NCBI RefSeq assembly: GCF_003334315.1 | Contig: NZ_QOWR01000009.1 | Strand: one strand, 5' to 3' | Length of the DNA stretch: 64,000 nt | Source: Escherichia coli | GTDB taxonomy: Bacteria > Pseudomonadota > Gammaproteobacteria > Enterobacterales > Enterobacteriaceae | Part shown: positions 1 to 64,000 of the stretch, one piece after another | Layout of the letters: the number at the start of each line of letters is the position of its first letter | Numbering within the stretch: position 1 is the stretch's first letter | The notes under the pieces: generated by a model | Databases searched by the model: none | What the model was told of the DNA's origin: nothing | Seen by the model: only the letters and a program-made list of their open reading frames with translations | Translations under genes and position numbers: made by a program

Positions 1-518
1 CAGAGAAGATAACACATCACCTGATTGCACTGAGTTATCTGTCAGTTTCAGGTATTTTGCTTTAAACGGAATAGCATATTGACCTTCCGCTGTTTTATAA
101 CTCTCAATGTTAAAAGGTGCAGAAACATCCAGGACATCGCTGTTATCACCTAAATAGAGATAGTAACCCACGGTATCGTTGCTACTGGCTATCGCCTTAT
201 CGTTACCGGTTATTTTATCGTTGGTAATCAACGAGAGTTTTACACCAGCAACTTCTTTCGGGCAGCTAATTTTTAACATGCTGCTGGTTACACCGACTGC
301 ATCATCATAGGTAGAATATTTAGCTTTACCTTCAAAGACACTGGTTGGTACAGTCGGCATATTAATACTTACTGAATCACCACCCGCTTCGAATTTACAC
401 GGAGATTCTGCAATATTCCCCTTAATAGTTAATGTTCCGGTATCAACGTCTGCAGCAAATACTCCAGCGCTCATAAAAAAAGAAGAAAAGACAGCGGCAG
501 CAATAATTGAACGTTTCA
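1..518 (-). CDS. yehD: Fimbrial subunit-like protein, partial (C-terminal end cut by window start)
   Basis: Reverse-strand ATG at 516-518 (CAT on + strand); translation MKRSIIAAAVFSSFFMSAGVFAADVDTGTLTIKGNIAESPCKF... has a signal peptide and fimbrial-subunit character; not in ORF track because it runs off the window. Confidence 0.75.
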
Positions 519-743
519 TAATATGTTCCTTAATAAAATTTATTTTTGGTTGTTAAGAGTCTGTATCTCTTGGAAACAAATTTCTCACATCAAAAAAGTT
601 GCCGCAATGTAAACACATTGTTTTATTGATTTAAAAAAAATTAACAATTGCAATATAAATACAACAAATATTTAAGAGTATTAACTATTTATCGCATCTA
701 TCAATTAATGTAGATTTATGTAAATGGTATTGTTGATATCAAT

Positions 744-780
744 AAAAAAGCCGAAATCATTTATATAAATGATTTCGGCT
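744..780 (-). terminator. Intrinsic terminator downstream of yehE
   Basis: Inverted repeat agccgaaatcat / atgatttcggct (749-780) followed on the minus strand by a T-run (A-run 744-749 on +). Confidence 0.55.
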
Positions 781-811
781 TTCTAAATGCAATTAAAATC
801 AGGTTGCCAAA

Positions 812-1093
812 TTAATCGTAGCGATTTAACACGATTCGACGTTTGCTATCGCTACCTGCAACAACCACTTCTGTCGTTACACCTTTGACGGGCGAAGAAA
901 ACAGATGACGGGTGTCAACATTATACGTTAACTGACCACAATGCTGTTGAGGTTGACCATTAACCATAGCCATACTGCATGTTGGGGGACTGATCCTGCC
1001 ATTAATCGCTAATGTGGCAGTCTCTGAAGAGAATGCGGGAGAAGCCAATCCATAGGCAAGAAAAATAATTCCTGACAGCCAATACTTATTCAT
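812..1093 (-). CDS. yehE: Small secreted protein YehE-like (93 aa)
   Basis: ORF track 812..1093 (-), 93 aa, N-terminal signal peptide; position between fimbrial gene and apbC matches E. coli yehE. Confidence 0.75.
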   Translation of the reverse strand: MNKYWLSGIIFLAYGLASPAFSSETATLAINGRISPPTCSMAMVNGQPQQHCGQLTYNVDTRHLFSSPVKGVTTEVVVAGSDSKRRIVLNRYD

Positions 1094-1282
1094 TGAACGT
1101 TATCCCTGTAGTAAAGGTTATGCCTGGATAGAATGAGTGCATAACAAACTATAGCTGTACATCCACTACACAGCCACGAAGGATGATAATGAAGCATTGC
1201 CTGTATGATCAATCGACTTTGTAGAGTTTCGGACGAAGGTCCGCAGAATATTCGCAGTATTAAATAAGTGTTCATTAATGCG

Positions 1283-1325
1283 GCAAAAACTAATACACCG
1301 CATCAATGTAACATCTCTGCGGTGT
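1283..1325 (-). terminator. Putative terminator downstream of apbC
   Basis: 7-bp inverted repeat acaccgc ... gcggtgt (1295-1301 / 1319-1325) followed on minus strand by T-rich tract; long loop so only moderate. Confidence 0.35.
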
Positions 1326-1355
1326 ATGAAGAATAACCAGAATGGTTAATAGGCG

Positions 1356-2465
1356 TTAGACCGCGCGGAAGGAAATCTCGCCTGGAATGACTTCACCCTG
1401 CCAGTAGAGCTGAGCTGCAACGCGGTCAGCCAGCTGGCGGTAGATAGCGGTAAATTCGCTCTCCGGACGGCTGATAACCGTTGGCGTACCTTTATCGAGA
1501 TCCTCACGTAAGGAGATGTGTAACGGCATCTGCCCCAGCAGCTGTGTATGGTATTTTTCAGCCAGTTTCTCTGCACCACCGGTACCGAAAATCGGTTCAT
1601 GGTGACCACAGTTACTGCAAATATGCACACTCATGTTCTCGACAATACCGAGCACCGGAACCTCGACTTTCTCGAACATCACAATGCCTTTTTTCGCATC
1701 GATCAGCGCGATGTCCTGCGGGGTGGTGACCACGACTGCACCGGTTACTGGAATGTTTTGCGCCAGCGTCAATTGAATGTCACCGGTGCCTGGCGGCATA
1801 TCAAGCACCAGATAGTCGAGATCCGGCCACAAGGTTTCCTGCAACATCTGCATTAACGCCTTGCTCGCCATCGGTCCACGCCACACCATCGCATTGTCGT
1901 CAGTGACCAGATAACCAATTGAATTGGTTGCCAGGCCATGAGACATAATCGGTGCCATATGGGTACCGTCCGGCGAAGTTGGACGCTGATTTTCTGCGCC
2001 CAACATTGTTGGGATTGATGGGCCGTAGATATCGGCGTCCAGAATGCCGACTTTCGCCCCTTCTGCCGCCAGCGCCAGTGCCAGGTTTACCGCCGTGGAC
2101 GATTTACCCACGCCGCCTTTACCGGAACTCACCGCGATAATGTTCTTCACACCGTTAATTCCCGGCTGATTCTTCACGCGTTTCAGAGTGGCTATGTTAT
2201 ACGACAGTTTCCAGTCGATAGCTTTCGCCCCGGTGATGCGCAGCAGTTCGGCGCTACATTGCTCTTTTAACTCTTCGAACGCGCTATGCCAGACAAACGG
2301 CATAACCAGTTCCACATGCAACGTGTCGTCCATCCAGGCGACATGGTGCAACGCTTTCAGCGTGGTGAGGTTATGCTTCAGGGTTGGGTGCTGAAAATTG
2401 GCCAGTGTCCCGGCGACCATTGCGCGCAAGGCTTCTGGTGATTTGGCCTGGGATTGTTCGTTCAT
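1356..2465 (-). CDS. apbC: Fe-S cluster carrier ATPase ApbC/Mrp (369 aa)
   Basis: ORF 1356..2495 (-) trimmed to internal Met giving MNEQSQAKSPEALRAMV...; P-loop motif SGKGGVGKS; divergent from metG as in E. coli. Confidence 0.93.
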   Translation of the reverse strand: MNEQSQAKSPEALRAMVAGTLANFQHPTLKHNLTTLKALHHVAWMDDTLHVELVMPFVWHSAFEELKEQCSAELLRITGAKAIDWKLSYNIATLKRVKNQPGINGVKNIIAVSSGKGGVGKSSTAVNLALALAAEGAKVGILDADIYGPSIPTMLGAENQRPTSPDGTHMAPIMSHGLATNSIGYLVTDDNAMVWRGPMASKALMQMLQETLWPDLDYLVLDMPPGTGDIQLTLAQNIPVTGAVVVTTPQDIALIDAKKGIVMFEKVEVPVLGIVENMSVHICSNCGHHEPIFGTGGAEKLAEKYHTQLLGQMPLHISLREDLDKGTPTVISRPESEFTAIYRQLADRVAAQLYWQGEVIPGEISFRAV

Positions 2466-2596
2466 CCCGACTCCTTTTTTGTATAGATAAACCATCAGCT
2501 GATAGTTTACCTGAAGAATATAGAGAAGTACTTACTTAACATTTTCCCATTTGGTACTATCTAACCCCTTTTCACTATTAAGAAGTAATGCCTACT

Positions 2597-4630
2597 ATGA
2601 CTCAAGTCGCGAAGAAAATTCTGGTGACGTGCGCACTGCCGTACGCTAACGGCTCAATCCACCTCGGCCATATGCTGGAGCACATCCAGGCTGATGTCTG
2701 GGTCCGTTACCAGCGAATGCGCGGCCACGAGGTCAACTTCATCTGCGCCGACGATGCCCACGGTACACCGATCATGCTGAAAGCTCAGCAGCTTGGTATC
2801 ACCCCGGAGCAGATGATTGGCGAAATGAGTCAGGAGCATCAGACTGATTTCGCAGGCTTTAACATCAGCTATGACAACTATCACTCGACGCACAGCGAAG
2901 AGAACCGCCAGTTGTCAGAACTTATCTACTCTCGCCTGAAAGAGAACGGTTTTATTAAAAACCGCACCATCTCTCAGCTGTACGATCCGGAAAAAGGCAT
3001 GTTCCTGCCGGACCGTTTTGTGAAAGGCACCTGCCCGAAATGTAAATCCCCGGATCAATACGGCGATAACTGCGAAGTCTGCGGCGCGACCTACAGCCCG
3101 ACTGAATTGATCGAGCCGAAATCGGTGGTTTCTGGCGCTACGCCGGTAATGCGTGATTCTGAACACTTCTTCTTTGATCTGCCCTCTTTCAGCGAAATGT
3201 TGCAGGCATGGACCCGCAGCGGTGCGTTGCAGGAGCAGGTGGCAAATAAAATGCAGGAGTGGTTTGAATCCGGCCTGCAACAGTGGGATATCTCCCGCGA
3301 CGCGCCATACTTTGGTTTTGAAATTCCGAACGCGCCGGGCAAATATTTCTACGTCTGGCTGGACGCACCGATTGGCTACATGGGTTCTTTCAAGAATCTG
3401 TGCGACAAGCGCGGCGACAGCGTAAGCTTCGATGAATACTGGAAGAAAGACTCCACCGCCGAACTGTACCACTTCATCGGTAAAGATATCGTTTACTTCC
3501 ACAGCCTGTTCTGGCCTGCCATGCTGGAAGGCAGCAACTTCCGCAAGCCGACCAACCTGTTTGTTCATGGCTATGTGACGGTGAACGGCGCGAAGATGTC
3601 CAAGTCTCGCGGCACCTTTATTAAAGCCAGCACCTGGCTGAATCATTTTGACGCTGACAGCCTGCGTTACTACTACACTGCGAAACTCTCTTCGCGCATT
3701 GATGATATCGATCTCAACCTGGAGGATTTCGTTCAGCGCGTGAATGCCGATATCGTTAACAAAGTGGTTAACCTGGCCTCCCGTAACGCGGGCTTTATCA
3801 ACAAACGTTTTGACGGCGTGCTGGCAAACGAACTGGCTGACCCGCAGTTGTACAAAACCTTCACTGATGCCGCTGAAGTGATTGGTGAAGCGTGGGAAAG
3901 CCGTGAATTTGGTAAAGCTGTGCGCGAAATCATGGCGCTGGCTGATCTGGCTAACCGCTATGTCGATGAACAGGCTCCGTGGGTAGTCGCAAAACAGGAA
4001 GGTCGCGATGCTGACCTGCAGGCGATTTGCTCAATGGGCATCAACCTGTTCCGCGTGCTGATGACTTACCTGAAGCCGGTACTGCCGAAACTGACCGAGC
4101 GTGCAGAAGCCTTCCTCAATACGGAACTGACCTGGGATGGTATCCAGCAACCGCTGCTGGGCCACAAAGTGAATCCGTTCAAGGCGCTGTATAACCGCAT
4201 CGATATGAAACAGGTTGAAGCTCTGGTGGAAGCCTCTAAAGAAGAAGTGAAAGCAGCTGCCGCGCCAGTTACTGGCCCACTGGCAGATGATCCGATTCAG
4301 GAAACCATCACCTTTGACGACTTCGCCAAAGTTGACCTGCGCGTAGCGCTGATCGAAAACGCAGAGTTTGTTGAAGGTTCTGACAAACTGCTGCGCCTGA
4401 CACTGGATCTCGGCGGTGAAAAACGCAATGTCTTCTCCGGTATTCGTTCTGCCTACCCGGATCCGCAGGCACTGATTGGTCGTCACACCATTATGGTGGC
4501 TAACCTGGCACCACGTAAAATGCGCTTTGGAATCTCCGAAGGCATGGTGATGGCTGCCGGTCCAGGCGGGAAAGATATCTTCCTGCTAAGCCCGGATGCT
4601 GGTGCTAAACCGGGTCATCAGGTGAAATAA
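2597..4630 (+). CDS. metG: Methionyl-tRNA synthetase (677 aa)
   Basis: ORF 2588..4630 trimmed to [29 protein letters not shown] (HIGH-type motif HLGH), KMSKS motif present (AKMSKSRG). Confidence 0.97.
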
Positions 4631-4639
4631 TCCCCCTTC

Positions 4640-4670
4640 AAGGCGCTGCATCGACAGCGCCTTTTCTTTA
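4640..4670 (+). terminator. Intrinsic terminator after metG
   Basis: Hairpin aaggcgctg-catcga-cagcgcctt at 4640-4663 followed by ttttcttt. Confidence 0.65.
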
Positions 4671-4770
4671 TAAATTCCTAAAGTTGTTTTCTTGCGATTT
4701 TGTCTCTCTCTAACCCGCATAAATACTGGTAGCATCTGCATTCAACTGGATAAAATTACAGGGATGCAGA

Positions 4771-7700
4771 ATGAGACACTTTATCTATCAGGACGAAAAA
4801 TCACATAAATTCTGGGCGGTGGAGCAACAGGGAAACGAGTTGCATATCAGTTGGGGAAAAGTTGGCACCAAAGGGCAAAGTCAGATAAAAAGTTTTTCAG
4901 ATGCTGCGGCAGCGGAAAAAGCGGAACTTAAGCTGATTGCGGAGAAGGTGAAGAAGGGGTATGTGGAGCAAGCGAAGGATAATTCTTTGCAACCTTCCCA
5001 AACGGTAACGGGCTCTCTCAAGGTAGCGGACTTATCCACCATTATTCAGGAACAACCCTCTTTCGTAGCAGAAACCCGTGCGCCTGACAAAAATACAGAT
5101 GCTGTTTTACCGTGGCTGGCGAAAGATATTGCTGTCGTTTTTCCGCCCGAAGTTGTACACACCACGTTAAGTCATCGCCGCTTTCCCGGAGTTCCTGTTC
5201 AGCAAGCAGACAAATTGACCCAATTACGTCGCTTAGCCTGTAGTGTGTCGCAACGGGATAATAAAACAGCCACATTTGACTTCAGCGCCTGTTCTTTAGA
5301 ATGGCAAAACACCGTCGCCCAGGCGATCAGTCAGATCGACGGCCTGAAAACAACACAGTTACCATCACCAGTAATGGCTGTACTCACGGCACTTGAAATG
5401 AAATGCACAAGATATAAAGTGCGTGAGGATGTTATGGATCAGATCGTCCAGGAAGGCGGTCTGGAATATGCTACTGATGTAATAATACACCTTCAACAGA
5501 TTGATATTGAATGGGATTATGCGAATAATGTCATTATTATTCTGCCGTCTGGCATTGCACCTAGCTACTTGGAGCAATATTCCAGATTTGAATTACGCCT
5601 ACGTAAACATTTATCACTGACGGAAGAGTCTCTCTGGCAAAAATGTGCACAAAAACTTATTGCCGCAATTCCACATATTCCAGAATGGCGGCAACCATTA
5701 ATTGCTTTGTTATTACCCGAAAAACCAGAAATTGCACATGAAATTGCCCAGCGTCTACTGGGGCAAAAAAAATTACCCTCGCTTGAGTGGTTAAAAATAG
5801 TGGCGACTGATGAGCACATTCTTGCCTCATTAGAAAAATATCACGAACCATATGCCATTTTTGATGATTACTATTGTGGTGCGATATGGTCAGCCACCGT
5901 ATTACAGGAGCAAGGTGTTGCAGCCCTGCCCCGATTTGCTCCCTATGCCGCAAGTGACTACTGCGCCGATGTGTTGCGTCATATCAATCATCCGTTCGCA
6001 TTGACACTGCTTATACGTGTAGCCGGGCAAACTAAACGCTGTCACGATCGGATGACGAAAGCCATTGCTGCGTTCCCACATGCAGCAATGGCGGCACTGA
6101 CGGAACTTCTTGGGCAAAAAGAAGAGAACAGTTGGCGCATTATGCTAATGACAATGCTTATCTCACAACCAGCACTGGCAGAACAGGTCATTCCCTGGCT
6201 CTCGACACCCGCAGTTGCCGTACTGAAATCATGCCAGCAACAACTGACACAGCCCTCAAACCATGCCAGCGCCGATCTACTGCCAGCCGTAGTAGTCTCC
6301 CCTCCCTGGCTTTCGAAAAAGAAAAAATCGCCGATTCCGGTGCTGGATTTAGCGCCATTAGGCATTGAGCCAATCTGTTATCTGACAGAAGAAATCAGTA
6401 ATCAACTTTTGGCGAAATATATCTGGTATTCAAAACACATCACGGTTAGCCATGAAGAAAGTACTACCAACCTGTTGGCAAGGATGGGTTTTCAACGACG
6501 GATCGCTGGTACATATATTAAAGCTCCCGAAGCGGTAGTTGAGGCATGGCTAAATGAAGATTATTCAACCTTACTAAGTGAATTTAAGGTGTTTCATTCA
6601 CCTACCGGGCATTATTGGCAGTTGGGGATTTTGACAACATTGCCGCTGGAGAAAGCAGTAAAAGCATGGAATGCCCTTACCCTATCTCCACATACCGATA
6701 CCGAATACTCCATGTTACATTTTGGACTCAAAGGGTTACCTGGGTTAGTAAACTCACTTGCACGCTATCCACAAGAAGCCTTGCCCATCACGAATTACTT
6801 CGCAGCGAGTGAGCTGGCTCCTGCCGTCGCCCGTGCCTTCAACAAACTGAAAACGCTACGCGAAAACGCCCGTAGCTGGCTGTTGAAATACCCGGAACAT
6901 GCCCTTACCGGCCTGCTGCCTGCGGCGCTCGGCAAAGCCGGTGAAGCACAGGATAACGCCCGCGCTGCCTTGCGTATGCTTACCGAAAACGGTCATCAGC
7001 CATTACTGCAAGAAATCGCCCGACGTTATAACCAGCCGGAAGTAACCGATGCGGTGAACGCTCTGCTTGCGCTCGATCCCTTAGATAATCACCCGACAAA
7101 AATCCCCACTCTTCCGGCCTTTTATCAGCCATCGCTCTGGACGCGCCCGGTATTAAAAGCAAATGCCCAATCACTGCCAGATAGCGCCCTCCTCCACCTC
7201 GGTGAAATGCTCCGCTTCCCTCAGGAAGAGGCTCTGTATCCGGGATTATTGCAGGTGAAAGACGTCTGTTCCGCCGACTCACTGGCGGGATTTGCCTGGG
7301 ATCTGTTTACCGCCTGGCAGACCGCTGGCGCGCCGTCGAAAGAGAGTTGGGCGTTCACTGCGTTAGGCGTTCTCGGTAACGATGACACCGCCCGCAAACT
7401 GACGCCATTAATACGCGCCTGGCCTGGTGAATCCCAGCATAAACGCGCCACCGTTGGGTTGGATATTCTCGCTGCTATCGGTAGTGATATCGCCCTTATG
7501 CAGCTTAACGGCATCGCCCAGAAACTGAAATTCAAAGCATTACAGGAGCGGGCAAAAGAAAAAATTGCCGACATTGCCGAGAGCCGCGAACTCACGGTGG
7601 CGGAGCTTGAAGATCGGTTAGCACCGGATCTCGGTCTGGATGATAACGGTTCGCTGCTGCTGGATTTTGGCCCACGGCAGTTCACCGTCAGCTTTGATGA

Positions 7701-8565
7701 AACCTTAAAACCGTTTGTGCGTGATGTTTCCGGCAGCCGCCTGAAGGACCTGCCCAAACCGAACAAAAGCGATGATGAAACGCGGGCGAACGATGCGGTT
7801 AACCGCTACAAATTGCTGAAAAAAGATGCGCGTACCATCGCCGCCCAGCAGGTAGCAAGGCTGGAATCCGCCATGTGCCTGCGCCGCCGCTGGTCGCTGG
7901 AAAACTTCCAGCTCTTCCTGGTTGAGCATCCGCTGGTTCGTCACTTAACCCGCCGTCTGATTTGGGGCGTTTATAGCGCCGAAAACCAGCTACTGGCTTG
8001 CTTTCGCGTAGCAGAAGATAACAGCTCCAGCACCGCTGACGATGATCTTTTCACCCTGCCGGAAGGCGATATCTCTATCGGCACTCCTCACGTTCTGGAA
8101 ATATCACCAACGGATGCTGCCGCCTTTGGTCAGCTTTTTGCCGACTACGAACTGCTACCACCGTTCCGCCAGCTCGACCGTAACAGCTACGCCCTGACAG
8201 AAGCCGAGCGCAATGCCAGTGAACTGACCCGCTGGGCAGGCAGAAAATGCCCGAGTGGTCGGGTCATGGGGCTGGCGAATAAAGGCTGGATAAAGGGCGA
8301 ACCACAGGATGGAGGCTGGATCGGATGGATGATCAAACCTTTGGGTCGCTGGTCGTTAATCATGGAAATCGATGAAGGCTTTGCGGTAGGCATGTCGCCA
8401 GCCGAACTCAGCGCTGAGCAGCTCTTAAGCAAGCTGTGGCTATGGGAAGGCAAAGCAGAAAGATATGGCTGGGGGAGTAATTCAACACAGGAAGCGCAGT
8501 TCTCCGTAATCGATGCCATCACCGCCAGCGAGCTAATTAACGATATTGAAGCCCTGTTTGAATAA
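4771..8565 (+). CDS. yehH: Large MolR-like protein with N-terminal WGR domain (1264 aa), intact
   Basis: Single uninterrupted ORF; N-terminus MRHFIYQDEKSHKFWAVEQQGNELHISWGKVGTKGQ shows the W-G-K/R signature of WGR domains; remainder paralogous to downstream YehI. Confidence 0.85.
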   Translation: MRHFIYQDEKSHKFWAVEQQGNELHISWGKVGTKGQSQIKSFSDAAAAEKAELKLIAEKVKKGYVEQAKDNSLQPSQTVTGSLKVADLSTIIQEQPSFVAETRAPDKNTDAVLPWLAKDIAVVFPPEVVHTTLSHRRFPGVPVQQADKLTQLRRLACSVSQRDNKTATFDFSACSLEWQNTVAQAISQIDGLKTTQLPSPVMAVLTALEMKCTRYKVREDVMDQIVQEGGLEYATDVIIHLQQIDIEWDYANNVIIILPSGIAPSYLEQYSRFELRLRKHLSLTEESLWQKCAQKLIAAIPHIPEWRQPLIALLLPEKPEIAHEIAQRLLGQKKLPSLEWLKIVATDEHILASLEKYHEPYAIFDDYYCGAIWSATVLQEQGVAALPRFAPYAASDYCADVLRHINHPFALTLLIRVAGQTKRCHDRMTKAIAAFPHAAMAALTELLGQKEENSWRIMLMTMLISQPALAEQVIPWLSTPAVAVLKSCQQQLTQPSNHASADLLPAVVVSPPWLSKKKKSPIPVLDLAPLGIEPICYLTEEISNQLLAKYIWYSKHITVSHEESTTNLLARMGFQRRIAGTYIKAPEAVVEAWLNEDYSTLLSEFKVFHSPTGHYWQLGILTTLPLEKAVKAWNALTLSPHTDTEYSMLHFGLKGLPGLVNSLARYPQEALPITNYFAASELAPAVARAFNKLKTLRENARSWLLKYPEHALTGLLPAALGKAGEAQDNARAALRMLTENGHQPLLQEIARRYNQPEVTDAVNALLALDPLDNHPTKIPTLPAFYQPSLWTRPVLKANAQSLPDSALLHLGEMLRFPQEEALYPGLLQVKDVCSADSLAGFAWDLFTAWQTAGAPSKESWAFTALGVLGNDDTARKLTPLIRAWPGESQHKRATVGLDILAAIGSDIALMQLNGIAQKLKFKALQERAKEKIADIAESRELTVAELEDRLAPDLGLDDNGSLLLDFGPRQFTVSFDETLKPFVRDVSGSRLKDLPKPNKSDDETRANDAVNRYKLLKKDARTIAAQQVARLESAMCLRRRWSLENFQLFLVEHPLVRHLTRRLIWGVYSAENQLLACFRVAEDNSSSTADDDLFTLPEGDISIGTPHVLEISPTDAAAFGQLFADYELLPPFRQLDRNSYALTEAERNASELTRWAGRKCPSGRVMGLANKGWIKGEPQDGGWIGWMIKPLGRWSLIMEIDEGFAVGMSPAELSAEQLLSKLWLWEGKAERYGWGSNSTQEAQFSVIDAITASELINDIEALFE

Positions 8566-8574
8566 GGAAAGAGC

Positions 8575-11500
8575 ATGGACAAGGAATTACCGTGGCTGGC
8601 GGATAACGCCCAACTGGAACTGAAATATAAAAAAGGCAAAACGCCGCTCAGTCATCGTCGCTGGCCGGGCGAACCAGTGTCCGTTATCACTGGAAGTCTC
8701 ATCCAGACATTGGGTGATGAATTGCTACAAAAAGCTGAGAAGAAAAAAAACATTGTCTGGCGTTATGAGAATTTTTCACTGGAGTGGCAGTCCGCCATCA
8801 CGCAGGCCATCAACTTGATCGGCGAACACAAACCCTCAATCCCGGACCGGACAATGGCGGCGCTAGCCTGTATCGCGCAAAATGACAGCCAACAGTTGCT
8901 CGACGAAATCGTCCAACAAGAGGGGCTGGAATATGCGACTGAGGTGGTGATTGCACGCCAGTTTATTGCGCGGTGTTATGAGAGTGATCCTCTGGTAGTG
9001 ACATTGCAGTATCAGGACGAGGATTATGGCTATGGTTATCGCTCAGAAACCTATAACGAATTCGATCTCCGACTGCGTAAGCATCTCTCTCTGGCAGAGG
9101 AAAGCTGCTGGCAGCGTTGCGCCGACAAACTCATTGCCGCACTACCAGGAATAACCAAAGTTCGCCGCCCTTTTATTGCGCTGATCCTCCCGGAAAAACC
9201 AGAAATAGCCAATGAGTTGGTAGGCCTTGAATGCCCGCGAACTCATTTTCATTCTAAGGAGTGGTTAAAAGTTGTTGCTAATGACCCCACAGCGGTGAGA
9301 AAACTCGAACACTACTGGAGCCAGGATATATTTAGCGATCGAGAAGCCAGCTACATGTCGCATGAAAACCACTTCGGCTACGCGGCCTGCGCCGCCCTTT
9401 TGCGCGAACAAGGACTGGCAGCCATTCCGCGCCTCGCGATGTATGCCCATAAAGAAGATTGCGGCAGTCTGCTGGTACAAATTAACCATCCGCAAGTCAT
9501 CCGCACCTTGCTACTGGTGGCTGATAAAAACAAACCCAGCCTGCAACGTGTAGCTAAATACCATAAAAACTTCCCCCATGCGACGCTCGCCGCACTGGCA
9601 GAACTGCTGGCGTTAACAGAACCACCAGCCCGCCCTGGTTATCCAATCATCGAAGACAAAAAGCTGCCTGCACAGCAAAAAGCACGCGATGAATACTGGC
9701 GTACGCTGTTACAAACGCTGATGGCATCGCAGCCACAACTGGCAGCAGAAGTGATGCCGTGGTTAAGTACTCAACCCCAGTCAGTGCTGAAGAGTTATTT
9801 ATCGGCACCGCCCAAACCGGTTATTGATGGCACCGATAACAGCAATCTGCCAGAAATCCTCGTTTCACCACCGTGGCGTAGTAAGAAAAAAATGACAGCT
9901 CCACGTCTTGATTTGGCACCGCTCGAATTAACTCCGCAAGTTTACTGGCAACCAGGCGAACAAGAGAGGCTTGCCGCCACTGAGCCTGCCCGTTATTTCA
10001 GCACGGAATCTCTTGCGCAACGCATGGAACAAAAAAGTGGACGAGTTGTATTACAGGAACTGGGTTTTGGGGATGATGTATGGCTGTTTCTGAATTATAT
10101 ACTCCCCGGAAAACTGGATGCTGCACGCAATTCACTCTTTGTTCAGTGGCATTACTACCAGGGGCGGGTTGAAGAGATCCTGAATGGCTGGAACTCCCCG
10201 GAAGCACAATTAGCAGAACAGGCGCTCCGCAGCGGTCACATAGAAGCGTTAATTAACATATGGGAAAATGACAACTACTCACATTATCGTCCGGAAAAGA
10301 GTGTCTGGAACCTGTATTTATTGGCACAGTTGCCGCGTGAGATGGCTTTGACCTTCTGGCTGCGTATCAATGAGAAAAAGCATCTGTTCGCGGGTGAGGA
10401 CTATTTTCTCAGTATCCTCGGATTGGATGCGCTACCAGGTCTGCTGTTGGCTTTTTCACATCGTCCAAAAGAAACATTTCCGTTAATTTTAAATTTTGGC
10501 GCAACAGAACTGGCGCTGCCTGTTGCCCACGTCTGGCGACGTTTCGCGGCGCAGCGTGATCTGGCTCGCCAGTGGATTTTACAATGGCCGGAACATACGG
10601 CTAGTGCACTTATCCCTCTTGTCTTTACCAAACCCAGCGATAATAGCGAAGCCGCATTACTTGCCCTGCGTTTACTGTACGAACAGGGACATGGCGAATT
10701 GCTACAAACCGTGGCAAACCGCTGGCAGCGTACAGATGTATGGTCTGCCCTGGAGCAGTTGCTTAAACAGGGTCCAATGGACATTTACCCGGCACGCATT
10801 CCAAAAGCCCCTGATTTCTGGCATCCGCAAATGTGGTCCAGGCCGCGCCTTATCACTAATAATCAAACTGTTACCAATGACGCTCTGGAAATTATCGGCG
10901 AAATGCTGCGCTTTACCCAGGGGGGACGTTTTTATAGCGGGCTGGAACAACTGAAAACGTTCTGCCAGCCACAAACGCTGACAGCTTTTGCCTGGGATCT
11001 CTTCACTGCGTGGCAACAAGCTGGTGCCCCCGCAAAAGACAACTGGGCATTTCTGGCGTTAAGTCTCTTTGGTGACGAAAGCACGGCACGGGATCTGACG
11101 ACACAGATCCTCGCCTGGCCACAAGAAGGCAAATCTGCCCGTGCTGTCAGCGGCCTGAACATCCTTACCCTGATGAATAATGATATGGCGCTGATACAGC
11201 TGCATCATATATCGCAACGGGCTAAATCCCGCCCCTTACGTGATAACGCGGCGGAATTTCTTCAGGTGGTCGCAGAAAATCGCGGGCTAAGCCAGGAAGA
11301 GCTAGCGGACAGATTAGTCCCAACCCTGGGCCTTGATGATCCGCAGGCGTTGAGTTTTGATTTTGGTCCCCGGCAGTTTACCGTTCGCTTCGATGAAAAT
11401 CTCAACCCGGTTATCTTTGATCAGCAAAACGTTCGCCAGAAAAGCGTTCCCCGTTTGCGCGCCGATGACGATCAACTGAAAGCGCCCGAGGCACTGGCCC

Positions 11501-12207
11501 GACTAAAAGGGCTAAAAAAAGATGCTACTCAGGTGAGCAAAAACCTGCTCCCGCGTCTTGAAACGGCCCTACGTACCACCCGACGCTGGTCGCTGGCAGA
11601 TTTTCATTCTCTGTTTGTTAATCATCCCTTTACCCGTCTGGTTACCCAGCGATTAATATGGGGGGTTTATCCGGCAAATGAACCGCGTTGTTTACTCAAA
11701 GCCTTTCGTGTGGCCGCAGAGGGGGAGTTCTGCAATGCGCAAGATGAGCCAATTGACCTGCCTGCGGACGCTCTGATTGGCATTGCCCACCCGTTAGAAA
11801 TGACAGCAGAAATGCGCAGTGAATTTGCACAGCTTTTTGCCGATTACGAAATTATGCCGCCTTTTCGCCAGTTGTCGCGCCGCACGGTGCTGCTCACACC
11901 TGACGAGTCAACCAGTAACAGCCTGACTCGCTGGGAAGGTAAATCCGCTACCGTTGGGCAACTTATGGGAATGCGATACAAAGGCTGGGAGTCAGGCTAT
12001 GAGGACGCATTTGTCTATAACCTGGGTGAGTACCGGCTGGTCCTTAAGTTTTCACCCGGTTTTAACCACTACAATGTTGATAGCAAAGCGCTAATGAGCT
12101 TCCGTTCTCTTCGAGTGTACCGTGACAATAAATCCGTCACTTTTGCCGAACTTGATGTGTTTGATTTGAGTGAGGCGTTAAGCGCACCTGACGTCATTTT
12201 CCATTAA
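8575..12207 (+). CDS. yehI: Large uncharacterised protein YehI (1210 aa), paralogue of YehH lacking the WGR N-terminus
   Basis: ORF 8575..12207, 1210 aa; extensive colinear similarity with YehH (e.g. DLRLRKHLSLAEES..., SPPWRSKKK, FAWDLFTAWQQAGAP, FDFGPRQFTV, FAQLFADYEIMPPFRQL). Confidence 0.85.
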   Translation: MDKELPWLADNAQLELKYKKGKTPLSHRRWPGEPVSVITGSLIQTLGDELLQKAEKKKNIVWRYENFSLEWQSAITQAINLIGEHKPSIPDRTMAALACIAQNDSQQLLDEIVQQEGLEYATEVVIARQFIARCYESDPLVVTLQYQDEDYGYGYRSETYNEFDLRLRKHLSLAEESCWQRCADKLIAALPGITKVRRPFIALILPEKPEIANELVGLECPRTHFHSKEWLKVVANDPTAVRKLEHYWSQDIFSDREASYMSHENHFGYAACAALLREQGLAAIPRLAMYAHKEDCGSLLVQINHPQVIRTLLLVADKNKPSLQRVAKYHKNFPHATLAALAELLALTEPPARPGYPIIEDKKLPAQQKARDEYWRTLLQTLMASQPQLAAEVMPWLSTQPQSVLKSYLSAPPKPVIDGTDNSNLPEILVSPPWRSKKKMTAPRLDLAPLELTPQVYWQPGEQERLAATEPARYFSTESLAQRMEQKSGRVVLQELGFGDDVWLFLNYILPGKLDAARNSLFVQWHYYQGRVEEILNGWNSPEAQLAEQALRSGHIEALINIWENDNYSHYRPEKSVWNLYLLAQLPREMALTFWLRINEKKHLFAGEDYFLSILGLDALPGLLLAFSHRPKETFPLILNFGATELALPVAHVWRRFAAQRDLARQWILQWPEHTASALIPLVFTKPSDNSEAALLALRLLYEQGHGELLQTVANRWQRTDVWSALEQLLKQGPMDIYPARIPKAPDFWHPQMWSRPRLITNNQTVTNDALEIIGEMLRFTQGGRFYSGLEQLKTFCQPQTLTAFAWDLFTAWQQAGAPAKDNWAFLALSLFGDESTARDLTTQILAWPQEGKSARAVSGLNILTLMNNDMALIQLHHISQRAKSRPLRDNAAEFLQVVAENRGLSQEELADRLVPTLGLDDPQALSFDFGPRQFTVRFDENLNPVIFDQQNVRQKSVPRLRADDDQLKAPEALARLKGLKKDATQVSKNLLPRLETALRTTRRWSLADFHSLFVNHPFTRLVTQRLIWGVYPANEPRCLLKAFRVAAEGEFCNAQDEPIDLPADALIGIAHPLEMTAEMRSEFAQLFADYEIMPPFRQLSRRTVLLTPDESTSNSLTRWEGKSATVGQLMGMRYKGWESGYEDAFVYNLGEYRLVLKFSPGFNHYNVDSKALMSFRSLRVYRDNKSVTFAELDVFDLSEALSAPDVIFH

Positions 12208-12267
12208 AACACAGCGGGCAGTGATGCAACTGCCCGTTATCAACACGACTTACCAGCGGGGAAAGCG

Positions 12268-12585
12268 ATGATCGTGCAAAAAGAGCTGGTTGCTATTTAC
12301 GATTATGAGGTCCCTGTACCTGAAGATCCGTTTTCCTTCAGACTTGAGATCCATAAATGCTCTGAATTATTTACAGGTTCCGTCTATCGACTGGAGCGAT
12401 TCCGGCTACGTCCAACATTTCATCAACGTGATCGAGAAGATGCTGACCCGCTAATAAATGATGCGTTGATTTATATAAGAGATGAGTGTATTGATGAGCG
12501 GAAATTACGAGGTGAATCACCTGAAACTGTAATAGCAATTTTTAATCGTGAACTACAGAATATATTCAACCAAGAAATAGAATAA
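12268..12585 (+). CDS. yehK: Small uncharacterised protein YehK (105 aa)
   Basis: ORF 12268..12585 preceded by RBS-like gggaaagcg; AT-richer than flanking genes. Confidence 0.65.
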   Translation: MIVQKELVAIYDYEVPVPEDPFSFRLEIHKCSELFTGSVYRLERFRLRPTFHQRDREDADPLINDALIYIRDECIDERKLRGESPETVIAIFNRELQNIFNQEIE

Positions 12586-12662
12586 TATACTCTAAATAAT
12601 TCAAATTGGTCCGATCCGGCGCACCGTCCCAATGGCCTGGATTATAAATCTCATTATCTTAA

Positions 12663-12691
12663 TTGCAACGGGGTCCAGCCGTGGTTATAAT
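12663..12691 (+). promoter_or_regulatory. Near-consensus sigma70-type promoter (TTGCAA - 17 bp - TATAAT)
   Basis: -35 ttgcaa 12663-12668, 17-bp spacer, perfect -10 tataat 12686-12691. Confidence 0.4.
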
Positions 12692-12756
12692 TCGTTCGTT
12701 GGAACACGATGTTGCACAGGCTGTGGTGTTAGGCCTGAAAATAGTAAATAAAAGAA

Positions 12757-12781
12757 CCTGCCTCACCAGCAGGTTTTTTTA
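12757..12781 (+). terminator. Intrinsic terminator in yehK-yehL intergenic region
   Basis: Stem cctgc / gcagg with loop ctcacca (12757-12773) followed by 8 T (12774-12781). Confidence 0.5.
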
Positions 12782-12891
12782 TTTACTGTGATCTGCTTTC
12801 CAGATATTTTTCGCTCAAACAACTAATGCGCCAAACATTTATTGCGCGTAAAATATCGTTTATTTCATTAATACATTTCAGGGATGAATAT

Positions 12892-13979
12892 ATGTCACCG
12901 CAGAATAATCATCTGCAGCGTCCGCCTGCTGCTGTGTTATACGCCGATGAACTGGCAAAATTAAAACAAAATGATAACGCACCTTGCCCGCCCGGTTGGC
13001 AGTTAAGTTTGCCTGCGGCCCGTGCTTTTATCCTTGGCGACGAAGCGCAAAATATCAGCCGTAAAGTGGTGATTAGCCCCTCCGCTGTCGAACGTATGTT
13101 AGTCACTCTTGCTACCGGCCGCGGTTTGATGTTGGTGGGGGAACCGGGTACCGCAAAATCTCTTCTTTCTGAATTACTGGCAACCGCTATTAGCGGCGAT
13201 GCCGGGTTAACCATCCAGGGCGGGGCATCTACCACCGAAGATCAAATCAAGTATGGCTGGAACTACGCCCTGCTTATCAATCATGGTCCGTCAACGGAAG
13301 CGCTGGTCCCTGCCCCGCTTTATCAGGGAATGCGCGACGGCAAAATCGTCCGTTTCGAAGAGATAACGCGTACACCGCTGGAAGTGCAGGACTGTCTGTT
13401 AGGTATGCTTTCTGACAGGGTGATGACGGTGCCGGAACTCACTGGTGAAGCCAGTCAGCTCTATGCGCGAGAAGGCTTTAATATTATTGCCACTGCCAAT
13501 ACCCGCGATCGCGGCGTCAATGAAATGAGTGCTGCGCTAAAGCGTCGCTTCGATTTTGAAACGGTTTTTCCGATTATGGATTTCGCCCAGGAGTTGGAAC
13601 TGGTCGCCAGTGCTTCGGCGCGTTTGCTGGCCCATAGCGGTATTCCGCATAAAGTGCCTGACGCGGTACTGGAATTACTGGTCCGCACCTTCCGCGATCT
13701 GCGTGCCAACGGCGAAAAGAAAACGTCAATGGATACACTGACAGCGATTATGTCCACCGCTGAAGCCGTGAACGTGCCCATGCTGTGGGCGTCCGCGCCT
13801 GGTTTTTAGCGAATCGCGCGGGGGAGCCTGCCGACCTGGTGGAATGTATTGCCGGAACCATCGTCAAAGATAACGAAGAAGATCGCGCGCGTCTGCGCCG
13901 TTACTTCGAACAGCGTGTCGCCACACATAAAGAAGCTCACTGGCAGGCTTATTATCAAGCCCGCCACCGCCTGCCGTGA
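12892..13979 (+). pseudogene. yehL: MoxR-type AAA+ ATPase YehL, disrupted by apparent 1-nt deletion (frame A ends at TAG 13807-13809; remainder continues in -1 frame to 13979)
   Basis: ORF 12826..13809 trimmed to MSPQNNH at 12892; Walker A LVGEPGTAKS (~13138-13161). The -1 frame is open from 13764 to TGA 13977-13979; joined length equals 362 codons, matching my recollection of K-12 YehL. T5 run at 13803-13807 is the likely indel site. Confidence 0.6.
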
Positions 13980-13989
13980 GGAAAGATGC

Positions 13990-16269
13990 ATGAGCGAGCC
14001 GTTAATTGTCGGCATCCGGCATCATAGTCCGGCCTGCGCCCGGCTGGTGAAATCGTTAATCGAAAGCCAGCGGCCACGATACGTGTTGATTGAAGGCCCG
14101 GCTGATTTTAATGACCGGGTAGACGAACTGTTTTTAGCCCACCAGCTTCCGGTAGCTATTTACAGTTATTGCCAGTATCAGGACGGTGCAGCCCCCGGGC
14201 GTGGTGCCTGGACGCCATTTGCTGAATTTTCGCCGGAGTGGCAGGCGCTACAAGCCGCACGTCGCATTCAGGCACAAACTTACTTCATCGATTTGCCTTG
14301 CTGGGCGCAGAGTGAAGAAGAGGACGATTCGCCTGATACGCAAGATGAAAGCCAGGCCTTACTGCTGCGTGCCACCCGCATGGATAACAGCGATACCCTG
14401 TGGGATCACTTGTTCGAAGATGAAAGCCAGCAAACTGCATTACCCTCTGCGCTGGCGCACTATTTTGCCCAACTGCGGGGCGACGCCTCCGGCGATGCGC
14501 TCAATCGTCAGCGCGAAGCCTTTATGGCCCGCTGGATTGGATGGGCGATGCAGCAAAATAATGGCGACGTGTTAGTTGTCTGCGGTGGCTGGCACGCTCC
14601 GGCACTGGCAAAGATGTGGCGCGAATGCCCTCAGAAAATTAACAAGCCAGAATTGCCCTCGCTGGCAGATGCCGTTACAGGTTGTTATCTCACACCCTAC
14701 AGTGAAAAGCGCCTTGATGTGCTGGCAGGATACCTTTCAGGAATGCCTGCCCCGGTATGGCAAAACTGGTGCTGGCAGTGGGGCTTGCAGAAGGCCGGTG
14801 AACAACTGCTAAAAACTATCCTTACCCGTTTGCGCCAGCACAAATTGCCCGCTTCTACCGCGGATATGGCTGCCGCTCATCTGCATGCGATGGCGCTGGC
14901 ACAGTTGCGCGGTCATACACTACCGTTACGCACTGACTGGCTGGATGCCATAGCAGGCTCGCTGATTAAAGAAGCCCTGAACGCGCCGTTGCCGTGGAGC
15001 TATCGCGGCGTTATTCATCCCGATACCGATCCGATTCTGCTAACGTTGATAGACACATTAGCGGGTGACGGATTCGGTAAACTTGCCCCTTCTACGCCAC
15101 AACCGCCTCTGCCAAAAGATGTCACCTGCGAACTGGAACGTACCGCAATCTCCCTTCCGGCGGAGCTTACCTTAAATCGCTTTACCCCCGATGGGCTGGC
15201 GCAAAGTCAGGTGTTACATCGGCTGGCAATACTGGAGATCCCTGGGATTGTACGCCAGCAGGGAAGTACACTGACACTTGCAGGCAACGGTGAAGAACGC
15301 TGGAAATTAACCCGCCCGCTTAGCCAGCATGCGGCATTGATTGAGGCCGCCTGTTTTGGTGCCACACTCTAGGAAGCCGCACGCAATAAATTAGAAGCCG
15401 ATATGCTGGACGCGGGCGGAATCGGCAGTATCACCACATGTCTTAGCCAGGAGGCGTTAGCGGGTCTGGCGTCCTTCAGTCAACAATTACTGGAGCAACT
15501 CACACTATTAATCGCCCAGGAAAATCAATTTGCCGAAATGGGCCAGGCGCTGGAAGTGCTTTATGCCTTATGGCGGCTGGATGAAATTAGCGGTATGCAA
15601 GGCGCGCAGATATTACAAACGACGTTATGCGCGACTATCGATCGCACGCTGTGGCTGTGTGAATCTAACGGCAGACCGGATGAAAAGGAGTTTCACGCTC
15701 ACCTGCATAGCTGGCAAGCGCTTTGCCATATTCTGCGCGATCTACATAGCGGCGTTAATTTACCCGGCGTTTCTCTTTCTGCGGCGGTAGCCTTACTGGA
15801 GCGACGCAGTCAGGCAATTCATGCCCCGGCGCTGGATCGCGGCGCGGCTCTTGGCGCACTAATGCGTCTGGAACATCCCAACGCCAGTGCCGAAGCGGCG
15901 CTGACGATGCTGGCGCAGTTATCCCCGGCACAATCTGGTGAGGCGCTGCACGGTTTGCTGGCGCTGGCCCGCCATCAACTGGCCTGTCAGCCGGCATTTA
16001 TCGCCGGTTTCAGCAGTCATTTAAATCAACTGAGTGAAGCCGATTTTATTAACGCCCTGCCCGATTTACGCGCGGCGATGGCCTGGCTACCACCACGAGA
16101 ACGCGGGACGCTGGCGCATCAGGTGCTTGAGCATTATCAACTGGCGCAACTTCCCGTTTCGGCGCTGCAAATGCCGTTGCATTGTCCACCACAGGCCATT
16201 GCACATCATCAACAACTCGAACAGCAGGCACTGGCATCGCTGCAAAACTGGGGAGTTTTCCATGTCTGA
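13990..16269 (+). pseudogene. yehM: Large uncharacterised protein YehM with in-frame amber codon (TAG 15370-15372); two ORF halves 13990..15372 and 15373..16269 in the same frame
   Basis: ORFs 13849..15372 and 15403..16269 are in the same reading frame separated only by TAG; read-through length 759 codons equals my recollection of K-12 YehM. Start at MSEPLIVGIRHHSP (13990). Confidence 0.6.
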
Positions 16270-17398
16270 ACTGAACGATCTTCTGACCACCCGTGAGCTA
16301 CAACGCTGGCGATTAATTCTTGGCGAAGCGGCAGAAACGACGCTTTGTGGGCTGGATGACAACGCCCGGCAGATAGACCACGCGCTGGAGTGGCTGTATG
16401 GGCGCGATCCTGAACGGCTCCAGCGTGGTGAACGTTCCGGTGGATTAGGTGGCTCAAATCTCACCACCCCTGAGTGGATCAACAGTATTCACACGCTGTT
16501 TCCGCAGCAGGTGATTGAGCGGCTGGAAAGCGATGCCGTGCTGCGCTACGGCATTGAAGATGTGGTGACGAATCTCGACGTGCTGGAACGTATGCAGCCT
16601 TCTGAAAGCCTGCTACGCGCTGTTTTGCACACCAAACATCTGATGAACCCCGAAGTACTGGCTGCCGCCCGCCGGATAGTGTGCCAGGTTGTTGAAGAAA
16701 TTATGGCTCGACTGGCAAAGGAAGTTCGTCAGGCTTTTTCTGGTGTCCGCGATCGCCGTCGCCGTTCATTTATTCCACTGGCGCGAAACTTTGATTTCAA
16801 AAGTACTCTGCGCGCCAACCTGCAACACTGGCACCCGCAACACGGCAAGTTGTATATCGAATCCCCCCGCTTTAACAGCCGCATTAAACGCCAAAGCGAA
16901 CAATGGCAACTGGTCTTACTGGTTGATCAAAGCGGATCGATGGTCGATTCGGTGATCCACTCTGCGGTGATGGCGGCCTGTTTGTGGCAGTTACCCGGCA
17001 TTCGTACCCATCTGGTGGCGTTTGACACAAGCGTCGTTGATCTCACGGCAGACGTTGCCGATCCGGTAGAGTTATTAATGAAAGTACAGTTGGGCGGCGG
17101 GACCAATATCGCCAGTGCCGTGGAGTATGGTCGGCAACTTATTGAACAACCAGCGAAAAGCGTCATTATCCTCGTGAGCGATTTTTACGAAGGGGGTTCA
17201 TCATCATTACTGACGCATCAGGTGAAAAAGTGTGTCCAGAGCGGCATCAAAGTGCTGGGACTGGCAGCGCTCGATAGCACCGCAACACCTTGCTATGACC
17301 GCGATACGGCCCAGGCGCTGGTTAATGTCGGCGCACAAATAGCCGCCATGACGCCGGGCGAGCTGGCATCATGGCTTGCGGAGAATCTTCAGTCATGA
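16262..17398 (+). CDS. yehP: von Willebrand factor A (vWA) domain protein YehP (378 aa)
   Basis: ORF trimmed to MSELNDLLTTRELQRW at 16262 (ATG 8 nt upstream of the yehM stop); MIDAS-like motif DQSGS (~16925-16939). Confidence 0.88.
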   Translation: MSELNDLLTTRELQRWRLILGEAAETTLCGLDDNARQIDHALEWLYGRDPERLQRGERSGGLGGSNLTTPEWINSIHTLFPQQVIERLESDAVLRYGIEDVVTNLDVLERMQPSESLLRAVLHTKHLMNPEVLAAARRIVCQVVEEIMARLAKEVRQAFSGVRDRRRRSFIPLARNFDFKSTLRANLQHWHPQHGKLYIESPRFNSRIKRQSEQWQLVLLVDQSGSMVDSVIHSAVMAACLWQLPGIRTHLVAFDTSVVDLTADVADPVELLMKVQLGGGTNIASAVEYGRQLIEQPAKSVIILVSDFYEGGSSSLLTHQVKKCVQSGIKVLGLAALDSTATPCYDRDTAQALVNVGAQIAAMTPGELASWLAENLQS

Positions 17399-19395
17399 AT
17401 TCACTACGTCCGGAATTATTAGAACTGACACCGCAGGCCCTGACGGCGTTAAGCAATGCCGGTTTTGTTAAGCGCAGTCTTAAGGAACTGGAAAATGGCA
17501 ACGTCCCGGAGATCAGCCATGAGAACGACGCTTTAATCGCCACCTTCAGTGACGGTGTCCGTACCCAGCTGGCGAACGGCCAGGCACTGAAAGAGGCTCA
17601 GTGCAGTTGCGGGGCCAACGGTATGTGCCGTCATCGCGTGATGCTGGTGTTAAGTTATCAACGACTTTGTGCCACCACTCAGTCTACGGAAAAAGAAGAA
17701 GAGTGGGATCCGGCAATCTGGCTGGAAGAACTGGCTACCCTTCCCGATGCTACCCGCAAACGCGCACAGGCGCTGGTCGCTAAAGGCATCACCATTGAGT
17801 TGTTCTGTGCGCCGGGTGAAATTCCCTCTGCCCGCTTACCGATGAGCGATGTGCGTTTTTATTCCCGCAGCAGTATTCGTTTCGCCCGTTGTGATTGTAT
17901 TGAAGGCACACTTTGCGAACATGTCGTACTGGCGGTACAGGCCTTCGTCGAGGCCAAAGCGCAGCAAGCAGAATTTAACCATTTAATCTGGCAGATGCGC
18001 AGCGAACACGTCACATCATCTGACGATCCGTTTGCCAGCGAAGAAGGCAACGCGTGTCGTCAATATGTTCAGCAATTAAGCCAGACATTATGGCTTGGCG
18101 GCATCAGCCAGCCGCTCATCCATTACGAGGCAGCATTCAACCGCGCATTGCAGGCGGCAGAGACCTGCAACTGGCGCTGGGTGAGTGAATCGCTACGGCA
18201 ACTGCGCGCCAGCGTTGATGCCTTCCACGCCCGCGCCAGCCACTATAATGCCGGAGAATGCTTACATCAGCTTGCGGCATTAAACAGTCGATTAAATTGC
18301 GCACAAGAGATGGCCCGGCGCGACAGTATTGGTGAAGTTCCTCCTGTGCCGTGGCGCACGGTCGTTGGCTCTGGCATTGCCGGAGAAGCAAAGCTTGATC
18401 ATCTGCGGCTGGTGTCTTTAGGTATGCGTTGCTGGCAGGATATTGAGCATTATGGTTTACGCATCTGGTTTACCGATCCCGACACCGGCAGTATTTTGCA
18501 CCTTTCGCGCAGTTGGCCGCGAAGTGAACAGGAAAACTCACCGGCAGCTACGCGTCGGCTGTTTAGTTTTCAGGCTGGCGCACTGGCGGGCGGGCAAATT
18601 GTTTCACAAGCAGCAAAACGCAGTGCCGATGGCGAGCTGCTGTTAGCTACCCGCAACCGCTTAAGCAGCGTTGTGCCGCTGTCGCCTGATGCCTGGCAAA
18701 TGTTGAGCGCGCCGTTACGCCAGCCGGGCATTGTGGCTTTGCGGGAATATTTACGCCAGCGTCCCCCCGCCTGCATACGGCCTCTTAATCAGGTCGATAA
18801 CTTATTTATTCTGCCGGTCGCTGAGTGTATTTCGCTCGGTTGGGACAGCAGCCGCCAGACGCTGGATGCGCAGGTCATTAGCGGCGAAGGGGAAGATAAT
18901 GTGCTGACGTTATCATTACCAGCCTCAGCCAGCGCACCTTATGCCGTTGAACGCATGGCGGTGCTTTTGCAACAAACAGACGACCCCGTGTGTCTGGTTT
19001 CTGGCTTTGTCAGTTTTGTTGAAGGGCAATTGACACTGGAACCACGGGTGATGATGACAAAAACCCGTGCCTGGGCGCTGGACGCAGAAACTACGCCTGT
19101 GGCACCGCTACCTTCTGCCAGCGTTTTGCCTGTGCCGTCTACTGCTCATCAGTTGCTGATACGCTGCCAGGCGTTACTTATTCAACTGCTCCATAACGGC
19201 TGGCGCTATCAGGAACAGAGTGCTATTGGTCAGGCAGAGTTGCTGGCGAATGACCTCACCGCGGTGGGTTTTTATCGGCTGGCACATGTGTTGGGACAAT
19301 TTCGTAATACAGAAAGCGAGGCACGGGTAGAAGCAATGAATAACGGTGTTTTGCTTTGCGAACAATTATTCCCCATGCTTCAGCAACAAGGATGA
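17395..19395 (+). CDS. yehQ: SWIM zinc-finger protein YehQ
   Basis: ORF trimmed to MNSLRPELLEL at 17395 (ATGA overlap with yehP stop); two CxCx5CxH motifs: CSCGANGMCRH and CDCIEGTLCEH. Confidence 0.85.
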   Translation: MNSLRPELLELTPQALTALSNAGFVKRSLKELENGNVPEISHENDALIATFSDGVRTQLANGQALKEAQCSCGANGMCRHRVMLVLSYQRLCATTQSTEKEEEWDPAIWLEELATLPDATRKRAQALVAKGITIELFCAPGEIPSARLPMSDVRFYSRSSIRFARCDCIEGTLCEHVVLAVQAFVEAKAQQAEFNHLIWQMRSEHVTSSDDPFASEEGNACRQYVQQLSQTLWLGGISQPLIHYEAAFNRALQAAETCNWRWVSESLRQLRASVDAFHARASHYNAGECLHQLAALNSRLNCAQEMARRDSIGEVPPVPWRTVVGSGIAGEAKLDHLRLVSLGMRCWQDIEHYGLRIWFTDPDTGSILHLSRSWPRSEQENSPAATRRLFSFQAGALAGGQIVSQAAKRSADGELLLATRNRLSSVVPLSPDAWQMLSAPLRQPGIVALREYLRQRPPACIRPLNQVDNLFILPVAECISLGWDSSRQTLDAQVISGEGEDNVLTLSLPASASAPYAVERMAVLLQQTDDPVCLVSGFVSFVEGQLTLEPRVMMTKTRAWALDAETTPVAPLPSASVLPVPSTAHQLLIRCQALLIQLLHNGWRYQEQSAIGQAELLANDLTAVGFYRLAHVLGQFRNTESEARVEAMNNGVLLCEQLFPMLQQQG

Positions 19396-19519
19396 AATAG
19401 TGCTTTTTACTAAGAGTTCTACTCCAGTTCCGGACTGCTCACGCCACGGTATTAGGCATATCCTATATAGCCCCTGGTGAGAGTCACCAGTTCCTTGATT
19501 AAATAAAATGGAGTTTTAC

Positions 19520-30479: not shown

Positions 30480-32195
30480 ATGTCTTCCATGACAACAACT
30501 GATAATAAAGCCTTTTTGAATGAACTTGCTCGTCTGGTGGGTTCTTCACACCTGCTCACCGATCCCGCAAAAACGGCCCGCTATCGCAAGGGCTTCCGTT
30601 CTGGTCAGGGCGACGCGCTGGCTGTCGTTTTCCCTGGCTCACTACTAGAATTGTGGCGGGTGCTGAAAGCCTGCGTCACCGCCGACAAAATTATTCTGAT
30701 GCAGGCCGCCAATACAGGCCTGACCGAAGGATCGACGCCAAACGGTAACGATTATGATCGCGATGTCGTTATCATCAGCACCCTGCGTCTCGACAAGCTG
30801 CACGTTCTTGGCAAGGGCGAACAGGTGCTGGCCTATCCGGGCACCACGCTCTATTCGCTGGAAAAAGCCCTCAAACCGCTGGGACGCGAACCGCACTCAG
30901 TGATTGGATCATCGTGTATAGGCGCATCGGTCATCGGCGGTATTTGTAACAACTCCGGCGGCTCGCTGGTGCAACGTGGCCCGGCGTATACCGAAATGTC
31001 GTTATTCGCGCGTATAAATGAAGACGGCAAACTGACGCTGGTGAACCATCTGGGGATTGATCTGGGCGAAACGCCGGAGCAGATCCTTAGCAAGCTGGAT
31101 GATGATCGCATCAAAGATGACGATGTGCGTCACGATGGTCGTCACGCCCACGATTATGACTATGTCCACCGCGTTCGTGATATTGAAGCCGACACGCCCG
31201 CACGTTATAACGCCGATCCTGATCGGTTATTTGAATCTTCTGGTTGCGCCGGGAAGCTGGCGGTCTTTGCAGTACGTCTTGATACCTTCGAAGCGGAAAA
31301 AAATCAGCAGGTGTTTTATATCGGCACCAACCAGCCGGAAGTGCTGACCGAAATCCGCCGTCATATTCTGGCTAACTTCGAAAATCTGCCGGTTGCCGGG
31401 GAATATATGCACCGGGATATCTACGATATTGCGGAAAAATACGGCAAAGACACCTTCCTGATGATTGATAAGTTAGGCACCGACAAGATGCCGTTCTTCT
31501 TTAATCTCAAGGGACGCACCGATGCGATGCTGGAGAAAGTGAAATTCTTCCGTCCGCATTTTACTGACCGTGCGATGCAAAAATTCGGTCACCTGTTCCC
31601 CAGCCATTTACCGCCGCGCATGAAAAACTGGCGCGATAAATACGAGCATCATCTGCTGTTAAAAATGGCGGGCGATGGCGTGGGCGAAGCCAAATCGTGG
31701 CTGGTGGATTATTTCAAACAGGCCGAAGGCGATTTCTTTGTCTGTACGCCGGAGGAAGGCAGCAAAGCGTTTTTACACCGTTTCGCCGCTGCGGGCGCAG
31801 CAATTCGTTATCAGGCGGTGCATTCCGATGAAGTCGAAGACATTCTGGCGTTGGATATCGCTCTGCGGCGTAACGACACCGAGTGGTATGAGCATTTACC
31901 GCCGGAGATCGACAGCCAGCTGGTGCACAAGCTCTATTACGGCCATTTTATGTGCTATGTCTTCCATCAGGATTACATAGTGAAAAAAGGCGTGGATGTG
32001 CATGCGTTAAAAGAACAGATGCTGGAACTGCTACAGCAGCGCGGCGCGCAGTACCCTGCCGAGCATAACGTCGGTCATTTGTATAAAGCACCGGAGACGT
32101 TGCAGAAGTTCTATCGCGAGAACGATCCGACCAACAGCATGAATCCGGGGATCGGTAAAACCAGTAAACGGAAAAACTGGCAGGAAGTGGAGTAA
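30480..32195 (+). CDS. dld: FAD-dependent D-lactate dehydrogenase Dld (571 aa)
   Basis: ORF trimmed to MSSMTTTDNKAFLNELARLVGS. Confidence 0.95.
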   Translation: MSSMTTTDNKAFLNELARLVGSSHLLTDPAKTARYRKGFRSGQGDALAVVFPGSLLELWRVLKACVTADKIILMQAANTGLTEGSTPNGNDYDRDVVIISTLRLDKLHVLGKGEQVLAYPGTTLYSLEKALKPLGREPHSVIGSSCIGASVIGGICNNSGGSLVQRGPAYTEMSLFARINEDGKLTLVNHLGIDLGETPEQILSKLDDDRIKDDDVRHDGRHAHDYDYVHRVRDIEADTPARYNADPDRLFESSGCAGKLAVFAVRLDTFEAEKNQQVFYIGTNQPEVLTEIRRHILANFENLPVAGEYMHRDIYDIAEKYGKDTFLMIDKLGTDKMPFFFNLKGRTDAMLEKVKFFRPHFTDRAMQKFGHLFPSHLPPRMKNWRDKYEHHLLLKMAGDGVGEAKSWLVDYFKQAEGDFFVCTPEEGSKAFLHRFAAAGAAIRYQAVHSDEVEDILALDIALRRNDTEWYEHLPPEIDSQLVHKLYYGHFMCYVFHQDYIVKKGVDVHALKEQMLELLQQRGAQYPAEHNVGHLYKAPETLQKFYRENDPTNSMNPGIGKTSKRKNWQEVE

Positions 32196-32211
32196 AAATT
32201 ACGGATGGCAG

Positions 32212-32235
32212 AGTATCGCCATCCGAATTCACTTA
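32212..32235. terminator. Hairpin between convergent dld and pbpG
   Basis: 8-bp stem cggatggc / gccatccg with 8-nt loop; T-run on the minus-strand side. Confidence 0.4.
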
Positions 32236-33165
32236 ATCGTTCTGTGCCGTCTGCCCCGCCGCCGCCATTTGGGCGGCTTTTTGTTTTTTATAGCTCAACG
32301 CTGCTGCCGGCACAGGCATCACTTTACCGGTTTCAATCCAGGTACGCAGGCGGCTGGCATCGGCAAAATGGGTATATTTGCCAAACGCGTCCATCACTAC
32401 CAGCGCCACCGGTTTATTATTGATAACCGTACGCATCACCAGACAATGGCCCGCCGCATTGGTAAAGCCGGTTTTGGTTAACTGAATATTCCAGTTATCG
32501 CGATACACCAGATGATTAGTATTGCGGAACGGCAGCGTATACGTCGGATTAGAGAAGGTTGCCATATCTTCCCGGGTAGTACTTAACTGCCCGATCAACG
32601 GATATTGTTTGCTGGCAATGAGCAGTTTGGTTAAGTCACGGGCAGTTGAAACGTTATGCACCGACAATCCGGTAGGTTCAACAAAGCGCGTGTTGTTCAT
32701 TCCGAGCGATTTCGCTTTCGCATTCATTGCCTTAATAAAGGCTTTGTAACCACCGGGATAATGGTGCGCAAGGCTTGCCGCCGCGCGGTTTTCTGAAGAC
32801 ATCAGCGCCAGCAACAGCATATCTTTACGGCTGATTTCGCTATTCAGTCGTACGCGCGAATAGACCCCTTTCATCTCCGGCGTCTGGCTGATATCCACTT
32901 TTAGTTTTTCATCCAGCGGCAGTCGTGCATCCAGCACAACCATCGCGGTCATTAATTTGCTGATAGACGCAATCGGACGCACCAGATCCGGGTGGTTCGA
33001 ATAGATCACTTTGTTGGTATTCAGATCAACAATCATCGCGCTACCGGAGGCAATTTCCGGTTGTGAAGTGGTGGTAGCGGCTGCCGTTTTCGCAACGGCC
33101 TGCGGTGCAAAAGGCACAGCCAGCATCAGGGCCAGGCTAAATAAAGAAACTCGAAATTTCGGCAT
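32233..33165 (-). CDS. pbpG: D-alanyl-D-alanine endopeptidase PBP7 (310 aa)
   Basis: ORF trimmed to [25 protein letters not shown]. Confidence 0.92.
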
Positions 33166-33338
33166 GATGAGCATTCAGATAGTGGTTCACGCGCACGGGT
33201 TGCGCACCGCCGGAGTAAGGATTTACTGAGGCTAGCGACGCCATCATAACGAGCAAAAAGTGCGATCGTCAAAGGAGAATCGTGAGGAAATGCTGCATTG
33301 CTGACATTTACGCCAGCAATGCAACGTCAAAGAACTTT

Positions 33339-33926
33339 CTAGAACAAACGATAACCGTAGCCCCATAGTATAACGGTTAGGGCGAGCAGCACTTCCAGTA
33401 CCAGCACGCCAATCGCCAGCGTCGAACTAGAGAAGCTAAGGCCTTCCTCTTTGTTGATATTCAGGAAGCTCGGAATACCAAGGTAAAGCAGGTAGCCGGT
33501 GTAAAACAGCGCCACCGTGCCGACCAGCGCACACAACCAGACCAGTGGATAAAGCGCCACCAGACCGCTTAAAAACAGCGGAGTTGCAACGTAGCCCGCG
33601 AAGACCATGCAGTGCGCAAGTGACGGACGCTGCGGATAATTACGCGCCATCCACCAGATGACCCGCCCCATCACCGCGACCCCAGCCAGCATAACGCCGT
33701 AAAACAAGACAGCCAGCGCCAGTCCGGTAAACCAGGATAACTTCAGGATAGTGCCATCGCCAAAATTCCAGCCAATCTGTGTAGTGCCAATGAAGGCGCA
33801 AATCACCGGAATCGCCGCCATCAGCAAAACGTGGTGGGTGTAATGGTGAGAAATCGTTTCGTTTTCGCGATTAATCACCTGCATTTCACGATCGGGATGG
33901 GAAAACAGTCCCCAGACATGGCTCAT
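33339..33926 (-). CDS. yohC: Inner membrane protein YohC (195 aa)
   Basis: ORF trimmed to MSHVWGLFSHPDREMQ. Confidence 0.82.
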   Translation of the reverse strand: MSHVWGLFSHPDREMQVINRENETISHHYTHHVLLMAAIPVICAFIGTTQIGWNFGDGTILKLSWFTGLALAVLFYGVMLAGVAVMGRVIWWMARNYPQRPSLAHCMVFAGYVATPLFLSGLVALYPLVWLCALVGTVALFYTGYLLYLGIPSFLNINKEEGLSFSSSTLAIGVLVLEVLLALTVILWGYGYRLF

Positions 33927-34095
33927 ACCGCCCCCTTGTTGTGAGTTCATGAACCTGACAGTTCAAGTATAAGTCAGCTTGTGATTATTTTTTGTTCGCC
34001 CATGTAATTTTCACTGTCTGATGAACGTCCTTTTTCAGCGTGAATGATTCACAGGGTGTATGCTTACTGGCAACCAAAGGGAGACAGACTGGCCT

Positions 34096-34674
34096 ATGGA
34101 TCTCAATACACTTATCTCACAATATGGTTATGCCGCGCTGGTGATCGGTAGCCTGGCGGAAGGTGAAACCGTGACTTTGCTGGGAGGCGTTGCGGCGCAT
34201 CAGGGGCTATTAAAGTTCCCGCTGGTGGTACTTTCTGTGGCGCTTGGCGGCATGATTGGCGACCAGGTGCTCTATCTGTGCGGGCGGCGGTTTGGCGGCA
34301 AGCTGTTACGCCGTTTCTCGAAACATCAGGATAAAATTGAGCGGGCGCAGAAACTTATCCAACGCCATCCGTATCTGTTTGTCATTGGTACGCGCTTTAT
34401 GTATGGCTTTCGGGTGATTGGCCCGACGCTGATTGGTGCCAGCCAGCTGCCGCCGAAAATCTTTCTGCCGCTGAATATTCTCGGCGCATTTGCCTGGGCG
34501 TTGATTTTTACCACTATTGGTTACGCTGGTGGTCAGGTGATTGCGCCGTGGTTGCACAATCTCGACCAGCATTTGAAGCACTGGGTCTGGTTGATTCTGG
34601 TCGTGGTTCTGGTGGTGGGCGTGCGCTGGTGGCTGAAACGACGCGGGAAGAAAAAGCCGGATCATCAGGCGTAA
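34096..34674 (+). CDS. yohD: DedA-family inner membrane protein YohD (192 aa)
   Basis: ORF trimmed to MDLNTLISQYGYAAL. Confidence 0.85.
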   Translation: MDLNTLISQYGYAALVIGSLAEGETVTLLGGVAAHQGLLKFPLVVLSVALGGMIGDQVLYLCGRRFGGKLLRRFSKHQDKIERAQKLIQRHPYLFVIGTRFMYGFRVIGPTLIGASQLPPKIFLPLNILGAFAWALIFTTIGYAGGQVIAPWLHNLDQHLKHWVWLILVVVLVVGVRWWLKRRGKKKPDHQA

Positions 34675-34803
34675 AACCATTGCCCTGGATAAGGCGTTCG
34701 CGCCGCATCCGACATCCGGAGTACCATGCCTGATACGACGCTTGTGCGTCTTTTCATGCCGACCAAAATATTACCCAATGAAATATCCACGCACCTCACT
34801 GCG

Positions 34804-35565
34804 CTATTCTGGGTTGAACTGTGGATTCGCCAACATAAAGCCGCCATCCACTATCAACGACTGCCCGGTGGTGTAATTTGCGCCCTCCGAACAAAGCCAC
34901 ACCACCAGGCTGGCAATCTCATGCGTTGCGCCAAAACGCCGCAAGGGAATCGAAGGCTCCGCGTCGGGCTTCACGTCGCTGTCATCCATGCCATTCATTG
35001 GCGTGGCGATCGCCCCAGGCGCGACTGCGTTCACCAAAATCTTATGCCTGACCAGCTCCAGCGCCATCGCTTTGGTTAACCCACCGAGCGCATGTTTAGC
35101 GGCTGTGTAGGCGCTGGCATCCGGCAGCGGCGTATGTTCATGTACCGACGTAATGTTGATGATGCGACCGCCCTGCCCTTGTTTCACCATCTGACGAGCC
35201 GCAATTTGCGAGCATAAGAATGCACCATCGACATCAACGGTAAAAATCTTGCGCCACTCATCAAAAGCCATATCAAGAAACGGCGCTTTGGTCATTGCAC
35301 CCGCATTATTCACCAGCACATCAATGCGCCCCAGCCGTTGAATGAGTTTCTCCAGCGCCAGTGCCCCTTCTGGTAGATTGCCGAGATCCAGCTGCACGAT
35401 CTCCGCACGTACGCCGTGGCTAACTACCTCACGCGCGGTATCTTTTGCCCCTTCTTCATCTGAGTGCCAGGTAATACCAATATCAAACCCCTGCTGCGCC
35501 AGTAATAACGCGCACTCTTTGCCGATCCCCGAATCGGAGGCGGTAATAATCGCAACCTGTGCCAT
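34804..35565 (-). CDS. yohF: Short-chain dehydrogenase/reductase YohF (253 aa)
   Basis: MAQVAIITASDSGIGK (Rossmann TGxxxGxG-like). Confidence 0.87.
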   Translation of the reverse strand: MAQVAIITASDSGIGKECALLLAQQGFDIGITWHSDEEGAKDTAREVVSHGVRAEIVQLDLGNLPEGALALEKLIQRLGRIDVLVNNAGAMTKAPFLDMAFDEWRKIFTVDVDGAFLCSQIAARQMVKQGQGGRIINITSVHEHTPLPDASAYTAAKHALGGLTKAMALELVRHKILVNAVAPGAIATPMNGMDDSDVKPDAEPSIPLRRFGATHEIASLVVWLCSEGANYTTGQSLIVDGGFMLANPQFNPE

Positions 35566-35617
35566 CGAGTTCTCCACTTAACGCTGAATAAACGTTAAGT
35601 ATAGAAGGCGCATATCA

Positions 35618-37054
35618 TCAGCGTTTGTAACCCCCGCCCAACGCACCAGTGAGTTGAATGGAGGCATCCAGCCACTGCCCTTGCAATAACAGGCCATTGG
35701 CCCGCTCACGCAGCGCGGGGATTCTGGCTTCGCTGACGCGGGAACCAGCAATGATGCCCGCGTTAAAGCGCGCCTGCGCAAGACCTACCACACGCAAGGC
35801 ATCGCGCTCAATTTGCGCCTGATGCTGGTTTTTCTCCGCCAGTGTCTGAACCTGACTGGCTGCCCGCGCCACGTCATTCACCGCTTCAACCACCGCTTTG
35901 TTGTAGCTGGCGATAGACAAGTTGCTTTCGGCTTTTGCGATATCGAGATTGGCGTTAAGACGACCACTATCGAAAATGGGTAGCGTCAGGCCTGCCGTAA
36001 CGCCCATTTGCTGCGCGGAATGACGGAACAGATCGCTTAAGTGCAACGCATCCTGTTGCAGGAAGGCCATCAGGTTGATGTCAGGATAAAATGCCGCTTT
36101 TGCCGCATCAATGGTGCTTAGCGATGACTCAACGTACCAGTGCGCCGCCTGCAAATCTGCCCGCCGGGCCAGTAAGGAGTACCCCAGTTCATCAGGAAGC
36201 TGGCTTGCCACTTTCGGCAACGCGACCGGTTTAAGCTTCAATGACTTTGTCTGGTTATTTGTAAGTGCGCTTAACCGTGCCTCAATAATTTTCATTTTCC
36301 CCGCGACATCGTTGAGCTGCTGCCGGGTTTTGCTGGCATTAATATCGGTTTCCACACCTTCAACTGAAGAAGTAATCCCGTTCTGATATAGCTGGCGATC
36401 GGTCGCGATAATGGTGTTCTGCTCTTTTTCTATTTGCTGCAAGACCGTGTTTAACGCCGCCTGGGTTTGCCACTCCCAGTACAGGCGGGCTACGCTGCCA
36501 GCCAGCAATTGGCGGGTTTGCTCGCGTTCCGCCGCCCGTGCTTTAACCGTACCCAGGCGGGCAGTAACCTCCGCCCGATTCTTTCCCCAGATATCGAGAT
36601 GCCAGCCCGCCGTTAAGCCAAAAGTACCGTTGGTGTACCACGGGCCGGTCGTACCTGCGGCCGGATCGTTCAGAGCAAACGGCCCCATTAAGCCTTCTGC
36701 CGACATTTTTTGCCGCTCCATATCCGCCGAAAAGTCGATCTGCGGACCATCCTGAGTGGCAACTGCCTTCGCCTGGGCTTCAGCTAGCTGAATGCGCTGT
36801 TCAGCCACCTGCATATCCGGTGCGTTCTGTAGTGCATTGTTAATTAAGGAAGTGAGTTGATTATCGTGATACTCCAGCCACCATTGGCTGTCTGGCCAAC
36901 CATTTTTCAGCGCCGTGGGTAATGCGGTGTCAACTTGTGCAGCGGGCGTTTGCTGGCTTAACGCCTGGCGGGTTTCATGCATAGGCGCACACCCGGCCAG
37001 CATCAGTAACAGCGGAAAACAGGCGATGGCTGGATAAAAGGAATCACGATTCAT
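35618..37054 (-). CDS. mdtQ: Outer-membrane efflux lipoprotein MdtQ (478 aa), intact
   Basis: ORF trimmed to MNRDSFYPAIACFPLLLMLAGCAP (lipobox). Confidence 0.8.
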   Translation of the reverse strand: MNRDSFYPAIACFPLLLMLAGCAPMHETRQALSQQTPAAQVDTALPTALKNGWPDSQWWLEYHDNQLTSLINNALQNAPDMQVAEQRIQLAEAQAKAVATQDGPQIDFSADMERQKMSAEGLMGPFALNDPAAGTTGPWYTNGTFGLTAGWHLDIWGKNRAEVTARLGTVKARAAEREQTRQLLAGSVARLYWEWQTQAALNTVLQQIEKEQNTIIATDRQLYQNGITSSVEGVETDINASKTRQQLNDVAGKMKIIEARLSALTNNQTKSLKLKPVALPKVASQLPDELGYSLLARRADLQAAHWYVESSLSTIDAAKAAFYPDINLMAFLQQDALHLSDLFRHSAQQMGVTAGLTLPIFDSGRLNANLDIAKAESNLSIASYNKAVVEAVNDVARAASQVQTLAEKNQHQAQIERDALRVVGLAQARFNAGIIAGSRVSEARIPALRERANGLLLQGQWLDASIQLTGALGGGYKR

Positions 37055-37277
37055 GGGGGAATAATCAGGTAAGAAAAGGTGCGCGGAGATTACCGTGTGT
37101 TGCGATATATTTTTTAGTTTCGCGTGGCAATACATCAGTGGCAATAAAACGACATATCCAGAAAAATATACACTAAGTGAATGATATCTTCCGATTTATC
37201 TTAATCGTTTATGGATAACGGCAAAGGGCTTCGTTTTTTCCTATACTTATTCAGCACTCACAAATAAAGGAACGCCA

Positions 37278-37361
37278 ATGAAAATTATACTCTGGGCTGT
37301 ATTGATTATTTTCCTGATTGGGCTACTGGTGGTGACTGGCGTATTTAAGATGATATTTTAA
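37278..37361 (+). CDS. yohP: Small membrane protein YohP (27 aa)
   Basis: RBS aaggaacgcc then ATG; MKIILWAVLIIFLIGLLVVTGVFKMIF; too short for ORF track. Confidence 0.55.
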   Translation: MKIILWAVLIIFLIGLLVVTGVFKMIF

Positions 37362-37446
37362 AATTAATTAATGTCATCAGGTCCGAAAATAACGAGAATA
37401 TTTCAGTCTCTCATCCTGTTGCGCTCCTGTCATGTGCATTGCTTCA

Positions 37447-37700
37447 TATAATCACTGGCGCAAGGAGCGCGCAGGGGGCGGCCAATCGCCGCCGCCCCCT
37501 GCACCCCCGGGCTCTGGCGAACAAAATCGCCGCTGCGCGGTGCCCTCGACTTATCCCTTACGGCTACCGGGTCGGGCGCGAGGTAACATCCCTGTAAAAC
37601 GCGCCCTCAGCCCACATCCATGTGGGCTGCCCCGGCCTTCAGGGAACGCCTCGGCAATTTTGACGCCACCAAACAACCGTGCGGCCTATTGATAAAGAGC
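37447..37700. other. GC-rich structured intergenic island with two perfect hairpins (possible boxC-like repeat or structured RNA)
   Basis: Inverted repeat gcagggggcggc-caatc-gccgccgccccctgc (37471-37502) and cagcccacat-cc-atgtgggctg (37608-37629) inside a strongly GC-rich stretch flanked by AT-rich DNA. Confidence 0.4.
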
Positions 37701-37733
37701 TAACACATTGTCAAAAAACATCACTATGGTTTT

Positions 37734-38681
37734 TTAGAGTTTCTCGATATCAATTGCCTGAATAGCCCTTGCAATATCAGGGGAATTATTCAACACCCGA
37801 ACATGCTGAAATAATTCCGTTGCTTCATCGTATTCTTTACGCAAATAACTCAACCACTGTTTAATCCGCGCAACGTGATATAACCCGGTATCGCCCTGCT
37901 TTTCCAGACGGGTATATTTTTGCAGCAAAGCAACCACCTCCGGCCACGGCATTCGCGGTTCGTTATATTTTACCACCCGGCTCAGGTTGGGAATATTGAG
38001 CGCCCCGCGACCAATCATCACTGCGTCGCAGCCGCTGATCGCCATGCATTGTTGCGCGCTCTGCCAGTCCCAGATTTCACCGTTGGCAATCACCGGAATA
38101 TTCAGCCGCTGGCGAATATCGCCAATCGCCTGCCAGTCAATATGCTCCGCGCGGTAACCCTGCTCTTTCGTCCGCCCATGCACCACCAGCTCCGTAGCAC
38201 CAGCCTGTTGAACCGCATCGGCGATTTCAAATTTCTTCTCACCGCTGTCCCAGCCCAGACGCACTTTCACGCTGACGGGCAAATGCGCCGGTACAGCTTC
38301 ACGCATCGCTTTTGCACCCTGGTAGATGAGTTCAGGATCTTTGAGTAACGTCGCCCCGCCGCCGCTACCGTTAACCGTTTTCGACGGGCAGCCGCAATTG
38401 AGATCCACGCCCCAGGAACCTAACTCCACCGCACGGGCGGCGTTCTCTGCCAGCCATTGTGGGAACTGACCTAACAACTGCACGCGCACCAGCGTACCAG
38501 ATGGTGTCCGGCTGGCGTTTTGTAGCTCAGGGCAAATGCGATGAAAGACTTTTACCGGCAGCAGTTGATCCACCACGCGGACAAACTCGGTGATGCACAG
38601 ATCGTAGTCGTTAACTTCGGTCAGCAATTCACGCACCAGAGAGTCAAGCACTCCCTCCATCGGTGCCAGTAACACACGCAT
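37734..38681 (-). CDS. dusC: tRNA-dihydrouridine synthase C (315 aa)
   Basis: ORF trimmed to [19 protein letters not shown]. Confidence 0.92.
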
Positions 38682-38883
38682 ATCATCACCCGCAAAAAAA
38701 TGAGGCGCTATGTTAGCGCCTATGGTCAGCGGATTAAAGGTCTGCAAAGAGGGATTGCTGCAAACTGCAATCCCTCTCTATGCTTGATGTATGCCTGAGT
38801 TCGCTGCGCATTGCGTAATGCCGGGGAGCGAAAAAATAAGCGCTGATTTCTTAATGTGATCGGTAGCACGTTTTACGAATTAA

Positions 38884-40010
<1,127 letters not shown>

Positions 40011-40139
40011 AATTTGCGATGCGTCGCGCATTTTTGATGTATGTTTCACGCGTTGCATAATTAATGAGATTCAGATCACATATAAAGCCACAACGGGTTC
40101 GTAAACTGTTATCCCATTACATGATTATGAGGCAACGCC

Positions 40140-42135
<1,996 letters not shown>

Positions 42136-42328
42136 TATTCCCCTCTCCAGTTAATTATTGAGAATAATTATTACTTCACCTGATAAGCTGCGGATATCAC
42201 ATTCCTAACCGCAGCTATTTGTGAATCTTTTCACAGTTTAAATTCCCCCGCACGCTTAGCCTTAATATCAGTACATTATTATTTACTAAACGCTCGCCTT
42301 AATTACCTATAGCATTAAGGAAGATCAC

Positions 42329-43567
42329 ATGCCGCAACAAAATTATCTGGATGAACTCACTCCGGCTTTTACGTCTTTACTGGCGATTAAAGAAGCCTCT
42401 CGCTGTTTATTATGTCACGACGCTCCCTGTAGTCAGGCTTGCCCGGCACAGACCGATCCGGGGAAATTTATTCGCTCAATCTACTTTCGTAATTTTAAAG
42501 GCGCTGCCGAGACAATTCGCGAAAATAATGCCCTCGGTGCCGTTTGTGCCAGAGTGTGCCCGACGGAGAAATTATGCCAAAGCGGTTGTACCCGTGCCGG
42601 TGTTGATGCTCCCATTGATATCGGCCGCTTACAGCGTTTTGTTACTGATTTTGAACAACAAACCGGAATGGAAATTTATCAGCCCGGTACTAAAACGCTC
42701 GGCAAAGTCGCGATTATTGGCGCAGGTCCTGCCGGATTGCAGGCCAGTGTGACACTGACAAACCAGGGTTATGACGTCACGATTTATGAGAAAGAAGCGC
42801 ACCCCGGTGGCTGGTTGCGTAACGGTATTCCGCAATTCCGGTTACCGCAATCAGTGCTGGATGCAGAGATCGCCCGTATTGAAAAAATGGGCGTGACCAT
42901 TAAGTGCAACAACGAAGTCGGTAACACACTCACCCTTGAGCAGCTGAAAGCAGAAAACCGCGCGGTACTGGTCACCGTGGGGTTATCAAGCGGTTCCGGG
43001 CTACCGCTGTTTGAGCATAGTGACGTTGAGATTGCCGTCGACTTCTTGCAACGTGCACGACAGGCGCAAGGCGATATCAGCATTCCACAAAGCGCATTAA
43101 TTATCGGCGGCGGTGATGTCGCGATGGACGTAGCCAGCACGCTGAAAGTTCTCGGCTGTCAGGCGGTAACTTGCGTAGCGCGTGAAGAGTTAGATGAGTT
43201 TCCGGCAAGCGAAAAAGAGTTTACCAGCGCCCGGGAGCTGGGCGTTTCGATCATCGATGGATTCACGCCAGTAGCCGTGGAAGGCAATAAAGTCACGTTT
43301 AAGCATGTACGGTTATCGGGCGAACTGACGATGGCGGCAGATAAAATTATTCTCGCCGTCGGTCAGCATGCCAGACTAGATGCCTTTGCGGAGTTAGAGC
43401 CGCAGCGTAACACCATCAAAACACAAAATTACCAGACCCGCGACCCGCAAGTCTTTGCTGCTGGCGATATTGTTGAGGGTGACAAAACCGTGGTCTATGC
43501 CGTGAAAACCGGGAAAGAAACCGCCGAGGCGATTCATCACTATTTAGAGGGAGCTTGCTCATGTTAA
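42329..43567 (+). CDS. preT: NAD-dependent dihydropyrimidine dehydrogenase subunit PreT (412 aa)
   Basis: Fe-S cysteine cluster plus FAD/NAD GxGxxG (IIGAGPAG). Confidence 0.92.
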
Positions 43568-44796
43568 CGAAAGATCTTTCGATTACTTTTTGCGGCGTGA
43601 AGTTTCCCAACCCGTTCTGCCTCTCTTCTTCGCCGGTAGGCAACTGCTATGAGATGTGTGCCAAAGCCTACGACACAGGTTGGGGCGGTGTGGTGTTTAA
43701 AACGATCGGCTTTTTTATCGCCAACGAAGTCTCGCCGCGTTTTGATCATCTGGTGAAAGAAGATACCGGTTTTATCGGCTTCAAAAATATGGAGCAGATT
43801 GCTGAACATCCGTTGGAAGAGAATCTGGCCGCCCTGCGTCGGCTGAAGGAAGATTACCCGGACAAAGTATTGATCGCTTCGATCATGGGGGAAAATGAGC
43901 AGCAATGGGAGGAGCTGGCGCGCCTGGTGCAAGAAGCTGGCGCGGATATGATCGAGTGTAACTTCTCCTGTCCGCAAATGACTTCTCATGCGATGGGTAG
44001 CGATGTCGGGCAAAGCCCGGAGCTGGTAGAAAAATATTGTCGGGCAGTGAAACGGGGTTCCACGCTGCCAATGCTGGCGAAGATGACGCCGAATATCGGT
44101 GATATGTGCGAAGTGGCGCTGGCGGCGAAGCGCGGCGGCGCAGATGGCATTGCGGCGATTAACACCGTTAAATCCATCACCAATATCGATCTTAATCAGA
44201 AAATCGGTATGCCGATCGTTAACGGAAAATCGAGTATTTCCGGATATTCCGGTAAAGCGGTAAAACCGATCGCCCTGCGCTTCATTCAGCAAATGCGCAC
44301 CCATCCAGAACTGCGCGATTTCCCAATCAGCGGTATCGGCGGCATTGAAACCTGGGAGGATGCGGCTGAGTTTTTATTGCTCGGCGCAGCAACGTTACAG
44401 GTGACCACCGGCATCATGCAGTACGGGTATCGGATAGTGGAAGATATGGCAAGCGGGTTGTCGCATTATCTCGCCGATCAGGGATTTGATTCGCTGCAGG
44501 AGATGGTAGGTCTGGCGAATAACAATATTGTCCCGGCGGAAGATTTAGACCGCAGTTATATTGTCTATCCCCGTATCAATCTTGATAAATGTGTTGGCTG
44601 TGGACGCTGTTATATTTCCTGTTACGACGGCGGTCACCAGGCGATGGAATGGAGCGAGAAAACCCGCACACCGCATTGTAATACCGAGAAATGTGTGGGT
44701 TGTCTGCTTTGTGGTCACGTCTGCCCGGTGGGTTGTATTGAGCTCGGGGAAGTGAAGTTTAAGAAAGGCGAGAAAGAACACCCGGTAACGTTGTAA
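43561..44796 (+). CDS. preA: NAD-dependent dihydropyrimidine dehydrogenase subunit PreA (411 aa)
   Basis: ORF trimmed to ATG at 43561 ([10 protein letters not shown]...); C-terminal 4Fe-4S ferredoxin motifs CVGCGRC, CVGCLLC. Confidence 0.92.
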
Positions 44797-44805
44797 AACC
44801 AGAGA

Positions 44806-44985
44806 CGCATCCGGCATTTGGTTCCTGTCGCCGGATGCGGCTTGAACGCCTTATCCGGCCTACAAAACCATACAAATCAGTATGTTGAGCTTATTGTAGG
44901 CCGGATAAAACGCGCCAGCGTTGCATCCGGCATTTGGCTCCTGTTGCCGGATGCGGCGTGAACGCCTTATCCGGCCTACAAAACC
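44806..44985. repeat. BIME (cluster of REP units, two ~65-bp direct copies plus inverted copy)
   Basis: gcatccggcatttgg(t/c)tcctgt(c/t)gccggatgcggc(t/g)tgaacgccttatccggcctacaaaacc occurs twice (44806-44870, 44921-44985) with an inverted REP between. Confidence 0.75.
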
Positions 44986-45038
44986 ACACAGATCATGATG
45001 TTATGTGCGTTTATGACCGAATGCGGACCACATTCACA

Positions 45039-46049
45039 TCATTTCTTACGCGCGTATTTCAGTGAATCCAGCGCTACGGCGAAGATAATAATCGCCCCTT
45101 TGATGATATACTGCCAGTATGGGTTTACGCCGATATACGTCAGGCCATAGTTGATGACGGTAAAAATAATTACCCCGGTCACCACGCCAATCACCGTCCC
45201 CACACCGCCGCTGAACGATACACCGCCTACCACGCACGCCGCGATAGCATCCAGCTCATACATAAAGCCGAGGTTGTTGGTGGCAGAGCCGATACGTCCG
45301 GCTTCTAACATCCCGCCAAAGGCATAGAACACGCCAGACAACGCGTAGATCATCAGCAGGTTCAGGCCGACGTTGACACCAGATACTTTTGCCGCTTCCG
45401 GGTTACCGCCAATGGCAAAAATGTTCTTACCGAAGCGGGTTTTGTTCCACAACACCCAGACGAACGCCACCGCAATCAACGCGTAGAAGGTGATGTAAGA
45501 GAGACGGAAACTCCCCAGCGCGACAAAGCCCTGAGCAAAGGTAGAGAAGCCACTGTCAAAACCAGAAATTGGCGACGCCCCGACAAAGTCGTAATAGAGC
45601 GAGTTGATGCCATAGACGATGATCATCGTGCCGAGCGTGGTAATGAACGGCGTCACGTTGAGATAAGCGATAATCAGACCGTTGATCAAACCGATCACCG
45701 CACCAATGGCACAGACAATCAGAATAACCAGCGCAATCGGCATCGTCGCCATTTCCGGGAACACTTTGTTGGCGTTATCCATGGACTGCAATAATGTCGC
45801 AGCCACCACTGCCGCCAGCCCTACCTGACGACCAGCAGAAAGATCGGTCCCCTGGGTGACAATTAACCCTGCCACACCGAGCGCGATAATAATACGCACC
45901 GATGACTGGGTGAGAATATTACTTAAGTTCAACAGACTTAAAAATGTTGGGTCCTGGAAAATAATAATCGCCAGCAAAACTAAAAGAACGACGTAAATAC
46001 CGCCCTCTTTCAGGTAAGTAAGAAAACTTTTCTTATTTAACGCACTCAT
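45039..46049 (-). CDS. mglC: Galactose/methyl-galactoside ABC transporter permease MglC (336 aa)
   Basis: ORF track 45039..46049 (-). Confidence 0.95.
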   Translation of the reverse strand: MSALNKKSFLTYLKEGGIYVVLLVLLAIIIFQDPTFLSLLNLSNILTQSSVRIIIALGVAGLIVTQGTDLSAGRQVGLAAVVAATLLQSMDNANKVFPEMATMPIALVILIVCAIGAVIGLINGLIIAYLNVTPFITTLGTMIIVYGINSLYYDFVGASPISGFDSGFSTFAQGFVALGSFRLSYITFYALIAVAFVWVLWNKTRFGKNIFAIGGNPEAAKVSGVNVGLNLLMIYALSGVFYAFGGMLEAGRIGSATNNLGFMYELDAIAACVVGGVSFSGGVGTVIGVVTGVIIFTVINYGLTYIGVNPYWQYIIKGAIIIFAVALDSLKYARKK

Positions 46050-46064
46050 GGGAAGCCCCTAATC

Positions 46065-47585
46065 TTAAAGGTGCAAAGACGCAAGACGCAGAATTTCGTT
46101 TTGCGTTGTTGTTTTTGTATCGACAATTCCGGAAACGAGACCATTGCTCATGACCAGAATACGGTCTGTTATCCCTAACAACTCAGGCATTTCAGAGGAG
46201 ATAATAATAATCCCCTTGCCTTTCTTCGCCAGTTCGGCAATTAACTGATAAATTTCAAACTTCGCCCCGACATCAATACCGCGCGTCGGTTCATCGAGCA
46301 TTAATATTTCTGGTTGCGTTAGTAGCCAGCGACCAATAATCACCTTTTGCTGATTACCACCGGAGAGCGAACCAATTTGCGTCCGATGACCCGGCGTTTT
46401 TACCCGCATCGAATCAATCACCCACTGGGTATCGCTTTTCATCCGCGAGTTATCCAGTAAACCAACTTTATTTTTGTAGTTGCGAATATTGGAAATTAAC
46501 GAGTTAAAACCAATATCCAGATAGGCATAAATTCCCGTTGAGCGGCGCTCCTCAGTTACCAGTGCAAATCCATGGTTTATGGCTTCGTTGGCATTATGGT
46601 TATTGATCTGTTTGCCGTGCAACGTTATGGTGCCAGCCGATTTCTCGCGAATACCAAATAACGTCTCAACAATATCGGTACGTTTCGCCCCCACCAGACC
46701 GGCAATACCGAGGATCTCCCCTTTATGCAGATCAAACGAGACATCGCGAATCGACGGCTGGCGCAGTGACGTCAGGTTACGTACCTCGAGGATGACTTCG
46801 CCCGGTTTGTTTTCTTTGTCAGGGAAACGCTGGTTAAGAGAACGCCCAACCATCATGGCGATGATCTTGTCCATCGTCAGTCCTGCCAGCGGTTCGGTGG
46901 CGATCCACTGACCGTCGCGCAATACGGTAACTTCATCACATAACTGGAAGATTTCTTCCATTTTATGCGAGATATAAACAATACCGCAGCCGCGCTCTTT
47001 TAATTTACGAATAATAGTGAACAGATGATTGACCTCTTTTTCGGTTAACGAAGAAGTCGGTTCATCCATAATCACAATTTTCGCGTTATAGGAAAACGCT
47101 TTGGCGATTTCGATCATCTGCATTTGCGAAACGGATAATGTGCCGACGCGCGCACGCGGATCGATATCAATATCCAGTTCGTCAAAAATCGCTTTGGTTT
47201 CGCGGTACATTTTGTCCTGATCGACAAACATGCCTTTGGTGGGATATCGCCCCAGCCACATGTTATCCATCACCGAACGTTGTAATACCAGGTTTAACTC
47301 CTGGTGTACCATCGAAATACCATTTTCCAGGGCTTCTTTTGCAGAATGGAAATCGATCTCTTTACCCTGGAATAAAATGGTGCCGGAGTCTTTTTGATAA
47401 ATACCAAACAGGCATTTTAATAATGTCGATTTTCCTGCACCGTTTTCCCCCATTAATGCATGGATAGAATGTGGCCGGACTTTTAAATTAACGTTATCAA
47501 GTGCCTTAACACCAGGAAAGGACTTGTTGATACCGCTCATTTCCAACAAGTATTCCCCGGAGGACGGAGTCGTTGAGCTGACCAT
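46065..47585 (-). CDS. mglA: Galactose ABC transporter ATP-binding protein MglA (506 aa)
   Basis: Two ABC cassettes (GENGAGKST; LSGGNQQKV). Confidence 0.95.
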
Positions 47586-47645
47586 ATAATTTTACCTTGT
47601 TGGCCATACAATAAGGGCGCAGTAATAGACTGCGCCCAATCAGTC

Positions 47646-48644
47646 TTATTTCTTGCTGAATTCAGCCAGGTTGTCTTTATCTACGCCAACATAAGGTACG
47701 CGGACCACTTTGTTGTCGATTTTCCAGTTGGTGCCATCAGCCGCACCTTTACCATCGGCCAGGTTTTTCGCCAGATCAAAGGTCGCTTTCGCCTGGTTGT
47801 TAGCATCGTTCAGTACGGTGCCCGCCAGTGCACCGGATTTCACCAGCGCCAGCGCTTCTGGCAGCGCATCGACGCCAAACACCGGAATGCTGGACTTGTT
47901 GTGTGCTTTCAGCGCTTCAACCGCGCCCATTGCCATCGCATCGTTGTTGGCGATAACCACTTCGATTTTGTTGGCGTTCGGGCCAGACAGCCAGGCGTCC
48001 ATCTTATCTTTCGCCTGAGCGGTGTCCCACATTGCGGTATCTAACTGTAACTGTTCAGTTTTGATGCCTTTATCGTTCAATTCTTTAATCACGTAAGTGG
48101 TACGTGCTTCTGCATCCGGATGGCCCGGTTCACCTTTCAGCAGTACGAACTGAATCTGACCGTCTTTGTTCAGATCCCAACCCTGATTCGCCGCCCAGTG
48201 TTTAGCAATCAAATCGCCTTGAATAATGCCGGACTCTTTGGAGTCAGTGCCAACGTAGTAGGCTTTGTCGTAGCTATCCAGCGCCTTACGAGACGGTTCT
48301 TTGTTGAAGAAAACCACCGGCACGTTTTGCCCACGCGCTTTCTCAATCACCGTACCCGCAGCTGCCGGGTCAACCAGGTTGATTGCCAGTGCCTTCACCC
48401 CTTTCGCCAGCAATACGTCGATCTGATCGTTCTGCTTGGACTGGTCATTCTGAGAATCATTCATCAGCAGCTGAACATCTGGCGCGGCTTTCGCATCTTG
48501 CTCAATAGCCTTGCGCACTACAGACATAAAGTTATCGTCGTACTTATAGATTGTTACACCAATGCGAGTATCAGCAGCGTGTGCAGCGGCACCGAATAAC
48601 ATGCTGGCCATCACAGCAGACAGGGTTAACACCTTCTTATTCAT
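47646..48644 (-). CDS. mglB: Periplasmic galactose/glucose-binding protein MglB (332 aa)
   Basis: ORF track 47646..48644 (-), signal peptide. Confidence 0.95.
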
Positions 48645-48893
48645 GGTATCTCCGGTTTTTCTTATGCAGGGTAGTGCTTGAGATAAATGCTCGGCGGGGC
48701 AGTAGAGTTAATGAAGTGTTACTGAACGCCGAAGCTCACTTTTTAAAATTCGTTCTTCCATGCCCGGTAACGCTCCAGAAAACGGCTTTAATTGTTGTTA
48801 TGACGCTGTTACCTCGGCAAAAGTGATTATTCACTGTTACATACGGGTTACAACGTTAAAACGGTGCAATCATAGCTATCACATTGTTAAGAT

Positions 48894-48909
48894 ACTGTGA
48901 AATCACTCA
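48894..48909. promoter_or_regulatory. Consensus CRP site (TGTGA-N6-TCACA) in mgl/galS intergenic region, with adjacent gal-operator-like half
   Basis: tgtgaaatcactcaca 48894-48909; followed by gattgaaagcggttacat. Confidence 0.45.
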
Positions 48910-48923
48910 CAGATTGAAAGCGG

Positions 48924-49964
48924 TTACATCGCCTGATTTGTTGAGTTAGTGATCGCCGCCGCATTCTGGCGTGTTGCGACAGAATGGCGACGCACTAACG
49001 TCGGCATAAAACAGTGGCTGGCACGAGGATCAATATTGCCTGCTGCCCCCTGCAAGGCCAGTTCGGTGGCTAATTTCGCCATTGAAGCAATGGGATAACG
49101 CACGGTCGTTAATTGCGGGTCGGTGTAACGGGCGATGGGAATATCATCGAAACCGATGATTGAGAGATGTAACGGAATCGCAATGCCATTATCTTTTAAT
49201 GCTGTCAGTGCGCCAGCGGCCATATTGTCGTTATAAGCAAATACAGCGGTAAGTTGTAGATTGCGCCCCAGCAGTTCAACCATCGCCGCCTCACCGCCCG
49301 GCATGTCCGGCGTACCAGCGCCAATCCAGCTTTCCGGCGGAATAATATCCTGCTCTTTCAACGCACTCATCCAGCCTGCTTTACGCATGGCGTCATCTTC
49401 AATGCCGTGGCTGGAAGAAAGATAACCAATACGTTGATGACCGTTATTCAGCAACATGCGCGTCGCCATTCGGGCACCGCTGAGATTATCCAGGCAAACG
49501 CAACGATGGGCGTACCCCGGCACAACGCGGTTGATTAACACCATACCGGGAATGTTATCCATAAATTGCGCCAGTTCATCGTCACTCAATGCTTTTGAGT
49601 GAACAATCAACGCATTACAACGCTGGCGAATTAACACCTCAATGGCGTGACGCTCTTTTTCCGCTTCATGATAGCTATTGCCGATTAGCACGTATTTCTG
49701 ATGCTGCTGAGCGACCAGATCCACCGCTTTTACCAGCGCGCCGAAAAACGCATCAGAAACGTCCATCACCACCACGCCAATGGTGTCGCTAACCTGAGTT
49801 GCCAGCGCCTGGGCATTGGCGTTTGGCCGATAATCCAGCTCACTCACGGCTTTCATTACTGCTTCACGCGTGTCGGCACTGACCAGCGTGCTGTTATTGA
49901 GCACCCGGGAAACCGTTGCCACAGAGACGCCAGCCTGACGCGCTACATCACGAATGGTGATCAT
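48924..49964 (-). CDS. galS: LacI/GalR-family repressor GalS (346 aa)
   Basis: ORF trimmed to [24 protein letters not shown] (HTH). Confidence 0.92.
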
Positions 49965-50040
49965 ATTCACTACCTGTTATGAGATTGCAGTAAATGACTG
50001 CTTGCTGGCGGCTATTTTGTCAGCACTGAATACAGGACTT

Positions 50041-50076
50041 CGTGAATCGAGTCACAGCAATGGAAACGGTTACAGC
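50041..50076. promoter_or_regulatory. Putative CRP-like site and gal operator upstream of galS
   Basis: cgtgaatcgagtcaca (CRP-like) followed by gcaatggaaacggttacagc (palindromic operator-like). Confidence 0.3.
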
Positions 50077-50105
50077 CGTTTTGTTAACGAATGTGATCCA
50101 GATCG

Positions 50106-51263
50106 TTATCTTGATGTTTTAGATATTGCCGGTCCGGCAGCACGCAAAGTTAACTGACGCCAGAGCCATTCCACCGGCCCCTGGCGGAAGTAACGCAGCC
50201 AGATAACAGAGAAGAGGATATTCGCCAGCCATACCGGAATAACAAACGCCAGCAGCTCCAGGCGGTCAAAATGCATAAACAAACCGAGGTGGTAAAAAAG
50301 CGTGGTACAAATCAGCGTTTGCAATAGATAGTTGGTCAGCGCCATCCGTCCGACGCAGGCGATCGCAAGCACCAGCTTAAAGCGGCTCAATTGCGGCCAG
50401 AAGCCATAAAACAGCGACGCATAGCCAATCGCCTGAAACGGCGCACTCAGTTCCCGCGGCATTTGAAGTAAGAAGGCACACCAGCGATACGCCCAGTCCA
50501 GCTGCCATTGCAGGGCGATGGCAGGAAGGTTAATGGTCACCCCAATCGCCACCAGCACAAAACCAGTACGACGATAGTGACGTAAGCTGAACTGCCCTTT
50601 CAGCCAGCCGCTGCGCATCAGCGCCGCACCAATGAGCATCATCCCTGCCAGTTGCCAGCCATACTGTGCGCCCAGTGCCAGTAAACTGTTGCCAACACCA
50701 TCGGCACGATTACTGATCGCTTCAACGCCGCCGTGAAGCTTCCAGTATTTTTCATACAAAATAGCCGATGCATCCGGCGTCCAGGCGCGGCTGGTCTGGC
50801 TGTCGGAAATCAGCCCCAATAACAGCAAAACGCCAAGCCCCACCAGATAAAGCATGACGCCTGTATTAAACAGGCTTTTTACCGATGGCGCATCGCGCAC
50901 CAGCCGCCAGCAGATTAAGCCCACCAGCCCGTAAGCCAGCAAAATATCGCCGTCCCAGAACAATAAACCGTGAATAAAGCCCAACAAGACTAACAGCGTT
51001 AACCGCGACTGGATCCAGCGTCTGCCACGGGGCAGCAACATTTGCAGGCCCGCACCAAACAGTAGCGCAAAAAGCGTGAGGAATTTCACCTGGCCGATGA
51101 GATCAAGAAATGCCCAAGTCCATGCATCCCGCGGCGTAATAGCACCGTACCAGGCGGGATTGAGATAAGCCGCCTTTGGTAGCCCAAAGGCGCTGATGTT
51201 TAATAGCAGGATCCCCAGAATGGCGACGCCGCGAACAAAATCGAGCGTGACGTTGCGCTCCAT
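50106..51263 (-). CDS. yeiB: Inner membrane protein YeiB (385 aa)
   Basis: ORF track 50106..51263 (-). Confidence 0.85.
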   Translation of the reverse strand: MERNVTLDFVRGVAILGILLLNISAFGLPKAAYLNPAWYGAITPRDAWTWAFLDLIGQVKFLTLFALLFGAGLQMLLPRGRRWIQSRLTLLVLLGFIHGLLFWDGDILLAYGLVGLICWRLVRDAPSVKSLFNTGVMLYLVGLGVLLLLGLISDSQTSRAWTPDASAILYEKYWKLHGGVEAISNRADGVGNSLLALGAQYGWQLAGMMLIGAALMRSGWLKGQFSLRHYRRTGFVLVAIGVTINLPAIALQWQLDWAYRWCAFLLQMPRELSAPFQAIGYASLFYGFWPQLSRFKLVLAIACVGRMALTNYLLQTLICTTLFYHLGLFMHFDRLELLAFVIPVWLANILFSVIWLRYFRQGPVEWLWRQLTLRAAGPAISKTSR

Positions 51264-51279
51264 GGTTCCTGCCTTTTAA

Positions 51280-51948
51280 TCAGTTGTGATGACGCACAGC
51301 GCGCAGAAACTCGTGGCGCGTATTCTGACTGGATTTGAACAATCCACCAAGAGAGGTCGTTGTCGTGGCACTGGTTGCATCGCGGATGCCACGCGCCTTC
51401 ACGCAGTAATGCACCGCGTCGATCGAGACAGCCACGTTATTGGTGCCCAGCAGCGTTTGTAGCGCAATAAGAATTTGCTGCGTCAGACGTTCCTGCACCT
51501 GCGGACGCTGGGCAAAGAACTGCACAATGCGGTTAATTTTTGACAGACCGATCACCGAATCTTTCGGGATATAGGCCACCGTCGCTTTGCCATCGATGGT
51601 AACAAAATGGTGTTCACAGGTGCTGGTCAGAGTGATATCGCGCACGGTGACCATTTCATCGACCTTCATTTTGTTTTCAATGAGGGTGATTTTCGGGAAA
51701 TTGGCGTAATCCAGACCGGAGAAAATTTCATCGACATACATTTTAGCGATGCGATGCGGCGTTTCCATCAAACTGTCATCAGCCAGGTCGAGATTCAGCA
51801 GCTGCATGATTTCGGTCATATGACCAGCAATAAGGCTTTTGCGCGTTTCGTTATCCATTTCATGCACGGGCGGGCGCAGCGGTGTTTCCAGTCCTCGCGC
51901 AACTAACGCTTCATGAACCAGGGCCGCTTCTTTACTGAGTGATGGCAT
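51280..51948 (-). CDS. folE: GTP cyclohydrolase I FolE (222 aa)
   Basis: [24 protein letters not shown]...; motif CEHH. Confidence 0.95.
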
Positions 51949-52172
51949 TTATGATTTCTCCTGCAGGTGTGACGCCTCCGCCCTGCGTGGGGGCAAAGTT
52001 ATTAAGCTGATTTACAGCCTGATTATTGTGCGTGAGGCGGCGCACATAATCCAGTATTCACAGCGATAATTATTGTAATTGCCGCTGCCTTTCATCAGCA
52101 GATGTTAAAACATCGTTATGCAAATACGGAAGTGAAAGTTACTCACAGCACATTGAATAAACGGTATGATGA

Positions 52173-53042
<870 letters not shown>

Positions 53043-53048
53043 AAGTCC

Positions 53049-53064
53049 GCCCGGTTCGCCGGGC
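53049..53064. terminator. Short hairpin between convergent yeiG and cirA
   Basis: gcccgg-ttcg-ccgggc; weak T tracts. Confidence 0.3.
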
Positions 53065-53073
53065 ATCTTCTCA

Positions 53074-55065
53074 TCAGAAGCGATAATCCACTGCCATAAA
53101 GTAACGACGTCCGTCTTCGTTATAGCTGTAGTCGTCACGACTGAGATCCTTGTCGCCAAGGTTCAGCACGCCTGCGCGCAGTTTGACGTCTTTAGTCACC
53201 TGCCAGGCCGCGCCGGTATTCCAGATGGTATAACCGCCCGGTGTTTTAGCCGTCGCGCTGTCGGCGCGTTTCTGCCCGGTATAGTGCCCAGAAACATAGA
53301 ATGACCAGTCTTCCAGCGCCAGCGGTTTCCAGTCCAGCGTACCGTTAGCAGTATGGAACGGCAGATCGGATAGCGGTTTGTTTTCGCCGTTGCTGACATC
53401 ACGACCATCGTTGTAGGTGTAGTTGATCGACAGTTTCCATTCATCGTTGAACGGAATTTTCAGTTCGGTTTCCACGCCCTGAATACGAGCTTTGTTAACG
53501 TTGTAGTAGCTAAATACCGGTATGCGCCGTCCGTTAGCGCCCGTCTCAAAACCAACAAAGTTTTGGTAGCCCGGTGCAGCGTTGACGTCAGACGTACGGC
53601 TGATGCTGATACGATCTTTCACATCGTTACGGAAAACGGTAACGCTGGATTCAACCCCTTCCAGCCAGCCTTCTTCACCCATGTAGTAAAGCCCCAGCTC
53701 CCAACTTTCGCTGGTTTCTGGTTTCAGATCCGGGCTACCCACAATCTTACATGCGCCACGGCAGGAATTGCTCGTCCAGTCAGGGCTAAGTTGCAACAGA
53801 GAAGGTGCTTTAAATGCCGTCGCCCAGCCCCCTTTCACCGTTACGGTGTCGGTGGCGTTATAAACCAGGTAGGCACGCGGACTCCAGTGTTCACCGTAGG
53901 TTTCATGATCGTCCATACGTACGCCGGTCGTCAGCGCCAGCGGCTCGAAGATCCGCCATTCATCTTCCACAAACAGCGCGTACTGGCTGGCAGACGTTTT
54001 GGAGCTGGTTCCCCCGGTCAGGTTCACCGCATCGCTAAGTTTGTCGTGACGCCATTCACCGCCAACCGTGAGAAACTGATTAATCGCCGTCAGCGGCAAC
54101 GTGTATTTGCCGTCGACCGTATTGCTTTCGGAAGTTATCGGGCTGCTGTTGCCAGGGTTTTTGTTCTCGACTTTCTCACCGTAGTATTTCAGTTCGCTGG
54201 TGCCGTAATCCCAACGCCCATTATGGCTGACGGAGTAGTTCTGGCGTTCCAGGCGGTTTTTGTCCAGCGAGTCGGAATCACGATCCTGACGGTCGAAACC
54301 GTATCCGGCAGTAAAATCGTGATTTTGATTCGGTGTCCAGGCAAATTCGACATTGCCGTCGCGGCTGGAGAATCCTTCAATACGCGGCGTTTCTCCGGTA
54401 TCGGTGGTCGTTGAGTTTTGCGGGTCATCCTTTTCACGTTTTGCCAGGCTGCCGTAAGCTTTCATTCCCAGCACGCCGTCAATTAATGGTCCGCTGGTAA
54501 AGAACTGACCGTTATAGGTATCACCGCGATCGCGATGTTCCTGAACGGTGGTATCGACGGTAACGGTGCCCGACCATTTCTGACCGATTTTTTTGGTGAT
54601 GATATTCACTACACCGCCGAGCGCATCGGAACCGTACAGCGACGACATCGGGCCACGGACCACTTCAATACGTTCGATGGAATCGACCGGGATCCAGTTC
54701 AGATCGAAATCATTGTGGCGGAAGACGGCATTGCGGGAGTTAACGCGTTTACCGTCGACAAGAATCAGGGTGTAGCTGCTGTCCAGACCACGAATACTAA
54801 CGCCCTTACGGTTATCCCCTTCGTTCGTCAGTTGTACGCCAGGCACTTCTTTGAGGACATCCTTCAGATTCTGTACCGGTTTTCGCTGCAGGTCTTCCTG
54901 GGTAATGACGCTGATACTGGCGGGTGCATCTTTAAGGTTTTGTTCAACGGAAGATGCAGTGACAACCATCGTTTCGCCATCATCATCGACCGCTAACACA
55001 GGCCATGCACAAGAAATAGCGGACAAACACAGCCCGACCCGTACGAAAGGGTTCAACCTAAACAT
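53074..55065 (-). CDS. cirA: TonB-dependent catecholate siderophore/colicin I receptor CirA (663 aa)
   Basis: Signal peptide, TonB box region, C-terminal ...YRF. Confidence 0.95.
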
Positions 55066-55234
55066 TCCATATCTCCATGAGGTAACTACGAAAATAAAAT
55101 GGGTTATCGCTCACATCTTCTTCACGTCCCCTTGCGTACGGCAGCATCGCGGTGGACTTATTTGTATGCAGGTGATCATCCCAGAAAGCCGGACCAGCCT
55201 CTGATTTGTCAGCCTTTTTTGATTGCGGCGTAAC

Positions 55235-55259
55235 GATAATGCAAACGATAACAATTATC
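55235..55259. promoter_or_regulatory. Fur-box-like sequence upstream of cirA
   Basis: gataatgcaaacgataacaattatc resembles the GATAAT-rich Fur consensus. Confidence 0.4.
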
Positions 55260-55311
55260 AATCCAAATGTTAAATTTTATATCCGCATGATTTGTCAGGG
55301 AAATGGAATTG

Positions 55312-55336
55312 AAAAAGCCCTCTCGGTTGAGAGGGC
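55312..55336 (-). terminator. Intrinsic terminator after lysP
   Basis: Hairpin gccctctc-ggtt-gagagggc (55317-55336) with T-run on minus strand (aaaaa 55312-55316 on +). Confidence 0.65.
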
Positions 55337-55357
55337 TTAGCAAGGAAGGGAGGAAAC

Positions 55358-56827
55358 TTATTTCTTATCGTTCTGCGGGAACTTCATTTCGCTGTAGCGT
55401 ACGAAGTGAGTTCCTTTAATCAGCTTGTAGCCGAACCAAATAATCAGGAACAGCGGGATACCAATATACGTTGCCGCTACGCCGCCCCAGTCAATAGTAT
55501 CTTTCAGGAACGCTTCGTAGTTCTGGCCCAAAGTGATAATCAGACACAGAATGAATGCGAAGATCGGCCCCAATGGGAAGAAACCTGAACGGTACGGCAG
55601 ATCGTTAATGTCGTGTCCCTGCAATACGTAACCGCGACGGAAGCGATAGTGGCTAATGGCAATCCCCAGCCAGGCGATAAAACCCGTCATCCCGGAGGTA
55701 TTCAGCAGCCACAGGTATACCGTCTGGTTGCCAAACATGGAGGTCAGGAAGCACAGACCGGCAATCACCGTCGTCGCATACAGCGCATTACGCGGCACGC
55801 CACCACGCGACAGTTTAGCGAAAATGCGCGGCGCTTTACCGTCACACGCCAGGGTGTACAGCATACGAGTAGACGCATACATACCGGAGTTACCGGCTGA
55901 CAGCACCGCCGTCAGAATAACTGCGTTCATCACCGCCGCCGCAGAGAGCAGACCCGCGTGCTGGAACACCAGGGTGAACGGACTAACGCTGATGTCTTTA
56001 ACATCGTTACGCAGCAGGCTCGGATCGGTGTACGGAATAATGAGGCTGATAATCAGGATCGCGAACACATAGAACAACAGGATTCGCCAGAACACCTGAC
56101 GTACCGCGCGTGGAATGTTTTTCGCCGGATCTTCGGACTCGCCTGCAGCAATACCGATCAGCTCGGTTCCCTGGAAAGAGAAGCCGACAATCATAGCTAC
56201 GCCGATCATCGCCGCAAAACCACCAGCAAACGGCGCTTCGCCGATTGTCCAGTTGCTCCAGCCCGCAGGCTGCGCGCCTTTGAAGATACCGATAATCATC
56301 AGCACGCCAACGATGATAAAGACAATAACTGTCGTGACTTTGATCAGTGAGAACCAGTATTCCGCTTCACCAAAGCCACGAACTGAGATGTAGTTCAGCA
56401 GGAAGATAACGCCGAGGAACAACGCACTCCAGATCCAGCCCGGTGTATCCGGGAACCACCAGCTCATGACCAGCTGAGCTGCAACCAGGTCAACGGCGAT
56501 AGTCACCGCCCAGTTGTACCAGTAGTTCCAGCCCAGCGCGAAGCCAAAGCCTTCTTCAACATAGTTCTGACCGTAAGTGGCAAACGAACCGGAAACCGGC
56601 ATATATGCAGCCAGTTCACCGAGACTGGTCATCAGGAAGTAAACCATCAGGCCAATCAACATATACGAGAGCAATGCCCCGCCCGGACCTGCCTGAGAAA
56701 TCGTTGCGCCAGAGGCAACAAAAAGACCTGTACCGATGGAACCGCCAATGGCAATCATCGTCAGGTGACGCGCCTTTAATTCACGGCGTAAGCCCGGCGC
56801 TTCTGTGGTTTTAGTTTCGGAAACCAT
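55358..56827 (-). CDS. lysP: Lysine-specific permease LysP (489 aa)
   Basis: APC-family amino acid permease. Confidence 0.95.
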   Translation of the reverse strand: MVSETKTTEAPGLRRELKARHLTMIAIGGSIGTGLFVASGATISQAGPGGALLSYMLIGLMVYFLMTSLGELAAYMPVSGSFATYGQNYVEEGFGFALGWNYWYNWAVTIAVDLVAAQLVMSWWFPDTPGWIWSALFLGVIFLLNYISVRGFGEAEYWFSLIKVTTVIVFIIVGVLMIIGIFKGAQPAGWSNWTIGEAPFAGGFAAMIGVAMIVGFSFQGTELIGIAAGESEDPAKNIPRAVRQVFWRILLFYVFAILIISLIIPYTDPSLLRNDVKDISVSPFTLVFQHAGLLSAAAVMNAVILTAVLSAGNSGMYASTRMLYTLACDGKAPRIFAKLSRGGVPRNALYATTVIAGLCFLTSMFGNQTVYLWLLNTSGMTGFIAWLGIAISHYRFRRGYVLQGHDINDLPYRSGFFPLGPIFAFILCLIITLGQNYEAFLKDTIDWGGVAATYIGIPLFLIIWFGYKLIKGTHFVRYSEMKFPQNDKK

Positions 56828-57031
56828 ACAAAAATGCTATCCATCTAAAAAATGAGGCGCGATTGTAGCAGACGATTGGCAATCCTTCCGGCAGAAATAC
56901 ACGGTTATAAGACACCTTCATGATCGCCCAGGGATTATAAGTAAAGCAGCCAATCTCTTTTCTGGCGAATGCATGCTGAAGGCGCTGCGTCACGAAATCG
57001 ACACAGCACCAGCATGTTCTTGTACAGCAAC

Positions 57032-64000: not shown

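Follow-up and report, generated by a model that had tools for sequence, protein, structure and literature searches.

VceC from Vibrio cholerae, OprM and CusC are outer-membrane proteins built on two OEP repeats. The NodT-type lipoproteins among them carry a lipidated cysteine at the N-terminus, and their genes lie in operons together with those of an adaptor and a pump. TolC from Escherichia coli is not a lipoprotein, and it is encoded by a stand-alone gene. A further E. coli protein, MdtP (YjcP), is a NodT-type lipoprotein paralogous to MdtQ; its operon, mdtNOP, also specifies an adaptor and an MFS pump (2025 review). [quoted passage not shown] Intact mdtQ, as an annotated gene of the core genome, is already known. 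Here, we analysed mdtQ in a stretch of E. coli DNA of 64,000 nucleotides, hereafter referred to as the window. Segment 35618-37054 of the window, on the minus strand, is very probably the ancestral intact mdtQ, a stand-alone gene for an outer-membrane factor of the NodT/OEP type, in a strain that is a close relative of K-12 but does not belong to it.

The mdtQ (yohG) coding sequence (35618..37054, minus strand) was delimited from the list of open reading frames, the sequence and the match to the MdtQ family model. It starts with an ATG at 37054 and finishes with a TGA stop at 35620-35618, so that 478 codons and the stop occupy 1437 nucleotides, with no internal stop. At the base composition of the window (51% G+C), 478 consecutive sense codons would be expected by chance with a probability of about 4e-10. 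The protein scored 1024.4 bits against the NCBIfam MdtQ equivalog NF008524, for which the cut-off is 650, and residues 1-478 aligned to positions 1-478 of the 478 positions of the profile. The first-pass annotation, made from the sequence, had called the gene mdtQ and had described one intact frame of 478 codons. The name is borne out by the equivalog cut-off, passed from end to end, and the coordinates are exact; the strand, which had been left unstated, is minus. A longer frame of 508 codons (508 amino acids), opening at a TTG at 37144, has been annotated by some submitters. We rejected this reading because the MdtQ model aligns over 1-478 of 478 from the ATG, and because the signal peptide would end up 30 residues inside the protein.

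The N-terminus of MdtQ reads MNRDSFYPAIACFPLLLMLAGC/APMH. A lipoprotein signal peptide comprising residues 1-22 (36989..37054, minus strand), with the lipobox L-A-G-C, was recognised with a regular expression for the PROSITE-type lipobox rule. The rule is matched by the segment CFPLLLMLAGC, in which six uncharged residues are followed by ML-A-G-C, with the cysteine at position 22, and by Arg3, which is located in the n-region, within the first seven residues. A plausible lipoprotein signal (LLMLAGC) had been proposed earlier, and it satisfies the PROSITE-type rule with its cysteine at residue 22. Cys22 is predicted to be the lipidated first residue of mature MdtQ. The residue that follows is Ala23, not Asp. 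The '+2 Asp' sorting rule of the Lol system is established, and since the residue at position +2 is an alanine, MdtQ is predicted by this rule to be an outer-membrane lipoprotein.

The first OEP repeat of MdtQ consists of residues 69-266 (36257..36850, minus strand; Pfam PF02321, E = 2.2e-17) and the second of residues 293-473 (35636..36178, minus strand; PF02321, E = 9.8e-13). Against TIGR01845, the subfamily model of NodT-type outer-membrane subunits, the protein scored 274 bits, above the cut-off of 210. The subfamily score, the two tandem OEP repeats and the N-terminal lipobox with its cysteine are the characters of a NodT-type protein, and all three are found in MdtQ. Among solved structures, the nearest by sequence match is that of VceC (1yc9), with E = 1e-39 over nearly the full length. 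OprM, CmeC, SilC, CusC and OprN were also matched nearly full length, with E values from 1e-19 to 1e-24 (1e-21 to 1e-24 for OprM and CusC), and so were MtrE and OprJ. The exact protein of 478 amino acids, under the name MdtQ, is present on at least 1000 public contigs. Two other assignments were considered and ruled out. The best-scoring other family model was that of the paralogue MdtP (NF007390), against which MdtQ scored 356.2 bits with a cut-off of 597. Membership of the TolC subfamily (TIGR01844) was likewise dismissed, the score being 54.2 bits with a cut-off of 225. As judged from sequence comparison, MdtQ is a TolC homologue by fold that falls outside the TolC subfamily.

The gene is flanked downstream, on the same strand, by yohF (34804..35565, minus strand), which encodes an SDR oxidoreductase (NF009384, 485 bits, and the K-12 annotation) and no efflux component. 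The divergent upstream neighbour is yohP (37278..37361, plus strand), which encodes a small membrane protein of 27 amino acids (NF011345, 67 bits with a cut-off of 58). Next upstream is dusC (37734..38681, minus strand), which encodes the tRNA dihydrouridine-16 synthase (NF007838, 696 bits). The order yohF-mdtQ-yohP-dusC is that of K-12, which confirms the orthologous position on the chromosome. Neither an adaptor gene nor a pump gene adjoins mdtQ among these neighbours. The K-12 repeat TRIP1c, a reported hotspot of chromosomal rearrangement with TRIP1a, is separated by 363 bp from the yohG start, on the upstream side of that gene, and by 43 bp from the yohI/dusC stop, on the downstream side (PMC10888264). 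From these distances and the collinearity with K-12, the repeat is predicted at about 37418-37690 in the window, between yohP and dusC. In the 15-20 nucleotides that precede the mdtQ ATG (CCTGATTATTCCCCC-ATG; 37055-37075, minus strand), no recognisable purine-rich Shine-Dalgarno motif was found, and initiation of translation may be weak or unconventional. A scan for promoters and terminators around mdtQ gave no excess over shuffled sequence, with 2 sites found and 2.4 expected.

In MG1655, mdtQ (b2139; formerly yohG and yohH) is annotated as a pseudogene of 1436 nucleotides, and in another K-12 genome (O16:H48) it is noted as 'frameshifted'. In a pairwise alignment, the window gene is identical to b2139 at 1435 of 1437 positions, and there are two differences in all. 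One of them is located in a run of five A (T5 on the plus strand) at 36903..36907, minus strand, which covers gene nucleotides 148-152, namely the Lys50 codon and the first and second bases of the Asn51 codon; the alignment of the whole window likewise shows A5 there. With four A at codons 50-51, the K-12 gene undergoes a -1 frameshift and meets a stop codon once 69 amino acids have been encoded. After the A4 run the K-12 frame reads ...ALKMVGQTANGGWSITIINSLP*; the 428 codons that are left belong to a different frame and have no signal peptide. The other difference, at 35630 (minus strand), is synonymous, with GGT in the window and GGG in K-12 for Gly475. By this comparison, the K-12 pseudogene goes back to a deletion that is specific to the K-12 lineage and removed one A of the A5 run. 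The first-pass annotation had described mdtQ as a frameshifted pseudogene in K-12, and the annotations of MG1655 and of the O16:H48 genome agree with this, as does the alignment. The A4 lesion of K-12 is absent from the window, and the alignment revealed no other lesion there.

The state of the gene in the window is an ordinary one. A region of 1.8 kb containing mdtQ was compared with 5426 complete E. coli genomes; in 5408 of them at least 80% of it is matched, at 97.5-100% identity, and it is 100% identical in several independent wild isolates. Of the 5426 genomes, 4588, O157:H7 and ST131 included, contain an exact copy of the 61-mer that has the A5 run at its centre. The corresponding K-12 60-mer with A4 occurs in 355 of 5426; the 60 carriers listed are all K-12 laboratory derivatives, and MG1655, C600, DH5alpha, DH1, J53, NCM3722 and AG100 are among them. 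These allele counts are a proxy for intactness that covers the site of the A run alone and not the whole gene. Four divergent alleles, from MS10860, an O157:H7 strain, TCM3e1 and Ecol_542, are all annotated as intact, with 1437 nucleotides. Pairwise Nei-Gojobori estimates among these four alleles and the window gave dN/dS of 0.04-0.11 at dS of up to about 0.1, and the orthologue of E. albertii is 94% identical and aligns without gaps. Such values are a clear sign of long-term purifying selection on mdtQ. Intact mdtQ, estimated at about 85% or more of the complete genomes, is the norm of the species and the ordinary wild-type state, and therefore its presence says merely that a strain is not a K-12 laboratory derivative.

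Losses of the gene can also be found outside K-12. In E. coli 600055 (L009, locus 619-3404), mdtQ is split by an insertion of IS421. In CFSAN061769 (H40), 82 nucleotides of the query were matched, at the yohF end, and mdtQ is apparently deleted. The region of the A-run 61-mer is entirely absent in 18 of the 5426 genomes. Truncated mdtQ has been described in some isolates of Salmonella Typhi and Paratyphi A (PMC9241588). Taken together, K-12, 600055, the few absences and the Salmonella truncations indicate that loss of mdtQ has recurred and carries no obvious cost.

The window is collinear with positions 2191704-2255253 of MG1655, with 99.76% identity, 148 substitutions and 5 single-base indels over 63.5 kb. 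The differences are clustered, with 52 at window positions 2001-6000 and 71 at 54001-62000, while the 48 kb from 6 to 54 kb hold about 25, a divergence of about 0.05%. Recombined segments in a backbone that is otherwise K-12-like usually leave divergent blocks of this kind. The Swiss wastewater isolate 027_SK3 is closer to the window than MG1655 is, at 99.95% over 63.5 kb, with 28 substitutions and 2 indels, and EC812A1 is 99.9% identical over window positions 40-64 kb. The end of an IS1 element is found at 63548-64000, between rihB and yeiL. It matches IS1A-family copies at 100%, in a median of 11 places per genome. Both MG1655 and 027_SK3 lack an IS1 at this site, and collinearity with K-12 ends at 63548. 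A non-K-12 background had been proposed for the strain, and the 148 substitutions and 5 indels relative to MG1655, together with the extra IS1, bear this out. On these comparisons, the strain lies outside K-12 but is very closely related to it.

Several other features of the window could be noticed in the comparison with K-12. An open reading frame of 1264 amino acids (4771-8565, plus strand) spans, without interruption, K-12 yehF (b2115) and the yehH pseudogene (b4499), which we take to be fragments of the old molR. K-12 carries an extra G at 2199319, which corresponds to window position 7615, and 027_SK3 annotates a yehF-yehH gene of 3795 nucleotides as encoding an intact DUF4132 protein. 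Like mdtQ, the yehF-yehH gene is thus a pseudogene in K-12 and uninterrupted in the window strain. In yehL (about 12892-13809, plus strand), which encodes a MoxR-type AAA+ ATPase, there is a 1-base deletion at 13775 that changes GTGGCCC to GTGCCC. The frame shifts after about residue 295 and ends at 13809, compared with a normal length of 362 amino acids. The 61-mer with this deletion was found in none of the 5426 complete E. coli genomes (best match 98.4%), and the deletion is a lesion private to this genome or, alternatively, an error in the sequence. In yehM (13990-16269, plus strand), a change of CAG to TAG at 15370 replaces Gln461 with an amber codon, in a protein that has 759 amino acids in K-12; the substitution A488E, at 15452, is also present. 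The TAG 61-mer was likewise found in none of the 5426 genomes. In the yehLMPQ cluster, the window genome thus carries private inactivations of two neighbouring genes. At 20 positions (for example 637, 2201, 10981, 25744, 37549, 38199 and 45108), MG1655 and 027_SK3 agree with each other and the window departs from them. The spectrum of the 18 substitutions among these positions is skewed and strand-asymmetric, albeit on small numbers: 13 are G:C to A:T, of which 10 are G to A on the plus strand, and 1 is A:T to G:C.

The sole disabling difference between the two mdtQ alleles is one base in a homopolymer run, and the fifth A could be an error of sequencing or assembly in a strain that truly has A4. 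The two inactivating changes private to the window, the 1-base deletion in yehL and the stop in yehM, could hint at errors in the sequence as well. However, the A5 61-mer is found in 4588 of 5426 genomes, the surrounding 1.8 kb is 100% identical to several wild isolates, A4 is confined to K-12 laboratory strains among the carriers listed, and the window is clearly non-K-12; furthermore, a run of five is short for a homopolymer error. We consider such an error highly improbable. A K-12 derivative in which the A run slipped back to five would also show an intact frame, and mdtQ would then be uninformative about the background. The 2 nucleotides that separate the alleles and the central 48 kb, which are about 99.95% identical to MG1655, would fit a revertant of this kind. 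Against it stand the 148 substitutions and 5 indels found along 63.5 kb, with divergent blocks at 2-6 and 54-62 kb, the 1264-residue molR-type frame of yehF-yehH that is whole in the window and broken in K-12, the IS1 located between rihB and yeiL, a position at which MG1655 has no such element, and the closer relationship to 027_SK3 (99.95%) than to MG1655 (99.76%). It is the comparison of the whole window with MG1655, and not mdtQ alone, that refutes a revertant, and we regard this as the least probable of the explanations.

The main rival to a working gene is an intact one that makes little physiological contribution, because no Shine-Dalgarno motif was recognised, the promoter signal did not exceed background and the gene has been lost repeatedly. 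Such an mdtQ would be cryptic, or negligible in physiological terms: its transcription and translation would be poor, it would confer no measurable efflux, and it would be intact merely for want of time to decay. The absence of a Shine-Dalgarno motif before the ATG and a promoter signal no higher than background are in line with this, as are the independent losses tolerated in K-12, in 600055, in a few deletions and in some Typhi isolates, and the description of the function as 'not elucidated' (2025 review). [quoted passage not shown] In our opinion a cryptic mdtQ is unlikely. The first-pass annotation had suggested that the strain may retain a functional copy, and this is plausible for a gene that is free of lesions and that has dN/dS of 0.04-0.11.

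If the window gene is the ancestral intact mdtQ, a course for its product can be proposed from homology to VceC, OprM and CusC. The MdtQ precursor would be exported by Sec. At Cys22, Lgt and LspA would then add diacylglycerol and cleave the precursor, and Lnt would subsequently N-acylate it. With alanine at position +2, the lipoprotein would be delivered to the outer membrane by Lol. There, MdtQ would probably form a trimer composed of a 12-stranded β-barrel and a long α-helical periplasmic tunnel, and the tunnel could engage an adaptor in the periplasm and a pump in the inner membrane, both encoded elsewhere. For the orthologue, a structural model has been published. Puromycin, acriflavine and tetraphenylarsonium are examples of the amphiphilic cations that the assembly might export. 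By analogy with these systems, we infer that MdtQ is a TolC-like exit duct. Phenotypes of mdtQ null mutants were reportedly described by Sulavik et al. in 2001.

A broader proposal, which we put forward tentatively and consider somewhat doubtful, is that K-12 is a natural mdtQ mutant, and that efflux genetics based on K-12 has missed a working second exit duct of wild E. coli. If this were true, MdtQ could serve at least one inner-membrane pump, in parallel to TolC or instead of it, and could aid tolerance of particular cationic compounds or of toxins derived from the host. An annotation transferred from K-12 would wrongly label the mdtQ of the window as a pseudogene, and K-12 is a poor reference for this outer-membrane channel of the core genome.

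When compared with the described systems, MdtQ has in common with VceC, OprM and CusC the two OEP repeats and, with those that are NodT-type lipoproteins, a lipidated cysteine at the N-terminus, which in MdtQ is predicted from the lipobox. However, mdtQ stands alone, while the genes of these three proteins are found in operons with those of an adaptor and a pump. The same difference separates it from the paralogue MdtP, whose gene belongs to mdtNOP. In this respect mdtQ resembles tolC, which is likewise a stand-alone gene. The identity between the proteins MdtQ and TolC of E. coli is about 12% (2025 review). Compared with the MdtQ of the databases (478 amino acids), the copy in the window has the same length, the same lipobox and the same neighbourhood, and is a member of that family, not a variant of it.

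Follow-up and report, generated by a model that had tools for sequence, protein, structure and literature searches.

The G+C-rich island between yohP and dusC in the analysed stretch of Escherichia coli DNA (64,000 nucleotides, hereafter the window) is, with hardly any room for doubt, TRIP1c, the copy of the TRIP1 intergenic repeat that lies downstream of dusC. The sequence has already been described as a named repeat, and the function of TRIP1 is unexplained in the literature. We find that TRIP1 is very probably under selection for an RNA-type structure on the minus (dusC-sense) strand, and that its central domain is, by transitive homology, a diverged member of the TwoAYGGAY RNA family, with the window copy itself scoring below the Rfam gathering score. 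As the best explanation, which we judge to stand at an even balance, TRIP1c would be a minus-strand RNA structure that forms a 3′ extension of the dusC transcript and docks the protein CsrA. What we add to the literature on TRIP1 is the covariation, the strand, the TwoAYGGAY link, the CsrA-like loops and the occurrence in Klebsiella and Kluyvera.

The assignment to TRIP1c follows from coinciding coordinates, high identity to TRIP1a and confirmation of the third K-12 copy. Rudd (1999, Res Microbiol 150:653) gave the first description of the TRIP1 family, and Li et al. (2024, PMC10888264) later surveyed it. In their survey, TRIP1a occupies 915016-915281 on NC_000913.3, TRIP1b 1080855-1081000 and TRIP1c 2229122-2229394, and TRIP1c is described as a unit of 273 bp, ~43 bp downstream of yohI/dusC, with 94% identity to TRIP1a. 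We mapped the published TRIP1c interval to window positions 37418-37690 through record L005 (NC_000913.3 2228000-2234000), in which positions 1085-1465 correspond to window 37380-37760 at 99.7% identity; the window is K-12-like here, being 100% identical to strain J53 and 99.7% identical to MG1655. TRIP1c and the MG1655 copy between lysO and aqpZ (TRIP1a) share 94.5% identity over 272 nt, and an nhmmer profile built from 22 copies matches window 37693-37395 with E = 1.6e-93. The K-12 records hold three TRIP1 places, as published (a, b, c). Among them TRIP1b, beside putP, was confirmed as a copy that is missing profile positions ~70-191 and is therefore without both GGA hairpins. The original prediction had named membership of a known repeat family as an outcome that would speak against it, and such a family, TRIP1, is what we found.

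The compositional contrast on which that prediction was based held up, with a G+C content in 100-nt windows of 0.60-0.73 over 37400-37700 vs 0.32-0.40 on either flank, and the published G+C content of TRIP1 is 62-65%, with a stable predicted RNA fold (PMC10888264). RefSeq annotates no feature in the yohP-dusC spacer. The proposed extent of 37447-37700 captured the island, but the conserved unit is wider, ~37389-37694 by homology. The second of two hairpins noted there was described exactly, with perfect 10-nt arms at 37608-37617 and 37620-37629 separated by 2 nt; as RNA its stem would have 9 bp and its loop would be UGGA. The first was correctly located at 37471-37502, but in place of a 12/15-bp repeat with a 5-nt loop we find a perfect 12-bp stem (37471-37482/37491-37502) with an 8-nt loop. 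An alternative register of this inverted repeat pairs 9 nt at 89%, with 5 nt between the arms, and none of 100 shuffles of the window matches the 12-bp palindrome pattern. The features of the locus are collected in Table 1.

Table 1. Features of the TRIP1c locus in window coordinates; structural elements are predicted.
Feature	Position	Strand	Basis and remarks
yohP	37278..37361	+	Annotation and ORF list; convergent neighbour of TRIP1c
dusC (old name yohI)	37734..38681	-	RefSeq annotation; stop codon ~40 nt upstream of TRIP1c, same strand
Whole TRIP1c unit	37389..37694	-	Homology to other copies; published interval 37418-37690
TwoAYGGAY-like multi-stem domain, 166 nt	37507..37672	-	Rfam match, consensus structure; outer stem around two GGA hairpins and a small hairpin
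Outer closing stem, 5′ arm (UUGGUGGCGUCAAAAUUG)	37655..37672	-	Inverted repeat search; pairs with 37507-37529
Outer closing stem, 3′ arm	37507..37529	-	Consensus structure
Hairpin 1, CAGCCCACA-UGGA-UGUGGGCUG	37608..37629	-	Inverted repeat search; helix 7
Hairpin 2, GGGCGCG..UUACAGGGAUGUUAC..CGCGCCC	37574..37606	-	Helices 8-9; loop UACAGGGAUGU, GGA invariant
Small hairpin CCGC-GCA-GCGG in the multi-stem domain	37530..37540	-	Helix 10
12-bp G+C hairpin GCAGGGGGCGGC-GGCGAUUG-GCCGCCCCCUGC	37471..37502	-	Inverted repeat search; helix 11
3′ hairpin, GCGCUCCU (37463-37470) pairing with SD-like AGGAGCGC (37421-37428)	37421..37470	-	Helix 12; variable 34-nt loop
Direct repeats AATCGCCGC	37484..37543	.	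Repeat search; starts at 37484 and 37525
Proline-rich ORF of 86 aa, ATG start	37432..37692	+	ORF list; not a gene
AUG AGA GAC UGA, putative 3-codon remnant	37403..37414	-	6 nt past the SD-like stem

We aligned the 22 distinct TRIP1 copies from three genera and derived a consensus fold with RNAalifold in the window-minus orientation. This fold contains 74 pairs in 12 helices, with standard pairs in 98.7% of the cells, and sliding the 3′ partners by 1-3 columns lowers the share of paired cells to 38-45%. Compensatory changes on both sides of a pair were observed in 18 pairs, with 0/500 shuffles reaching the observed values, and every major helix contains such changes, the two hairpins of the original prediction included. 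As modelled, the fold is made up of three modules: the multi-stem domain, the 12-bp G+C hairpin and the GCGCUCCU/AGGAGCGC hairpin. Within the multi-stem domain, helices 1-2, which form the outer closing stem, comprise 17 pairs, of which 3 have compensatory changes and ~99% of cells are paired (22 pairs and 6 with compensatory changes when helices 1-3 are taken together). Helix 7, the stem of hairpin 1, has 9 pairs, 3 of them with compensatory changes, including an A-U to G-C replacement in 10 copies, and in helix 10, the small hairpin, a G-C pair is replaced by A-U in 9/22 copies. Helix 11, the G+C hairpin, has compensatory changes in 5 of its 12 pairs, so that GGCGGC/GCCGCC becomes GGAGGA/UCCUCC. 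The 3′ hairpin (helix 12) has 8 pairs, the final one being C-G, U-A or C.A. In most comparisons between two copies, changes are rarer at paired than at unpaired sites. The compensatory changes may stem from spreading master copies or gene conversion rather than having arisen in place.

Read on the minus strand, the alignment contains 63 G-U cells in 12 pairs vs 9 A-C cells in 5 pairs, a count that is somewhat biased by the structure having been derived on that strand. This excess of G-U over A-C points to an RNA from the dusC-sense strand rather than to its complement or to duplex DNA. Folding energy does not discriminate between the strands: whichever strand is taken, every shuffle folds less well than the unit (z = -4.6 for minus and -6.2 for plus), with minimum free energies of -149.7 kcal/mol for minus and -134.6 kcal/mol for plus.

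The sole notable Rfam match of TRIP1c is to TwoAYGGAY (RF01731), which covers the full length of the model (1-168) at 37525-37662 on the minus strand with 29.7 bits, short of the gathering score of 43. An Rfam scan had been among the proposed checks, and its outcome is a match that is complete in length and insufficient in score. TRIP1d scores 33.1 bits and the O157 TRIP1c 25.9 bits, and clearly homologous Kluyvera copies (E = 1e-78 to 1e-86 against the TRIP1 profile in nhmmer) lie above the gathering score, at 44.6 and 54.2 bits. In every copy the TwoAYGGAY match falls on the same strand. Because the homologous Kluyvera copies pass the gathering score, and the window copy itself does not, we take TRIP1 to be a diverged TwoAYGGAY branch. 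TwoAYGGAY was reported by Weinberg et al. (2010, PMC2864571) from taxa that include gamma-Proteobacteria and from the human gut; it has two adjacent hairpins with A-Y-GGA-Y-type loops inside a long outer stem, and TRIP1 resembles it in this layout. The loop motif of hairpin 1 is AUGGAU in 22/22 copies. In hairpin 2 it is A(G/A/U)GGA(U/C), with AUGGAU only in Kluyvera copy L029, and the AGGGAU of TRIP1c differs from the AYGGAY of the family, with E. coli copies scoring 26-33 bits. Unlike the Rfam model, TRIP1 also has an extra G+C hairpin and an SD-sequestering hairpin on its 3′ side. In a divergent TwoAYGGAY-type unit of Kluyvera (‘B’), we observed a G+C hairpin likewise following the two-loop domain, so this combined architecture recurs. 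The B subfamily is absent from the 5426 complete E. coli genomes but for one partial match.

The stems of the two GGA hairpins covary, and their loops are fixed: none of the 22 copies deviates from CAUGGAUG in loop 1 or from CA.GGA.G in loop 2. The corresponding sites on the minus strand of TRIP1c are ACATGGATGT at 37614-37623 in hairpin 1 and ACAGGGATGT at 37586-37595 in hairpin 2. The SELEX consensus for CsrA is RUACARGGAUGU, with GGA placed in a hairpin loop; it reportedly goes back to Dubey et al. in 2005. The invariant loop sequences ACAUGGAUGU and ACAGGGAUGU, 28 nt apart and in predicted loops, fit this high-affinity consensus, and the only two matches to ACANGGATGT in the 64-kb window are the TRIP1c loop sites. 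Binding of TwoAYGGAY RNAs to CsrA has also been suggested by Gardner and Eldai, independently and without experiments (PMC4333381). We tentatively suggest from sequence that CsrA is the ligand of the TRIP1 loops, a proposal that we hold somewhat less probable than its opposite, with ACAUGGAUGU and UACAGGGAUGU together making a dual site that one CsrA dimer would bridge. TRIP1 would then be an RNA module, rather than a gene or a protein-binding DNA site: a portable, self-folding unit on which CsrA docks and which protects or marks the host transcript at its 3′ end. In the CsrA-sequestering sRNAs CsrB and CsrC (and RsmX/Y/Z), as in TRIP1, CsrA-consensus GGA motifs lie in hairpin loops, those of TRIP1 being two that are spaced for one dimer. 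Where CsrC and CsrB have ~9-22 sites, TRIP1 has 2 loop sites (with additional GGA in two stems), and it differs further from these RNAs in having no recognisable promoter or terminator, in being multi-copy and dispersed, in sharing no sequence homology with them and in that its CsrA sites are predicted.

In a consensus scan of 37200-37900 we found no sigma-70-like promoter or intrinsic terminator of TRIP1c, and no terminator-like site ahead of the unit for either yohP or dusC. By eye, the region upstream of TRIP1c shows weak TAcAAa-like -10 candidates only. Since no terminator-like site lies between the dusC stop codon and the unit, the simplest way for the RNA to be made would be as a 3′ extension of the dusC mRNA. 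Such sense read-through cannot be general because the orientation of the repeat is inconsistent: in K-12, TRIP1a and TRIP1b are antisense to both of their flanking genes, and in ~2100 genomes (including O157:H7 and ATCC 25922) the yohP-dusC spacer holds an 88%-identical unit in inverted orientation with different flanks. CsrA CLIP and omics tables, two Hfq RIL-seq supplements and one for Term-seq yielded no transcription or protein-binding evidence for the yohP-dusC spacer. The CsrA CLIP-seq peaks of Potts et al. (2017) include none for dusC or ybjE, in a data set from which repeat reads were possibly discarded, and the same authors report that the half-life of dusC goes from 3.25 to 1.74 min in a csrA mutant, a change flagged as not significant. 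Among the three identities that had been offered for the island (a boxC-like repeat, a structured non-coding RNA or a remnant of inserted DNA), the structured RNA is the best supported, through the covariation, the strand asymmetry and the relationship to TwoAYGGAY; the RNA itself is what we infer from them.

TRIP1 is a dispersed ~300-bp repeat of Escherichia, Klebsiella and Kluyvera that occurs in both orientations. Further copies, which the original prediction had proposed to look for, were plentiful: BLAST located TRIP1 in 5426/5426 complete E. coli genomes, at a median of 3 places per genome (range 1-10), with further E. coli sites in the lysO-aqpZ spacer and, in some strains, in the sstT-alx spacer. 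Klebsiella chromosomes have up to 13 TRIP1 places, and there the repeat occurs in tandem copies flanked by REPs. When one genome per species was scanned with a pattern, the matches came from Escherichia, Klebsiella, Kluyvera and one metagenome-assembled genome (MAG L015), and nothing else; that MAG is labelled only ‘Proteobacteria bacterium’ and its flank matches the E. coli yohP-dusC spacer. We found no match among 50,697 phage records. A plasmid-borne parent element was rejected, as the ‘plasmid’ matches, all of them in the lysO-aqpZ or yohP-dusC context, are pieces of chromosome or chromosomes that were mislabelled. The copies vary internally as well. In strain XJ6.2, exactly the 41 bp between the direct repeats AATCGCCGC are deleted, and copies L025 and L034 also have deletions; because several natural copies, including TRIP1b and these three, are missing modules, TRIP1 is dispensable.

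The main rival to an RNA with a present role is that TRIP1 is a relic, an eroded non-autonomous mobile element whose fold reflects the needs of its master copies or their inheritance. We consider this unlikely, if still a serious contender, and give the same weight to its corollary that the K-12 copy is useless to the cell save as a recombination substrate. The copy number of 1-10 per genome, the polymorphic orientation at fixed loci, reported for the TRIP1a and TRIP1c loci also by Li et al. (PMC10888264), the tolerated internal deletions and the tandem Klebsiella copies between REPs are all as a relic would have them, as are the documented rearrangements between TRIP1a and TRIP1c (PMC10888264). 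Beyond the stable predicted fold and this use as a recombination substrate, Li et al. suggest no function for TRIP1 (PMC10888264). Intergenic segments that carry the repeat are replaced whole rather than cleanly interrupted; at the sstT-alx spacer, we could read no clean empty site among three alleles, where the whole segment is replaced and no insertion junction is visible. A resemblance to a mobile element comes from Kluyvera genomosp. 3, in which a pair of TwoAYGGAY-type units sits in a 673-bp composite that has CTGTCTCTTATACACAAAT-like, IS50-like inverted ends and is flanked by imperfect repeats of 9 bp, an arrangement shared with MITEs that have IS50/Tn5-type ends. MITEs have terminal inverted repeats and a 9-bp target duplication, but TRIP1c and the other E. 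coli and Klebsiella copies examined have neither, and in a fuzzy search the Kluyvera end sequence turned up in L029, L030 and L031 only. The suggestion that the island is a remnant of inserted DNA is borne out in part, in that TRIP1 is a dispersed repeat at different loci in both orientations. We found no parent element with a transposase, and the fold is an asymmetric, multi-branched one with a G-U bias rather than a terminal palindrome. The loops are invariant across three genera, and their motif recurs in the B subfamily and in the Rfam consensus. When O157 is compared with E. whittamii at the same locus, the unit is 92.3% identical, similar to the coding sequence of dusC (91.5%) and above the immediate flanks (79-84%), a level of conservation that argues against a useless relic.

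The fold could also serve without CsrA, as a barrier at RNA 3′ ends comparable to REP/BIME and ERIC that blocks 3′-to-5′ exonucleases or read-through and would thereby determine where mRNAs end and how stable they are on both strands. That yohP and dusC both lack a terminator-like site before the unit, that folding on both strands is far better than in shuffles, and that most TRIP1 copies lie just downstream of stop codons, at 38-96 bp (Li et al., PMC10888264), would suit such a barrier, which we nevertheless regard as improbable: it would need neither invariant GGA loops nor a specific multi-branch topology, and no hairpin is followed by a U-tract. An element that acts as DNA, whether a cruciform or a binding site for nucleoid or recombination proteins, is less probable again. 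The repeat is G+C-rich and palindromic, its cruciform potential has been suggested by Li et al. (PMC10888264) and Rudd, and it mediates large inversions, but 63 G-U against 9 A-C cells would be unexpected for duplex DNA or a cruciform, and long-range pairs such as those of the outer stem, which spans ~150 nt, covary. Still more remote is a structured leader with a small-protein gene, in which the SD-like stem and the AUG would start a short ORF regulated by the fold. In many copies an AUG does lie 4-10 nt past the SD-like AGGAG, four O157-type allele sequences, that of E. whittamii included, retain a 27-codon ORF, and three Klebsiella copies have ORFs of 19-20 codons with NKRF/NNRF. TRIP1c, however, has only 3 codons where other copies have 9-27, TRIP1d copies are without the AUG, and frames and lengths vary by copy with no clear third-position excess in the substitutions; the 27-codon ORF, moreover, partly overlaps the 3′ end of dusC on the opposite strand, and this overlap alone could conserve it. 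The 86-aa ORF on the plus strand, which the original prediction had rightly taken for an artefact, is almost certainly not a real gene. It does run for 86 open codons from an ATG, but long open frames are expected at 65% G+C, indels of a single base change the open frame from copy to copy so that the peptides are unrelated, it has no NCBIfam match and no CDS annotation in RefSeq, and the strand for which RNA is supported is the opposite one.

Returning to the reading of TRIP1c as a CsrA-docking RNA, we speculate, as a rather unlikely extension of it, that TRIP1 and TwoAYGGAY units in general would be CsrA-docking cassettes, with one high-affinity dual GGA site each, that are spread by other mobile systems. 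These systems may be an IS50-type composite for Kluyvera and, for Klebsiella, amplification associated with REPs. If so, a transcribed cassette would tie its host transcript (in E. coli mostly from transporter genes) to the Csr system or enlarge the pool of CsrA decoys, which would place these units beside CsrB and CsrC as a third kind of RNA that interacts with the Csr system in E. coli and give a function to the orphan TwoAYGGAY. For 25 years no function has been proposed for TRIP1, and TwoAYGGAY has stood in Rfam as an orphan since 2010; the link between them, the functional strand and the two invariant CsrA-consensus loops combine into one testable hypothesis for both. Binding by CsrA would mean that some intergenic repeats are movable modules of post-transcriptional control. 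If CsrA does not bind, TRIP1 stays an unusually well-conserved structured repeat without an assigned role.

Several other repeats and mobile RNAs were considered as identities for the island. Group II intron fragments, retron ncRNAs, IS200/IS605 omega-RNAs and PATE were rejected in the absence of Rfam support and of an associated gene, as was an IS110 bridge RNA; an IS110 element is present, as an insertion into the repeat. The RSA repeat has a 152-bp unit and ~6 copies in K-12. BoxC, which the island had been suggested to resemble, is set apart by size and copy number, with ~50-56 bp and ~20-32 K-12 copies (PMC2267715) vs ~273-300 bp and 3 for TRIP1. A REP or BIME identity was rejected in agreement with the earlier view that this is not a canonical REP: the interval 37389-37694 contains no REP motif, that is, no imperfect palindrome of ~35-40 bp of the GCCGGATG...CATCCGGC type, and TRIP1c has no match to the REP-derived Rfam family naRNA4. 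REP/BIME and ERIC (IRU) nevertheless share several properties with TRIP1, in that they are dispersed and G+C-rich, lie after stop codons or between convergent genes in either orientation, are potentially transcribed and act as recombination substrates. REPs are imperfect palindromes of ~35-40 bp in hundreds of copies, in contrast to the few copies of ~300 bp of TRIP1, and ERIC is one long hairpin of 127 bp, whereas TRIP1 has an asymmetric, multi-branched predicted fold with invariant loops.

Copies of TRIP1, the ~300-bp GC-rich repeat, or units like it are found in Kluyvera genomosp. 3 and Klebsiella. In Kluyvera genomosp. 3, a TRIP1-like unit and another unit of TwoAYGGAY type form a pair, which spans 673 bp in L029 and is flanked by IS50/Tn5-like inverted ends, CTGTCT(C/G)TTATACACAAAT ... 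TATAAGAGACAG, as well as by imperfect 9-bp repeats (6/9 and 7/9 matching). The paired-unit composite looks like a MITE; these inverted ends were absent at E. coli and Klebsiella TRIP1 copies. Two different TRIP1-like copies (L030 and L031) are interrupted at an identical point, ACAGGGA^T...AT^GTTACC, by an element matching NCBIfam NF033542, 'IS110 family RNA-guided transposase' (319.8 bits), and this point falls within the GGA loop of hairpin 2, one of the two proposed CsrA sites of the unit. Either the hairpin 2 loop sequence is the target of the element, for which IS621 and its targeting of REPs offer a parallel, or the composite was already carrying the IS when it moved. In K. pneumoniae strain 176, a REP (GCCGGGTGGCGG...CCTTACCCGGCC) precedes each of two tandem units, and a REP also stands immediately 5′ of several further Klebsiella copies, which suggests that REPs mediated amplification or mobilisation of these units.

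Features in the window and in the comparison sequences (L-numbers)
Feature	Location	Strand	Details
IS110-family element, 1384 bp	L030 722-2105; L031 1521-2905		Kluyvera genomosp. 3, CP022114.1
Head-to-head pair, TRIP1-like unit + second TwoAYGGAY-type unit	L029 9159-9831; L030 276-2346; L031 from 1004		Kluyvera genomosp. 3
Two tandem TRIP1 units	L011 1046-1340 and 1483-1777		K. pneumoniae strain 176
Subfamily 'B' unit	L026 4060-4280	+	49.2 Rfam bits
Subfamily 'B' unit	L029 9249-9431	-	37.2 Rfam bits
Weak Rfam AgvB (anti-GcvB sRNA) match	window 37384-37444	+	22.9 bits vs gathering score 56
mdtQ (yohG)	window 35618-37054	-	annotation
Putative 27-codon ORF MMKLNKRFIVSDKLRFHYYRSLPISIA	L008 847-930; also L009, L021, L022		O157:H7 (L008); inverted TRIP1c allele

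The second TwoAYGGAY-type subfamily ('B') is built like TRIP1, with a two-GGA-loop domain and then a G+C hairpin, but sequence identity between them is low, and 'B' is missing in 5425 of 5426 E. coli genomes.

Natural copies also carry deletions. Strain XJ6.2 (L010) lacks exactly the 41 bp that separate the two direct repeats AATCGCCGC (equivalent to window 37484-37525), including half of the G+C hairpin, in what looks like a slipped-strand deletion; hairpin 1 is lost in an Escherichia sp. copy (L025), and profile positions 45-119 in L034. The alx-sstT spacer occurs as three alleles of 323, 398 and 615 bp (MG1655, L007 about 2600-2760, vs L032 and L033). In K-12, the place of TRIP1d, the copy that other strains carry in this spacer, is occupied by a G+C-rich palindromic insert unlike it (ccctcgcccc...ggggagaggg..gggtgagggg...ccctcacccc); one spot in the spacer appears to take in different repeats.

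Around TRIP1c, the copy between yohP and dusC, the AgvB match lies over the unit's 3′ tail, on the opposite strand, and is most likely due to chance. By annotation, mdtQ is a frameshifted pseudogene in K-12 records and intact in O157:H7 and ATCC 25922. The half-life of dusC mRNA is 3.25 min in the wild type vs 1.74 min in a csrA mutant, a log2 change of -0.90 flagged as not significant, and the same dataset gives dusC no CLIP-seq peak (Potts et al. 2017, Supplementary Data 2).

In the O157-type allele, where the unit is inverted, the putative ORF begins 10 nt past the SD-like AGGAG, and its length is unchanged across E. coli O157, ATCC 25922, E69 and E. whittamii. In the window copy there is just AUG AGA GAC UGA (37414-37403, minus strand), and three Klebsiella copies have 19-20-codon ORFs with a common NKRF/NNRF. 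At its end, the putative 27-codon ORF shares sequence with the 3′ end of dusC, which is encoded on the opposite strand.

Follow-up and report, generated by a model that had tools for sequence, protein, structure and literature searches.

The Escherichia coli genes preA and mglC, which belong to the preTA and mglBAC (galactose-transporter) operons, are convergent and separated by a gap of 242 nt in the window, the whole 64,000-nt stretch of DNA that was analysed, and this gap is filled by an array of repeats. The window is K-12-like E. coli: the region showed 100% identity to one E. coli genome and 99.8% to K-12 BW25113, positions 44780–45060 were identical to BW25113, and 5,426 of 5,426 complete E. 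coli genomes gave a match to the region. MG1655 coordinates are obtained by adding 2,191,704 to the window coordinates. The array is REP156 of E. coli K-12 MG1655 (NC_000913.3), which is listed as 'Convergent' between preA and mglC at MG1655 2236535–2236684 (Harris et al., supplementary table, bioRxiv 10.64898/2026.03.23.713779), corresponding to 44831–44980 of the window. Locus, flanking genes and spacer sequence agree with the catalogued element without any substantive difference; neither this individual locus nor its class is therefore new. The initial annotation, made from the sequence alone, had placed a BIME between convergent preA and mglC, and this was borne out by the catalogue entry as well as by matches to the y REP consensus and to the Rfam model RF02564. 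The entry comprises only the three intact REPs, omitting an eroded z2 stub on the preA side and a decayed third unit on the mglC side. The RefSeq copy of NC_000913.3 carries no REP annotation, not even for REP325, so the missing annotation at preA/mglC is uninformative.

Anatomy of the repeat array

The y-type REPs were identified with a 34-nt consensus, GCCGGATGCGGCGTGAACGCCTTATCCGGCCTAC, for which 0.00 matches were expected in shuffled sequences. Agreement with this consensus came from three sides: the Rfam model in its y half, the REP325 copies, and REP185 in a published table. From preA to mglC, the junction contains the following features:

44794–44796, plus strand: stop codon of preA, flanking the array
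44797–44816, plus strand: stub, an internally deleted z2-type REP that abuts the preA stop and in which only the tail GCATCCGGCA (44807–44816) is intact
44806–44839: stub hairpin, a 10-bp stem (44806–44815 with 44830–44839) closing a 14-nt loop and starting 9 nt past the preA stop
44817–44828: S linker 1, TTTGGTTCCTGT, tail-to-tail and of BIME-2 type, aligning to the naRNA4 model linker within a partial match at 44797–44860
44830–44863, minus strand (GTAG on minus): REP1, y type, one mismatch to the consensus
44864–44895: 32-nt head-to-head linker, related to the BIME-1 L motif but diverged from it and specific to this locus
44875–44887, plus strand: exact match to the IHF core consensus, AATCAGTATGTTG (WATCARNNNNTTR), a candidate site
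44896–44932, plus strand (GTAG on plus): REP2, z2-like, with a z2 upper stem and a lower stem made y-like by compensatory changes
44933–44945: S linker 2, TTTGGCTCCTGTT, aligning to the naRNA4 model linker
44946–44979, minus strand (GTAG on minus): REP3, y type, no mismatch to the consensus, hairpin of about −21 kcal/mol
44899–44976, minus strand: two-hairpin module of y, S and z2, matching RF02564 over its full length and sense to mglC transcription
44980–45038: decayed second linker (L′), followed by what remains of a third z2 REP after the deletion of most of it, reaching the mglC stop
45039–45041, minus strand: stop codon of mglC, flanking the array

A repeat search returned a single family of direct repeats, 44799–44886 and 44915–45002 (88 nt, 89% identity, 116 nt from start to start). 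Scanning the offsets from 110 to 121 gave 78 of 88 matches at 116 and at most 26 of 88 elsewhere; the repeat is confirmed as real and not a product of chance. The two nearly identical units of the initial annotation thus stood, but the second of them, given as 44921–44985, was one base out of register: 44806–44870 matched it at only 19 of 65 positions (offset 115), compared with 61 of 65 for 44922–44986. The proposal had depended on the units matching the REP consensus, and upon alignment each contained a y REP, with one mismatch in the first and none in the second. Similarity between the units extended past the REPs, with 26 of 31 positions identical across the stub and S linker and 19 of 23 in the linker that follows the REP. 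An inverted REP between the units had also been described. A REP of opposite orientation was indeed found at 44896–44932, but its last ∼18 nt already form the start of unit 2.

Read from preA to mglC, the order is z2 stub, S linker, y REP, 32-nt linker, z2-like REP, S linker, y REP, decayed linker and eroded z2. A 280-nt allele from the Escherichia genome L009 contains five nearly intact REPs and is collinear with the window, where the first and the last z2 copy have, by comparison, suffered internal deletions. The stub, for example, is collinear with a fuller z2 copy in that allele and departs from it by deletions. Likewise, alignment of the right flank to the last L009 linker, z2 and flank scored 17.5 against a null of −7.8 ± 3.4, a score reached by none of 1000 shuffles. 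Collinearity with L009 together with these deletions indicates that the true repeat unit is 116 nt long (z2, S, y, linker) and present in ∼2.5 copies. The '∼65-bp units' proposed at first therefore captured the existence of direct repeats but under-described a longer tandem unit whose copies are partly eroded. The stub lacks GTAG and is therefore not a REP. Two small plus-strand open reading frames inside the array (44818–44961 and 44934–45065) were set aside because they are composed of repeat sequence.

The RNA of the whole spacer folded better than shuffled sequences on both strands (z = −6.8 and −8.3). Predicted hairpin energies were −20.0 (plus) and −19.4 kcal/mol (minus) for the stub hairpin, about −20 kcal/mol on either strand for REP1, which has an internal 2-base bubble, and −21.2 and −20.5 kcal/mol on the two strands for REP2, which the z2 half of the Rfam model accommodates through compensated pairs. 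The 3′ arm of the stub hairpin is also the 5′ arm of REP1, and the two hairpins are therefore mutually exclusive.

Class membership and the comparison with REP325

REPs are dispersed, extragenic palindromes of 30–40 nt that fold into a hairpin with a two-base mismatch in the stem and carry a conserved GTAG 5′ of the stem foot (for the latter, Ton-Hoang 2012). REP1–REP3 measure 34–37 nt with −19.7 to −21.3 kcal/mol on either strand; CTAC at 44860–44863 and 44976–44979 (GTAG on the minus strand) and GTAG at 44896–44899 on the plus strand supply the motif, and a two-base bubble was present in the folds of all three and in the Rfam consensus structure. The array lies between the preA and mglC stop codons, the region matched a median of at least 38 places per genome, and further y copies were found in the window at 27920 and 41032.

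BIME-1 elements consist of z1 and y in single copy plus a long, conserved L linker in which an IHF site is often found, BIME-2 elements of tandem copies of z2 and y that have a short S linker, and atypical BIMEs are multi-copy chimeras in which BIME-1 and BIME-2 motifs are mixed (Ton-Hoang et al. 2012). REP156 shares with BIME-2 the inverse orientation of y and z2, seen in the full-length match of 44899–44976 to the y + z2 model, the short S linkers (12–13 nt) and the tandem arrangement (116-nt unit, 78 of 88 positions identical). The single-copy z1 + y arrangement of BIME-1 was not seen at the array. As in BIME-1 (RIP/RIB), a linker of ∼30 nt connects a y REP head-to-head with another REP. 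Unlike in the y–L–z1 order of BIME-1, the partner is z2-like, the unit is repeated in tandem, and the linker is single-copy and diverged, for which reasons plain BIME-1 was rejected. A typical BIME-2 of the REP325 type was rejected as well, owing to the different head-to-head linker. With y and z2-like REPs, an S linker, an L-like linker and ∼2.5 units, the best label for REP156 is atypical BIME.

The comparison with REP325, the BIME-2 between yjdM and yjdN that is the source of naRNA4, illustrates both sides of this assignment. Both arrays alternate y and z2 REPs, use a tail-to-tail S linker, are repeated in tandem, match RF02564 over its full length and are tied to an RNA 3′ end and to Rho-dependent termination. 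However, the period is 116 nt here and 100 nt in REP325, and the head-to-head linkers are unrelated (32 nt, L-like and with an IHF core here; 17 nt, AAATTCCCGCACCCTCC, in REP325). The z2 copy of REP156 has a y-like lower stem, unlike that of REP325, there are 2.5 eroded units instead of six, and the array separates convergent genes whereas REP325 lies inside an operon.

The match of 44899–44976 (minus strand) to RF02564 (naRNA4) scored 88.3 bits against a gathering score of 59.5, covered model positions 1–77 of 77 and was the sole one in the window, so that in sequence and structure the module qualifies as naRNA4 in Rfam. Its plus strand reached 55.1 bits, and the six REP325 type copies 95–111 bits. 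RF02564 is in effect a model of one y–S–z2 unit of REP325.

The 32-nt linker was found in 2824 of 5426 genomes at a median of one place per genome, compared with at least 35 places in every genome for the canonical BIME-1 y–L junction. Aligned to the reverse complement of canonical L, it nevertheless agreed in 21 of 26 columns, a score equalled by just 5 of 5000 shuffles; the canonical L motif itself was absent from the 64-kb window. Of six Escherichia spacers from outside E. coli, five kept the IHF core consensus within the linker, and substitutions in it were confined to N or R positions. Since the core occurred 14 times in the window (4.5 expected), it is weak as stand-alone evidence, and IHF may bind at 44875–44887, as judged from the sequence match. 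The initial annotation had also named the binding of gyrase and IHF, which is a general property of BIMEs and may hold for this array. This bears on a possible role at the DNA level, in which a gyrase-binding BIME with an IHF-bent linker would relieve positive supercoiling between the convergent operons. Such a role would fit the two y REPs, the IHF core consensus, found in an L-like linker and conserved across Escherichia species, and the literature, in which gyrase cleavage sites are over-represented in BIME-2 elements and preferentially in their y REPs. However, the same literature assigns gyrase binding to only a subset of BIME-2 elements, our literature search found no gyrase-site or IHF-ChIP data for the locus, and the flanking genes are absent from the gyrase Topo-seq supplements. 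Together with how common the IHF core is and with the almost half of strains that have no array (see below), this leads us to regard the gyrase/IHF role as quite unlikely.

RNA 3′ ends and Rho-dependent termination at the junction

The initial annotation had suggested term-seq as a check, and published data provided two minus-strand 3′ ends at or beyond the array, along with evidence for Rho on both strands:

44826 (MG1655 2236530), minus strand: the dominant 3′ end that mgl-sense RNA has in vivo, 4 nt beyond the REP1 hairpin base on its 3′ side
44656, minus strand: second mgl-sense 3′ end, antisense inside preA (Adams et al. 2021)
Peak at 44324, minus strand: Rho termination region, antisense inside preA (Adams et al. 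2021), with a Rho score of 7.46 (p = 3e-13) that is calculated over 800-nt windows and does not resolve the termination point relative to the array
44760–44828 (MG1655 2236464–2236532), plus strand: weak in vitro Rho-utilisation peak P_N10_2270 (H-SELEX), sense to the preA 3′ end

The minus-strand end at 2236530 is supported by an average of 51,513 Term-seq reads (Adams et al. 2021 eLife, PMC7815308, Supplementary file 1). Its published 61-mer maps exactly to the window, with the 3′-end base at position 51. We took the condition to be LB at an OD600 of 0.4, because a neighbouring mglC-internal end has the same read count in the LB 0.4 table. An end at 44826 gives mglC a 3′ UTR of 213 nt that includes the whole array and carries the naRNA4-like module in sense; the mgl-sense RNA thus traverses REP3, REP2 and the linker before it ends. 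That 44826 falls in the loop of the stub hairpin implies that REP1 and not the stub hairpin was formed in that RNA. At the Rho region, the ratio of downstream to upstream coverage was 12/322 in untreated cells and 72/259 with bicyclomycin, and Rho-dependent control of read-through is shown to act across or beyond the array. On the preA side, the Term-seq tables of Adams et al. 2021 list no preA-sense 3′ end. P_N10_2270, which lies 3 nt from REP156, has a log10 fold enrichment of 0.32 for a cut-off of 0.3 (table in the bioRxiv 10.64898/2026.03.23.713779 supplement, adapted from Delaleau et al. PNAS 2022).

With regard to intrinsic termination, we found no convincing site in the spacer and no hairpin with the A-tract and U-tract of a bidirectional terminator; the scan gave one unconvincing match (minus strand, 44932–44913, inside REP2; 1.4 expected). 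No promoter emerged from a scan of the spacer. REP156 is also absent from the 78 REPs located inside SEnd-seq bidirectional terminators, in a table that spans these coordinates. Of the functions first assigned to the array, all of them reasonable by textbook knowledge, defining or stabilising the upstream mRNA end is supported on the mgl strand by the dominant Term-seq end just past REP1. Another, a terminator or insulator between the operons, held in part: there is an mgl-sense end at 44826, but the RNA crosses two REPs before reaching it, a further end and a Rho region follow antisense in preA, REP156 is missing from the SEnd-seq table, and the spacer has no U-tract terminator.

The same data weigh on the idea that the array is a Rho-independent bidirectional terminator, its REP hairpins stopping polymerase from both operons and 44826 being the true termination point. 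Coverage dropped 3.6-fold across the region despite bicyclomycin, 78 other REPs do lie inside experimentally defined bidirectional terminators between convergent genes, and the orthologous site in Citrobacter is a bidirectional intrinsic terminator (see below). Nevertheless, no hairpin here is followed by a U-tract, the scan's one match inside REP2 is unconvincing, the mgl-sense RNA passes REP3 and REP2, more 3′ ends and Rho-dependent read-through lie downstream, and REP156 is missing from the bidirectional-terminator table. We therefore consider Rho-independent termination unlikely.

Instead, the mgl 3′ end at REP1 and the Rho region beyond it suggest that the array serves less as an insulator than as the element that sets, and probably protects, the 3′ end of mglBAC. 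Our preferred reading, which we hold to be probable, is that REP156 is a BIME of ∼2.5 units whose REP1 hairpin fixes and protects the mglBAC 3′ end after a Rho-dependent stop and trimming. Polymerase leaving mglC would mostly be stopped by Rho at or beyond the array, and 3′-to-5′ exonucleases, by which Rho-terminated transcripts are typically processed (Adams et al. 2021, PMC7815308), would next shorten the RNA until they meet a stable REP hairpin, the first of these being REP1. This hairpin would fix and protect the 3′ end of the mglBAC message and limit antisense transcription into preA. On the plus strand, purely as we infer, the same hairpins might act likewise on preTA RNA arriving from the other side. 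The preA-side in vitro Rut peak is barely above its cut-off, which counts against the plus-strand part of the mechanism. The role proposed here matches the dual behaviour of REP325, which experiments have shown to terminate transcription partly through Rho and also to stabilise mRNA. Genome-wide, half-lives were reported not to be lengthened by terminal REPs.

Two further readings concern the RNAs that contain these hairpins. The stub hairpin could stall ribosomes terminating on preA and thereby lower PreA synthesis, in analogy to an effect reported in the literature for REPs at most 15 nt from a stop codon (Liang et al.). The position is suitable, with a −20 kcal/mol hairpin starting at 44806 and a stop codon ending at 44796. 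However, the stub does not count as a canonical REP, and 33 nt separate the stop from the start of the nearest full one (34 by its catalogued start at 44831). Moreover, the 3′ arm of the stub hairpin is also claimed by REP1, and the minus-strand end at 44826 implies the REP1 form in that RNA. We thus rate ribosome stalling as very unlikely. Still less probable, in our judgement, is that the y + z2 module constitutes a second naRNA4-type gene, from which a two-hairpin RNA would be cut out of the mglC 3′ UTR to bind HU and condense the nucleoid. The module does match RF02564 over its full length and above the gathering score, it is sense to mglC transcription, and it falls within the mgl-sense RNA ending at 44826. 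Yet RF02564 in effect profiles a pair of y and z2 REPs, the opposite strand reaches 55 bits as well, and a 2026 study found REP325/naRNA4 to have no measurable effect on nucleoid compaction and to act locally as a 3′ UTR element.

Allelic variation and related junctions

Copy number at preA/mglC among strains, which the initial annotation had proposed to compare, revealed three main spacer lengths in E. coli, in addition to expansions:

242-nt spacer: array as in the window; linker in 2824 of 5426 genomes (52%), full span in 20 of 20 sampled rows
126-nt spacer, M7638 type: exactly one unit, resembling unit 1 on the left and unit 2 on the right; ∼52 genomes (1%)
70-nt spacer, 2014C-3057 type: GCATCCGGCA-N12-TGCCGGATGC followed by AGC-GCATCCGGCA, no full REP; ∼47% of genomes, 18 of 18 sampled rows

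The 126-nt allele corresponds to one chimeric unit and is 116 nt shorter, a pattern expected from recombination between direct repeats. The linker was found at 14 extra places, some genomes having two or three copies, and the 280-nt L009 allele has one more intact REP and linker, so expansions occur too. The number of tandem BIMEs has been reported to vary among strains. At this locus, unit number would shift through recombination or slippage between the 116-nt repeats, possibly with the involvement of the REP-associated transposase. Because no full REP is present in ∼47% of complete E. coli genomes, which keep only the small hairpin, the array is dispensable. The stub hairpin is the only element common to all E. 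coli alleles examined, its alignment columns being invariant.

Outside E. coli, a REP mosaic occupied the preA/mglC junction in E. albertii, E. whittamii and the cryptic clades alike, with differing unit contents. A REP-type hairpin was present at the junction in every Escherichia allele examined. A Citrobacter-type spacer of 56–61 nt was found at 13 loci (12 Citrobacter genomes and one MAG labelled Raoultella) and contains a textbook bidirectional intrinsic terminator, ACAAAAAAGCCCGGTGCAG...CTGCACCGGGCTTTTTG. REP156 resembles this terminator in its position, in the convergent genes at its sides and in offering GC-rich hairpins usable from both strands. However, Citrobacter has a single hairpin with an A-tract and a T-tract, whereas Escherichia has dispersed repeats and no U-tracts. 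From the terminator at the orthologous junction, it follows that the REP array occupies the position of a bidirectional terminator.

Variation of this kind could also mean that the array is selfish or neutral repeated DNA, seeded and remodelled by the REP-associated transposase and recombination and serving no selected function, and that the 3′ end at REP1 is what any stable hairpin would incidentally produce. Presence and absence are near 50/50 among the 5,426 genomes, the terminal units are eroded, unit number varies between Escherichia species, and TnpA-REP cleaves and recombines BIMEs in vitro according to the literature. Against this, all Escherichia alleles examined have kept a REP-type hairpin where Citrobacter keeps its terminator, and the IHF-like core changes only at degenerate positions. 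We consider a selfish or neutral origin of the pattern possible, if somewhat unlikely, as a full account. It is compatible with our best explanation and does not exclude it; the same compatibility with the main reading, REP1 as the determinant of the mglBAC 3′ end, applies to several of the alternatives above.

Overall, REP156 is an ordinary catalogued cluster, belonging to a class that has been studied for forty years, and is of little import beyond housekeeping. The modest by-products of the analysis are the precise anatomy of an atypical BIME, made up of 2.5 units of 116 nt that are eroded and include an L-like linker, the assignment of a published RNA 3′ end to one specific hairpin, the bidirectional terminator at the orthologous Citrobacter junction, and the nearly even split of E. 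coli between strains with the array and strains with none. A bolder and rather doubtful possibility is that the near 50/50 polymorphism between the three-REP array and the bare hairpin serves as a natural 3′ UTR 'dial', the long allele equipping mglBAC with a structured 3′ UTR of 213 nt that includes a putative naRNA4-like, HU-binding module and an IHF-bent linker. If so, long-allele and short-allele strains would differ in how stable the mgl mRNA is, in how much antisense RNA reads through into preA and in supercoiling around the locus, which would amount to heritable differences in expression without any change in coding sequence or promoter. Since this polymorphism occurs in nature, the locus lends itself to testing the current question of whether REPs serve as terminators, stabilisers or both.

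The preA/mglC junction in other genera

The spacer between the convergent preA and mglC genes was compared among numbered related loci. At the Citrobacter-type junction (12 genomes of Citrobacter spp. and one MAG labelled Raoultella), a 56-61 nt spacer carries a conserved bidirectional intrinsic terminator, consisting of an A-tract, a GC hairpin and a T-tract, where Escherichia has the REP array.

Positions about 2098-2158 of L015-L021 and L023-L027: Citrobacter-type terminator

In four loci from Pseudocitrobacter and Kluyvera (L028, L029, L030 and L032), preA and mglC are separated by an extra insert of ∼500 nt (about 2098-2700), the size of a small ORF, which apparently encodes a membrane protein; after it comes a terminator hairpin in some of these loci and REPs in others. 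A canonical z1-L-y BIME-1 was found in one member of this Pseudocitrobacter/Kluyvera group, L030. A further PreA relative, L022, comes from a record titled Aeromonas finlandensis, on a contig with no mglC downstream of the PreA C-terminus. This C-terminus shares 91% identity with its E. coli counterpart, an unexpectedly high value for Aeromonas that could reflect horizontal transfer or contamination.

The short E. coli allele

Within E. coli, the short allele of the junction (L003 and L006; about 448-517) has at its end a perfect palindrome, TGCCGGATGC-AGC-GCATCCGGCA. This palindrome resembles the hairpins catalogued as REP11, REP21 and REP187 among experimentally detected bidirectional terminators, and it may represent a collapsed REP pair.

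REP copies and IHF cores across the window

Two further y-type REPs were located elsewhere in the window:

27920-27953, + strand: y-type REP, two mismatches to the y consensus
41032-41065, + strand: y-type REP, three mismatches to the y consensus

Across the whole window there are 14 occurrences of the IHF core consensus WATCARNNNNTTR. Shuffling gives an expectation of 4.5 ± 2.1, and no shuffle contained as many as 14.

RNA elements in the window

Two further Rfam matches and one published sRNA candidate fall within the window:

12705-12780, + strand: OrzO-P antitoxin RNA family (RF02083), full-length match, 99.9 bits
33170-33250, − strand: Peptidase-S11 RNA motif (RF03039), 72.8 bits
45556 (MG1655 2237260), − strand: 3′ terminus of 'mglC int', an sRNA candidate internal to the mglC ORF, from published Term-seq

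The OrzO-P match has a promoter-like TTGCAA...TATAAT on its upstream side and is accompanied by a strong intrinsic terminator. MG1655 carries an identical sequence at 2204409, between yehK and yehL, where the RefSeq copy used has no annotation. The Peptidase-S11 match, directly upstream of pbpG (DD-endopeptidase), falls within the 5′ leader of this gene in MG1655, which is the context expected for the family. For 'mglC int', a promoter of its own, expression in LB and chimeras with ArcZ in Hfq RIL-seq have been reported.

Follow-up and report, generated by a model that had tools for sequence, protein, structure and literature searches.

Promoter architecture and the long 5′ untranslated leader of mglBAC in Escherichia coli

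MglBAC is the main glucose/galactose scavenging system of Escherichia coli under carbon limitation, and the mglB control region is among the targets most repeatedly mutated in glucose-limited evolution experiments. In the 64,000-nt stretch of E. coli DNA analysed here (the window), a perfect CRP site is found next to the galS stop codon and some 250 bp from the start codon of mglB. This raises the question of whether the mgl transcript carries an unusually long 5′ leader, offering room for post-transcriptional control, or whether further promoters are located nearer the gene, the two possibilities put forward in a preliminary description of the sequence. We are highly confident that the region consists of the mglBAC promoter, with CRP at −41.5 and GalS/GalR at −59.5, and a 218-nt leader that holds a Spot 42 pairing site and is occupied by PhoB at +11 to +28.

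A 1-kb query across the site is 100% identical to MG1655 and is present in 5,426 of 5,426 complete E. coli genomes. According to the ORF list and the RefSeq annotation, the genes follow each other in the order mglC, mglA, mglB, galS, then yeiB and folE, all on the minus strand:

45039-46049, minus strand: mglC (RefSeq annotation)
46065-47585, minus strand: mglA (RefSeq annotation)
47646-48644, minus strand: mglB, start codon ATG at 48644-48642 (ORF list and RefSeq annotation)
48924-49964, minus strand: galS, stop codon TAA at 48926-48924 (ORF list; RefSeq, from the MG1655 record of identical sequence)

Positions 48645-48923 correspond exactly to the galS-mglB intergenic region. RefSeq annotates no feature beneath the mglB leader, and a search of the E. 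coli genomes for second copies found the leader at one place per genome. The K-12 leader allele (48700-48845) is a minority allele: of the 5,426 E. coli genomes, 1,031 match it at 99% identity or more and the others at 95-99%.

The promoter and its two regulators

The elements upstream of mglB can be laid out as follows, from the galS stop codon towards the mglB start codon:

48914-48929 (centre 48921.5, −59.5), minus strand: mgl operator, a 16-bp GalR/GalS dyad ATGTAACC.GCTTTCAA (pattern match with one mismatch)
48896-48911 (centre 48903.5, −41.5): perfect CRP site TGTGA-N6-TCACA, TGTGAAATCACTCACA on the plus strand and TGTGAGTGATTTCACA when read on the minus strand
48892-48897, minus strand: −35 position CAGTAT, poor and overlapped by the CRP site
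48869-48874 (−12 to −7), minus strand: −10 hexamer TATGAT of mglBp (sequence read)
48862, minus strand: inferred +1 (G) of mglBp, from the annotated −41.5 and −59.5 applied to the measured site centres
48645-48862, minus strand: 5′ untranslated leader of mglBAC, 218 nt, beginning at this +1 and ending with the base that precedes the ATG
48653-48650, minus strand: Shine–Dalgarno sequence GGAG (sequence position)

The perfect CRP site is real, 2 nt away from the coordinates first given for it (48894-48909). Measured from its centre, the site is 259.5 bp upstream of the first base of the mglB start codon, in good agreement with the ~250 bp initially estimated, and the site begins 12 bp past the galS stop codon, as close to it as had been claimed. 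That position, near the end of galS and distant from the mglB ATG, could be taken to mean that the site is a chance match or serves galS instead of mglB, a reading which we consider effectively refuted. Only 0.10 perfect sites are expected in the 64-kb window against 2 found, a number reached in 0 of 100 shuffles, and the core is perfect in the mglB loci of all 80 Enterobacteriaceae species representatives that make up our comparative set (80/80), a conservation newly described here. The site is followed by a conserved −10 box at the correct spacing, CTATGAT being near-invariant across species, while galS owns a separate CRP-like site upstream (50041-50056). RegulonDB and EcoCyc annotate CRP at −41.5 and GalR/GalS at −59.5 of mglBp, as quoted in the supplement of the Reg-Seq preprint (10.1101/2025.05.13.653802), and the same study recovered the CRP site experimentally as an activator site of mglBp. 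CRP was not enriched at mglBp in a mass-spectrometry pull-down, which the authors attribute to a limit of the method. In glucose-limited chemostats a second mutation, located in the CRP site 17 bp away from those at the operator centre, climbs to ~80% (PMC7863352, PMC12366229), and in vitro mgl is not transcribed when the regulators are absent. The other perfect TGTGA-N6-TCACA sequence of the window (42220-42235, TGTGAATCTTTTCACA) lies between yeiS and preT, ~100 bp ahead of the start codon (42329) of preT, which encodes a dihydropyrimidine dehydrogenase subunit.

An adjacent operator-like half had also been noted beside the CRP site. The adjacent operator is indeed present, but as a complete 16-bp dyad and not as a half-site. 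It agrees with the gal consensus GTGNAANC.GNTTNCAC at 10 of the 12 specified positions, among them positions 3, 5, 9 and 15 reported as genetically critical (PMC5110547), it overlaps the galS stop codon TAA, and it is near-invariant (78 species). The operator of mglB/galS defined by GalR ChIP-chip and 3C, TTGAAAGCGGTTACA(T), corresponds to positions 48914-48928 (PMC5110547); the coordinate offset to the published positions was checked with a second published site, located at 47828-47843. This second sequence, GTGCACCGGATTTCAC, lies within mglB, in the 3′ part of the reading frame, and is listed in PMC5110547 as the in-silico and 3C GalR operator O(mglB), outside the ChIP-chip-inferred sites of that study. 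Derepressing adaptive mutations cluster at the centre of the mgl operator and sweep repeatedly in glucose-limited chemostats (PMC7863352, PMC12366229), where galS loss-of-function mutations likewise derepress mgl. The GalR/GalS footprint at mglBp was missed by Reg-Seq, again for what its authors consider a limit of the method. No further operator-like matches with up to 2 mismatches were found in the leader.

Judged by its sequence, the locus is the annotated mglBp of E. coli K-12 itself: the centres of the operator and the CRP site are 18.0 bp apart, equal to the annotated spacing, and we found no difference between the annotation and the window, whose measured centres fall where the databases put them. 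The sequence analysis shows the sites, how they are spaced and how well they are conserved; the start site and the dependence on CRP and GalS are taken from the literature. The position of +1 rests on the database positions quoted in the preprint supplement (10.1101/2025.05.13.653802); placed at 48862 it lies 7 nt after the TATGAT box and the leader should therefore measure 218 nt. This bears out the first of the two possibilities, a long leader, and agrees with the ~250 bp in print for the mglBAC 5′ UTR of both E. coli and Y. pestis, whose promoters are alike while their UTR sequences are unrelated (PMC3119520).

With a perfect site near −41.5, a poor −35 position overlapped by it and the −10 box at the proper distance, mglBp has the composition of a class II CRP promoter. 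By the usual nomenclature, and going by the position of the CRP site over the poor −35, we assign it to class II; the Reg-Seq supplement calls it class I. In mechanistic terms, cAMP-CRP bound at −41.5 over the missing −35 element would recruit RNA polymerase to TATGAT. GalS, and more weakly GalR, would act from the −59.5 operator to oppose CRP-dependent activation, with galactose freeing the operator. Transcription would then start at ~48862 and produce the 218-nt untranslated leader.

The same module is repeated at the galS promoter, 1.1 kb upstream:

50074-50061, minus strand: galSp operator TGTAACCGTTTCCA (no mismatches to the search pattern)
50056-50041, minus strand: galSp CRP-like site (one core mismatch)

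As at mglBp, the gal operator lies directly upstream of the CRP site and on the same strand, so that the window contains two tandem operator-CRP promoters, and the Reg-Seq supplement (10.1101/2025.05.13.653802) calls the two architectures the same. They differ in the operator-to-CRP spacing (19 bp at galSp versus 18 bp), in the one mismatch of the galSp CRP core and in the distance of ~85 nt between the galSp CRP site and the galS ATG, which implies a much shorter leader for galS. A second, internal galS operator has been published (PMC5110547).

Conservation of the leader and its probable control by Spot 42

The distance between the CRP site and the mglB ATG is 237-268 nt in 79 of the 80 species, a conservation of leader length that is newly described here. 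The exception is Citrobacter amalonaticus S646 (L024:1540-2003), where a ~195-bp insertion in the leader places the CRP site at −461. It is positioned between the conserved block C and the C-rich tract (both described below), from which it appears that the leader tolerates an insertion at this junction; part of it (…GGTGAGCGAGCGCAGTCAACGCACCTGTAAGTTGAAGTATGACGAG…) may be related to an ERIC/IRU intergenic repeat, which it resembles. Leader identity to E. coli averages 0.67-0.68, compared to 0.53 at the four-fold degenerate sites of mglB, which indicates that the leader is under constraint. Across 53 species the Shine–Dalgarno/start region AACCGGAGAUACCAUG varies little or not at all. The leader of Yersinia mglB has a comparable length and an unrelated sequence (PMC3119520). 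We rejected an upstream ORF as the conserved feature, the 17-codon frame starting from +102 having its ATG in only 3 of 53 species.

Two features close to the start site occur in other genera. Many genera other than Escherichia, with loci of the Enterobacter, Kosakonia and Huaxiibacter type (L040, L041, L019, L027 and others), have an inverted repeat, CGCTGA-CTATGAT-GTCAGCG, around the −10 box (~−20 to +1), whereas E. coli reads GTGATAG-CTATGAT-TGCACCG and lacks the repeat; outside Escherichia it could be a factor-binding site or a chance occurrence. In most non-Escherichia genera (L017, L019, L030, L040 and others) the transcript is predicted to begin with a 5′-terminal hairpin, GUUUYAG-NNN-CUGAAAC, from +1 to +17, nucleotides 1-3 being paired in 51 of 79 unique leaders, of the Enterobacter, Klebsiella and Kosakonia type. 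Hairpins of this kind are known to protect mRNA 5′ ends. A stabilizing 5′-terminal hairpin was also considered for the E. coli leader and discarded, as none is stable in Escherichia, Citrobacter or Salmonella. In these three genera the sequence near the leader 5′ end is CUGUAAC, and this gives rise to the direct repeat of TGTAAC to which PhoB binds.

The idea that the leader provides room for post-transcriptional control is borne out by published work in Salmonella, where mglB is repressed through base pairing with the small RNA Spot 42, as demonstrated by reciprocal compensatory mutations, and where an Hfq CLIP peak lies in the mglB 5′ UTR upstream of the Spot 42 pairing site (Holmqvist et al., PMC5207318). 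The pairing site was reported to be conserved in E. coli (PMC5207318); the repression itself, as far as Salmonella is concerned, we take from that work. The corresponding elements in the window are:

48665-48686 (+177 to +198), minus strand: predicted Spot 42 pairing site (duplex prediction)
48673-48666 (+190 to +197), minus strand: pairing core UACCCUGC, predicted to pair with Spot 42 nucleotides 1-8 (GUAGGGUA)

The Spot 42 sequence used is 100% identical to that of the E. coli genomes. Its nucleotides 1-16 form a duplex of −16.3 kcal/mol with the leader, made up of the 8-bp core and a 6-bp extension, an energy that is marginal in that it is matched by a fraction of 0.066 of shuffled leaders. 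A duplex with full-length Spot 42 was uninformative (fraction 0.39 compared to shuffles) and seed-region duplexes were used instead; regions II and III of Spot 42 gave no significant duplex with the leader. Leader residues C192-C194, T195 and C197 show no variation among 53 species, the Spot 42 core is a perfect Watson–Crick complement in S. arizonae, and E. coli differs from locus L043 by a G-U instead of an A-U at one pair of the 8-bp core. As in other mRNAs regulated by Spot 42, a conserved pairing region is located near the translation-initiation region. Pairing there would bring Spot 42, by its 5′ end, to the 3′-terminal portion of the leader, ~20 nt upstream of the ribosome-binding site, and Spot 42 presumably acts in E. 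coli exactly as it does in Salmonella.

In several respects mglB resembles the known Spot 42 targets of CRP/Spot 42 loops. It is activated by CRP and serves sugar uptake, pairing involves the unstructured 5′ region of Spot 42, and in Salmonella the Hfq site lies upstream of the pairing site; it differs in that its regulation was demonstrated in Salmonella, the E. coli pairing being a prediction. As CRP represses Spot 42, the three partners CRP, Spot 42 and mglB would constitute a coherent feed-forward loop, which would curb leaky MglB synthesis at high glucose.

PhoB binding and a promoter-like sequence within the leader

The second possibility raised at the outset, further promoters nearer to mglB, finds no support as far as a constitutive promoter is concerned, since a single weak match is present, though PhoB binds to the same part of the leader:

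48835-48852 (+11 to +28), minus strand: Pho-box-like direct repeat TGTAACC-CGTA-TGTAACA, PhoB ChIP-seq motif TGTAACCCGTATGTAACA
48826-48853, minus strand: weak promoter-like sequence TTGTAA-N16-AATAAT (9/12 match)

PhoB occupancy is known from the literature. Exactly the motif TGTAACCCGTATGTAACA is given for mglB, bound by PhoB in vivo, in Table 1 of PMC10294691, and the ChIP-seq peak of that study maps to position 48839 of the window. PhoB would thus occupy leader DNA at +11 to +28 in addition to the regulators bound upstream of the start site. The mglB box is like those of pstS and phoA in consisting of two TGTAAC/TGTCAT-like 7-mers in direct repeat with an 11-bp periodicity and in being occupied by PhoB in vivo. 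It is unlike them in lying downstream of the known start site, in ending 3 bp and not 10 bp before a −10-like hexamer, and in that no significant PhoB-dependent change of mglB RNA has been reported. The canonical spacing between a Pho box and the −10 hexamer in pho promoters is 10 bp. With its box at +11 to +28, only 3 bp from AATAAT, and no significant change in mglB RNA, the sequence does not conform to a promoter of the pho regulon. Strain E69 (L002) has TGTAACCTATATGT in place of the K-12 sequence TGTAACCCGTATGT within the PhoB box.

A second promoter in the leader, starting near 48819, might nevertheless give rise to shorter mglB transcripts under certain conditions, possibly with the aid of PhoB in phosphate limitation. 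TTGTAA-N16-AATAAT is the only sigma-70-like match in the region 48400-49200, but 1.3 such matches are expected by chance and it reaches only 9/12. Sigma-70 occupancy at the mglB site is more than 2-fold lower in a phoB deletion strain, yet mglB RNA amounts to 1,076 in the wild type versus 772 in the deletion strain and mglB is not among the significantly regulated genes of that study, in which most novel intergenic PhoB sites are poorly conserved (PMC10294691). According to Reg-Seq, one base change near +30 turns the sequence into a consensus −10 and is enough for a new active start site; since the mutation is needed, the wild-type sequence is at most weakly active. The non-canonical spacing of the Pho box also speaks against such a promoter, as does the replacement of the AATAAT hexamer by ATTAAT in most other genera. 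On balance we regard a conditional second promoter as improbable, and retain the long leader transcribed from mglBp as the preferred reading.

Overlapping the AATAAT hexamer is a near-palindrome, AGTGAATAATCACT (GTGATTAATCAC in most genera), at 48821-48835 (+28 to +42), followed by TTTT. A DNA site, a small RNA hairpin and a weak signal for pausing or termination are all conceivable roles for it. The palindrome GTGAtTAATCAC (+28 to +41) was dismissed as an RNA hairpin, being conserved with no covariation beyond that conservation.

Folding of the leader and candidates for a further RNA element

Structure prediction, which had been suggested for the leader from the start, depicts it as globally unstructured. 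RNAalifold returned 3 trivial pairs and no global fold for 53 leaders, and the minimum free energy of the full E. coli leader has a z-score of −1.39. A scan of positions 47500-50000 against Rfam 15 (E ≤ 10) yielded only two spurious eukaryotic matches. With neither a family match nor a conserved covarying fold, the leader does not resemble a cis-regulatory RNA of the Rfam type. Three stretches within it nevertheless attract attention:

48776-48755 (+87 to +108), minus strand: block B, GGAGCGUUACCGGGCAUGGAAG, conserved and complementary to block C
48734-48713 (+129 to +150), minus strand: block C, CUUCGGCGUUCAGUAACACUUC, conserved and complementary to block B
48663-48722 (+141 to +200), minus strand: C-rich, G-poor tract, 21 C and 7 G in 60 nt (sliding-window count)

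Beyond the Spot 42 site, the leader could contain a further cis-acting RNA element, for which the hairpin formed by blocks B and C (+87 to +150), perhaps together with the C-rich tract (+141 to +200), is the candidate. The higher conservation of the leader compared to the mglB four-fold sites (~0.67 versus 0.53) would be in line with this. The two blocks are conserved and can form an imperfect 18-bp candidate hairpin (48713-48776); 83.5% of the cells are paired across 53 species, compared to 40-52% in slid controls. The isolated segment folds as a hairpin in 47 of 49 species (mean z −1.47), the E. coli hairpin has −19.7 kcal/mol (z −2.66), and independent folds from six genera agree on a common B:C hairpin, with the inner stem re-paired by a different sequence in Klebsiella. 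Double-change cells number 20 versus 12.1 in shuffles, of which 3 in 500 reach 20. Against such an element stand the full-leader z-score of −1.39 and the lack of consensus pairs from RNAalifold, which gave 0 pairs even on the B:C segment alone. Within the full leader, B and C pair with an ensemble probability of only ~0.27, pairs with a compensatory change show no excess (6 versus 6.5 in shuffles), the hairpin is absent from S. enterica subsp. arizonae, the alignment reveals deletions in the B:C part of the leader at two loci (L061 and L067), and no Rfam family matches. In view of these predictions the B:C hairpin may be kept as a tentative element. RNase III cleavage of the hairpin was set aside as an explanation, the published mgl site being in mglC and not in the leader.

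The C/G ratio peaks at 3.0 in the C-rich tract, just upstream of the ribosome-binding site, and one might speculate that the tract is a Rho-utilization (rut) site. In favour of this part of the proposal, rho alleles sweep jointly with alleles upstream of mglB in chemostats; the published Rho-dependent terminators, however, map within mglA, within mglC and beyond mglC on its downstream side, none of them in the leader. Altogether a further leader element, setting mRNA stability, protein binding or Rho-dependent premature termination, appears possible but rather less probable than its absence. Slightly more doubtful still is the view that the ~170 nt of leader left unexplained by published work hold a conserved cis-acting RNA element, with the B:C hairpin and the C-rich tract as candidates. 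The 218-nt leader with its Spot 42 site remains the preferred description.

Part of the sequence repetitiveness of the region can be assigned to the elements above. The pentamer GTAAC occurs in 6 copies within 210 bp (48718-48927), compared to ~0.4 expected from the window-wide density. One copy belongs to the operator, two to the PhoB direct repeat and two to the complementary arms (GUUAC/GUAAC) of blocks B and C; the sixth (48808-48812) is absent from the cross-species consensus. Additional GalR/GalS operators were rejected as the source of this cluster, no further operator match being found with up to 2 mismatches.

Among enterobacterial mRNAs, those of ompA, rpoS, flhD and csgD are familiar for long 5′ leaders on which several inputs converge. 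The mglB leader is like these in being untranslated and longer than 200 nt, in having its sRNA/Hfq input close to the ribosome-binding site and in being conserved across genera. It is unlike them in that it has no strong conserved global fold and a single documented sRNA input, and in E. coli it also lacks the stabilizing 5′-terminal hairpin of other genera.

The literature already describes the long 5′ UTR, the architecture of the promoter and its control by an sRNA at the level of the leader, and since CRP activation, GalS/GalR antagonism and the Spot 42 input are established, no new biology is added to them here. If the leader does contain a further element, this could tune mglBAC after initiation, for instance by Rho-dependent attenuation or through mRNA stability, in a manner linked to translation or to the binding of Spot 42/Hfq and independent of CRP and GalS. 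Explaining why a leader of ~220 nt with near-invariant blocks is kept at a near-constant length across Enterobacteriaceae would round off, without altering it, what is known of the regulation of a textbook operon.

Follow-up and report, generated by a model that had tools for sequence, protein, structure and literature searches.

lysP terminator, Fur-operated tandem promoters and an sRNA-controlled leader in the lysP–cirA spacer of Escherichia coli

The window analysed here is a stretch of 64,000 nucleotides of Escherichia coli DNA (assembly GCF_003334315.1, contig NZ_QOWR01000009.1), and the locus under study is the spacer between lysP and cirA. Both genes and the elements of the spacer are co-oriented on the minus strand, with lysP on the upstream side of cirA. 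From the positions of the cirA ATG and the lysP stop codon, the spacer spans 55066-55357 and is 292 bp long, the length given in an earlier description made from the letters of the window (the sequence-only reading), compared with 293 bp in K-12 MG1655.

53074-55065, minus strand: cirA open reading frame, 663 aa (annotated as cirA in the E. coli matches)
55065-55063, minus strand: cirA start codon, ATG (from the open reading frame 53074..55065)
55358-56827, minus strand: lysP open reading frame, 489 aa (annotated as lysP in every E. coli match)
55360-55358, minus strand: lysP stop codon, TAA (from the open reading frame 55358..56827)

Of 5426 complete E. coli genomes, 5248 matched a region of 421 bases around the spacer at ≥99% identity, always between cirA and lysP; all ten matches listed were 100% identical. 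Relative to K-12, the window carries single-nucleotide differences at 55194 and 55164 and a 1-nt deletion between 55166 and 55165, all three inside the cirA leader and downstream of the promoters, while the sequence from the lysP stop codon down to 55195 (terminator, promoters and operator) is identical. The comparative set consisted of 80 loci, one genome per species, encoding CirA relatives at 73-100% identity; spacers were aligned for the 63 enterobacterial species in which lysP adjoins cirA.

The element closest to lysP is an intrinsic terminator, which starts 19 nt past the stop codon.

55338-55311, minus strand: lysP intrinsic terminator (terminator scan; 10-bp stem 55338-55329/55324-55315, loop AACC, then TTTC)

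On the minus strand the terminator reads AAGCCCTCTC-AACC-GAGAGGGCTT-TTTC (stem 55338-55315), with six GC pairs among the 10 bp of the stem and a T-run, TTTTT (55316-55312), that includes the last two T's of the stem. Its fold of -18.2 kcal/mol (z -5.1) was matched in stability by 0 of 200 shuffles. The T-run is absent after the stem on the plus strand, so the terminator is unidirectional. The sequence-only reading had put a lysP terminator at 55312-55336, which identifies the right element and misplaces its upstream edge by about 2 nt. Per-sequence hairpin detection showed a hairpin of ≤ -8 kcal/mol adjoining a T-run in 62 of the 63 orthologous spacers, and in nearly all of them its distance from the lysP stop codon was no more than about 30 nt. 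The stems differ in sequence among orthologs (for example CCCGCUC/GAGCGGG, CCUUCCC/GGGAAGG and GGCGCG/CGCGCC) and the hairpin is kept, which indicates that the terminator structure is maintained by compensatory change; the RNAalifold consensus on the terminator alignment was weak because the stems were misaligned. A GC-rich stem-loop and a U-run after the stop codon, conserved through compensatory change, identify this element as the lysP terminator.

Two spacers of the comparative set are enlarged on the lysP side. Salmonella enterica subsp. arizonae (L008:2156-2240) has a REP-like element (GCCGGATAAGGC...) between the lysP stop codon and the terminator, and Klebsiella pneumoniae (L028) has a lysP–cirA spacer of 498 bp with the terminator 218 nt past the stop; promoter, operator and proximal leader are unaffected by the insertion and the expansion. 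A lysP 3'-UTR-derived, Hfq-dependent sRNA was considered on account of a CU-rich, anti-Shine-Dalgarno-like tract (UUUCCUCCCUUCCUUGCU, 55341-55357) together with the hairpin and U-tail. This candidate was rejected, the tract not being conserved outside Escherichia, and a literature search found no report of an sRNA derived from the lysP 3' UTR.

Downstream of the terminator, two overlapping cirA promoters and a Fur operator occupy the same bases.

55235-55265, no strand: Fur operator (three overlapping 19-bp matches with 6-bp spacing, at 55235, 55241 and 55247; 7-1-7 core at 55246-55260)
55230-55272, no strand: published Fur DNase I footprint (as tabulated in PMC2189734, Table 3; coordinates converted in this analysis)
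55273-55268, minus strand: p1 -35 hexamer, TTAACA (promoter scan, 17-bp spacer; moderately conserved across 63 orthologs)
55250-55245, minus strand: p1 -10 hexamer, TATCGT (promoter scan; TG precedes the -10)
55261-55256, minus strand: p2 -35 hexamer, TTGATA (promoter scan; same bases as the Fur core)
55238-55233, minus strand: p2 -10 hexamer, TATCGT (promoter scan)
55237, minus strand: inferred p1 start, A (173-nt K-12 leader via alignment; 172-nt leader here)
55224, minus strand: inferred p2 start, A (160-nt K-12 leader via alignment; 159-nt leader here)

The sequence-only reading had described a GATAAT-rich, Fur-box-like sequence about 170 bp upstream of cirA; its letters, GATAATGCAAACGATAACAATTATC on the plus strand at 55235-55259, agree fully with that description and lie 170-194 bp upstream of the cirA ATG. 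A search of the window for the 19-bp Fur consensus GATAATGATAATCATTATC with ≤3 mismatches returned no match, the cirA site having 5 mismatches, after which all positions were scored against the 19-mer and a 7-1-7 motif was added. The best match at the box was 14/19 (55241-55259), overlapped by weaker matches in the two registers 6 bp away (55235 and 55247). Matches of ≥14/19 numbered 11 when counted by strand, at 8 distinct positions of the 64-kb window and several of them inside genes, and a single match of 14/19 is statistically marginal alone. The 15-bp 7-1-7 motif TGATAATNATTATCA matched at 12/14 positions at 55246-55260, and gave 2 hits in the 64-kb window vs 0.13 expected from shuffles.

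The transcription starts were placed by carrying published K-12 leader lengths over the alignment of K-12 with the window, which includes the 1-nt leader deletion. K-12 cirA has two promoters, whose leaders measure 173 nt for p1 and 160 nt for p2, according to Griggs 1987 as cited in PMC2588501. The resulting starts are 13 nt apart and lie 7-8 nt downstream of the TATCGT -10 boxes (7 nt for p1). For the footprint, Table 3 of PMC2189734 gives the DNase I-protected region at cir reported by Griggs & Konisky 1989 as NC_000913.2 2244957-2244999; 1978 was added to obtain the NC_000913.3 coordinates 2246935-2246977, anchored on the cirA start (2244791 vs 2246769), and 2191705 was subtracted to obtain window positions, anchored on the end of lysP. 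The window positions of footprint and starts both depend on coordinate conversion made in this analysis. The Fur box holds the p2 -35 hexamer, both -10 hexamers and the inferred p1 start. Inside the converted footprint are the box, the 31-bp cluster of matches, both -10 hexamers, the p2 -35 hexamer and the p1 start, and the p1 -35 hexamer is within it save one base. An arrangement of the same kind has been published, in which the model of Chen et al. 2007 placed three overlapping sites (walkers) at cir in a 31-bp cluster with a maximum of 20.7 bits (PMC2189734).

Footprint or ChIP data and mapped starts had been named by the sequence-only reading as the checks on its proposal of iron-regulated control. 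The box falls inside the footprint as tabulated in PMC2189734, Fur binding upstream of cirA has been detected by ChIP (PMC4676285), and the published starts, at 55237 and 55224, fall just past the -10 hexamers of the box, so that the start-site mapping is consistent with it. Iron control itself is supported by the footprint, by the ChIP data, by derepression of cirA in fur mutants (PMC4676285) and by induction of a cirA reporter with an iron chelator (PMC3879352); the Fur-1 iModulon includes cirA.

Across the 63 aligned spacers, the only non-coding blocks with ≥80% identity were the T-run, ATTGATAAT, TTATC, TGTGAG and ACCTCATGGAGA. The blocks on the operator side are as follows.

55262-55254, minus strand: Fur core block ATTGATAAT (nearly invariant in the 63-spacer alignment)
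55251-55247, minus strand: TTATC block (≥80% conserved in the 63-spacer alignment)
55240-55233, minus strand: ATTATCGT block (mostly conserved in the 63-spacer alignment)

The core TGATAA-N3/4-WATY was present upstream of cirA in 63 of the 80 loci, and the match to the Fur 19-mer rises to 17/19 in Klebsiella, Raoultella, Pluralibacter, Yokenella and Kosakonia. Across orthologs, Fur box and ATG are separated by about 91 to 204 nt. Two members of Escherichia differ in the core. Escherichia sp. MOD1-EC7003 (L002:2300-2330) has the Fur core AATAATTGTTATC, with G to A in the otherwise invariant TGATAA and a CirA N-terminus that is 100% identical, and in E. albertii (L007) TTATT replaces TTATC. These variants could weaken Fur repression in the two lineages.

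The GATAAT-rich stretch might be read as the AT-rich sequence of a sigma-70 promoter that resembles a Fur site by chance, with iron control of cirA being indirect. The box bases do double as promoter hexamers, so that conservation could reflect promoter function alone, and 14/19 matches do occur elsewhere in the window by chance. The conservation of ATTGATAAT plus TTATC goes beyond the hexamers, however, the orthologs approach the Fur consensus (17/19) and not TTGACA/TATAAT, and the 7-1-7 motif is enriched over shuffles. The DNase I footprint obtained with purified Fur, as recorded in PMC2189734, covers exactly this stretch and already refutes the chance resemblance, and ChIP binding upstream of cirA (PMC4676285) speaks against it as well; we consider such a coincidence extremely unlikely. 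The element is more than Fur-box-like: with its consensus match, its overlap with promoter elements and its conservation in orthologs, it is the Fur operator itself, placed over two tandem promoters.

The remainder of the spacer is the cirA 5' leader, in which the sites of trans-acting RNAs are close to the start codon (leader positions below are relative to the cirA ATG).

55237-55066, minus strand: cirA 5' leader from p1 (published leader length and K-12 alignment)
55116-55106, minus strand: RyhB pairing site AUGUGAGCGAU, -51..-41 (complementary to RyhB nt 41-51)
55084-55075, minus strand: OmrA/B pairing site UACCUCAUGG, -19..-10 (read from the sequence; overlaps the Shine-Dalgarno GGAG at 55076-55073)
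55083-55072, minus strand: ACCTCATGGAGA block (conserved in the 63-spacer alignment)

RyhB pairs with the leader over 11 bp that include one G-U; an A at -43 in most other genera makes the duplex fully Watson-Crick. The site contains the conserved block TGTGAG (55115-55110), present near -50 in 69 of the 80 loci. Wang et al. changed the cirA TGTG at 55115-55112 to GTAT with oligo JW5381, and the RyhB–cirA pairing was validated by compensatory mutations (PMC4666370, including Figure S3). At the OmrA/B site, UACCUC pairs with nt 5-10 (GAGGUA) and UGG with nt 2-4 (CCA) of the sRNA, and CCTCATGGAG was found in 72 of the 80 loci. Compensatory mutations proved the OmrA/B–cirA pairing at -19..-10, and a deletion of -149..-54 left expression and OmrA/B control largely intact (PMC2588501). 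In the same study, Guillier & Gottesman suspected further post-transcriptional control in the dispensable part of the leader (PMC2588501). Papers citing Salvail et al. 2013 attribute to it that cirA translation is repressed by Hfq and that RyhB antagonises this repression. In EHEC, the island-encoded, horizontally acquired sRNA Esr41 represses cirA (PMC5286369). The room for a regulated leader that the sequence-only reading saw in the long spacing is thus occupied by published control through OmrA/B, RyhB/Hfq and, in EHEC, Esr41.

Pairing energies were less informative. Unconstrained duplex folding of RyhB and of OmrA/B with the leader gave meaningless full-length duplexes. In a windowed scan the RyhB seed site was the second-best local duplex at -21.7 kcal/mol, and the best local duplexes of RyhB and OmrA/B with the leader were no more stable than those with shuffled leaders (RyhB seed -21.7 vs a shuffle mean of -21.2), although a test of this kind is not one in which a short seed pairing should be conspicuous. 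Support for the sRNA sites therefore comes from their conservation and from published genetics, and not from energy. Poor conservation and variable length mark the 5' two-thirds of the leader, which are unalignable across genera and largely deleted in Enterobacter, Leclercia and Atlantibacter. Across Enterobacteriaceae, the conserved islands of the spacer are the Fur operator and the pairing sites of RyhB and OmrA/B, and the 5' two-thirds of the leader are variable spacer.

The length of the p1 leader (172 nt), and the fact that a long leader is kept in most genera, could suggest that it is a folded RNA acting in cis, for instance a riboswitch or thermosensor, in place of a platform for trans-acting sRNAs. 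RNAalifold does propose a local hairpin of the RyhB block with -27..-16 as well as a long-range helix of 5 bp that reaches codons 2-3. The global fold of the leader, however, showed no excess stability relative to shuffles (z +0.59), the RNAalifold consensus of the leader was weak (-7.2 kcal/mol, with a covariation term of +0.31 and thus no net covariation), and comparison of 54600-55800 with Rfam, using a permissive E-value, gave nothing at gathering score and no family for the leader. Its best scores were sub-threshold (Phe_leader, 25.2 bits vs 55; suhB, 20.3 vs 41) and both were on the terminator hairpin. A structured element would also have to tolerate the unalignable, and in three genera largely deleted, 5' two-thirds as well as the experimental -149..-54 deletion (PMC2588501), and we regard it as very unlikely. 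The TGTGAG block has a possible reading at the DNA level, as a CRP half-site, since TGGGTTATCGCTCACA at 55100-55115 fits the CRP pattern with 2 mismatches. Griggs and colleagues are said to have described an effect of cAMP-CRP on cir in 1990, which such a site could explain without any RNA element. Two-mismatch CRP matches in the window are nevertheless at chance level (21 vs 25.7 expected), the second half-site is not conserved, and some 120 nt separate the block from the transcription starts upstream of it. A matched ryhB mutant showed that the same four bases act through RyhB pairing (PMC4666370), and a CRP site at this position is hardly credible. The cirA leader behaves as a docking platform for trans-acting RNAs and not as a riboswitch-like element.

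One further block of the leader is moderately conserved. It reads CACCTGCATA at 55174-55165 and CCACAYCTGCA in other genera, was found in about 46 of the 63 orthologous leaders, and is missing from the genera with short leaders. It has a potential 5-bp pairing with cirA codons 2-3 (ACCUG with UAGGU, 55060-55056), and is located inside the dispensable -149..-54 deletion of Guillier & Gottesman (PMC2588501). It might be an undescribed control element, possibly masking the initiation region via codons 2-3, an idea that we think improbable. An upstream open reading frame in the leader, with an ATG at 55178 and 22 codons here, was rejected; the 1-nt indel relative to K-12 shifts its frame and the region is not conserved.

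Similar motifs were seen elsewhere in the window. The only other 7-1-7 Fur hit (≤2 mismatches) is TGAGAATAATTATTA at 42159-42173, which lies between yeiS and preT (yeiT), some 160 bp ahead of the preT start at 42330. This hit is the counterpart of an untested Fur cluster that Chen et al. 2007 (PMC2189734) predicted at yeiT -163 with 19.6 bits. At 42220-42235, 47 bp downstream of the Fur-like site, the palindrome TGTGAATCTTTTCACA is a perfect one of CRP type. At 48896-48911 the perfect CRP pattern TGTGA-N6-TCACA (TGTGAAATCACTCACA) lies in what coordinate conversion identifies as the mglB-galS spacer, and presumably represents the CRP site already known from mgl/galS control.

The lysP–cirA spacer is almost certainly composed of a terminator, Fur-operated tandem cirA promoters and an sRNA-controlled leader. 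In the mechanism proposed, the lysP transcript would be ended by the intrinsic terminator 19 nt after the stop codon, which would insulate cirA from upstream transcription. The cirA promoters are two overlapping sigma-70 promoters with hexamers built from the same GATAAT/TTATC repeats as the operator. When iron is sufficient, Fe2+-Fur dimers would multimerise over about 43 bp, covering both promoters and blocking RNA polymerase; under iron limitation Fur would depart and p1 and p2 would fire. Promoter occlusion is inferred from the overlap of operator and hexamers, an overlap seen in this window, with the binding taken from the literature. Post-transcriptional control would be concentrated in the last ~55 nt of the 172- or 159-nt leader, where Hfq would keep cirA translation low. 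Low iron would also derepress the Fur-repressed RyhB, which would pair at -51..-41 and relieve the Hfq-dependent repression. OmrA/B, under EnvZ-OmpR control, would pair over the ribosome-binding site and repress, and may override the activation by RyhB.

The locus is the same as that of the E. coli K-12 cir promoters p1 and p2 and Fur operator (Griggs, Tharp & Konisky 1987; Griggs & Konisky 1989), and as far as these studies are quoted in later work, the leader lengths, the position of the footprint and the three-site Fur cluster agree; the differences are strain-level ones in the leader only, with each leader 1 nt shorter here. The fepA-fes, fhuA, fiu and fecA promoters likewise have overlapping GATAAT-type hexamers with 6-bp spacing over the -35 and -10 elements and are repressed by promoter occlusion (PMC2189734). 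Unlike these, cirA has a single operator serving two tandem promoters, and its leader, unusually long at about 170 nt, brings in sRNA control. At the RNA level, RyhB activates cirA translation by antagonising Hfq repression, which resembles shiA, and the 5' end of OmrA/B pairs over or near the cirA ribosome-binding site, as it does at ompT and ompR (PMC2588501). The cirA leader differs from shiA and from ompT/ompR in joining RyhB and OmrA/B inputs of opposite signs, with Esr41 as a third, repressive input in EHEC.

CirA is the catecholate-siderophore receptor and the entry gate for colicins Ia and Ib (PMC5286369, PMC3879352), and also for microcin V according to the title of a further paper. 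Experiments going back to the late 1980s have established how cirA is regulated, beginning with Fur at the promoter and continuing with RyhB/Hfq, OmrA/B and Esr41. Every element of the spacer is already published and none is novel; Fur binding, transcription starts and sRNA effects are known from the literature, the sequence features, statistics and conservation come from this analysis, and its addition is comparative confirmation only. CirA is, in addition, an entry route for siderophore-conjugated antibiotics. As the receptor is an uptake and entry gate that admits colicins and microcin V, the regulation of cirA is of practical interest.
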